From NCBI GenBank assembly GCA_016748015.1, contig JAAOMT010000397.1:9581-68319 (forward strand): a stretch of 58,739 bases of DNA, given 5' to 3'. The notes under the pieces are model-generated. The model had not been told where the DNA came from, did no database searches, and saw only the letters and a list, made by a program, of their open reading frames with translations. The DNA is from Geosiphon pyriformis uo1. Lineage: Eukaryota > Fungi > Glomeromycota. Each line of letters opens with the position of its first letter. The stretch's first letter is position 1. Shown here piece after piece: positions 1-58,739 of this stretch. Both the position numbers and the translations under genes were made by a program.

Positions 1-1300
1 CTATAAAATGATAATATTATAAGATTAAAATATAAAACCCAATAAATCTTTAAAATTTTATCTCTATGCCAATCACACAAGACTATTTGAGTTTTTGGAA
101 AATATTTTTTGGCTGCTACTAAATAAAAATTTCATTTATTTAAAGCTAACCACTTAGAATTTGATTAAATATTGCTTTTATAACTATATTTAATAAACTT
201 TTAATAAAAAAATTATTGTACAATTTATAAATTGAAAATTTTAATTGAACAAAAATTATTATACAATTTACTTACTTAAATATTAAATTAATAACTGGTA
301 TTGTTTTTTTATTACTTATAAATAATGCTAAAACTTGACCACATAGTTCATTTAACTAATTATAAAAACAGTATTGAAAAAGTTTAAGCTATTGTAATGG
401 CTAGAATCTAGAAACAAAAAATCTGGATATTTGTATAATAGTTTTAACATGACTGTAGATGCAATACCAAAAAGTATAGTTTAACTCTTAGAATTTTGAG
501 CATTTTTAATTCCATATTGTTTTAATATGATAATGTCTTCAGCCTTATAAGTATTCATTAGAAAATGAACTTATTAATAAAGTAAATTAATATAATAATA
601 TATATAAAAAAATGAATGTAAGCAATTTTTTACTTTTTTAAATTCTAACATATTTAAATAATATAACTTTTTATCATACTTAAGAACATTTTGAATTGTC
701 TTAAGATTAGATGCAAATCGAGCAGAAATTAGTTGAACTTAATTTGTAAATCTATTACTTGTGCTCAAATTTTTTATATTATTCATTAATTTTAAAAATA
801 ATTAATATTAATAAAATTTAATTATTTTTTCGAATTTATACTTAAACTTACCAGTTGTAATTATTAAAAATAATACATTTGTAGTTTTATTTGAAATAGT
901 TTTTTTAATTAAATTGGCCATTTGGTATAGTTTTTTTCAAATGTAATTAGGATTATGATTTTTATAACACTCAATATTACATAAATTGAATAACTTGTTA
1001 TGAAAAATTACAATATAATCTTTCTAATTATATTTAATTTTATAATACACTTTTTATAAATAAAGATAAAATTAATACTTTTTAATTTTAATTAGATATT
1101 ATTTTTCTATATATATTAACTTTGAATTTGTATTTTTGTTTGTATTTTCATTTACAAATATAATGGCTTTTACATTTCTTTTATGTACCTTAATATTCAA
1201 TAAAATACTATTATCTATATAGAAGTATAATTTATATAAATAACAATCTTTTAATCACTTTTTATGTATACAGTTATGATCTAAAATTTTATAGTTATAG
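1..1300 (-). pseudogene. Degenerate Mutator/MULE-like transposase fragment
   Basis: Manual minus-strand translation gives TILFGIASTVMLKLLYKYPDFLFLDSS..NSLNF (~380-510) and YLVAAKKYFPKTQIVLCDWH (~65-130). These match the MULE core D..A..FP..LCxWH pattern. Many stops; the 5' boundary is approximate. Confidence 0.55.
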
Positions 1301-1618
1301 GAATATTGTATTAAACATATATAAATCTAATACTAAAAATACTTCTATAAGTAGCACTTGTATATATTAAATAATTGGCAATAATAGACCAAATGGTCTT
1401 TTTTGTTTTAATAAATCTAATAAACAAATCATAAGTATTTATTAGTAATAATATTATAGTAGTAAAAATAATATACTTTTATTTTTTTTACATATTTTAT
1501 ATATTTTATTTTTTTTAATCTTATATAATATAGTCAATAAAATACAATTTATCACAGATTTTACTTGATACAATCATGAAGTTTACAAGTTTAAAATTCA
1601 ATTGCATTTATTTTTATA

Positions 1619-1644
1619 TAGTGTATACAACTTAATTCTAACTA
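1619..1644. repeat. Left terminal inverted repeat
   Basis: tagtgtatacaacttaattctaacta versus the reverse complement of 5803-5828, cagtatatacaacttagtcctaacta: 22/26 identical, all mismatches transitions. CAGT-type end. Confidence 0.85.
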
Positions 1645-1974
1645 CTAAACTTAATAAAATTCAAGTTATTACTTCTTGCTCAAAAAAAAATAGACACTAA
1701 ATTTAATTAATAAATGATAAAGCTATTTAAATTAAACAATATTATGTTTTCAAATTTTCTGTAAAATAATTTTTAAAAAAACAGTAGTGATTTAAAGTTG
1801 ATTAATTTTATTATTAAACTGATAATTTGGCTACTTACATAAAATAAACATATATAATCATATTTATTGCTAATTGGCTAATTTAAAAATAGTATATTAA
1901 GTAAATTTTTCTTAATTATAACATCAACTTTTTAGTATAATACTAAATTAACTAATTTATTAAATATCAATTAA

Positions 1975-4029
1975 TTATAAAACTGAATTAAGAACCTAGC
2001 AATATGAATGGTATTTTTTAACTGCAAATTCTGTTATTTGATCTGTTAAACTTTTTTGGTACACATTCATATAATAAAATGTTTTTCTTACATATTAATG
2101 AATAGTTGTAAGTAAAATAAAAATAAAAACTAATAAAACAGTTTTTTGTAATCCTGTTTATAAGTAATCACAATATGATTGACTAAATTTTTTGGTTATA
2201 TTTTAAAAGTTTTCAATATAGTTGAGCTCACAATGAAACTTTAAATAGAACACAATTTAATATTTAGTTACAACAATAGTCTCTTTTAGCTGTCTTTTTT
2301 ATGCTAAAAAGTTTGGTTGTTTACTCATTATTTTTTATGTTTCTTTTAATTTTAATTTTTTATTTGGCCATAATTTTTTTTTAATTAAAATTTGTTTTAA
2401 TTCTTTTGTCTGTTCACACAATTTGAAAATTTAATAATCTAATGAAAAGACTATATTCTGTTAAATTTTTTACCAAAATATGTACTTTGCATCTTTGGTT
2501 GCTTTTTATTAAGGCTAAAATTTATATACTTAGCAATAAGTATATCTGGTAAAAAAGTGGCATAACTTAATACATTATTAAATGCAAATAAAGCCTAATA
2601 TCTTGGAAAGCATGCTTCAAATATGGAAATAGCACATTTAACTATCTGATTAATTAAGTTTTTGGTCTTTTACCAATCATTATTATTTTTGCCTAAGTGT
2701 ATAAAAATACAAACTTTTCTAGAAAAGTTGTTTGATGTTTGCATTTTCTTAGGAAGTACAAAACAACCACAAACATCAGTCAAAAATTCACTAATATGAA
2801 TTGGATAACTATTACCTTTTTTTTATAAAGATTGTTCTCTATTAGGAATCCAAAAACTTTAACTTCTATTATAAGCTGAGAAAATACACTCATCATGTAT
2901 AATAAAAATAAGTAATTGTATATTATTCTTTGATCAAATTATCTTTTTTAAATCATTTTCTGAGAAAGTGAACATCTTATGTTTAAGTTTACTCATTTTT
3001 TCTAAAAATATTTTTCAATAGATCATTACATCTTCTTTTTCATATCTATTTATATACACTCTCTTTTTTACCTTAACATATACATATTCAAGTTTTTTCA
3101 AATAATTTTTTACTGTATTGAAATAAATAATTGAAAATAGTGCAAATTCAAGTCCTGGCAAAATAATTTCATTTATCTGTGTCATTAACATTTGTAAAGT
3201 AATATCTCACTTATGTTCTTGAATAAATGATTTTATTTAAAGAAGGATATTCTTATCTCAAAAAAAGCTCCATATTTTGGCATGATGTCTTCAGTAAAAG
3301 TAAGAAATTTGATGAATCATTACATATTTATGTGTCCAAGAACAAATACATTTAGCATGATATACTTTTTTTTTTATTGTGTTAGCAACAATTTTACTTG
3401 TTTCCATTTTTGGATAACCGCATTTTACAAGTTGGAGATAGAAACAAATGCCATTTAGACATATCTAAATCTCACTATTTACATTTTTTTTTTGATATTT
3501 AATACCAGGTTTTTGAGAGCTGCTAAAAGTTTATTATATCAATTACAATTCTCATCCTTATTATTCAATTGTCTGTCAATATCATCATTTGCTTTTATAT
3601 TAGTCTTATTAGCCAGCTCTTTATCAACTTTCTTAGCAGATCTCTTGGTATTCCAAAAGATATGCAACATAAGAGTTTTTTTTGCTGTCTCATACTGTTG
3701 TTGATTTTTTTTTCTTTTAGTACAACTTAAGTTTCTATATAATTTAGTCTATATGCTTCATAAAAAGCATGTTTTTGATAATATTTTTTTGCTGCTTTTT
3801 GAAGTTTTTTAACAATGCTTACAGCATTATCATTTTTTATTGGCTTATTATGAACAAAAAAACTATTAACATCATCATAACTGCCTAGTTCATTATAAAA
3901 AAAAATATTGTCAATATCAGAATAATCTTTAGAGTTATCATCAATAGATATATTTTAGATATATTAATGTGCAACTTTTGCTTCATAAGCTTTTTTTGAA
4001 TGTTTTTAACATTTAGTTAGACATGACAT
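1975..4029 (-). pseudogene. Fungal Tc1-like DDE transposase pseudogene
   Basis: Decayed motifs in the expected order: IIHDECIFSAY, KKGN..IHISEFL, LFAFNN (FDN), FYLKFHCELNYIENF, AVKKYHS. Probable start ATG at 4029; many in-frame stops. Confidence 0.85.
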
Positions 4030-4580
4030 ATTGGTAAATTGGAAATCTTTCCTAATAAAATCTAGCTAACATAACTAGTTGTTACTTTTATTTGATAATT
4101 AACAAACTTTAATTATAACAGGGGGCAGAAACTTAGACTGAATTATTTACTATTAAAAGAACTTTCTCACTGATTAGTAATGACTTCAGTATTATGAGTA
4201 AACTTGGTGGGTATAGGAAATGATAACATTTGGTGCTCTCAATTATTGATCTTCCGCGTAATTCTGTTGGCTTAGTCTTAATTATCAGTCTCTGAAGGTC
4301 TATTTTTGGATGTGAATTTATCTGTTGAGTTCTTTGGTTATAAGGCACAGAGTTTGTCTTTCATCAATTGCAATGTTTTTTATAAATGTGAGCTTTCTTT
4401 TCTGAGCTAATGAGCACAGTCGTTAGGATCTGGCATTGTCTTTTTGCCTTTCTGGTAAGCTAACAAGATAATGTTAATATTCAAAACTTAGGGAGAGCTT
4501 TCCTCTTTTACCAGGCTATCACGAAGTCTATTTCCAGACAGTCAATTTTACTATATTGCCACTCCACAAAAAATAAGACA

Positions 4581-4587
4581 GAAAAAG

Positions 4588-4652
<65 letters not shown>
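4581..4652 (+). repeat. Poly(A) tract of about 70 nt inside the solo LTR
   Basis: Directly visible; it produces the spurious poly-Phe ORF 4508..4708. Confidence 0.95.
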
Positions 4653-4655
<3 letters not shown>

Positions 4656-5065
4656 AGAAAAGATAAATTAGTATTGTCAATTGCTGTAATCAAAAGCAAT
4701 TGGTCCAAATTGTTAATAGGTTTGAGGCGGTTATGCTAAGAGCATCTGTCCTAGAATAGAGGTATAAGACAAGGGTTAATTCATGTAAATTCCACGAAGT
4801 TCGAGAACATGAATTTATGATTCTGATTTTTTTTAATAATTGGTTTTATTTCAGGAGCTGAAAATAGAGAAGATAATAAAGAATGAAGGGGTATGGATAT
4901 TTTATTCTTGTTTAGAGGTTTATATCTATCTGTCTGTCTTTTCTCACTTCTACAACTACTTGCTTTTATACATTCTTTTGGTTTTACAGAATTGCTTTCA
5001 ATTGTTTCACTATCACTAGCTATTGTTTTGTTGTTTCTGTTATTGCTTTATTTTTTTATGTTATT

Positions 5066-5250
5066 GCTAGTTATCCTATGTTATAACACATTATCTGACA
5101 TTATTATATATTATTCTGTGTTATTCTGCATTATAACACGTTATTCTACATTATTGTGTGCTATTTTGTGTTATCCTGCATTATAATATGTTATCCTATG
5201 TTATAATGCGTTATCCAATGTTATTGCACATTATTCTGTGTTATGTCATG
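5066..5250. repeat. Degenerate ~9-10 bp tandem repeat (gttatyctry-like) in the LTR U3
   Basis: Repeated ttat/gttat units at regular spacing. Confidence 0.7.
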
Positions 5251-5802
5251 TTTTGGTCACGTTTCTTTATAACTTTGGATCAGTTTTTCTATTCAGGTAA
5301 CATTGGTTAAAAGGTAAGTAATTTTATTTATTTATAAGTGTATTTTATGTTAGTTTTATATTTTTTAACGCATTTTTTTTATTTTATTTAAATTAGTCTT
5401 TATTGACTATAATTTTTATAATTATTACAATATTTAAATAATTATTATAATAGAAACAATTATAATTATTAATAAGTAATTGTTCTTTTTTTTGTACACA
5501 AATAAGAGCTTTTATTCATTTTGTGATATTCAATATCTGATTGCCTTTTTGTTAGTTCTATTGCTGCTATTTTTATATATATATTATACACATAATTAAA
5601 AAAAAATTGATATTTTTTAAACATTTCCTAATTAGTTAATTTTCTTTTATCCAAACATTAATTATTATTGTGTTACAGTAAGGCATACAGGTCACAGTTG
5701 TGGAATTACAAGAACATATGATCTGTAAACTCGAATATGCATCAATAAAATTACAATATTACTGTATCTTGTGATCTTAAATTTGGCCACTTAAAAATTT
5801 TT

Positions 5803-5828
5803 TAGTTAGGACTAAGTTGTATATACTG
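5803..5828. repeat. Right terminal inverted repeat
   Basis: Partner of 1619-1644; ends ...atatactg followed by TA. Confidence 0.85.
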
Positions 5829-5857
5829 TATAAAACTAATTTATATTAAATTTACTA

Positions 5858-8760
5858 TGAAACCAATACTATTAAAAAAAACAAAAAGAAAAAATTGCTC
5901 CATATATTTTTAAAATTAATAATACCCAAACTTTTCAGGAATATTTAAATAAAGCATAATTTTATTATCTAAAAATTCACAATCAAGTCTGGATAATAGC
6001 ATATTTAATAATATTTTACTAAAGTAACTGAAGTATAGAAATACTTATCAATGGCTCTAGTGAATATGTACTTTATAAGTTGTTATTTGTAAAATTAAGT
6101 CTATCAATTCTCATGCTACATGATCAAACATTAATCACAGGGACAACAATCTAACAACCTAATTTAATGTATGCAATTGTTCTACAATGTGATATGCCTC
6201 ATAATACAAGGAAATACAACAAGATATAAATGCGCACACTATATGTTCTTTTCTTTTATACTAATAAATCTGACAACATGAACCAAAAACCAATCTTTGA
6301 ATTTACTTTTCAATAGTTGAAAGACCATTCTGATGTTACCACCAACAAAATTTACAAAGAGTACTTTAAAATACAAAAAACAGTATAAGTTAATAGAAAA
6401 GCAATAGAAGTTCATAGAGTAGCTATGAGTTCAACAAGAAAATAATTAGAATACATTACAACATGTGTATTGGAAAAAGTATAGAATAGAATATTATTGA
6501 ATATACATAAATTTGTTACAAAGATAAACTTAAAATAGAGCATAGTAAAATTGGCTTGGGCTTATCCATTTTGTTTTTTATTTTGACACTGGTTTTACAG
6601 AAGCATCCCATCTGTAAAGTGAAGTCAAGAAACAGAGATTTAACTGAAATTATGTTATATTGAAAAACACATTTAAAAATACTTTGATAAAGCCTCAAAA
6701 AGACTACATTGATGTATTTTTTTGTTATTTAGAACAGTATGCTAGTATATAAATGCTGCAACAGTTTTATGTTTCATTCACATTATTCATACAAACTAGC
6801 AATACTGACAAGTCAAGACTATTAAGAGAATTAGCATTTGAAAAAGACGTCTTTGTAGTATATATTTGTTTGTATGATTCAAAATTAAGAGGCCATCCAA
6901 AGTGTTTTATTATTGCTAATGTATTCACTAAACAAGCTTTTCTGAAAGCTTATTATCTTACTTTTTTGTCAGCTTTGTTTGGTGTATATTCAGAATTCTT
7001 TAATCAACAACTTTGTAAAAATACAGAAAATATATGTGGTTGTATGTTTGATATTTTTATTAGTGACAAAAATGATAAAATATTTGAGTTGTAAAACACA
7101 TTTTGGAATAATATGTCAGAACAGATAAAATTGCAAGAGACTTTAAACAAGCCAGTGTCTGTTGTTGTAAAAGAATTAGAAAGCCACTATAAAGACCTCA
7201 TAATTACTTTAAAAAACCTGTACAACTCCTTTTCATTTAAAGTGCTATTAGTTCTTGACAAAACTAGTGTATTGATTAACAGAAAGAATAACAAAAGTAA
7301 TTTTTATAACTTATGGAGAGCATTACAGGCTATTCTACATAAGACTAATGTCTGTTTTATGGCACTTTTTACAGATATACTTTCAAGAGTCTCAGATTTC
7401 TTTTCTGTCAAATGCTATGATCTATTCACCAAAGTCAGTTATGGAAAGAGACTATACAAACCATTTTACTTTCTTGACATATTTAATTGCCATATGCAAC
7501 AATCAGCAAATATTACAGTTTCATTATCAATAGCTCAAATTCACAATATAAGACAACCTCTTTGAGCAGATGTTGATAAAAAAGCTATTATATAATATGC
7601 CATAGAAAAAATCTTCTGTGACAGAGAGAAAGCCAGAAATATATATAAAGTGGAACATAAAGCAGTTATCAAAAAAGTAATAAAAGCACTAGCAATTCTT
7701 GGACCACAGCTCTATTTAAAAATTTCAAATCTTTTACAACAAGCATCTGAGTTAATCAGTAGTTATATGAGAATCATGCACCATATTATTGAGAAATAGA
7801 AATTTCTTACTACAATATCTTTTAGTAAACCTGTATTGGCTGAGACTGTAAGCCATATAATAAACTACTCTGAGATTTTTGTGTAAGTTTTAGACTACTT
7901 AGTCAGCTCAATCAGGAATTATTTTGTTGTCAATGCAAATAATTAGAGTGAACTTGTCAGCAGAATTCTGTGTCTTTTGGCAATTGACAAAGTAATTTAG
8001 TCGAAATCCAAATAATCAGAATCCAAATTCTAGAACATGTACTTACAGCCTATTACCATACAAGAATTTTTTGATGCACTTGTTGATTTAGAGTTGTGCA
8101 AAAAGCTTAGTCTAATTTTTGCTGAAAAAGCCAATGGCATGATGCTTTGCAATAGCAAAATCAGGTTTAATTATTTCACATATGTTGAGTTCACTCCTAC
8201 TAAACTGGATCTTATTAACTTTTTCTTTTGTGAAACAGCTGTGTTTTGTAAATAAAATCAAAAAGGAGTGAATATTATCATTCCAGTTGTTATGGTTCAA
8301 GATGATGAAACTCTAATTACAAAAAAGAATGTAACATTTATTAGTATTCAAGTCAAAAATTGTAAAGTTGATGGTCTAACTAGTAACAAAGATCAGCAAA
8401 AAGAGAGCACACAATCGTTTAAACAACAGAAGATAGATAATATATTCAAATAAACAGCTTGTTATATTGGCATTGATAACTGCAAACTATTCTTTTTACC
8501 TTATCTTAGAATTTACATGAGTTTTGGAGTGACATTTAAAGATATTAAATACAATAACACTTTAGACATTAGAATAATAACATGAATAAATTCCAAAGAT
8601 AGAATGAGACATTTGAGTATTTATGGACTCTCAAAAAATGTGTATGCATGTTTCAATAATACAAACAGTAATATAATAGAATCACTGTTGCACAAGTTGT
8701 TAATATTTTATGTTGATTCTATTAAAAAAAAATAGCATTCTGTAGAACAGATATAAAGCA
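5858..8760 (+). pseudogene. Crinkler-like P-loop NTPase + restriction-endonuclease-fold pseudogene
   Basis: ORF fragments 6753, 7113, 8037 and 8268 are collinear. Motifs: decayed Walker A IQTSNTDKSRLL (ancestral ..SGTGKS..), VVYICL, LLVLDK (Walker B-like), KPVLAE, ELVSRIL, RFNYF, GVNIIIPV...ISIQVKN (D..QxK nuclease). The N-terminal boundary is uncertain. Confidence 0.6.
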
Positions 8761-9089
8761 AGTAATAAATGGGTTCAACAGTATAAAGAGATTGTGAAAA
8801 ATATGGAGTCTTTACAGTATAATCACAGTATGTTAGTGTATCATTGTCTTTTTTTGTCACATCTACTAATCCTCTGTTATACTAAAAAGATGAAAAAAAA
8901 AATGCAAAAAAGCATATACAGTATAATAAGAATAGAACAATAATTATTATTGTTCTAATCTATAGTAATTTTTTACTGGCAGAAAACTATTATTGAATTG
9001 TGCAATATTAATAAAATCAATAAAACTTGCCAAATATGATGTGAAAATTTTACAAAAAAATAAAAATTTATATATAGAATTAACTGTAT

Positions 9090-10282
9090 ATGAAAGATTA
9101 TAATAATAATGATTCAACCAAATATAAAAAAACAATATATTTCCTGAAAATAGGTTGTAAATGTGGTTTAAAAATAATTTTGAAAGAGAAGTTTGCTAAA
9201 TTACATGAAGCATTTCACACTTACTCTAAATCTGAACAAAACATATTTTTAATAGTCCAGCTAAAAGCAATAAATGATAGAGAAATAACTACCAGCCAAT
9301 GTTTTAAAAAAAAAATGCATACTAATAAAAAAACTTTTTATTATTAAGATTACAATACACTTTTTTGTTAGAAAATATATCTCAACATGTTAGGAATTGG
9401 TCATATTTACTTTGAAAACATTAAAAATTACTTAATAACATATAGTATAATACTATGTATTTATGGTAACATAAAATAAATACCATGATAAAAAACTAAA
9501 TTAACAATTGATATAATCATTGCTACCACTGTGAAAAATTTTCTCAAGAATTACACTGAAATACATAGATTATTAAGTCTTGGTAAAAATGTTAACCGAA
9601 TTACTCAATTGCTTATACTTTTACCAATTAAAACTAGTTATAAATCAGTTTATTGTGATTTTATTGTAGATTTTGAAAATGATAAAACATTAAAATTGTT
9701 AAAATATGATGCATTTTGCAAGTTATAGCATTAATTAACACTTTATATTCAAATTATGAATTAAAAAACCAATTTATGTGATACTTGTTAATATTTTTAG
9801 AATGATTTACAATACAATACTTGCAAAAAAGAAGAGGCAAAAAATTTATTGAAAAATTTAAAAAAACATCTAGTTAAGGCTAAATTAAAGAGAAACTATT
9901 ACAACAAAAATACGAAATTAACAGAACAACAAAGACAATTAGTAGACAAGAATTATCTTGTGACAGAAGTTAAAGCTGATTATTGTAATGTTGATGTTAC
10001 TGCTCATTACAGTTATGATTGAGCACAAAATGTTCACATTTCACATTCTGATCAACAGGTAAAATTTATTATCTTAGTTTGCATAAAGTGTATTTATTTG
10101 GTGTATAAAATAAAACAATATGTAAACAAATTAATTACGTTCTCAATAAAGGCAAAATAATAGGCAAAAATCTTAATGGTATACTGAGTCTGGTTTTTAA
10201 TAGAATAAAAAATTGAATAAAAGTAAAAAACATTTAAAGATTATTTGTAACAATATAGGTGGTCAAAATAAAAATAATTCTA
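9090..10282 (+). pseudogene. Sola-like DDD transposase fragment, truncated by a Tc1-like insertion
   Basis: N-terminal CKC, NLCDTC, HYSYD*AQNVHI and terminal CNNIGGQNKNN (DNxxGQNKN). The sequence breaks at TA 10281-10282. Confidence 0.6.
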
Positions 10283-10600
10283 TAGTGTAAATTATTTATA
10301 ATCATCAAAAATGTAGATCAGTCTAAAATTTTAAATGATGATCTTTATGTGTTTTTATTTATATAATTAAATTTTATTGGTTAATATACATGTGGTTTTA
10401 ATATATTATTTATAAAAAAAAAAAATTTTATTAAATTTTATATAATATTAAACCAAATACAGTATTACAAAGTTTGAATATTATCTGGAATTTTTTTATA
10501 AGATTTCTACTTTTTTATAGCATATTTTACTAATTTTTAATCAAGATCTTTTTTATAAAGATTCATATAACATCAATATTTTCTTGAAAATTGTTTAATA
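10283..10600 (-). mobile_element. 3' end of a second Tc1-like transposon (transposase C-terminus + TIR)
   Basis: 10470-10600 translates IKQFSRKY*CYMNLYKKDLD*KLVKYAIKK*KSYKKIP, homologous to the end of the 1975-4029 transposase. The terminus reads TA|(c>t)agtg at 10283. Confidence 0.7.
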
Positions 10601-11227
10601 NNNNNNNNNNNNNNNNNNNNNNNNNNNNNNNNNNNNNNNNNNNNNNNNNNNNNNNNNNNNNNNNNNNNNNNNNNNNNNNNNNNNNNNNNNNNNNNNNNNN
10701 NNNNNNNNNNNNNNNNNNNNNNNNNNNNNNNNNNNNNNNNNNNNNNNNNNNNNNNNNNNNNNNNNNNNNNNNNNNNNNNNNNNNNNNNNNNNNNNNNNNN
10801 NNNNNNNNNNNNNNNNNNNNNNNNNNNNNNNNNNNNNNNNNNNNNNNNNNNNNNNNNNNNNNNNNNNNNNNNNNNNNNNNNNNNNNNNNNNNNNNNNNNN
10901 NNNNNNNNNNNNNNNNNNNNNNNNNNNNNNNNNNNNNNNNNNNNNNNNNNNNNNNNNNNNNNNNNNNNNNNNNNNNNNNNNNNNNNNNNNNNNNNNNNNN
11001 NNNNNNNNNNNNNNNNNNNNNNNNNNNNNNNNNNNNNNNNNNNNNNNNNNNNNNNNNNNNNNNNNNNNNNNNNNNNNNNNNNNNNNNNNNNNNNNNNNNN
11101 NNNNNNNNNNNNNNNNNNNNNNNNNNNNNNNNNNNNNNNNNNNNNNNNNNNNNNNNNNNNNNNNNNNNNNNNNNNNNNNNNNNNNNNNNNNNNNNNNNNN
11201 NNNNNNNNNNNNNNNNNNNNNNNNNNN
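10601..11227. other. Assembly gap
   Basis: Run of N. Confidence 1.
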
Positions 11228-11922
11228 GCTTACTAAAATTGTGTAATTACTTTGTAATAAAAGTCAACTCTTTTACAAAAATCTTGTTTGTAGACTACCT
11301 TAATGATTATAATAAGAAAAATAAAAGAAAATAAAAAAAATATAAAAGAATTGGGATTTTGTGAAGAGAATCATTTTCTGATCTAGGCCTAGAGTCATTA
11401 ACAGTTTACTAAAATTGGTAGCTAATTAATTTCAAAACGTTAGTAGAGTTTTCAGAGAATTTTAAGTGCAATTTTTAATTAAAAAATTTGGTTTTCAAGT
11501 ATTGATTTTTATTTGATTTTTTTTTAAAAAAGTAAGAAAAATATCTATGGTAAGATAATTTTAATAAAATATATATTTTTTTAAAGAAAAAAGCTTTTTT
11601 TTTATACAACTTGTTATAATACTAATTTATAAACTTAAATTTTTTTTTGCTATGATTTTGACAAACTAAAGATATATTTTGGTAAATTAAAAGTTATTTC
11701 AGTAAACTATTTGTAATTTCAGTAAATTTTTACAAATTTTAGTGAATTTTTGAATGTTATATAGTTCAGGATATTGTATAATTTAATCATCTTAATTTCT
11801 ATTGTACAAATTAGGTTATTAATTAAATAGTAATATTCAATAATTTGATTAAATAATAAGTTATAATTTGAAATGATATTAATATATGCTAATTAATAAT
11901 ACGAATTATAAAGATAATTTTA
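11228..11922 (-). repeat. 3' LTR of the family A element (runs into the gap; first ~30 bp and PPT deleted)
   Basis: Collinear with 20014-20749. Confidence 0.9.
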
Positions 11923-12554
11923 AGATAGTGATCCAAAATTATTGAAGTAATTTGGTCTGAAAATTGTTGAAATTTTAGTTTTGTGAGTTTGCCAATTTAT
12001 TAAATTTTTATTGGTTGAAGTATTGGATTTTGTAGAACATTCTCACAAGTATTGAATAGGTCATAGAGTCTATAAGCTGCTTTAAGTTTGTAATAAGTGT
12101 TTGTTAATTCAACTGCTGTCTTAAATTTGTTGTAAATTTGTTTTTGTATAGCTTCTAAAGTGAGGTTTGTTGTTACAAGTTTCAGTTTTTGTTCATAAAA
12201 TGTTCTTTTAATATAAAAATATCTAAATATAGAGATATATTCATAACTTTATTTATTAAGAAACAGTTGAAGCTTTTGTTGGGTTGTGACATTTGGTATA
12301 ATGTCAATAGAGACAAATAAAAAATTTTCTTTTAAAACTTGTTTCAAGAATTTTGGCAATTGAATTCCAGAATAACTTCTTATATTTCTTCTATAAGGGT
12401 GATAATTTTGCAAATTTTTTACTACTTGGGCTGTAATTTCTTTCGGAATGTAATTAATTTGACTTCTATTAATCATTATAGATAAGTTAAAAAGTGTTTT
12501 TAAAGCTAACATTAATTTGTAAGATATTTGTTGAATGTTTTGGAGAATAAACAT
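11923..12554 (-). pseudogene. Extra ORF (ORF3) between integrase and 3' LTR, unknown function
   Basis: ORF 12249..12554 continues past a stop as ...KQIYNKFKTAVELTNTYYKLKAAYRLYDLFNTCENVLQNPILQPIKI..IGKLTKLKFQQF. A second copy lies at 25350-25735. Confidence 0.7.
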
Positions 12555-12899
12555 TATAATAAAAATAAATTTTTAGAAATAAAAAAAATGAAAAAAAAAT
12601 AATTTTTAGTATATAAGTTTTATATATTTTTGGATTTGGTTATTTTTTGATAATTATTTCACTATTTTTGATTAATGTTTCTGTATTTGTAGAGAGATTA
12701 TTAATAAAATTAAATGTTTAATTTTTGTTTTATTATAACTTTTGGTTCTAAATTTTGAAGAATGTCTTTAGGATTAATTAAAAAAAAATATGTACCAATT
12801 TGTGGAATTGACAATTTAGGATTATTTCTGAAATAATAGTGCTTTAGTCAATTTCCATGTGTAATTTTAGCTAAAATTTTGTTATTAAGTCTTAACTTG

Positions 12900-13900
12900 T
12901 ATAATTTATTGCCTAAGATTTCATAAATATAAAATAATTTATCTTATTTATGTTCAAATTTTCTACTTTATTGTTTTTCAATCTTAGTTCTGTATAAGAA
13001 AACTTTGTTTCTAACTTTAAATTTATTAGTGATTGGTGGCAATTTGTTGTCATGCCATTTTTTTTATTAAACTTAAAAGTGTTTAATATAAGTTGCTGCA
13101 ATTTGTCATTTTTTTTTCCAATATACTAAGAAAAGTATAAGCTTTTTTTTAAAAAGTTTTTTAGAAGTTTTTTTCTGTAATAAGTTGTACTAAATATGTT
13201 TCTACTGTAAAATTACTTGGTAGTGTTGCTGTTTTTCTATAAATAAGATCAAATAGTGTGTGTTTTGTAGTATTTTGTTTTAATGTTCTACAAGCTAGTA
13301 ATATTAATGAAATAAAGATATGCTATTCTTGCTTAAAATTGGTTGAGACTTTGGTTAGTAATTTACATAATATTTAGTTAAAACATTTTACAAATCTATT
13401 TTTTTGGAAATGATAGAGTAATAAAAAGAGTTTTTTGATGTTAAATTATTCACAAATTTTTTGTATCAAATTGTTCACAAAGTGTATTCTTTAATTAAAT
13501 AAAAGTTTAATTGGGTATTTATATCTACAAATTATGTATTCATATATAAAATTTGCTACTGATTTTGTATATGTTCTTTAAATAATTCTGGCTTCAAGCC
13601 ATTTGATAAGGTAATCTACTACAACTATTATATATTGGTTTTTTTGAGTGGTAATAGATAGTAACCTAATTAAATCAATACCAACTTTGTTAAAAGGTTA
13701 TTCAACTTTAATTGGATTTAGAGATTCAATGGGGTGAATTTTTTCTTTTTTTTAACAACTATTACATGATTTTATATACTGTCAAATGTTTTTTTGCATG
13801 TGAAGCCAAAAATAATATTCAAGTATTCTTTGAATTGTACTGTCTTTTCTTAAATATGCTGATAATAAATCTGTGTATATGTTGTATAGGATTGTTTTTT
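12900..13900 (-). pseudogene. Integrase (family A)
   Basis: YYFWLHM..YIKSCNSC zinc finger, KVGIDLI, YIIVVVDYLIKWLEA, decayed YHPQ.NG..E.FN. Confidence 0.85.
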
Positions 13901-14179
13901 TTTATTTTCTTGTACTAATTGGAATAAATTGATTAGATTTTGGTGATTTTGATAATAAATTTTATTATGATAAATAAAATATTATTTGGATTGTTGTTTT
14001 AATTGGTGTTTTTTATTTAAAGACAAGTTTTTAGACATAGTAAGTGTCTTCAAATAGTTTTTGATATTGTTATAAGTTTTTGGATCTATTGTTGTTAATT
14101 TTGTTGTTTATTAGGCTAATAAGTTGTTGGTGTTTTGTTTGTGTGAGTGTAGTTATTAATTTTGCCTCATTTTTAAAAG

Positions 14180-15400
14180 GCTATTAATATTGGTGTGTAG
14201 TTTGTCAGGTTTGTGATGAACAATAAATTTGTAATTTGCTAAGAAATCAATCTATTAAGATTGTTTGACACTAAGTCCAGTTTTTTTTTTGTTAAGCCAT
14301 TTGAGACTGATATTATCTGTGATAATATTGAATTTCTTGCTATTTTGAAAATATTGTTGAAAATGTTTAAAAGCCCAAATAACAGCTGCTGCTTCTAGTT
14401 TTGTTGAATCATATTTTGTTTCTGGAGATTTTAATGTTTTGCTAACATAAACAATAACTTATTTATTGACATTGTGATCTAATTATAATAGAATAGTATT
14501 AAATACTATGTATAAAGCATCAGTGGCTAATTGGAATTATTTGTTGAAGTCTGGATAGGCAAGAACTGGTACTGTTGTCAATTTTACTTTGAGAGTTTCA
14601 AAAACTTTCTGCTATTCATTAGTCTATTAATATAAGACATTTTTGTTGATAAGATAATTGAATGATTTTGCAATTTCAAAAAATTCTTTGATGAATTTTT
14701 AATAGTAAGAGGCTAATTCAATAAATTTTCTTAATTTTATAGTATTTCTGGGAGTTTTGAAGTTTTTAACAGTACTAATTGTTTTTGGATTAGGTTAAAC
14801 TCCATCTTTGCTGATAATATATCCAAGAAAAATTAAGCTTGTTTTTCCAAAGTAACATTTTTTAATGTTCAATTTCAGTTCTGCTTTTTATAATTATTGA
14901 AATACTTTTTACAGGTGGATCAAATAAGCTTTAAATATTAAGAAGTATACATTAGTGTTATTATAGTAAACAACTATTGATTGCCATAAGAGTTCTTTAT
15001 ATACAATATCTATAAGTTACTGAAATGTTGTTAGTGTATTGCAAAGTTTAAAAAACATGACATTGAACTTGTAGTTTTCTTTTTGGGTAGTAAATGCTGT
15101 TTTGAATCAATTTTTGGGATCTATTTCAACTTGCCAGTATTCACTTTCTAAGTCCAAAGTTGAAAAAAACTTTGGTTTCCTAAGAGCATCTAGCATGTTG
15201 TTAATTCTTAGAAGTAGATATGCATTTCTAATTGTTACACTGTTGAGTTAACAATAGTTTACACAAAATCTGATTTTTCCGTTTTTTTTAACAAGAACTA
15301 TTAATAAAACCCAAAGGCTTTTTAATAATTAAATAAGATTATTATTAAGCATTTTTTGTATCTTTTCTTTAATAAATTAATAGCTGGCAGATGGACTTAA
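14180..15400 (-). pseudogene. Reverse transcriptase + RNase H (family A)
   Basis: GKIRFCVNY, FSTLDLESEYWQV, KTAFTT, VVYYNN (YYDD decayed, 14957-14968), KCYF..LIFLGY, LAYPDF, LATDA, KLEAAAVIWA, IITDN. Confidence 0.9.
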
Positions 15401-15999
15401 TAGACTTGTTGGTGTTTTGGTAAAATATCTCCTGTATGGATTTGGTGCTGAACAATATTAGTTTTTCTTAGGTCATTGTTGTTTTTTGCAAATATATCAG
15501 CAAATTCAGCAATAAGTTGCTTTAATTGTCTTTGTTATTGGGATTCTAAGAGACTTATGTTGATTCAAGAAAGTTTTTCTTCAATAAAATAGTAGTTTTC
15601 AATAATAGGCAGAATATTTGGGTTTGAAAGAAAAGTATGTTTCACAATTTCAATAAATTTAGAAACAATTTAAACAGTTTTATCTTGAAAAATATTGCTA
15701 TATATTACTCCGATTTTTAATCTATTTAATAAGATAATAGAGTAGTTGTTGGGATTATAAAATATAATTCAAAATTTCTTTATTCCTTTTGGAATATAAA
15801 CATTTGGAATTGAGATTTTATGTTTCAGACAGGTTTGTTTATTGGATTTAAAAATTTGGTAGGTGGTAGTTAATTTTGGACAGATGTAAATTTCGTGATA
15901 TTCTCCAAAGGGTGATATAATGATTGGTTATAGAAGTCTAAAAATCTGATAAAATTCAATTTGTGTTTTAAGAGTTATGTTTACTAGAACTATAAAATG

Positions 16000-16379
16000 T
16001 CCAGTTGAATCAAAACTTTGAGTTTTTCTATTATTCTTGCCTAATTGTTTTCTTTAGTTGACTGATTTCAGACCCAAAATTTTGATTAAAAATAGATAAA
16101 TAATTTGTACAATTTTTTTAGCATGCTCAATTTTGAATGATTTATTAATTTTATTTTATAACATAATAATAATATCTCCAATATATTCTGTATTTATAAT
16201 TTTTCCTTTAACATTGATTTTTTTGCTTGCCAATAATAATCAAGAAGCAATTTGAACTATTGCTTCTAGTAAAATTTTGAGACAATTTTAAGATTAATTT
16301 TAATAAAGAACTTTGGTTGAAAGACTAAAGTATTTTTGCCAAAATATTATAAGTCATATTCTGCATCAATTTCATGAGC
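16000..16379 (-). pseudogene. dUTPase domain within pol (family A)
   Basis: All five trimeric dUTPase motifs are recognisable in decayed form: AHEIDAEYDL, QIAS*LLLA, IINTEYIGDI, KKIVQII, RKTQSFDSTG. Confidence 0.85.
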
Positions 16380-17379
16380 TTTTTCTGGCTTTATTCTTTG
16401 TTTATTGTTGTCAAAGTATTTAAGTTATATAGCAGACTGATTTTTAGTAAAGTAGATTAAGATTGTTGTAATTTTTTCTTTTGGTTCTCCAAATTTGATT
16501 TTCTTTTAATTGTTTTTGTTGGACAAGAAAATACTAAGAGTATAGTATTCTGAACACTATTAGTCATTATAAAACATGATGCACTCCTTACATAGTTTAA
16601 TGTTCATTTGTTCTAATTATTGAATTTGAGCTTTTTGGGTCAGATAAGTGTGATTTGCTATTTGGTAGTATGTTTTGACTTTATCTTCATAATCAAATCC
16701 AGTTAATTCTATAGTTTATTTGAAGTATTCTGCTTTTTTTATTTGGCAAACATTTTTTTTGGTTCCTCTATTAATCAAAACTATGGCTAGTTTATAAGTT
16801 ATCTTGGCATTATATGAATAATAGTAGAGTTTATTAAGAATGCTGTTGTATGCTATATTAAATAAAGTTTTTCTTTTTACTTTTTTAGCAATTGGTAGAA
16901 CATATTAACAAGTTTGATTACAGACTCAATCTTTCATTACAATATCAATTCAGTTGTATTTTTCTGGTAGCATTTTTCTATATGTGAAACAAATAGTATT
17001 GTTTTATTTTTCACTTCTTTGTGGATATTTAAATCATTTTCTACAGTATGCTTTACAAAAATAGCATGTTTATTCTTCATATTTCTCCTCTGGTAATATG
17101 TAAGCTTTGATCCATAAAAGCTTTTTATTATAATTTTTGTATTTTAGTAGAATATAAGGTGGTTTTTTTTGTAATTTAGGTGTAAAATAATGAACAATAT
17201 TCTATTTTTTGAATTTTTCAAAGATTTTTTGTTCTGCTTCTTTTGTCTAATTAGATGTTAATTCAAAAGCCATATATGTTTCAGTAATTGGCAATTTTTT
17301 CTTCTCTTTAAATTCAAACACTGAGACTTTTTCTGATTGTTTGTTGAAAGTACTATAAGTAGCAGGTACTTTGGTGTAT

Positions 17380-19750
17380 TGTCTTTAGTATAAGATTTTT
17401 AATTCTTAAGTCTCTTAATCTAAATTTGTATTGGCTTTAAGAAGCCAGTTATTTTTAACAAGAACTTAATATTGGAATGTATTTATGACAAAAACTTTAA
17501 CTGGAATAATAATTTTATCAATTATAAAAAAAAAATTGTCAATTTCTCTTATTGGTGTTTTCTTTATATTATTAGCTGTAACAATAACCATTTGAGCTGG
17601 TTGGTCAATATTTTGTTTGAGTTGTTACATTAATTGATAAGTAATAATGCTTTTAGCAAATTTACTGTTTAAGATTAAACAAATTGGTTTTTTTTCTATT
17701 TTGGTTTCTGTATACATAGCTGTGATTGCTTTTTGCTCATTAACTGCTGCATTGTTAAGTAAGAATAATGATTTGTTTGCTTCAAATTCAAATGAAAATA
17801 TATCTGAGAAATTGGCATTTTGAGCAATTCTGGCTGGTAGAATTGTATTGCTAAAAAGATTTTGTTTTAGTGCTGTAACTTTATATTCAAAAAGTGCAGT
17901 TTGTTAAAAATCCGATTTTTTTGGCATTATTAGATAATTGAGTTGAATGTAAAATTGATTAGGTTTTTGCTGAACAGAATTTCGGGAAACTAGTTGATTA
18001 TTGGAGTTAAATCTGTTGTTGTTTGTTGAAAAACGGTTTTGTGGTGTAAATTGGTTTTGTTGGACCAGTTTTTTGGCTAGTACTTGATATTATTGAGTGG
18101 ATGGTGCCTAATATTGTTAAATTTGTGAAGATTGTTGATATTGTTGTTGTAGTGTAAATTGATAGTAATTATTTTGTTATTGAGGTTTTAAAAAGTAATA
18201 AGCTGGTAATAAAGGTTGGTAATAAGATTGTTGAAGTTAAAAATAACGTTGATTATTCCTAAATTGTTGGTCTCTTTGCATTTTTCTGCAATATTGTTTC
18301 CAGTGTCCTGGAATTCTACAATAATGACAACTTTAGAGTTAATTGTTTGATAATGATATATAGTTGTTTTAAAGTCACTGTTAAGATAACTGGTATTTTT
18401 GTTGTTGCTGCTGTTGTTGATTTGTAAAGTAGTTTTTTACTTTTTTTGTAAGTTGATCAATTTTTTTTTCAGCTGCTAAGCTGGTTTTTCTGATTGCAAG
18501 ATTGACAAATTTGGTGCAATTTGCTTTTCTTATTGCCATTTTGTAGTTTTTTTACATATTAAATAACTGTAGCTAAGTTTTTTAGAGCATGTGAACAAAC
18601 TTTCTTAATGAGTTTATTTTTTAATCCTGCAATAAACTAATCTAAAATCTGGACATTAGAATAGTATTCATTGGTTTCCAATTGTTGAATTCATTAAAGT
18701 AGTTTGTTAAACTTTCTAAGATAAGTCATGACAGATTCAGATGGTTCTTGCTTGATATTTTAGAATTGGTTTTGAAATGTAATAAAGATATTGTTGTCTG
18801 TAAATTGTTTCAAAAAAGCAGTTTAGAATGCTTGCCAGTCTTTAAAAAGTTCAGCCAAGTTTTCAAATTATTTACCTGCAGTTTTTTGAAAAAAATAAAG
18901 AATAGCTTTAAGCATTTTAGTGGTAATCTATTTATTTATATCATTTGTTTTTTGGATTTTGCCAAGCCATTTTTGTGGGCTAGTGTCAGCATCTTTTCTA
19001 GTAAACTCAGTAATTTTTGTGATGTAGGTAATTGTAATTTTGTTTGTGTTTTCATTTTCAGTGGTTTTTTTCTCTATGGATTCAAAAATGTTTTTGCTAT
19101 TATCAAAGTAATTGCTTTGGTTTTCTGCTAAGAAGTCAAAAAGATTGGTATTAGTAGATATTAATTCTGGTTGTTAAGTAAGACTTTTTGGTGTGATGAA
19201 ATTTTCTGGTCTTAAAAATCGGATAAAGAGTGAACTTGGTGTTTGTAGTTGAGCAAATAAAATTAGAAATAGGGTAATAAAAAGTAGTAATTTTGAACTG
19301 GTTCTTTGTTTAGATATTTGTAAGTATTTAAAAGTTGTATTTGGTGTGTTAAGTGTTATTTGAATTGGTTGAGTGTTTTTTTTACTTGTTTTAAATTTGA
19401 GTCAATGTTCAATAAAAATTTAAATTGTACTGAATATTTTTTTTTACAGTATTAAATGATGTTGAAGTTGAGTTTTTGAAAGTAGGTGTCAAGTATTTAC
19501 TGTTAAAGTCTTTTGTTCCTAAGTGTAAATAGTGCAACAAGTTTTTGTACAAATTGTTTCTGATTTCTGAAATGTTATAATTTTCAAAAAGATAATTGTT
19601 AATATAGCTCTCAATGTATTGGAAAAAAGATTTCTTAAAAACTTTAATTTCGTCTTGGATGTTGAATCTTTGCTTGCAGTAAGTATAAATCAATTGATAA
19701 TACTCTAGAGTTGTTATGTCATTTGTAATTGCTACTTTGAATTTGTTGTT
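17380..19750 (-). pseudogene. Gag (with CCHC knuckle) and aspartic protease (family A)
   Basis: Capsid-like SPQKWL...KAILYF..TAGK*FE, knuckle CHYCRIPGHWKQYC (~18290-18335), protease LILNSKFAKSII (DSGS decayed, ~17645-17680). Confidence 0.85.
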
Positions 19751-19762
19751 GCTATGTTATTT

Positions 19763-19778
19763 TCATGAAAAAGCACCA
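19763..19778 (-). promoter_or_regulatory. Primer-binding site
   Basis: TGGTGCTTTTTCATG lies 2 nt after the LTR end; the better-preserved copy TGGTGCTCTCTCAC is at 28962. Confidence 0.8.
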
Positions 19779-19780
19779 AA

Positions 19781-20781
19781 TATTATTAGAGGTTTTTGGT
19801 CTCTTTTCTTAAATGTTGTTAATACTTAATTGCTGTGAATTTATGTTTTTTAAAAGTAGTTGAATCTTTAATAACTGAATTTACTCTTTAAATTATTTTC
19901 TATAATATGAACTACTGGACTTATAAGTGGAATAACCAATTTTGTGCCAATTATTTTATGTAGTTATATTGTAATAAATAAGAACTTTTTTCCAGAAATT
20001 ATTTGTCTAAAATTTCACTAAAATTGTGTAATTACTTTGTAGTAAAAGTCAACTTTTTTACAAAAATCTTGTCTATAGACTACCCTAATAATTATAATAA
20101 GAAAAATAAAAGAAAAAAAAAATGTAAAAGAATTGAGATTTTGTAAAGGGAATTGTTTTCTGGTTTAGACCTGAAATTATTAACAATTTACTGAAATTGG
20201 TAGCTAACAATTTACTGAAATTGGTAGCTAATCAATTTCAAAATATTAGTAGGGTTTTCAGAGAATTTTAAGTGCAATTTTTAATTAAGAAATTTGGTTT
20301 TCAAGTATTTGATTTTTATTTGATTTTTTTTGAAGAAATAAAGAAGATATCTATAGTAAGATAATTCTAATAGAAAATATATTTTCTTGAAGAAAAAAGC
20401 TTTTCTTTTATACAACTTGTTGTAGTACTAATCTATGAATTTGAACTTTTTTTTTGCTATAATTTTGACGAATTAAAGATATATTTTGGTAAATTACAAG
20501 TTATTTTGGTGAATTATTTGTAATTTCAGTGAACTATTCATAATTTCAATGAATTTCTACAAATTTTAGCGAATTCTTAAATATTACATAGTTTAAGGTA
20601 TTATATAATTTGATCATCCTATTTTCTATTATACAAATTGGATTATTAATTAAATAATAATATTTAATAATTTGATTAAATAATAAATTATAATTTGAAA
20701 TAATATTAATATATGCTAATTAATAATATGAGTTATAAAAATAATTTCATGCTAATTAATGACTAAATTCCATTGATAACA
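19781..20781 (-). repeat. 5' LTR of the family A element (~1.0 kb)
   Basis: Starts TGTTATCA at 20781 and ends taataata (TGATAACA in the 28959 copy), followed by the PBS. Confidence 0.9.
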
Positions 20782-21091
20782 GCACTTATGTTTTATACTT
20801 TAGATTAAATTTTCAATTGTATTTTTTTGAGCAAGAAAATCAAATTTCAAAGATATTATTTAACATGTACAACAAGAAACTCTTAAAAATTTTTGATTTT
20901 TTCTTTGTATTTTTGGCATTCTAATACTAATTTTTTTGATGGCCATTTTTTTTTTTCTATTAATACTTGTTTAATTTTTTTAAGTAATTTTTGAAGTTTT
21001 TTATCTAAATATGTTTCTGAAAAGATTATTAATTGTAATTAATTATCTAATTCAAAAAAAGTATTAAAGCTATTATTAAAAGCAAATATGA
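20782..21091 (-). pseudogene. Middle fragment of the second Tc1-like transposase, host of two Gypsy insertions
   Basis: Translates KKIKQVLIE..WPSKKLVLEC...SCC...DFLAQK..IE.LI...HKC, which directly precedes the C-terminal piece at 10470-10600. Confidence 0.75.
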
Positions 21092-24000
21092 TGTTATTTA
21101 TAGAAATTGGGAATTATAATAAGTAGATAAAATAATCAATCAGAAATAGACATAGTAAACAGAAAAATTTCAGAATTTCTTTCAAGGAATTGCAGAATTT
21201 CAGAATCCCAAAATTTCAGAAATCTTATATAATAAAAATTATGTATAATAAGAGTATTAGAAACAGAAAAAGTAGTACAAATACTCCAGAATATTTTAAA
21301 AAATAGTTTTCTATAACTTAAAATAGAATTATATTTATACTAATAAAATATCTATTATTACCCAAATATATATTATTATTATTTGATTAAAAAAATATTA
21401 ATTATTTTTATACTAATAATACTTTATGCTAATAGAATCCAATATTTAATTATATTAAACCAATAGCTCTTAATTATGACTATTAATGAAATACTAATTT
21501 TTTATTTTTTTTATTTTTTTGTTTTAATTTTTTGATATTATTAATTAATTAAAGAATTTAAGCATTGAATTATTAATGTCAAAAATAAGTAAAAAATCTA
21601 AAAATAAAAATAAAAAACTTAAGGATAGCTTATTAGAAGAGCATAACTGCCAAAATAAACTGGTTACTATACTGAAAAAAAAATTTATGAAAAAAATTAT
21701 TAATTGAATCTCTGTTTATTATACAAAAAACTTAACCAAAACTGTTAAACACCAAAACCTTCAGAAATTACTATTATATTTAACTATTAAGCACCAAGTT
21801 ATGGGTTTGTTATTTGTTTAAACACCTTAAATAATTACCTATAATATTTAGTGCTTTCTATAAGATATAATTTAACAAAAAACCAGTATTAACAGCAATC
21901 ATTCAAATCTATATTACTGTTAATGATAAAAACATTATTATCTAAAATACTATTCCAAAATAATCAAAAAAAAGCCAAATTATTAAGAATTTATAACAAT
22001 TTTTTTAAAGAATTTAAATTATGATCAACAATTCTATCAAAACTTTAATCATTACTATTTTAATCAAATTTCAAATTCACCAGTAATTAGGCAAATACCA
22101 AGTCGAAAAAAAAAACAGTAATCAGAAAAATAATAATTAAAACCTAATTTCAAATAACTCAGCAGTTTAAACTCTAATTGTTTAAACTCTATTAAATTTA
22201 AACAATCCAAATTCAGCTCCTATTTTTCCAAAAAACTTATCTTTAATTATCTTAATTAATTTACTGCCAATAACACTAATTGTCACTTAGCAATAACTAC
22301 AATTAAACAAGAGAACACAAAAGCAGTTACTATTTACTTGAAATATTTTTATTAAAATTTGCACTAAATTCAAACATTTAATGCTAACTATTTTATAGTA
22401 TTACAAATTTTAAATCAATTTACTCACAGATTACACAGTAATTTACTACAATGAATATATTTAATGTACTCAAATATTCTTTAAGATATAGTCACTTATG
22501 TTAGAAATTTTGAATTAACAAAACTTAAAGCCAACTATTTCTAAGCCATAAATCTAATTATAAATGAATTATTTGAATTGAATTCTAAGCTAAAACAATT
22601 TAATAATTTGATTAACCAAAAATTAGAGATACTTAACTAACAATTTAGCAATCTATTAGCTTTTATAATATTGTGAAATCAAAGAAACTCCAATTGCTTC
22701 CAAAATCAATTGTGTTTATTATCAGCAAATCAATTATAATAATAAAAAACACATAATTATTACTACTGTAGTAAACAAAAGCATCTAAAAATAGACTATA
22801 AAACCAGATTAAATAACCAACAATCAGAAAATCAATATAAAAATTCTAATTACTGGTTTTAAACTCTAAATTATATTTAGAATCAAGAACAATATTAACA
22901 TCAAATTTCATATCAACCAATAATATAGCAATTTATATATGTACTTCTAATATATTAAGCTTTAGCACTAGTAATTTATTAACTGTAGCCACAAGTAATC
23001 TATTAACTATAGTCATAAATAATCTATTAACCCCAATAAATTTAAGCACTGTTCTAAAATACTGTGTTAATATTAACTGAAAATCAAAGACTGAAAATTA
23101 TGTACACACAATAAAACTGAAAATTGGCAATAATAATACACTAACCAATTTTCAGTTTATTGAACCAGTCATCAAAATTATAACAATGAAGTTTGGGAAA
23201 TAGGTACACCTAAAACCCGAATTCTCAAAACTATTTAAGTCTTTTAGTTATCTTAAAAAATGCTCAATTTAACAACCTAGAACATTCAAAACAATCATTT
23301 TTCAATAATATTCTATCAACAACAGTTACCAAAAATGAGTTACTTACAGCCATATTTTCTTTTAAATTAGAAAAAATCACAATAATATTTCTATTTAATA
23401 GAGCTGCTTTCAATACCAAACTTATTACAGCCATGTACATAGACACTAAAATCAATGACCAATCTATTAAACTAATTTTTGATAATAAATTAGCAGACAG
23501 TATCATCACATAACAATTTATAAATCAATTAGATTATTGAATTAATTATATTGCTAGTGCCAAAATTATCACAGCCAATAAAATAACTAACTGTTTAAGA
23601 CCAATACTGTGCTTAATTAGAATATTTAAGAATTACAGTTTAATCAAAATAATTAACATATTCAAATACCAGCTATATGCAATTAATTTAAAACAACACA
23701 ATCACAATTATTAATAGAATTTAAGAAAAAAAATCTATTTGGAAAGTCTATTAAGTTTTGTAAACAGAAAATAATTACAACAAACTACCACTAATCTTTT
23801 TTTGAAACAACAAGGAAAAAGAAAAAAAAAGAATAAATTACATAACACTACTACCAAAAAAACAGTCAACAGTTAACATAAATCATATTTAATCTCAGAA
23901 CCAAAAAAAAACCACTGTATATTTTTTTTAGGTGTATTGATTGAAAAAAAAAGCTTTTTTTTATAAAAGCTTAGATCTTATCCAAAGAAGACTATAAAAC

Positions 24001-24900
24001 ACACATTTTTTTTCAATATTTTTGTTGATATTATGAGCAATTCAGAACAATTTCATAAATATTATTAGAAATTAACATCTATTAAAGAAAAACAAAAACA
24101 GTATTTAAAACAATTAAACACTAAACTTTGTAAGTATTGTCTAATTCCATGTCACTTCAGATATGATGATAATTGTAATATTGTTTACAATCTACTACTG
24201 CATATAATCTATTTAATTTCTAAAGCAAAAAAACCAATTAACGAATATATTTTAGAATTGAAATCAAAATTCAATCCCAATTTAAACTTTAATAATAATG
24301 ATAATAACAGTTTTAATACTATCTATAATAGCAACAGTAGCAATAACAATTTAAATTCAAATTTTAATTTTAATTTTGAATAATATATTATACTTCCAAA
24401 TTTTTCAAAGGAGCAGGAACTTAAATAATTCAATGATAATAATAAAAACATCAGAAATGCACACATTATATCAATACAAAGTTTGATCTTAAATATTCCA
24501 GAAAATTGTTATTAGATTAGAACTTTATTTATATATTAATATAGATTTAAAAAATATAGAAGATTTCAACAGAGCTTAAAAAAAAGAAATAATGTTACTC
24601 ATAAAAATTAAAATTTATAATAAGTAAATAAAATAGCCAATTAGAAATAAAAGTAATAAACAAAGAAATTTTAAGATTTTTCTTAAGAAATTACAGGATT
24701 TTTTTTAAAAAAATTGCAAAATTTTAGAAATTTCATATAATAAAAATTATGTATATATAGTGAAAATGTTAAAAGCAAAAAAAGTAATGCAAACACTCCA
24801 AAATATTTCAAAAGATAGTTTTTTTATAACTTAAAATAGAATTATATTTATACTAATAAAATATCTATTATTACCTAAATTTATATTATCATTACTTAAT
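21092..24900 (+). mobile_element. Internally deleted Gypsy, family B (LTR-gag-PR-partial dUTPase-PPT-LTR; no RT/RH/INT)
   Basis: 5' LTR 21092-21846, decayed PBS 21849, knuckle ~22760-22800, protease ~23470, dUTPase start 24455-24555, then directly PPT (~24575-24592) and 3' LTR from 24593 into the gap. Confidence 0.8.
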
Positions 24901-25177
24901 NNNNNNNNNNNNNNNNNNNNNNNNNNNNNNNNNNNNNNNNNNNNNNNNNNNNNNNNNNNNNNNNNNNNNNNNNNNNNNNNNNNNNNNNNNNNNNNNNNNN
25001 NNNNNNNNNNNNNNNNNNNNNNNNNNNNNNNNNNNNNNNNNNNNNNNNNNNNNNNNNNNNNNNNNNNNNNNNNNNNNNNNNNNNNNNNNNNNNNNNNNNN
25101 NNNNNNNNNNNNNNNNNNNNNNNNNNNNNNNNNNNNNNNNNNNNNNNNNNNNNNNNNNNNNNNNNNNNNNNNNNNNN
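24901..25177. other. Assembly gap
   Basis: Run of N. Confidence 1.
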
Positions 25178-27405
25178 TACAAATTGAGTTATTAATTAAA
25201 TAATAATATTTAATAATTTGGTTAAAATAATAAATAATAAATAAAATAATATTAATATATACTAAATATAATAAGAATTATAAGAGTAATTTTATGTTAT
25301 TTAATAGTTAAAATTCTACTGGTAACATAACTTTTTTCTTAAAACTGAGCTCTATTGAAGTTTAAACATTATCTGTAATTTCGAGATAGTAATTCAAGAT
25401 TATTAAAGTAATTTGGTTCAAAAATTATTAAAATTTTAGTTCAGTAAGCTTTTTATATATTGAATTTTTATTGGTTAAAGTATTAGATTTTGCAGGACAT
25501 TTTCACAAGTATTGAATAAATTGTAGAGTTTTAAAGGTGCTCTGAGTTTGTTGTAAGCATTTGTTAATTCAGCTATTGTTTTAAATTCATTGTGTATTTG
25601 CTTTTATATAGCTTCAAAAATAAGATTGATTGCTTTAAGTTTTAGTTTCTGTTGGTACAGTGTTTTTTCAATTTGGAAATATTGATAATTAGGAATATAT
25701 TTACTGCTTTTATTAAAACATATTTGAAGATTTTGTTATTAGTTTTTTCAGTTCAAAAGAAAATATTGCAATGAACAATTTGTTTTCTATGATATTAATA
25801 GATAAAATATTGTTGGTGAGTATTTTCTTGGTTTTTAAGTTGTTGAATGAATTGTTTGCTAGAAAATTTAAATAGTTCTGAGAATTTGAGTTTTGGGTGT
25901 ATCCACTTTCCAAATTTTTTGGACATAATTCTAATAACTAATTTAATAAGCTGAAAACTGGTTAGTATATAATTATTGCGAATCTCTAGTTCTGTTATAT
26001 CTAGATAATTTTTGGTCTTTGGCTTTTGTTTAATGTTGACACAGTATTTTGGAGTGGTATTTGAATTTGTTGAGATTGATAAATTATTTGTGGCTGTAGT
26101 TAATATATTATTGGTGCTGAAGTTTAATAAACTGGAAGTAAGTATATTAATTATTATATTATTGGAGTATAAAAAGGCTAATACTAATATTGTTCTTAAT
26201 TTGAAACGTAATTCATAGTTTGAAATCTGTAATCAAAGTTTCAATATTAATTTTTTGATTGTTGGTTATTGAATTTAAAATGACAATCTGCTTTTAGATA
26301 GTCTTGTTTATCACAATAGTAGTAATTACATATCTTTTATTGTCATGATTGATTTGTCAATAATAATAATATTAGATATGACTAATTCTGGAAATAAATA
26401 GAATTTTCTTGATTTTTACAATGTTATAGAGACTGATAAATGCCTTGGTTGTTAGTTAAGTATCCCTCAATTTTCTAATTGATGGCTTTACTAAATTGCA
26501 TTAATTTGGTATCCAATTCAGATAATCTGTTCTTTACTAAATTTACAGCTTAAATGTAATTGGCTTCAAGTTTAACTGATTCAAAATTTCGGATGTATAT
26601 AACTGTATTTTGAAAAGTATTTAAGTATATTAAACATACTTATTGTAAAAAATTACTTTAAAATTCATGAATAAATTGGTTTAAAATTTGTGCTGTTGTA
26701 AAATAATTAGCTTGAATTATCTAGATTTAATGCAGATTCCCTTAAAAGTATTTTAAATAAGTGATGACTGTTTTAATATTATCTTGTTTAATAGTATTAA
26801 AGCTAGTTAACAGACAATTGATACTATTGTTATTACTAAAATACTAGAGAAATATGATTTTAAATGTATCAAAATCTTGAGGTTTGTTTACAAGATTCTG
26901 ATATTATAAATTGGTAGTGTCTTATAAAAAATAGAAAATTGCTTAAAAGGCTTTGGTGCCATTCTATCTATTGGCTGTAATGATTTTTGCTATATTATTT
27001 AGCCATATTTCAGTGTTGTTTTCTTTGCTAGTAAACTTTTCAAGTTTTACAATTAGTATGTAGGCCATTAGTATTAGTAATAATAGTAATGGTAATAGTA
27101 ATTGTTGTTGTTGTTGTGGTTGTTGTTAAGGTTATTGTTATATAGTAATTAATACAACTGATAGATTAATAACAATAACTAAGAATAAGTCTTAGTGAAT
27201 AATAAAAGTAGAGTTTAGAATATTCAGATTTTGCAGAGTTTAAACAATTAGAGTTATAATTTCTGGATTAATTGGAATCAAGTTTTGATTATTATTTCTC
27301 TGCTTGCTGTTTTTTTTTTTAATTTGGTATCTTCTTAATAACTAATAGATTCAAAATTTGGTTAAATTGGCAGTAATTAAAGTCCTAATAGTATTGTTAG
27401 TTGTA
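25178..27405 (-). mobile_element. Composite Gypsy remnant: family B-type gag joined to family A-type ORF3/PPT/3' LTR
   Basis: 25178-25327 matches the A LTR start, PPT at 25328-25345, ORF3 to ~25735. Beyond that the sequence matches B gag (knuckle ~26285-26330; similar to 22000-23380). Confidence 0.7.
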
Positions 27406-28290
27406 NNNNNNNNNNNNNNNNNNNNNNNNNNNNNNNNNNNNNNNNNNNNNNNNNNNNNNNNNNNNNNNNNNNNNNNNNNNNNNNNNNNNNNNNNNNNNNN
27501 NNNNNNNNNNNNNNNNNNNNNNNNNNNNNNNNNNNNNNNNNNNNNNNNNNNNNNNNNNNNNNNNNNNNNNNNNNNNNNNNNNNNNNNNNNNNNNNNNNNN
27601 NNNNNNNNNNNNNNNNNNNNNNNNNNNNNNNNNNNNNNNNNNNNNNNNNNNNNNNNNNNNNNNNNNNNNNNNNNNNNNNNNNNNNNNNNNNNNNNNNNNN
27701 NNNNNNNNNNNNNNNNNNNNNNNNNNNNNNNNNNNNNNNNNNNNNNNNNNNNNNNNNNNNNNNNNNNNNNNNNNNNNNNNNNNNNNNNNNNNNNNNNNNN
27801 NNNNNNNNNNNNNNNNNNNNNNNNNNNNNNNNNNNNNNNNNNNNNNNNNNNNNNNNNNNNNNNNNNNNNNNNNNNNNNNNNNNNNNNNNNNNNNNNNNNN
27901 NNNNNNNNNNNNNNNNNNNNNNNNNNNNNNNNNNNNNNNNNNNNNNNNNNNNNNNNNNNNNNNNNNNNNNNNNNNNNNNNNNNNNNNNNNNNNNNNNNNN
28001 NNNNNNNNNNNNNNNNNNNNNNNNNNNNNNNNNNNNNNNNNNNNNNNNNNNNNNNNNNNNNNNNNNNNNNNNNNNNNNNNNNNNNNNNNNNNNNNNNNNN
28101 NNNNNNNNNNNNNNNNNNNNNNNNNNNNNNNNNNNNNNNNNNNNNNNNNNNNNNNNNNNNNNNNNNNNNNNNNNNNNNNNNNNNNNNNNNNNNNNNNNNN
28201 NNNNNNNNNNNNNNNNNNNNNNNNNNNNNNNNNNNNNNNNNNNNNNNNNNNNNNNNNNNNNNNNNNNNNNNNNNNNNNNNNNNNNNNNNN
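27406..28290. other. Assembly gap
   Basis: Run of N. Confidence 1.
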
Positions 28291-30069
28291 AAATGTATTT
28301 TTAGTTTGCCAAAATTATAGCAAAAAGAAAAGTACAAGTTTAAAGACTAGTACTACAACAAGTTATATAAAAAAAAAGCTTTTTTTCAAGAAAATGTATC
28401 TTATTTCAGATATCTTAAGTAGAATCAATTATCTTTTACACATCTTTAAAAAATTAAATAAAAATCAAATATTCAAACCCAAAAATTTTTAATAATTATA
28501 TCTGAAATTCCCAAAACCTAACTAACGTTTTTGAAATTGATTAACTATCAATTTCAATAATTTGTTAGTAATTCCAGGTCTAGATAAAAAACGTTTCTCT
28601 TAACAAAATTCTATTTCTTTTATATTTTTTTTATTTTCTTTTATTTTTTTATTATAATTATTAAGGTAGTCTACAAACAAAATTTCTGTAGAAGTGTTAT
28701 AGCAAAGTAGCTATACATTTTAATGAGTTTTCAGATGAGCAATTTCTAAGAAAGAGTTAATATTTACTACAATGTAATTACACAAAGTAATTGGCATAGA
28801 ATTGGTCATTCTATTTATAAGACCAGCAGTTTAAATAATAAGAGATAATTTGAAGATAAATTTAGTTATTAAAGGTTTAACTACTTCTTAAAAACGTAAA
28901 TTCACAGCAAACAAACATTAACAACATTCAGTAAAAAAGACCAAAAACCTTTGATAACATTTGGTGCTCTCTCACAAAAACAACACAGCAACAACAAAAT
29001 TCAAAGTAACAATTCTAGCAGATACAACTATTTTAGAGTATTATCAATCAATTTATATTTATTACAAGCAGAAATTTAACATTCAAGACAGAATTGAAAT
29101 TTTTAAGAAAAAACTCTACTAGTACATTAAAAACTGCATCAACAATTATCTTTTTAGAAACTATAACATCTTAGAAGTCAAACACAATCTATATAAAAAC
29201 CTGCTAAACTATTTTTGTCTAAACACTAAAGATTTCAATAATCAAACATTTAATACTTACTTTTAAAAACTTAACTACAATATCATTCAATATTGTGAAA
29301 AAAAATACCCTGTATAATCTAAATTCTCTCTTGGTTTTAAATTAGAAATTAAAACAAGCAACAAAAACAAACAAAAATTGAAACAACACTTAAAAACCAC
29401 TTCAAACACTCTGAAAATACCAAAAATAACTGCCAACACTTGCAAACTTCAAAACAAGAAACCAGTATTAAACTTCCATTTTCAGTTACACTATTTTTAG
29501 CTTCACTTGCTCAATAGCAAACTCCAAACTTACTATTTATCTGGTTCTTAAGACTAGAAAATTTTCAGTCCTCTAAAAATTTTACTTAATAGCAAGAACC
29601 AATATCAACCAGTACTAATCTTCTTAATTACTTATAAAAAAATCAAAGTAATCTTTCAAAGAACTTAGAAAGTGAAGAAACCAAATTAAAACAAGAAAAA
29701 ACTTCCGAAAACAAAAAAAAAATAGCAACTACATATATTGCAAAAATTACTAAATTCACAAAAAAAGATGCTAACACTAGCTCACAAAAATGGCTTGACA
29801 AAGTCCAGAAAGCAGAAAATACAAACAGATAAAATGCAACAAGAATGCTAAAAGCAATTTTATACTTTCTCCAAAAAACAACAGAAAAATAGTTTGAAAA
29901 CTTAAATGAATTATTTGAAAACTGGCAAACATTCAAAGATGCTTTTTTACAACAAATTACTAACAACAATACCTCTATTACTCTCCAAAATTGCTTTTAC
30001 AATATTAAACAAAAATTATCTGAAACTTTCATGACTTATCTTGGAAGATTTAAAAATTTTTTTAGATAA
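28291..30069 (+). mobile_element. Family A Gypsy 5' part (LTR to 28959, PBS 28962, gag), cut by a family B insertion
   Basis: Inverted copy of ~18700-20460; LTR end TGATAACA-tt-TGGTGCTCTC. Confidence 0.85.
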
Positions 30070-33000
30070 TGTTACAGATAATTATTTGGAGTTTCAAAGC
30101 AAATAACAAATCTGTAACTTGGTGCTTAATAGCTGATATAATAGTAATATCTGAAAGTTGTAGTGATTTGAAGAATTTTAGTAATTTGAAGATTTTGGTT
30201 GAGTTCTTTATATAATGAACAGTGATTCAATAGTTGTTTTTAGTAGACTTCTAAAATTGCAATTCTGCCAAATTTTTTTCTTAGCATAGTAGCCAGTAAT
30301 TTTTCTGGTAAGCTATTTTTGATTCTGTGAGTATTCTACCCTTGTTTTACAGATTTTTTACCAGTCTTTTTGATGTTGATAATTCTACACATTGATTCTT
30401 AATCAATTAGTAAACAACAAAACAAATAAAAAAAATTAAAAAAATTAATTCAAGACAATTAAGTTAGTATTCCATTAATAGTCATGATCAAGAGCTATTG
30501 TTCCAGCATAGTTAAATATTGACAGCTATTAACATAAAGTATTGATAGTTTAGAGTTTGATGAATATTTTTTAATCAAACAATAACAACATAAATTAGAT
30601 ATAGATAAGTATTTTATTGATAATTTGATGATTTTATTTTAGCAAATATAAACTATTCTTAAAGCAATTAGAAAATAGATAAAAAGGGAAGTCCAAACTA
30701 AGAAGTCTGTCTTTTTTGCTTCTAATATTACTGCTATATATACAAATTTGAAATTTCTCAATTCCTCAATTTTTTTCACTAAGAATTCTGCAATTCCTAG
30801 AATTCTGCAATTTTTTAAGAAGAATTCTGAAATTCTGAAATCCTGTGATTTTTTGTATAAGAATCCTGTAATTTCTGAAATCCTAAAATTCCTCTAAAAA
30901 GAATCCTAGAATTCCATATTTTACTATGTCTACTTCTGATTAGCTAATATATATACTACTATGATTTTTATATTTTATGAGTAATATTATTTTTTTCTTT
31001 TAATATTGAGCTCTGTCAAAATTCTTGAACTTTCTTAATTTTTTTTTTTTAATTATTTCTTGGACTTTTTTTTCAAGAATTACCTGTGTTATTTTGGTCT
31101 GTAATTTTTTAAATTAGGCATTAGTTATTTTACTCATTTGATTAGTAATAACTGTATTTATTATTGTGTTAAGTAGTATTTTTAGTCAGTCTTAAAATTT
31201 AGCATATAATCAATAGATAGCTTATGTTTGTATTGTTAGATTGTTTTTTCTCACAAATTGCTTAAGTTATTATAGTATTGTTATGTCAAATAATTGTTTT
31301 GTTTTATCTGTATATAAATTCTGAATATTCAGATATTGTCTTAAGTAGAAATAACAAAAGTTTCTTGAAAATTAATGTATTTACCAATTCCATGTTTTTT
31401 TTGTCAACTCTTGATATAGTATAACTTTTGTTTGTTCTTTTTTTGCTGATTTTACTTTTATGATTATCTTGTCAATAATGTTTTTTAGTTTTCTCTGTAC
31501 TTCATATTGGGGTCTCTTTCTTGTATCTTTATATTAAATGGTTTGTTGGTTAATTGTAATTTTCATATGTTGTTATTGAATTAATTGAAAAAATTATTGA
31601 GCCGATATGTAAATATTATCAGTAATTTCTATTTTTTTGATATTTTTTGTTACATTTTAACTCTTTATATAGAGTTTTGATGTTTTAATTTAACATATTT
31701 ATGTTGATAATTATTATTAGTTCTAGATCTTATAGAATCTTTTCTGGTTGAACTAGTATTTTCTGTATTTTCAATTGTGAAATATCATAAATAGATAATA
31801 ATACTATATTGTGATAGAGTTTTAGTCAATCACTATACATTGTTTTGATTAAAATTTTGTTGTTCTATCTTAATTTATAAGCTTTATTTCCTAGAATTTC
31901 TTCTATGTAAAATGGTTTGTCCTATTTGAGATCAAATTTTCTATTCTATTGTTTTTTTGCTTTAATATAATGTAAGAATACTTTGTCTTCAATCCTAAAT
32001 TAAACTAGTTTGTCTGGTAATTGGTTATTGTGTCTTTCTTTTTATTTTTTTTGTGATTTTTGTATATTATTAACTGCTTTTTACTATTTGTTTTCTAGAG
32101 TTTCCATTAAGTTATATGTTCTTTTCAATAATATTTCTTTGGAAATTGTCTTCTGTTATTGGTTTAGTTGGATATGTCTTGACTTCTATTTCAACTGGTA
32201 GTGTTGTTGTTCTACTATATATTAATTGAAATAATGCTGTTTGTATAGTGTCTTGCTTTATTGTCCAATAAGCAAATAATATTAATAGTATAAATAAATC
32301 TTATTTGTCTTGGTTTTTTTGACTGATTTTAGTAATTGCTTCATACAGTATTCTATTGAATTTATCAACTAAGCCATTAGTTTGTTAATAATATAGTAAT
32401 GATAGTGGTCATTTAATTCCAAATTTTTAACTTAATTCTACCAATGTTCTGTTTACAAAGTAAGTTTCTTGGTCTGATAACTATTTTTTTGGACATCTGT
32501 GTTAACATATTAAGTCTTGATGAATAAATTCAGCTATAGATTTTGCATCTGCTCTTTGAATTGTTTTTGCTTTTGGTTATTTTGTGAAATAGTCTATAGT
32601 TACTACAATATATTTGTTTCCTTTGCTGGTAATTGTCAGTAGTTTGAATAAGTCAATTTCAACGTGATCAAATAATTGTCCTATTTTAATTGGTTTCAAT
32701 GGCTTGTTAAGTCTTGTTTCTTCTTTTCTTTAACAAGTATCACAATTTTGAATTTATTGGATGATATTTGAATATATTAATAGCCAATAGTATCTTTTTC
32801 TGGTTTTTTTTATGGTTGCTTCTTTATAAAAATGTCCTGTCATTGGATCTGAGTGCATATTAAATAGTATTGTTTCTTTCTTTGGTTCTGTGATTACTCT
32901 GAATAGTTGGTCTGGATCCTTTTTTTTTTTGATATAATATATTTTGGTAGTTAATAAAATATTTGGATTATTGTTTTATGTTGCTTTGTTCTTTTTGAGA

Positions 33001-33436
33001 TAATTTTTCCTTAAACAATTGAATATCAATATATTGTTAGAGTTGTTGATATTTTTGTGTATTCATCTTTTGTTATATTTTTGAGTTGAAATGTTCTTAG
33101 ATTTGTTTTATTCATAACAAACTGTTGGCATTTTCATTTTTTTTTTCTTTTTTATAATGTACTGTATAATTAAATAGTAAAAGCTCTATTTTTATCTTAT
33201 ATGTTAATTGTCTTTGTAATTAGTATATACGTTAAACTTTTGGCTCAAATATTCCTTTTATTTAATAACTGCCCAATAAATAGTTAAGTTTTTAGTGCTG
33301 GTGTTCCATAGTTTTTTTCTGCTAGACTCAAATTTCAGATGACATATACTACTAAATGTTCTCTTCCATTCAATCTTTTTTAAGATAATACAGCTCTTAA
33401 TATTTGACTTAATACATCAGTAGTGATAATGAATGA
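30070..33436 (-). mobile_element. Family B Gypsy 3' part (RNase H, integrase, ORF3, PPT, 3' LTR 30070-30986)
   Basis: The LTR matches 21092-21846 and 33437-34373. Integrase motifs HSDPMTGHF, RYYWL, CDTC, FDHVEIDL, YIVVTIDYFTK, LSDQ, QTNGLVDKFN are present. Interrupted at 33437. Confidence 0.85.
31020..31570 (-). pseudogene. Family B extra ORF (ORF3) downstream of integrase
   Basis: Decayed frame ending ..Y*LYAKF....ILLNTIINTVITNQMSKITNA*FKKLQTKITQVILE, which aligns by eye with the family A ORF3 C-terminus. Confidence 0.55.
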
Positions 33437-33932
33437 TATTACTCATAGAATATTGGAAATATAGTATTATTAGTCAGTAAATATTAGCCAATCAGATGTA
33501 GACGTAATAAATGTGGAATTCCAAGATTCTTTTTAGAAGAATTGCAAGATTCCAGAAATTTCAGAATTCTCTGATAAGGAATCACAAGATTCCAGGAATT
33601 TCAGAATTCCTGTCGCAAGAAATTGAGGAATTGAGGAATCTCAAATATATATATATAGCAGTAGCATTAGAAGCAGAAAAGAGAGAATCAACACTAAGAA
33701 TTCTTAGCTTAGTTATCACAATCCTCAAAAAAATAATTATTTACTATATCAAATTTATTCTTCACTATCAACATTTCATGTTGATAGTAACTGATACTTA
33801 ACCATACTAAAACAATAGCTCTTGATCATGGCTATTAACAGGATACTAATTTGCAAATTGCCTTGGCTTATTTCTTAGTTTCTCTTTTATTTTTTTTTGT
33901 TTTCTTTGTTGTCTACTAACTTGATTAAATGA

Positions 33933-34105
33933 TTTACTCTTGAAGGACTTATGGAGTAATAAAACTTACTTAAAACAATACTTACTCTTGGAGGACTTAT
34001 GAAGGAATAAAACTTACTTAAAACAATACTTATTCTTAGAGAACTTACAGAGGAATAAACTTGCTTAAAACAATATTTACTCTTGGAGGACTTACAGAGG
34101 AACTG
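33933..34105 (+). repeat. ~48-bp tandem repeat (about 3.6 units) inside the LTR
   Basis: The unit yttactcttggaggacttayrgaggaataaaacttacttaaaacaata is repeated head to tail. Confidence 0.9.
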
Positions 34106-34375
34106 CCATCAGAAAACAGCACTGGTATATACTTATGAAGAATATCATACTAAGAAAATCATCAATCATCAAGCTGAGCAAGCAATCGACAAAACTACAG
34201 TTTCAGAAAACTACTGATAAACTGTTATCATTGAATCTCTGTCCATTATACAAAGAACTCGATTGGAAAACTTTCAGATAAAATACCTTCAAATTATCAT
34301 TGTTACCAATCACTTTGCGTACCAAGTTATGGATTTGTTATTCACTTGACACCCCAAGAATTCACCTGTAACATT

Positions 34376-34391
34376 TGGTGCTCCCTGTGAG
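34376..34391 (+). promoter_or_regulatory. Primer-binding site (tRNA 3' end ...CUCACAGGGAGCACCA; elongator Met or Ile candidate)
   Basis: TGGTGCTCCCTGTGAG lies 2 nt after the LTR; the tRNA identity is an inference. Confidence 0.8.
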
Positions 34392-35974
34392 ATATAATTC
34401 TACAGAGAACTAGCACTAACAAGAACAAACCAAAAGTGGCAGAATCAAAAAATATAGGAGCAAACCATTTAGGATTCGCGAAATTTTTGTTTCAACAATA
34501 CAGCCAACAATTAGAATTAAATAGTAATCATTACCCAGCCAAATCAGCCTTCAACTTCTATGTCAATGACAAAATCACTAAATCCTTAGGAAGAACAGTT
34601 AACATTGAAGCAGCAAGAGAAAACTTTTACACAGAATTATTCCAACACACCAACTTACCAAGGAACTATAGTTTTGTACCAATAATCAGAGAAATTAACC
34701 AAACTATTGAAAGATACACTTAACAACAATTTCCTATCATCTATGCAGATAAAGGCAAAGGAAGGTTACAAACACCAGCAATAATGCCTAAAGAGATACA
34801 ATTACCAACCTGAAAGAAACAAAGAATTAAATCCCCACCATATCCATCATATAATCACACACCCGGAAACACTATCAATATTTTATCTGCAGGTGCATTC
34901 ACATCAAACGCGACATTAATATTTGGACAATTCCCATTTCAAAGTAACAAAAGAAAGTGGAGTTATTAGAACCATATGGCGAATATTTTGAGAGATTTAA
35001 ATTGTGATCACCAACACCATTAGGAATTTAATCACTGCCATCTCCACCAGATTTTGGAATCTCTGATCCATGGAAGGTAACAGAATGAAAAAAAAGAAAC
35101 TGAGGATCAAGAATTTACTTACTAGAACCTGATCACTAAAAACCCAGAAATTGAAACCCTGAATCTTCAAAACCAGCAAAATTTAAATTCAGTAAATTCG
35201 GAAGTTGAAACTCCAAATATTCAAACACCACCAACTCAGGATAATCGAAACTCTGATTTAATTAATCAACCAAACTTACCTCTGGTAATTGTTATTGATC
35301 AATCACTAATTGATCCAATAGCTGAACCCATACAGCAGCCATTTCAACTACCACCTTAACAAAATCAACAACCACTTCAACAGCCACCACAACCATTCAA
35401 CTTAGACCCAATGGCCTATGCACCAATCGCAAAACTGGATAATTTCACCAGCAAAGAAGACGACGCTCAAGTATGGCTGAATGATGTAAAAAAAGCTATC
35501 GTAGCCAACGGATGGAATGACACCTGAGCAATGCAAGCCATTCCCTATTTTCTCAAAGATACTGCCGATTCATGGTATCAGAGCTTGATCAATAAACCAC
35601 AAGACTTCAATGCCTTCAAAGTGGAATTTTTAAGATACTTCAGCAACAATAAGAGAAACTGAAGCAGTCACTACTTACCTGGGATGCTTCCATAGAAATC
35701 TGTGCTAGATTCAAGTAATTAATGCCAACTATTTTACAGCACCACAGATCCTTAACCAGTTTATCTGTGGTCTGCGCAGCAGCATCTTGCAACATGTATG
35801 CCCATTGCATCTAGGCATCCTTCAAGATGCAATTATACATACCAGAGATTTCGAATCAGCTGAGTCCAAGGCCAACCACATCCAAGCTGTTAATCTAGTG
35901 ATAAATAGATCATCTGAATTAGACTCCAAATTGAAACAATTCAGTAATTCAATTAATCAGAAATTAGAAGAATA

Positions 35975-36546
35975 CTTCCTCTTGAATTGTTCCAAGTAAG
36001 AATCCTAGCTAGAGAGTAACCACCAAAAACATTAACTAAACCCAAACTTAAACATTTCCTAAGACTCGCCCCCTTGACTAAATTGTCTTCATTGAAGTCC
36101 CCATCCAAAACAACAAAAGAACTCCTATTGACAATATCAGCAATGAATGAATTAATAACAGAAGCCTGAGCAAAATGGTTACCACCAGACACACAAGCAT
36201 AAAGCCCAATAACAGACACAGAAAGCTTGTTTTTGAACAAAAGGCAAATTGAAAGAACCCTGCCCTTCACCTCCTCGACTTTGAAAACATGACGAGCCAG
36301 AGAATCATTCACAAAAATAGCCACACCAGTCCCACGAAACCCAACATCCAGACCAGATGTAAAAACCCGGACACCCTCAAATCTTTTCATAATCCATGGT
36401 TGTAAACTGGAACACAACTTGGTTTCCATAACAATCGAGATCGAACTACTAGATTCCTTATGCCAGCGATAAATGTCCTCCTGCTTTGCAAGATTGTTCA
36501 TTCCCCTAATATTACACATGGCAATTTTCCAAATAAAACTGGTCAT
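35975..36546 (-). pseudogene. LINE ORF2 N-terminus: APE-type endonuclease
   Basis: WKIAMCNIRGMN, METKL, GVAI, IGLYA, LDGDFNE, TWNNSRG. Confidence 0.9.
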
Positions 36547-38405
36547 TGTGATAAAGAGATAACTGAAGAACCCAAGCCAGCACATAACTGATCCAACTTA
36601 ACCAAAATTGAACCAATGGAGATGTTGAGGGCAACCAGCTTTGATTCCAGACCACCAACTTTGGAAGTCAGGACTTTGGAACTACTTGGACTCAATAGTG
36701 AACTGGTAACACCTGGAGAGAAAGAAGTAGGCTGGACAAAAGGATCATCAACCGCCATGTCAAAATCCAAGTCGGAATTTGCAACCACAAGAGAAACAGA
36801 GGTTGGGAACTGAAAAACTACCACAGAAGGAGCCAATTGAGAGGAAGGCACCAAAGGTGCTGAACTAATATTGTCAAGATGAGAAAAAATGTTCGAAATT
36901 TGTTCAGACATAAGCTCTACAGAGCATTCTAAAAGCGCTTAGTGAGCACTTAAAGGAGAATTGACCACAGGAAGAAGGGGGAGTACTCCACCTGAACTCA
37001 AATCACCGGAAGGCGGGGAACTGGAACCAAAACCAGCACGAAAACCATGAGAGACTGAAGCAACTGAGACCACTTGAGCCCAAGATTTGCCACCAAAGGC
37101 AACAGGATAAGAGATCGGCACATTTTTCTTCACATACAATTTGGCCAGCTAGAAACGAGTATCAGGGTTGGTAGGCCTTATAAAAAACTTTGAAGATTTG
37201 AAAGCTGATGCAACCTCAGCATCACATTCCAAGGCAGAATGACCAAACTTTCTACACTGTTCACAGTGAACCAAATCCAGCCTAGCCCATGAAAGTTTCA
37301 TACTACCAAGGATTGGTTCTGTGCAAAAAGCTGACTCCAAAATCTCATTAGAATCAAAACACACAACAGCACAGCAGACCCTATTACCAGTCTCCAATAA
37401 CCAATTTATAACACAAGTTTTTCCACCAGCCCCTTCAAGAAGATCCCCAAGATCATGAGCAGTAGTTCCCATTGGCAAAGTAAACAAAAGTGCCTTGAAC
37501 TGGTTCCTAGACACCCAAGTTTCATGGTTGCTCACCACCATAGTCACACAAACTGAGTCTTTACCAATCAGGAAGGACCACCTAGCAGTCAAAAACACAG
37601 CCTGTTCCAATTCGGCGAATTCCACCACAGTTTTTTGCCATAAACTAATCAACTGGATTTTGATTGACTTAATTTCTCCAAACTTGGATACTGCGGCGAC
37701 GATCATTTCTTTTGGCGTGTCCATGGGAATTTCCTTGATCACTAAAGCCCAATCTGAACATATTCTTTGTCTCTTAAGATCACTGTTTACAATGATGTTA
37801 TTTTCCCTGGCTAATGACACGGCTTTTTTCATGCTTGCTTCAGAGATGAAGATAGATCTAATGATCCCTTCAAATTTTGAGGGGGTAGTGGCCTCTCCAA
37901 AACCATTGATTTTTGAAAATAATTTTCTTATGGCATGAGTTTTGGCTGTCGCCGATTTCCCTTCCACAGCCGAAAGATTGACGTCCAAAGCAAAAGATTT
38001 TTTTACAGCTACTTCCACCTGAGTTTTAATGATTTTGGAATCAATCCACACCTTATCCAAAGAAAAAGTCTTACGGGGGAGAAGAAAAACCTCTTCTTTC
38101 TCTTCTATGTCGAAATTAATAGAGCTGAGAGAGGAGCCAACAATCGCACCATTATTGAAATGCTTGGCTTGGGGTGTATTCATCTTGGAATCGAATACTC
38201 CTTCACCTTTGGAAGCCTCCCCATCAGTATCTATGCTATTAAACTGCCTGACCACTTGACCAAATCTACTACCTTTGAGAACCACACCATTACTTGATAA
38301 CTTAGCACTACCAGGAGGTTTTTTGACCTTATGACTTGAACCACTACTAACTAAACCAGAAGTTGGAACTCTGGACGATCTTTTTTTAGCACCAGTACTA
38401 CTCAT
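36543..38405 (-). pseudogene. LINE ORF1 (RRM-like domains, CCHC knuckle, coiled coil), with in-frame stops
   Basis: ORFs 37149..38405, 36939..37139 and 36543..36911 share one frame; CEQCRKFGHSALEC. Confidence 0.88.
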
Positions 38406-39324
38406 AGAAGCAGCCAGGTCAACAACAAAAGGATTTGTTTCTTGTAAAGTGATGGAAAACAGTATGAAATAGCAGAAAAAATTTCTTTCGAAATACGCTT
38501 TTTGAGGATTTTTAGGAGGTAAAAGAGAAAGAAGTTTTTATAATTGTAAATTGAAAAAATTTATAAATTTTGAATTAAATTTTTTTAACTGTATTTTATT
38601 TTTTTATTTATGCAAAAATTATATTTAAATTCTTTTAAAAAATAACTAATTGTTAATATTAAATTTTTTTGAAAATATTTATATAATAATCTTATAAATT
38701 TTAAGTAATTTATTTTTATAAATTTTAATTTTGTTTTTTTGTTAAATAATTACTAATTATGTTTTATTTTTTATAAAATATATTTTACAAAAAACACCAA
38801 ATATTACAAATAGATAAATAAATAATTAATTTATAAGTTAGTACTATTAATTAATAAAATTAAAAATTTTATTAAATTTAAAATTTTGGTAATTAAGTTT
38901 TTTGTATAATAAACAAAGATTTAAGTAATAGTAATTAACAATATTTGGTATTGAATTTTTTTGGCATAATAATTGGTTTATTCTAATATTTTATATTTTT
39001 TTAATAAGTAATTTAATTATTAATAAGTAATTTTATATTTATTTTTATATTTTTTATCAAACAATTTTTAATCTTGTAATTTTGAAATTTTTTTAATTAA
39101 TTAAATAATTAAATAATAATACAAAATAAATAAATAAAAAGTTAATATTTTGTTAATAATTATAATTAAAAGTTATTGTTTTAATATTATTAGATTTTTT
39201 AAATAAGCATTATTAATATTGATTGTTTTAATAAGTTTAATATTAAAAATAAATAATTATTAATAAAATAGATTATAATTTATATATATATACAATTTTA
39301 ATAAATAATTTAATTTAATAATTG

Positions 39325-41415
39325 TAATTTTATTGGCTGGTTTTTCACCAGTCAAAGTTCCCTCAAAGAGACACACTTGGGTTAGTCCCAGTGTTGCCTT
39401 TACCCCGACTAAGAGCCCAAAAGTTTTTAATAATAGACCAGTAAATAAGCTGGTCTTCCCCTTTATAGATTTAACACCTGATGTTTCTGGCACCACCTCC
39501 TCAAAAAAAATGATCAAAAAAACCAAAATTTCAAAAAAGTGGAAGCAGTCGCTTGCCTCTGCTATTGTTACACTGAACCTCTTTGTGGTTCCCAATGAGA
39601 TCTTAGATAAAATCTCCATAGCATCATCCGGCATATTATCCAAGATGGGCCAAAATCAACTACTGGCTGTGTTGCCAAATGTGGTGTCTTCTGGCAGATC
39701 ATTGCCAGTTTTAAAAGCAAAACAATTTTCTTTTGTTGGGTCATCTGTTCTTGGGAACTGGACTGATCAAATAGAAACTGATTCATTTTCTTCTCTAGTT
39801 TCTGGTGCTACTTTTGGTGGTGCTTGGAAAACTATTACTAGTCGTCAAAAGTTTGCTGGGTGGGTGGCCTTTACTCTGGTGCCTGGTGTTACTTTTAAGA
39901 TCAAATTGGCTCATGTTAAGACTGTTTTTCAGTCTGTGCATGGTTTCTTGGATGCTAAATCTGTTTGAAAAGATAATGTGAAGCTTTTCTGTATGGAGTT
40001 TGCTTCTCAATAGTCTTTGAAAGCTGTGTTTCTGGTTGAGCTTACAGGCTCTGTTTGTTTGACCACTCTCAAAATTGCCAAGTCTTTGGTGGTTTCTGAA
40101 TCTGGTTCCTCTCCTGCTGCTGTTGCACTGTGTAATGTACCTTTGGGTGTGTCTACTGCTGACATCAAGTTGGCTTTCAGTGTTTTTGGTAGTATTACTC
40201 GTGTTGTGCTGAAGCCTGCTGGTATTTGGCAGTATGTGGTGATTTATTTTGAAAAGTTGGACTCTGCTGTGTCTGCTTTGGAGCATTGGTCAGTCTTGAT
40301 GGGCAAGAATAGTGTTAGAATTCTTCCTCTGGTAAATCAAAATAAGACTATTTTGTTTTGTGATAAGTTTAAGGCCAAATTGGTCAATCTTCCTCCTGGC
40401 TGTACTGCTTTTGAAATCAGTGATATGATTTCTCAGATTGGTGGTCGAACATGTTTCATCCCTTGTTCTCCTGATTCTGGTTGTCATTTCCAGTTTGCTT
40501 TGATTATATTTGAATTTCAAGGTGATTTGGATTCTGCTGTAGTCAAGACTGGTACTCTAAGGAAATACCGTATTTGGTGGAAAACTTCTGGCTGCCGGTG
40601 CTGCTTTAGGTGTCAAGAAATGGGCTATCTGGCTATGGATTGCAAGATTTCTCCACCTCCTACTCCCAAGATTCCCAAGGTTTTCAAGTCTTGTTTTGTG
40701 AGTTCTGCTTCATATGCCAAGACTGCTGTTCCTTCTGGTCTTTCTGAGTTTCCTCCTTTAGTGGCTTTTTTGGCTGCTTCTGCTGCTGATCCTGCTATTA
40801 GTTCCAGGTTGGACTCTTTGGAAAAGCAGATTTTGGATTTGGCTGCTCTGGTTAAGTCTATTGTTAAGCCTGTTAGTTCTTTGGTTGCTTTGGTGTCTCG
40901 TCTTCTTAATGATAATGCTGTTAAGGCTGTTCAGGTCAAGAAAGATATCATTTCCATGAAGAGTGCTGCTAACAATTTTTCTAACCTTATAGTTAGAGTT
41001 TCCAAAGACATTGCTTGTTTTAGATTTGAGGTTGACTTTGGTGATATGGATTATGATGGTATGCTGGCTGCTAAGTCTTCTTTTTTAAGTGAAGACACTA
41101 TTGAGTGTATTATTGCTTTGTGGCAAATGTCTGGTGCTGAAACCAGGAGCAATATTAAGTCTACTAGATTGTTTTTTAGTGAGTTTATTTTTGACTCTAA
41201 GAATTTGAATGGTATTATTGAGAGAATTTGTGAGTTGGAGTTGTTCTCACCTACTTTTGATTCAGCATAGTGAGTTCTTGATTGGGCCGAATGTCTGATC
41301 ATGTGTAGAAAACGCATGATTTACGCTTATAATATAATCTCTTCTGTGGTATTATAGTTTTAGGTAGTATTTGGGTCTCGCTTGTTAAAATAAAATAAAA
41401 TAAAATAAAATAAAA
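39325..41415 (+). mobile_element. ORF1-only non-LTR element, copy 1 (5'-truncated; C-terminal type I)
   Basis: ORF1 39333-41270 (two internal stops; CFRCQEMGYLAMDC), 3' UTR 41271-41385 matching the LINE 3' UTR, (TAAAA)x6 tail. Confidence 0.88.
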
Positions 41416-41710
41416 TTTATTTTAAATACTAAATTTATTAACTTTTAAATTAAATAAATTAATAATTTAATGTTTTTTGGTTTTTAAAATTACTATTATC
41501 ATATAAATTTTTATAATACAAAAATTTAGAATTTTTAATAATTTTTATATATTTTAAATAATTATTAAAATTTTTAATATTTTTAAAATTTTTAAAATCT
41601 TTTTTGGTTTTTTAAAATTTTAATATTATATTTGCTAACTTATTTATTATATATATTAAATTTTATTATTTTTTTATTATTTTTTAAGTAATATTATTTA
41701 TTATAAAATT

Positions 41711-43967
41711 AAAAAACTCTTTATGTTCTTAATTTTATGACCACAATTAAAGCAAAGAGTAAAAAGACTGCAATTTTTTTTTTTAAAGTAACTAATAAAG
41801 TTTTAATATAAAAAAGTCTCTTTGTTATTAAATAGCTAAATATAATGTCTTAACTACATTTTCTTTAGATATTAATAATGAAAAGCTGTCTTTAATAATT
41901 GCTAAAACATTTTTTTCATCTTTGACTGGTTTTTTATTAATTAAAATTTCTTCAAAAAGACACACTTGAATTAGTTTTAGTATTGCTTTTATCTTTTTCA
42001 AAAGCCCAAAAGTTTTTAATAACAGACTAGTTAACAAGCTAATCTTTCTTATTATTGTTTTTATATCTGGTGCTATTAGTACTATTTCTTCAAACAAAAT
42101 GATCAAAAAGACCAATGTCTTAAAAAAATGGGAGCAATTGTTTGTCTCTGCTATTGTTATACTGAATCTCTTTATAATTCTAACTAAAATCTTAAGTAAA
42201 ATTTCCACTGTATTATTCAGCATATTATCTAAGATAGACCAAGATTAATCATTGACTGTGTTGCCAAATGTGGTGTCTTTTAATAAATTTTTGGCAGTTT
42301 TAAAAGTAAAGTAATCATTTCTTATTGGGTCATCTGTTTTTGAGAACTGGACTGATCAAATGGAAACTAAATCATCTTTTCTGATTTTTGATGCTGCTAT
42401 TAGTAATATTTGTAAAACTATTACTAGTTGTCAAAGGTTTAATAGGTAGATGGTCTTTACTTTAGTATTTGATAATATTTTCAAGATCAAATTGGCTTAT
42501 GTTAAAGCTGTTTTTTGGTTTGTACATGGTTTTTGGATGTGAAATCAGTAACAAAAGACAATTTGAAGCTTTTTTGTATGGAATTTGCTTCTCAAAGTTC
42601 TTTGAATGCTGTATTTTTGATTGAGCTTACAAGTTTTATTTGTCTTATTACTTTTAATATTGCCAAGTCTTTGATAATTTCTGAGTTTGGTTTTTTTTTT
42701 GCTGTTGTTGCACTGCATAATATGTTCTTAAATATGTCTGTTGTCAATATTAAATTAGCTTTTAGTGTTTTTAGTAAAAGTCTATTGGTATTTAACAATA
42801 TGTGGTTACTTATTTTAATGAATTAAAAACTGTTGCATTTATTCTCAATTATTAGTTAATATTAGAAAACAAAGACAGTATTTGGATTTTTTCTCTTGTA
42901 AATCAAAAAAAATTATTGTGTTTCATGATAAGTTTAGAACTAAGTTGGTCAATTTTTTTTTTGGCTGTACTGCTTTTAAGATTAATAATATGATTTTTCA
43001 AGTTGGTAGTCAAACTTGTTTTATTTCTCATTTATCTAATTCTGGTTGTTATTTCCAGTTTGCTCTGGTTATATTTGGCTCTTAAGTTAATTTGAATTCT
43101 GTAGTTGTCAAGACTGATACATTAAAAAAATGCTCTATTTGGTGAGAAACCTCTAGTTGTCAATGCTGCTTTAAATGCCAAAAGATGAGCCATTTGGCTG
43201 CAAACTATACAGTTTTTTTATCTTTTCTTTTTATGGCTTCTAAAATGTTCAAATTATGTTTTATGAGTAATGTTTTTTATGTTAAGGTTTTTGTTTATTT
43301 AAATTCTTTTGAATTTTTTTTTGACAGCTTCTGCTTTTTTTTCTGTGATTGTTGTTAATCTTCTGTTTTTTTTTGGCTAGTATTTCTGGAATCTGATTTG
43401 GTTAAGTTGTCAACTTTGATTAAATCAATTAATAAACTTATTGGTGTATTAATTACTGTATTTGAATATTTTATTAAAAACAATCTTACTTTTAGCAGTG
43501 TTTTTAGTTTAAAGATTAATAAGCTTATGGTTTATTTCGGTTTTTTTAACAAGATTGTTAGTAAGTTAGAAAAAAAAATAGTTTTTTTGAAGAAAAAATA
43601 CTACATAAATAATATTGATATGTCTGGTAATTTGGAGTGTTCAATTGGTATAGATAATAATATGTTTTTTAACTTGATGTTTTTTTGAACATATAAACCT
43701 ATTAATATTAAAACTGATTCTTTAAAAACAGCCAAATGACTGATTAAATTGGTTTTTTATAGTATTATTTTGTTTGAAATTATTTAGAAGATATTATTTT
43801 TGGATAAGTTTTCTTTTGTTATATCAATATAACATATTCTGAACTAACTTAAATAACTGGTTATATATAGAAAGTATATGAATTATATTTAGTACTAAAA
43901 TACTTAATTTGTTCCTAATTTCTAAATAGTAGTTGGATTTTGTTCATTGAATCTAATAAAAAAAAAA
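41711..43967 (+). mobile_element. ORF1-only non-LTR element, copy 2 (full length, heavily decayed; C-terminal type II)
   Basis: ORF1 41737-43832, 3' UTR, A-tail 43958-43967; collinear with copy 3. Confidence 0.85.
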
Positions 43968-44490
43968 TTTATCAAATCTAAATTAAAATATTTTTTAAAA
44001 CTAATATTTTTTTAAATTTATTTTTATTAAAATTGTCATCTAAAATAACAAAAAAAATTATTTATAGTTTTAGTTATAAATTAATTTTATTTATCTAAGC
44101 CAATTATATATTTAAAAAAATATTAATATTTAATCTTAAACCAATAATAAAATATTTATATTTAAAAAACAGTTTAAATAATAATAATTATTAATTTATT
44201 TTTAAAATCTTGTATATATATCTAACTAAATTATTGTTTACAAAAATTATAATACCAAATTTCAAATAATTAAAATTAAAAATATAATTTTAATTTTATT
44301 AAATTTATTTATAATTTAAAATTTAATTTAATCATAATAAATATAATAATTAAATTTTAATTATTTTATATTATTTATTAATATTAATTTACTTAACAAT
44401 ATTTTTTATACTTTTAATATTACATATAAATATTTTTTAAATTAAATTAAATATTAAAAAAAAACTATTTATAACTTATTTTTAAGAATA

Positions 44491-46793
44491 TTTTTTATTT
44501 TTATTTTATTTTTTATTAAAGTTTAACAAATAAGGCCCAACTACTATCTAATACAATAAAACTACATAAAGTTCTAAATTAAATATGGCTCACATGCTTT
44601 CTACATATAACCAGTTACTCAAGTCAGTTCAGGCTATACTATGTTGAAGCTTTTGAAGAAAACTTACCCAAAGCTAACATCTTCTAAACAATAGAAAACA
44701 AAGTAACACTACAAGGAACCAATCTAACCAGCCACTCAGCTGTTTTCAAGTCATTAGTTTTGACATCAATAGATTCATGTTCCCAAAGAGACATCAGATT
44801 AGAAAACACCTTATCATTCAAGCCAACCAAATGCTCTAAATTACCAGACATATCTATATTCTCCATGCAGCACTCTTTCTTTAAAGAAATCATCTTTCTT
44901 CCCAACTTACCAACAACTTTATTAAAGAAACCCATATGCATCATAATCTCATTAATTTTAATGCCAAGCTTGCTGCTCGAGACCAAATCACCATTAACAA
45001 ATTGTTCAAACAATTTGACCAAAAAACCAACTGGTTTGACAATAAACTCAACCAAAGCAGAAAGCTTAACCAAATCAGATTCCAAAGAAGATAATCAGAA
45101 CAGCACCAGAGAATCGCCAACAACAACTGGAGAAAAGACAAGAGGAGATAAAGGCGGAAATCCAGAGGAGCCCAAGAGAACAGAAGCTTTGGCATAAGAC
45201 TTGGGACCAACAAAATAAGATGTAAACACCTTGGAAATCTTAGGAAGAAGAGGTAAAGAAACCTTACAATCTGCAGCCAAATGGTCTAACTTTTGACACT
45301 TGAAACAATGCTGATAACCAGAAGTTTTCTACCAAATGCAGCATTTTCTCAATGTACCAGTTTTGGCAATAGCAGAATCCAAATTAATCTGAAACCCAAA
45401 TATAACCAGAACAAACTGAGAACAATAACCAAAATCAGAGAACTGAAGAATAAAACATGTCCGACCACCAACCTGAAAGATCATATTACTAATCTCAAAG
45501 ACAGTACAGCCAGAAGAAAGATTGACCAATTTGGTCTTAAATCTATTACAAAACAAAATAGTCTCATTTTAATTCACCAGAGGGAGGATCCTAATACTAT
45601 TTTTGCCCACCAAAACTGACCAATAATTTAAAGCAGACACAACAGAGTTTAAACTTTTAAAATAAATTACCACATACTGCCAAATGCCAGTAGGCTTTAG
45701 CACAACATAAGTAACACTACCAAACACACTAAAAGCTGTCTTAATGTTAGCAGTAGACACACCCAAGGGCATATCATGCAGTGCAACAGCAGCAAAAAAG
45801 AAACCAGACTCAGAAATTACCAAAAATTTGGCAATTTTGAGAGTGGCCAAATGTACAGAGCTTGTAAGCTCAACCAAAAATGCAGTTTTTAAAGACACTT
45901 GAGAAGCAAACTCCACACAAAACAGCTTTACATTGTCTTTTGATACTGACTTTGCACCCAAAAAACCATGTACTGACTGAAAAACAGTCTTAACATAAGC
46001 CAATTTGATCTTGAAAGTAGCACCAAACATTAGAATAGAGGCCACCCATCCAGCAAACCTTTGACAACTAGTAATAGTTTCTCAAGCACCATCAGAAGTA
46101 GTATTAGAAACTAAAGAAGGAGATAATTCAGTTTCCATTTGATTAGCCCAGTTCTCAAGAACAGGTGACCCAACAGAAGAAAATTGTTTTGCTTCTAAAA
46201 CTGGCAATAATCTACCAGAAAACACCACATTTGGCAACACAGCCAGTGGTTGATCTTGGCCCATCTTGGATGATGTGTTGGATGATGCTATAGAGATCTT
46301 ATCTAAGATTTCATCAGGAACCACAAAGGGATTTGGTGCAACAATAGTAAAGACAAGTGACTGCTTCCACTTTTCTGAACTTTTGGTCTTTTTGACCATT
46401 TTTTTTGAAGAGAAGGTATTAGCAGCATCCAGATGTTGAAGCTATAGAAAGGAACACCAGCTTGTTAACTGGTCTATTATTAAACACTTTTGGGCTCTTA
46501 GTAGAGATGGAGGCAACACTGGGACTGATCCAAGTGTGTCTCTTTAAGAGAACTTTAACTGGTAAAAAACCAGCCAAAGATGAGGAAGTTGTTTCAATGG
46601 CTATCAAAGACAGTTTTTCACAATTACTGGGTAAAGAGAAGGCTTCTAAAACGTTTTGCCTAGTTGCTTCTACAACAAAGAGAGCTTTTCTGGTTGAAAT
46701 TTTATTAGATATCTCAGGACAGATATTAAGTGCAGCTTTTTTACTCTTTGCTCTGATCATGATTATAAAATTAAGGAGACAAAGAGTTTTTTT
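44491..46793 (-). mobile_element. ORF1-only non-LTR element, copy 3 (full length; C-terminal type II)
   Basis: ORF1 ~46766-44639 is seen as ORFs 46419, 46082, 45569, 45329, 45095 and 44684. 3' UTR and TAAAA-like tail at 44491-44516. Confidence 0.88.
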
Positions 46794-47113
46794 AATATTT
46801 TTTTATTGAAGAATATTTTATTAAGTTTTAATCATACAATATTAAAATATAAAAGTTTAATCAATTTAACTTTAAGATATTTTAACTTAAATATTAAAAA
46901 AACAGCAAATAAAAATATAATATCTAATTTAAAAAATATTAATAAGATTTAATTAGACAAAAACCTAATATTATATTTTTATTATTATTATTATTATTTA
47001 ACGAGCGAGGTCCAAACACTACCTAGAACTATACATCAAAGAAATGATCTAAACTAGGTGTGAATCATGCACTTTCCACATGTGACCAGCCATTCAAGCC
47101 AGTCAGAACAACA

Positions 47114-50100
47114 CTATGCAATTATATTAGCTAAAACTGGGTTCCCAATACCTAAAAAAAAAGAGCAAGATTTGTAAAAGCCAAAACGGATGCCAAAAGC
47201 TTCAGTAATACCAAGCAGTTTAACCACATCATTCAAGAATCTTGACGTCAAACCAGAAATTGAGATGGAAACCAAGCCATCCACCAAAATTAAGTCATTC
47301 TTTTCTATGTATGCACAATGCTTGGCATGGACCAACCAAATGTCATTCCTGAAAGCAATACAAATAGAGTGTACAAAATCAGCAATATTAATGCCAGCAA
47401 CTTTGGAATCATGGAAGATAGAAACAGCTTCCTGAAGCCATCCTTTGAAAATGAAACTCTTGCAAAGAGCTGAGAATACCAGGAAATCTGAAGCACAGAT
47501 CAACAGCATCTATAAAATGCTTGAAGAAGAGAGAGAGAGACCAGAAAGCATCTTCCAAGAAGACATACAGGATTCCAAAACCCAACGACGAGCTGCATCA
47601 TTAATCATACAAGAAAACACATGATCAGACACCTCCATCTTACCACAATATAGACACAAAACGCTAGGGTAACATTTATCATAAATGCGCTTTTAAACAA
47701 CAACAGAAAGCCGATGGTACAAAGCCTTCATAAAGTAAGTATGAATATCAGCAGTGCGTCTACTGGTGAAACCAGTTGCCATATGCAAATCAGAGTGCCA
47801 AACTCCAGAAAAGGTAAGCCAATTGACATCCGAGTGCAAATCACCAGCTAGAAACCCAGAACCAAAACCGATCTCCCAGCGCGCCCGATAGACAGCACGA
47901 AAAACATTTCAAACAAAGTGCCTAGAATTACCAGAAACAATATCACCATCTGCCAACAAAAACCATTTAGCAACACAAGGAGAGAGAAACTGATCAGAAA
48001 GAGCTGCAGCGTCAGCGATGCTATCGGTGCAATCATTTCCTAATACACCAGAGTGGCTTTTAATCTTGTGCCAGCTAACCCTCAAATTTTTTCTGTGAAT
48101 AATATTCCTAATATGCTGGTGCTCAACCCAACACTGATTGTGAAAATCAGGACACACCAAGTTAACCTCTGATTTGCAAGCATTCAAAGCAGCCTGGTTA
48201 TCTAAAAACAGGCAAACAGAATGATCCACAGGTACACACTTCAGAGCCAATGCTATAGCCTGCAACTCTGCCAAAGTAGACAACATTAAACCCTAAACAC
48301 AGACACCTAAACCCAAGTCAATGTCCTCAAAAAAGGCAGCAGCTCCGGCCTTACAACCAGTCATGCCCAAATTTTTCACCGACCCATCTGTATACACAGA
48401 CAAACTATTAGTGCCAACCCAAGAAAGACAATCATATACAGACACAAAATCATCAGAACCACAAATGTCCATAGGGCTAACACCACACAAAGCCAAAGAA
48501 GAGAGAGGTGTACCACTAAAAAATACAACAGAGTGCCCGAACTACTCAGAAACTGGGCCACAAGGATCCAGTTTTTTCCACCACTTAAAGGTGTACTAAT
48601 CAAAGATATCCTCATGATGATCCTGAAGCTGATCCACAAAGACAATGCCATATCACCAAAGAGAAGGCATGTATTTGAAAAACAAGGATTTACCCAGAAC
48701 AGTAGATATAGGCACCCTATCACGAAACCAAAAAGAGCTGGCCAAAGAGCCACCTAAAGACAAATTGCATTCAAAAAGAATGTGTACCAAACTTAACAAG
48801 AAATTATTGGAAACACTGACATGGATATGAGCTGGTGAACTCAATGAATGAATGGGGTGCCAATACAGAATCTGCAAGTCATAAGACCTGTGATTAAACA
48901 ATTGACCCAGGACCCCGCAGGAGTTCACAAAACTAATAAGTAAAGCAACCTTGCTTTTACACTGACATTGTGAAAATGACTTTAAACCGAAAAAGGAAGG
49001 ATGATAAATCATGTTACTAGGAAAATTGAGAGAAAAACCAGATTTAAGTTTCAAACCCTTATGAATCAGAGCATTCCATTTGTCATACACACTAACAGGA
49101 ACAAAACTGAATTGTGTCTTGTAGCTGACTATAGGATAAAGAACTGCCAACATCAGGTACAAGAACTGCTTATCTGAAACCACTTTCTTTAGAACCAAAT
49201 TGCTGAAAAAACAAATGTCTAAATACACTTTAGCTAAACTAGGCTTAGAAAGACCATTAGTTAAGAGAAAGATACCAAGATACTGATGAGATTTGCCTTT
49301 TTTGGCTATGGAAATGGGTGAACCACTGATGAAAAGAGACAGATTGCTGATCCTGCTATTAATAGAAATGACCACAGTTTTGTCATTATTGATTGAAATG
49401 TCATTAATCTAAAAAAATTCATTAGCAACATTGAGAATATGTTGAATAGCAGCCTGACTGCTGCCAACCCAAATCATGTCATCAACAAAGGCCCCAGCAG
49501 CAAAGAAAGTAGAAAACCCAGCCTAAGATTCAGCGTGACTACTTCTAGAGACAAAATGGAAATTAAGTCTATACCTGTATACACTCTTTTGATGCTTGAC
49601 TTCACACAAAAGAGGATCATAAAATATGTGCCAAAGAAGAGGGGAAAAAACTTCTCCTTGGTCCAACCCATCATGTACACTATAACCATCAGTTAAACCG
49701 AAATCTGTCATAACCCAATTGGTCTGATTTCTATGAATATTACCACAAAAACAAATAAATTTGTCACACATTTTGATTCTGACCAAACACTTCTTGAGAT
49801 GCTCCCATCCAACAGAGTCATACACTTTTCGCATGTCCTACAATACCAGCTAGAGCTCTTGGTTCTTCTCCAAAGCATTTTTAACAATCAAACCAATAGC
49901 AAAAATAGGAGTTTGGGTAGTTGTACTCTTCAAAACTAAAAAATTATCTCCACGAAGAATGTTATGAGCACTGCACGCCAGTGATATCCTGTTGAAGAGG
50001 ATCTTATGAGCTGTTTTAATCAAGACTATAGGTCAAATATTTGTGAGGACACTTTTCGACTTGTATGGTTTAGGGATCATCGAAATCCAAGCTTCCCTCC

Positions 50101-51781
50101 AAGGACCAGACACAGACTCATGAGACAGACAAGAATTCAGAAGCACCAAAAGCATATCCAGAACAGACCTATTACTGTGCATCCACAGCTCATTTGAAAT
50201 ACCTGAAAGACCAGCAGCCTTGTTAATAGGCAGATCAGAAACCATACCAAACAATTCCAAAAACTCAATTGGCTGCATTACATCAGAAAAAGCCTCATTA
50301 AAAACGTAATTCAATAGCTGATACTGACAGTATCACATATCAGAAACATCGGGAACCACCCTATGCTTCTTAGTCCATTCTTCCATGATTTCATCCACCC
50401 TTGATCTCACAGGACCAGGTTCCAAAATCAGCTCATCGTCCACAACCAAGTAATCCAAAACAATCTTATGGAAAGTTCGCTCCAGAATGCTCCGAATAAT
50501 GTAACCCTTGTTCAGCTCGAAACTTTCCATTCTCTTATTGATTGCTGATTTAATTTGAGATTCCTCTATGTGCTTCAATTCCACCATTTTAAGTGAGCAA
50601 TAAGTTTTTTTGATCTTAGAAAAAGCTGACCAAACAGTATTAAGAGGAAAGCTAGAGAGAAAAAGAAATCTGACCACAGAGGCATTATCATTATCAAGAG
50701 AACTCCAGACATCCAACAGTGAAATGAATTTGTCACAACAAATCAACCGAAAAGCTTTAATCAGCTTCGATATCAAAAGTTCCAACTTATAAAATTTGGA
50801 TGAATTCCTAGTGAAGACACCATCATAGTCCTTAAATCATTTCTTCTTGAACACCTCATCAGCTGAAAAAATCATTATCTTGTGAACAATGTCTCACATT
50901 GCATCCAAATCTGAGAATTACTGGGAGACAATAAAATCATCAAAGAACATGGCAGCATTAGCTGCCGTAGCACCCTTGAATTTGTTCCATTTCACGTTAT
51001 CAGCACCCTTAAAATTAAACTTCCAACAATCTCTATTCACCTGTTTGCGAAGAAAATTCAACTGCACATCCAATAAACCACCCAAACCCAAAGACACAAA
51101 AACAGCCTGATAGTCCATTTCAAAATACTCACCAACATCTGAGACACTGCAGTGTACTATTGCATTAACCAAATTTGAAGAAACAAATATATAGTCAATC
51201 ATTTTTCTAGCACCCCTAGAGTTTGCCCAAGTAGGCAATTTCACAGCCAGGCTTTTGACCAAAGAATTTGCCAGACCCAAATCAAGGCACTTCCTAAAAC
51301 TTGCACACTTATGAGAACCATCTTCATTGAAATTACCACCAAGAATAATGAAAGAAGATTTATTGACAGTCTTCGCAATGAGAGAGTTGATTTCACCAGC
51401 CTGAGATAACCAAACTGCCAGAGAAACACCAGCATAAAGCTCCAGAATCAACACAGAAAATTTACTCTTGAAAAGTAATTTAATGAACAGAAGCTGACCA
51501 GACACCTCAGAAATCTTGCACATATGATGAGCCAAAAAAACGTCCATAATAACAGCAACACCCACACCCAAGTGACCAGAGTCTAAACCAGAAGTGAACA
51601 CTCGAACACCATCAAACTTATCTACAATCCACGAACAAATCTTACTTCTTAATTTCATTTCAGTAATGATAGAAACCAAATTGTTTATTTCCTTATGCCA
51701 CTTAATAATGTTTTTCTGCTTAGCAGGATTGTTCATGTCCCTAACATTGCATGTGGCAACTTTCCAGACCAAACTGCTCAT
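47114..51781 (-). pseudogene. LINE ORF2: APE endonuclease - RT - RNase H - C-terminal CCHC
   Basis: WKVATCNVR, GGNFNE, IDYIF; KAAGLSG, MIPK, DMRKVYDSV, GLDQGEVFSPLLW, AFVDD (~49480), YLGI; VYTDGS, AELQAI, WHKIKSHSG..GND; CLYCGKMEVSDHVFSC. Confidence 0.92.
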
Positions 51782-53571
51782 TGAGTGAGAGGTAGAGACA
51801 CCGAATGCACATCTATACTATCCACTTTGGCCGAAAGGCCCAAAACCGTTTCCATTAGACACTTTATGCTGTCTTCCAGCTTAGACACCGAAGACATATC
51901 GAAAGACACTGCTCTCACAACAGTCTCACCACCAGTGAACACACCCGAGCTCTCACTCATCACTACATCCACCCCTTGATCCTGTGATGAAGAGGTCACC
52001 AACGGCTGACATCCAGGGCTAGGCTGGGGAACCATTGGTCCAAATGCATCCAATCTCTTAGCCAGCTTACCAACTTGCTCCGCGAGGCTGGTGAGACTGC
52101 ACTCAAGAGTGGCGAACCTATTGTTGACCTCCATTGTAACCAGTAGGGACAGCTTCATCTCCAAAAAAGAGCCATTATCCACCAAAACATTCTGACTAGA
52201 AAGAGGGAGAGAAGAAGACCTGCAAGCAACTTTTGCCCAAGATGGATCACCAAAAAAGACCAGACAAGCAACTGAAGCCAAGCATTTGGCATAGATGGCT
52301 GCCAGCCTGCTTTTATCTGTGTCCGAGAAAGCCCTACATGACAAATTACCAGAAGAAAATTTCCCACCAACAACACAATCCAATGACATATGACCCAACT
52401 TCTCACACTTGGTGCATTTAGCAGAAATGAGGCAAGACCAGTAGAGATTGGCGTTTTTAAGTACTGATGTGGTTCCCACAGCAGCATTCAATGATTCAGC
52501 AGAGTCGAAGCAAACAACAGCACACCTGGCCTGAGCATACATAACAGGATGATGATCAATGACACATGTTTTCTCATCCACAGATCTAACAAAGTCCCAG
52601 ATATTATGAGCATTAGTCCCCATTGGCAATGTGTAGAACAGTGCCCTATGTCAATTCCTTGCATCCCATGTCTTTTTGTCTGAATTAGCTCTAGCCATGC
52701 ATACAGCATCTTTCCCAATCAGAATAGACCACTCAGCTGCAACCAAATCAGCCTGATCCGATTGCTCGAAATCTACCACTGCCTTCTGTCACAGCCTGAT
52801 TAATTGCATCTTGATCACCTTAATAACTCCAAACTCGGATAATGCAACGCGCACAGCTTCAGCTGACATTTCAATCAGAATTTTTTTTATGACCACAGCC
52901 TGATCTAACCACCCAAATGATTTTTTGAGATTGGTGTTTACTAGGATCTTCGCACTCGCAGCCTTATCAGTAGCTTTCATTAGACTCGATTCAGAAGTGA
53001 ACGTCACTTTGATGATCTCTGAGAATTTTGAAGGAGTAGATGCCCTTCCAAAACCATTGATTCCAGAAAATAATTTCCTCACCACCACAAGCTTTTCCTG
53101 AGAAAATTTGCTGGCCACCTTATCTAAGCTAATATCCAATGCAAATGACTTCCTGACTGGAACATTAACTAAGTTTTTCATAGGAGGGGGGAGCTTAAAA
53201 GGAGCATCTGAGAGAACACTATCATCATCACTACTCTTTGAGAAATCAATCTTTCCCAACGACTTGCCCAATGCCTTCTTGGTTTTAACTTTTGAACCCG
53301 TGAGTGTTTGATCATGATCTCCACCAGCCAGAGCACCACTTTTACCATAATCAAAGCTGGTCTTCTCTACCAGACACTCTTCTTCCATATTAACACTCTT
53401 AGATTCAGTAGTGTCCCCAGTCTCTGAACCCCATGAATAGCTCTCCTAAACTTTAGAAGCTACTTTTTTACTACTGGAACCATCTTCCAAAACACCTCCC
53501 CTCCTCTTCTTTTTCGACAAGACTGTTTCAAAACCACCACCAGAACTAGAACTCTTAGCAGCCTTCTTCAT
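51778..53571 (-). pseudogene. LINE ORF1
   Basis: MKKAAKSS start at 53571; RRM-like segments, CTKCEKLGHMSLDC knuckle, coiled coil; several in-frame stops. Confidence 0.88.
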
Positions 53572-54978
53572 GATAGTAGTATTTGGGCCAACAGCAATCT
53601 TGTAATCAAACAAAAACAGTTTAGAGATATCGTACTGAATGGTAAAAATTCTTTTGAAAAAACTTTTGACTCTTTTTTGGGAATTTTGGATGAAGAAAAA
53701 AAGGAATTTGCTTTTTTATTTTCAGTTATATTTTAAAATATTTATTTAAAATCTATAAATAAAAAAATAAATTAAAAAAACATTAAATAAAATATATTTT
53801 AACCAAAAATTTGGCCAAAAACAACTATTTAAATTTATAATTTACTATTATAAATGATTATATAAAAAATAAAACATTTTTTTTAACATAAAAATTAACA
53901 AAATAAGATTAATTAATTTAAAAAAACATATATTTTTAGAATTTATTAAAAAATTTTTTAAGTAAATTATATTTTAATTTAAAATATTTAAAATATTTAT
54001 AATTTTTACTAAAAATACAAATAATATAATAAATTTAATTTAAATTTTTTTTAATTTTAAAATAAATAATTATATATTATATTTTATAATAATATATATA
54101 ATTTATAATGTAAATTTTTTAGATTTATTTAAAAGATTATTATAAACAATAATATACATAAACAAAATAAACAATACAATTTTAAATTTATTTTTTTGTT
54201 TTTATATTGTTTAATTTTTATTAGTCTTAATTATATATATAAAATTTTTATTAATTAAAAAAATATTTTAAAGCCAATAAATTAATCTAATTAAATTTAA
54301 CATATTTTATTATAGCTTTTTATTATAATCTAATTAGTTATTATTAGATTAATATAATTTTATTAAATTTAAATAAAACTAAAATAATTATTTTTTTAAA
54401 AATATTATGAATTTTTTTTTGAAAATTATAACTTATTTAAATATATTTTTTGTTTTTCAAGATTTTTGTTTATTTAGATTTTTTTATTTTTAATTAATGT
54501 TATAATTTTTTGCAAATTTTTTTTAAAAATAATATAAATCTAATAATTTTTTAAAATTATTTATTATAAAAAATAATTTTTTAACAATTATTAACAAATT
54601 AATATCTAAAATTTAAAGTAATAAAATAAAAATAAAAAAACTATTATTTTATTTGTATTTATTTTTTTAGGTTTAAAATATTTGATTAAAAGTATAAAAA
54701 AGTCTTACTTTTATTATTTGTTTTTTAATTAATATTAATATTTAAAAAAAAATTTATCTTTTTTACAAAATTAGTTTTTAAATTAATTAATACAAATATT
54801 ATCTAAAATTATTTTTAAAATTAAAATTATTTTATTATTTAAGTTTTTAATATTTTTAACCAACTCTTTAAATTTTTACGTAAAAATATTATTTATAAAA
54901 CCATAAATAGTTCTATTTATTGACTTTTTTTAATTATGATATTATTAATAATAGCTCTTAAATTTTTTTTTTTTTAAG

Positions 54979-55019
54979 NNNNNNNNNNNNNNNNNNNNNN
55001 NNNNNNNNNNNNNNNNNNN
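54979..55019. other. Assembly gap
   Basis: Run of N. Confidence 1.
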
Positions 55020-55319
55020 ATATATTTAATTTTCCAATTTTAAAACTTACAATTATGAAACGAATTTTATTCAATATTAAATATATAAAACAATAAGAAT
55101 GTTATTTTAACAAAACAAAAATAATTTAATGAATATTGCACAATACAATAATTATTAAAAAACAATTATATTATATAGGAATACGGCAGGGTTATAATTG
55201 AACAATAGCGGGTTTGTTACCTAAATACTGATAAATCAAAGATCTGAAACGTCATTGACACGAACCAAACATATATTAGGCCCATATCTTCCCAAACCAT
55301 AACAAACACGCAAAACACC

Positions 55320-57394
55320 ATGTCTGCTGTTGAAGATATTAAACGTCAATTAGAGGTGGCTACGACCCATTATGAGAGATGCGTGGAGAAGCTAGAGAAG
55401 TTTATGGAGGGTGAGAAGGGAGATAGATTAGAAGAGTTGAAGAAGAATCTGAGAGAGAAGGAGGATGTAGACGAAAAGCAAAGGAAGAAGTGGACAGAAG
55501 AAAAGGAAGAGTTGGAAGAAGAAGCAAATGATTTAAAAGTAGAGAAAAATGAGTGGAAGGCGCAGGTGCAAAAACTACAAAATTCTTTGATGGAAATAAC
55601 TAAGATAGGTAAGGACTTCGTGACTTGTGACTCAGGCGTTGGGGACAAAGTTTATGACTTTGGGTAATGACTCTGACTCATGCGTGTTGCACTCTTGCAA
55701 CTTCAACGTTCTTGAATGTTGTTGCACTTGCAGAACTCGAGCGTCCTCCAAAAAGACCACGCAACGGTATTGTACATTTTAACACAGATTTAAACGTTAA
55801 TGTTGATAGCCTCCCAGTTTTTAACAATTTCAACTATAGAGACCGACAAGACTGAGTTTCTATGTGAAAACCTCATTCAGCCATTTGATACTCTGCCAAC
55901 TCATGCTGGCCAGTTGGTGGACCTCATTAATAGGCCTCTTCTTGCAAAGCTTCCCGTGTGTTTATACTCGGACTTAGGAAAAGTATGACCTTGATTTTCA
56001 TATTAGCTGTTCTTAATCTATTCATAATTGACAATATTATCTTATTTTGACAAATGCCAGTTTCGAGAACTTGATGACTGTATCTATTTTGATGAAATAG
56101 ATAGGGAGACTGAATTAGCATTAGTGTTTAAGACTGCCCTCTCTCACATGCGGGCTACCAATGTTAAAACCGAACTAGCGGTGGCTACGTCCGTGGATTT
56201 ATTAGCCACACTTCCTCTGCAATTACTTTGCGATAACTCTGATTTTCGAATCGAATTTTCCCGTGACGAATGTGAAAAGTAAGTTTTCATTTTGTATGCT
56301 GTTCTTAATTTTTGTTTCCATGTCTAACAATAATTTTACACTTTGTTTTCTAAGGAAATATACAACGAATCAAAAAGCACTCCAGCGACAATAAAAAATA
56401 CTAAACCTGATCTTCTTGGATATGTTAAAGATGTACTAGTGATAAAAAATGAAGAGAAGGCTGCACGAAACGATCTTGAAACTGCCAAAGAAGAGCTCAT
56501 AGCCAATTTTAGCAAGCTCGATCCATTATATTTCGGGAATATTCAATTTTTAATTTGTTTTGCTGTAGCAAAGGACATTATGTGCTTTTATGCAATTGAT
56601 GGTCCCAGCAAGACGTTGGTTCCACTGTCCACAGAACTTTACCTGGAAAATGTCAATGCTCGATACACAGCTCTCAAGATATGCATCAATATTGTTCGTA
56701 TCCTTAAAACCATGATCACAAAGAATGCCTTCCCTGCTAAAGTAATCCCTCTCGGTAAGTCACTGGACCTCGGACATTCTACAATTACTTTCTTTGAAGA
56801 CCATGTTAAGAAAGTTGTTCCGGAGAGTGAACTCTATGACTTAGAGAAGGACGACAAACGTGTTGATACATTAAAGCACATGTACGAGCTTGCCAAAGGT
56901 CATCACGGACTCGTTCAGATCTTCAAAGCACCATCTTTAAAGCAGGAAGGCCAGGGAAATATACAGTTAAACTGAAGACACGTGGCCTTGAACGCTCACC
57001 GGAAAACGAGGAAACAACACGAGTGATGACGCGCAGTTTGCTAACTGGACTGAAGACACTTCATCAAAAAGATTACGTCCATCGCGACATTCGTTCATCG
57101 AATATTATTTACGATTCGAATAATTCTCAAGGCTACGAATATGTTCTTATTGATTTCGAGCATGGAGGTAAAATAAACGAAAAATTCGACAGCTTATTGA
57201 CAGACTGGGATGATGGCACGTGTGATGAGAATAATATCTACACAACTCTTTCGGACATGTATCAATTAGGCAAGTTATTAGAAAGGCTTAATACGGTGTT
57301 CTCCAATGATGGACAGGACTTTATAAGCAAATTGAAAAAAAAGATGCTGGAAGCAAACGTAGCGCTCCAACATCCATGGATTGCTTCAATTTGA
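55320..57394 (+). CDS. Spliced Crinkler-type protein: N-terminal coiled coil, REase-like domain, C-terminal protein kinase (one frameshift near 56940)
   Basis: Frame-consistent exons 55320-55608, 55734-55766, 55840-55982, 56061-56278 and ~56378-57394 with GT-AG introns (last acceptor uncertain). Motifs KPDLL..VLVIKNEEK, HRDIRSSNI, LIDFEHG, SDMYQLG. CpG is retained, unlike in the flanking repeats. Confidence 0.75.
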
Positions 57395-57599
57395 GTTATA
57401 AATAATGTATTTGGTGACTTGATCTTTATTTGTTAATGTATGTATATGTAGCTTGAGGACGCTACAATATTATTGATAAAAATAAAATGTGAGCGAATGA
57501 AACTTTTCTGTATTCTTGATTAGTAAGTAATGTGTATAGTCTTATTACATTATTGAAAATTTTTTTGCAAAAGTGAGAAGACTGGCTAAATTTAGAATT

Positions 57600-58090
57600 G
57601 ATACAGTATGGATGTTTAAAGAAATGAATATGCTGGTTCCTAGACTCTTTGCTTGATGAGAATGGCAGTTCCTTCCTGTTTACACACAAAACATTCTTTT
57701 ACAGTAGAAACTGGTAACCACTTATTTAAATGAATTGATATCAATATTATATGTAATTGAAAATTTGTTTGCATAAAGTAAATAATACTTTACTTTTACA
57801 TGTGTATTTCTGGAATTTATGTGTTAAAACATTAAGCTCTGCTTATTCTGAGGTATTGACTGTACCAGTGCTGATGCAAATACAAACTCGTTGGAAAAAA
57901 AATTCCTGACATACTATCAAATAAGGCTTTAAAAAACCCTCTTCATAATAATTGATTCATATTTTATCTCTTATCCTTTGTCTTTTATCCAAATCATAGA
58001 AAACAAAAAAATTACTAAAAATTGTCTATATGCTCATAATTTAAACCTGTGTGAATTTTGTCAAGAAAAATTCAATAAAAACTTTTCAAG
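57600..58090 (-). pseudogene. Possible decayed gene fragment (kinase C-terminus-like)
   Basis: Moderately complex sequence with intron-like breaks and a PQNKQSL (PxxRPS-like) motif; weak. Confidence 0.2.
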
Positions 58091-58739
58091 TGGTTGATAA
58101 AATAAATAAATAATAACTATTTAAATATTTCATAAAACATTAACCATATTAATTAGAGCATTTACTATGTTCATTTCTTAATATGATAAAATATACTTTT
58201 ATTCTTTCATTAACTAATTATAAAAGAATATTTTCTCACATCTAACTAAGAAAAAAAGTTTTCATTTATCTTTAATCAGTGTATCTAAGCATATTTAGCA
58301 CATTAAAAGTTGCAATTTAATACGGAACCAAATTAAGATATAATAAAGTCGAGTAATAATATTTTTGATCAATTAAAAAAAGATATGACTTTTTAATTGA
58401 TTAGGAAGCCAAAAACCCAATCCCCTATTTCGGATTAGGTTTAATTATTTTGCTTTTAAATATTTAACAACAAAAAAAACTTTTCATTCCAGAAAATTAT
58501 TTGGTTACGAAATAATCACTAAGAAATATAAAATTTATTAAACCGCTCAAGATTCTTTTAAATTGTTCTAAATTTAAGTATTATAAAAATAAAAATAAAT
58601 CTGAAATAAAATTTCTAAAATTAAAGAGAGAATTTTTGTAGCTAATTGAATTACAAATCTTTGTTTTAACATTTAAAATATAATATTATAGATTTATTTA
58701 GCTAATAAATTAAGGACTTCTGTTTTATTATATCTTTAA

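Follow-up and report, generated by a model that had tools for sequence, protein, structure and literature searches.

The DNA analysed here, a window of 58,739 nucleotides from Geosiphon pyriformis, contains a non-LTR retroelement of 2.26-2.30 kb, named HAL (half-LINE), which encodes an ORF1 homologue and nothing else. It is present in three copies, each belonging to a dispersed multi-copy subfamily. The HAL copies probably belong to a non-autonomous, protein-coding non-LTR family mobilised in trans via the ORF2 of resident LINEs, a mode of mobilisation that we infer from sequence comparisons. The original prediction of three repeat copies of approximately 2.3 kb was borne out, with positions correct to within a few bases.

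A full HAL element is approximately 2.29 kb long. A 22-nt 5' leader, whose terminus is fixed, is followed by a 708-codon ORF1-type gene, a structured module of 120-122 nt that begins with the stop codon, and a short TAA/A-rich tail. Copy 1 (39333..41415, + strand, tail type I) is 89-90% identical to 40 full-length genomic copies; its ORF1 frame (39333-41267) carries two in-frame stops, at approximately 39966 and 40011, and is followed by the stop codon and structured 3' module (41268-41389) and an (ATAAA)n tail to 41415. Compared with genomic copies, which have the conserved start ACTCTTTGTCTCCTTAATTTT-ATG, it lacks the first 211 nt or so and is therefore the one 5'-truncated copy that had been predicted. 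Copy 2 (41716..43967, + strand, tail type II) is full length and decayed, with 13 stops and approximately 10 frame-disturbed codons. It starts after an A run, and has its ATG at 41737, its 3' module at 43830-43951 and an A tail to 43967. Copy 3 (44491..46787, - strand, tail type II) is also full length; five stops break its frame, its start codon (46766-46764) is mutated to ATA, its 3' module and A-rich tail occupy 44522-44641 and 44491-44521 respectively, and AAAATATTCTT is a candidate TSD. Copy 3 is 81% identical to copy 1 over 1431 nt and 71% identical to copy 2 over 2301 nt. The single frame of approximately 700 codons claimed for each copy is thus real at 708 codons, but it is broken by stops in all three window copies and was intact in two of 29 sampled relatives (L007 and L010). 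Similarly, the 3' UTR does directly follow the ORF, with the junction at the stop codon, but it measures 120-122 nt from TAG to GTTAAA rather than approximately 115 nt.

In the HAL protein, three RRM-like domains and one CCHC knuckle lie between a disordered N-terminus and a helical C-terminus. RRM_1 and zf-CCHC were the only Pfam matches in the frame, in agreement with the predicted RRM-like blocks and single knuckle; RRM_1 in copy 1 scored 28 bits (Pfam cut-off 20.7), and zf-CCHC scored 18-20 bits, slightly below its cut-off of 20.8. An AF2 model searched with Foldseek also gave tandem RRMs, with a TM score of up to 0.64 against PABP RRM1-2, and knuckle residue C500 is nearly invariant. A type I LINE ORF1p is said to combine an RRM with a CCHC knuckle in the 2009 classification of Khazina and Weichenrieder, and the HAL ORF has this composition, its CCHC zinc knuckle lying downstream of one or more RRMs. 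Beyond the HAL family, the nearest relatives are ORF1s of autonomous LINEs at 28% identity. The HAL frame shares 28-30% amino acid identity with the ORF1s of both LINEs in the window, the closest being that of LINE-B (28% over approximately 280 aa), so that the relationship to the sampled LINE ORF1s is as distant as had been predicted. The C-terminus resembles that of an ORF1, and its versions in the two tail types are homologous, with 27% amino acid identity. A comparison of the HAL C-terminal domain with the C-termini of LINE ORF2s, aimed at signs of an origin by fusion or deletion, showed no similarity.

Genome queries with each window copy gave approximately 40 scored matches, the best from 1358-2240 first-look candidates. 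All scored matches to copies 1 and 3, and approximately 27 of those to copy 2, were full length and unbroken across the ORF-UTR junction; four copy-3-type matches stopped at query positions 2156-2234, inside the 3' module and short of the tail. The 3' module directly followed the ORF end in all 32 copy-1-type (tail type I) ORF ends that were read and in window copies 2 and 3. HAL copies number in the hundreds to thousands and are dispersed, occupying internal positions on many contigs with unique flanks. Their 5' end is fixed, all have A-rich tails, and TSDs of at least 10 nt were present at 23 of 30 copies, compared with 28% when flanks were deliberately mismatched. HAL therefore displays the hallmarks of TPRT, namely TSDs, an A-rich tail, 5' truncation and dispersal. 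The view of the copies as independent insertions is supported by the unique flanks and TSDs, but needs one qualification: contig C789 carries a second version of the block comprising copy 2, copy 3 and the adjacent LINE, at 97, 94 and 91% identity, and this block is an exception. Copies are also nested in other repeats, and one (L003) lies within another HAL. The seemingly tandem arrangement of HAL copies is partly such nesting and partly clustering in AT-rich, TE-dense DNA. No ORF2 was present in any copy examined (the best 40 or so matches per query), and the predicted character of the element, ORF1-only, TSD-flanked and A-tailed, was supported.

The window also contains two LINEs. LINE-A (46969..53707, - strand), a neighbour of autonomous type, is full length but degenerate, with its 5' terminus at approximately 53707, an ORF1 (ATG at 53571) with a CCHC knuckle, an ORF2 with endonuclease, RT and RNase H regions ending at 47117, a 3' module homologous to that of HAL (46997..47116) and a (TAA)n-A tail. 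Among approximately 30 sampled LINE-A copies, none had an open ORF2 over the 894 codons available. LINE-B (35960..38160, - strand) is a fragment that covers an ORF1, with knuckle and RRM, and the first part of the endonuclease. Starting at the stop codon, the copy 1 3' UTR (41265-41412) matched the LINE 3' end (47119-46969) with 74.7% identity over 154 nt (E 3e-15), as the original prediction of homologous 3' UTRs had it. The same prediction held that HAL borrows the 3' end of the neighbouring LINE, and this part was too narrow. The module occurs in every HAL copy and in at least six LINE tail clusters of the genome, with constant length in all families, and none of the 41 LINE tails sampled was a near-identical partner for HAL. 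Transversion distances from HAL to the nearest LINE tail were 0.10-0.12, compared with 0.004-0.018 within families. The nearest sampled LINE tails differ from HAL by 10-12% in transversions; the HAL tail was not borrowed from the neighbouring LINE, and the adjacency of HAL and LINE in the window is incidental.

The 3' module folds into six helices, with the stop codon paired to the 3' terminus. In the five helices obtained with RNAalifold, 95% of cells were paired, compared with 32-38% when partners were slid, and 68 cells showed double changes, compared with 9-24; none of 500 shuffles reached the observed value. Addition of a sixth, hand-placed helix gave 92% pairing and 88 double-change cells. 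These compensatory counts are inflated, since C>T and G>A hypermutation alone can turn G-C into A-U pairs. Module length and helices were kept across families that are just 55-66% identical. A 121-position covariance model scored 80-131 bits on all four window tails, including 112.6 bits for copy 1 and 130.8 bits for LINE-A, all four being in its training set, and found no further module copy in the window. The model also found nothing in the two metagenomic LINEs with the closest outside ORF1, and no Rfam family matched between 39000 and 48000. The 3' end of HAL is homologous to that of resident LINEs, as in stringent SINE/LINE pairs.

The three window copies do not form one homogeneous family, for copy 1 has another C-terminal domain and tail than copies 2 and 3. 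This difference is a module swap, and the C-terminal domain together with the 3' module forms a cassette that has been exchanged between HAL lineages. The swap always brings the module along; three subfamilies, 2-7% apart in transversions, have one and the same ORF-stop-module junction, as do both tail types. In their tail-proximal motifs, ATATAATAA.../TGATAATAA for type I and (C)TTTAATAAAA for type II, the tails resemble LINE-A and LINE-C respectively.

C>T or G>A hypermutation accounts for approximately 78% of the variant sites (alleles) in the copies, and divergence between HAL copies is mostly post-insertion C-to-T hypermutation. The changes fall equally on all codon positions, and most copies have 1-6 stops. 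This strong C-to-T hypermutation is visible on HAL as well as LINE copies and deserves attention in its own right. A related AM fungus and Mucoromycotina reportedly lack RIP signatures (PMC8647823). The suggested old age of the family must be qualified accordingly, for besides the hypermutation, the copy-1 subfamily is a recent burst when judged by transversions, with approximately 0.5% between two intact copies. The proposed dN/dS check on the ORF gave a divided result. Conventional Nei-Gojobori values (omega 0.45-0.69) were rejected as evidence of selection, as out-of-frame controls were equally low (0.34-0.64) and transition bias makes the statistic an artefact. Comparison of shared with singleton variants in a McDonald-Kreitman-like test gave no signal (OR 1.12, p 0.49), and the shared variants were 97% transitions, which points to recurrent hypermutation rather than shared ancestry. 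The signal came from the transversion-only analysis alone, in which omega was 0.28, 0.45 and 0.44 in the real frame, compared with 1.4-7.8 in shifted frames (27-125 differences); by this measure, the HAL ORF has evidently been under purifying selection between subfamilies.

In the mechanism that we propose, HAL RNA would be coated by its own ORF1 protein, and the ORF2 protein of a resident LINE, with its endonuclease, RT and RNase H, would recognise the 3' module that both elements carry, in the manner of stringent SINE/LINE pairs, and would reverse transcribe the RNA at AT-rich target sites. Inserted copies would then be rapidly decayed by C-to-T hypermutation. A more far-reaching version, which we put forward tentatively, is that HAL is a long-lived, self-encoding LINE hyperparasite whose ORF1 is under selection, and which switches helper LINE families by repeated cassette exchange (type I being LINE-A-like and type II LINE-C-like). 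On this view, recruitment of the helper ORF2 protein would be a joint task of the ORF1 C-terminal domain and the 3' RNA module.

HAL might instead be an abundant internal-deletion derivative of an unsampled autonomous LINE with the same ORF1 and be mobilised by that parent, in which case the ORF1 would not be its own. Both termini are indeed LINE-like, since the first 17 nt are similar to the 5' terminus of LINE-A and the 3' module is shared; reading covered just the 40 best of the more than 1000 candidates for each query, and the four copy-3-type matches that end inside the module also fit this explanation. We nevertheless consider it unlikely. ORF2-bearing elements with the HAL ORF1 were looked for, and none was found among the copies and proteins examined: no protein among 5.8 billion clustered or 1.84 billion representatives joined a HAL-type ORF1 to an RT, apart from gene-model fusions. 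These long gene models of a HAL ORF with RT or RNase H were rejected as true elements, as they are fusions with adjacent pieces of different, unrelated LINEs. The constant ORF-stop-module junction and the low identity of the sampled LINE ORF1s also argue against a deletion derivative.

Trans-mobilisation could also depend on the A-rich tail alone, by a relaxed recognition like that of mammalian L1, HAL1 and Alu, with the module reflecting common descent or a role in RNA stability or translation rather than RT recognition. The exact retention of module length and helices, with compensatory changes, across such divergent families is hard to reconcile with this, as are a cassette swap that never leaves the module behind and tail-proximal motifs that co-vary with LINE families. 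Such tail-only recognition therefore seems improbable to us, even though an A-rich tail ends every copy and the LINE tails sampled include none nearly identical to that of HAL. That HAL is not a transposon but a host family of RRM-protein genes or retrogenes (a domesticated ORF1, cf. L1TD1) is very improbable. The dispersed copies, which number in the hundreds to thousands and bear TSDs, tails and 5' truncations, speak against it; most of them are interrupted by stops and hypermutated equally at all codon positions, and some are nested in other repeats. In its favour, protein-coding annotations exist for many copies, and some ORFs remain intact. Mobilisation by resident LINEs through the shared module is the reading we prefer. 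With its abundance, two natural tail cassettes and LINE-shared module, HAL offers an approach to what a LINE RT recognises, and it opens the question of why a parasite would keep its own ORF1. Genome annotation is affected as well, since hundreds of 'hypothetical proteins' are HAL ORFs or their fusions with neighbouring LINE pieces; at least 276 such annotated proteins match the HAL ORF, the best 120 all being from G. pyriformis.

Mammalian HAL1 arose from L1, an element with relaxed, poly(A)-based 3' recognition and an ORF1p made up of a coiled coil, an RRM and a CTD. The definition of HAL1 in PMC5753468, citing Smit 1999 and Bao & Jurka 2010, describes a non-autonomous LINE derivative of several origins, with ORF1p as its sole product and a LINE as its source of RT. 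HAL1 and Geosiphon HAL are alike in being ORF1-only, dispersed, TSD-flanked and A-tailed, and probably in their LINE dependence. Unlike HAL1, the Geosiphon element is fungal, with an ORF1 of the RRM plus CCHC type and no close LINE parent among the sampled LINEs, and it has a structured 3' module in common with RNase H-bearing LINEs. It falls outside HAL1 proper, which is L1-derived with L1-type ORF1p and ends; the three RRM-like domains and CCHC knuckle, the RNase H LINEs and the lack of kinship with mammalian L1 make it an analogue of HAL1 rather than a member. SINEs carry LINE 3' ends that are thought to be the recognition site of the LINE RT, according to PMC5786205, and HAL resembles stringent SINE/LINE pairs in sharing its folded 120-nt 3' module with LINEs. 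However, SINEs are short and non-coding with pol III heads, whereas HAL is 2.3 kb long and encodes a 708-aa protein that appears to be under selection.

LINE parasites that possess ORF1 alone are known in mammals (HAL1) and at Drosophila telomeres, and no description of one in fungi was found in the literature searched; in a 2025 TE survey across arbuscular mycorrhizal fungi (PMC11952901), the words 'ORF1' and 'non-autonomous' are absent. A fungal multi-copy family derived from LINE ORF1 is the EKA family (AVRk1/AVRa10) of Blumeria graminis (PMC4641428), but EKA genes are truncated ORF1 parts in degenerate LINEs that were co-opted as effectors, whereas HAL is a self-contained ORF1 with a 3' tail. 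In Drosophila, HeT-A lacks ORF2, and approximately 40% of telomeric families are ORF1-only (PMC13534243). HAL is like HeT-A in being a long-persisting, ORF1 (gag)-only non-LTR element that would obtain its RT from another element. Elements of the HeT-A type form head-to-tail telomeric arrays and serve the host, whereas HAL is dispersed, TSD-flanked and heavily mutated; neither telomere association nor head-to-tail arrays were seen, the matched copies being internal on many contigs. In kind, HAL would thus resemble HAL1 or HeT-A, being functionally an ORF1-only, non-autonomous LINE derivative that is presumably mobilised in trans.

The window is strongly AT-rich (GC 13-41% in 2-kb windows). Repeat finding and BLAST recovered from it the three related copies of the approximately 2.3-kb ORF1-only element (HAL) that had been predicted: copy 1 (39333-41415, plus strand), copy 2 (41716-43967, plus) and copy 3 (44491-46787, minus). 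Copy 1 is 81% identical to copy 3 over 1431 nt, and copy 2 is 71% identical to copy 3 over 2301 nt. Each copy was used as a query against the 128-Mb, 792-contig assembly. The best 40 scored matches to copy 1, out of 1358 first-look candidates, show 89-90% identity, and all cover query positions 9-2081/2091. Among the best 40 of 1872 candidates for copy 3 all are full-length (1-2303), as are about 27 of the best 40 of 2240 for copy 2 (1-2257), the remaining scored copy-2 matches being partial. Four copy-3-type matches stop inside the folded 3' module that follows the ORF.

In 29 relatives of copy 1 the element has a fixed 5' end, ACTCTTTGTCTCCTTAATTTT-ATG, and a 3' end reading ...GGGTCTCGCTCGTTAAA and then ATATAATAA(A)n, while the flanks are unrelated to each other. 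Copy 1 of the window begins approximately 211 nt within this unit and is therefore the 5'-truncated copy that had been noticed. Because the flanks are of low complexity, mismatched flank pairs were used as a control in the search for target-site duplications (TSDs); direct repeats of at least 10 nt were found at 23 of 30 copies, compared with 28% in the control, with clear examples in AAATTAGATTAG, ACAACTCAAAAAA and AAACAATATAAG. At one locus (L003) the HAL copy is nested within another family member. The sole case of shared flanks found was a block of copy 2, copy 3 and LINE sequence duplicated on contig C789, at 97%, 94% and 91% identity, respectively. The unrelated flanks and the TSDs support independent insertion, as originally proposed.

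The duplicated block comprises window 41711-48300 and G000:C789:94273-100859, carries copy 2, copy 3 and the 3' end of LINE-A (the neighbouring full-length degenerate LINE, 46969-53707, minus), and has the same spacing in both places, with 524 nt between the HAL copies; it represents a segmental duplicate or, alternatively, a haplotig. HAL and LINE copies also cluster (L003:3436-5074, L009, L010, L007 and L030; window 41415-41716 and 46787-46997). At 7 of 30 loci another HAL of the same orientation is found within 1.5 kb downstream, against roughly 1% expected from copy density; one of the clustered copies is a nested insertion, and in several cases the distance from a HAL copy to a LINE 3' or 5' end is a few hundred bases. 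A preference for AT-rich, tail-like DNA as the target may explain this clustering. At the 5' junction, 2-21 additional bases, usually with an A run at their end, often separate the fixed terminus from the upstream TSD copy (L005, L011, L022, L025 and window copy 3, 46787-46810); they may be untemplated or microhomology-derived additions.

An intact 708-codon ORF is present in two of the 29 relatives (L007 and L010), the other 27 carrying 1-6 stops each; window copies 1, 2 and 3 have 2, 13 and 5 in-frame stops. Pfam reported only RRM_1 and a zinc knuckle on this frame, in agreement with the predicted RRM-like blocks and single CCHC knuckle. The AlphaFold2 model (mean pLDDT 49, which is low; core 62-86) shows residues 1-234 as a disordered N-terminus, followed by three alpha/beta domains (235-305, 322-400 and 405-480), the knuckle, a pair of long helices (550-629) and a small helical end; in Foldseek, too, the core matched proteins with tandem RRMs, among them raver1 (RRM1-3) and PABP (RRM1-2). 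Compared with the ORF1s of the two window LINEs, LINE-A and the fragment LINE-B (35960-38160, minus), the frame shows 28-30% identity and is thus only distantly related to them, as had been suggested. A protein search with an intact member gave at least 276 matches, of which the best 120 are all G. pyriformis 'hypothetical protein G9A89_...' entries. The closest relatives outside the family, among 1.84 billion representatives, are approximately 28% identical; two that were traced precede an endonuclease, or a reverse transcriptase (RT) and RNase H, and are therefore ORF1s of autonomous LINEs.

No RT was found on a HAL-type protein, the two apparent cases being gene-model fusions, and ORF2 was absent from every HAL copy examined, as had been claimed. 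The annotated protein P0125 joins a HAL ORF to a second element, a LINE that carries a different ORF1 of its own, and P0121 is a HAL ORF spliced to the 5'-truncated ORF2 of another LINE family. The models P0121, P0125, P0029 and P0109 join HAL ORFs with nearby pieces of LINE ORF2, with a kinase domain or with a Ty3 gag; public annotation of this genome therefore holds many TE-derived and chimeric 'hypothetical proteins'.

Among 30 copy-1 relatives, transitions account for 90% of the variant sites (alleles), and C>T or G>A changes for 78%. C>T changes affect 29% of CpG and 8-12% of other cytosines, transversions at C or G occur at about 0.05-0.1%, and changes are spread evenly over the three codon positions. 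LINE-A copies have the same pattern, which is post-insertion hypermutation; raw identities are misleading for HAL subfamilies, and the meaning originally given to sequence divergence does not hold. Across HAL (L002-L030) and LINE-A (L032-L060) loci, and in window 39333-53707, C>T and G>A hypermutation is massive on both strands, at 29-35% of CpG and 8-13% of non-CpG cytosines compared with about 0.05-0.6% for transversions, with a mild 5' pyrimidine preference. The unequal identity across the C789 block is consistent with patchy hypermutation. For Gigaspora and Mucoromycotina, RIP signatures have been reported as not detected (PMC8647823); a RIP-like or deaminase process would therefore be new if it operates in Geosiphon.

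Ordinary dN/dS was uninformative for the HAL ORF because shifted-frame controls were equally low, and a shared-versus-singleton variant test was flat. Transversion-only omega in the real frame was 0.28 (95% CI 0.13-0.64) for L010, an intact copy-1 relative, against copy 3, 0.45 for L010 against copy 2 and 0.44 for copy 3 against copy 2, compared with 1.4-7.8 in the two shifted frames, on small counts of 27-125 transversions. Subfamily-distinguishing changes avoided amino-acid replacement; therefore the ORF mattered during lineage divergence.

The 3' UTR of copy 1 matches the neighbouring LINE end from the stop codon on (74.7% over 154 nt, E 3e-15), the collinearity that had been predicted. All ORF ends in the retrieved DNA were gathered; from these 32 HAL and 43 LINE C-terminal ends, 73 sequences were aligned, window copy 2 being added. 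All HAL subfamilies, and LINE tails of at least six clusters, share one module, which extends over 120-122 nt (TAG through GTTAAA) and matched no Rfam family. To the five helices placed by RNAalifold a sixth, apical one was added manually. Helix 1 pairs the stop codon with the 3' terminus, and another helix is a hairpin with a GGAAA-type loop. The five RNAalifold helices were tested in 26 sequences, with partners slid by 1-3 columns and 500 shuffles as controls. Standard pairs filled 95.2% of cells (32-38% when slid), and the observed covariation was reached in 0 of 500 shuffles. Double-change cells numbered 68 against 9-24, with the caveat that C>T / G>A hypermutation alone can turn G-C into A-U; G-U intermediates outnumbered broken A-C cells approximately 4:1 (136 versus 35), an excess not expected from neutral decay alone.

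The three copies had been taken as homogeneous, and this was not the case. L010 and copy 3 differ by 0-2 transversions per 60 nt to about nt 1555, by 16-25 (mostly 35-40%, near random) at about nt 1680-2160, and by 10-14% in the module, while copies 2 and 3 are similar along their whole length. The copy-1 lineage therefore differs from copies 2 and 3 both in its C-terminal domain, from about residue 545 on, and in its module, which is tail type I as against type II. The exchanged cassette takes in the C-terminal protein domain as well as the UTR. Both C-terminal types recur in annotated proteins and are homologous, at 27% mutual amino acid identity with intermediates at 41-46%. By transversion distance, type I is nearest LINE-A (0.124), and the closest to type II modules are other type II modules and tails like those of LINE-C, another LINE tail group of this genome (0.100-0.106); HAL types I and II are 0.14-0.18 apart, and LINE-A and LINE-C 0.081. 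No near-identical tail for HAL was present among the sampled LINE tails, and the proposal that the tail was taken from the neighbouring LINE is not supported. After GTTAAA, type I and LINE-A have ATATAATAA, TAATAATAA or TGATAATAA, and type II (only two copies) and LINE-C have (C)TTTAATAAAA.

Over the 22-nt HAL leader there is no extended similarity to the LINE-A 5' UTR. Its first 17 nt (ACTCTTTGTCTCCTTAA) are similar to the 5' terminus of LINE-A (ACTTCTTTCTCTCCTTCG) observed at three LINE-A starts, which suggests a common initiator. That LINE-A terminus is defined at ACTTCTTTCTCTCCTTYG (L025:1130-1290, L026:3590-3660 and window 53650-53710, minus strand). At L025 a HAL copy is inserted in a LINE-A 5' UTR.

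HAL elements are dispersed and TSD-flanked, encode ORF1 only, and have a conserved folded 3' end in common with LINEs. Transcription of HAL would begin from an internal start, ORF1 protein would be translated from this RNA, and a LINE ORF2 protein would recognise the module and reverse transcribe HAL RNA at AT-rich targets. No intact helper was present among the sampled LINE-A copies, in which at most 487 of the 894 codons at the ORF2 end were open without interruption, although these copies had been selected because they resemble a decayed query.

Geosiphon HAL is a real feature, and the original prediction was correct in outline, though not as to the source LINE of the tail, copy homogeneity or the meaning of divergence. 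The words 'ORF1' and 'non-autonomous' are absent from a survey of AM-fungal TEs (PMC11952901). The Blumeria EKA family derives from a truncated LINE ORF1 and, unlike HAL, is not a self-contained element (PMC4641428). HAL would work like mammalian HAL1, which encodes ORF1p only and depends on L1 (PMC5753468), and like HeT-A and other Drosophila telomeric elements, which are ORF1-only (PMC13534243). Its RRM and CCHC ORF1, the RNase H in partner LINEs and its dispersed copies place the Geosiphon element outside both, and its common folded tail recalls the stringent SINE/LINE pairs (PMC5786205).
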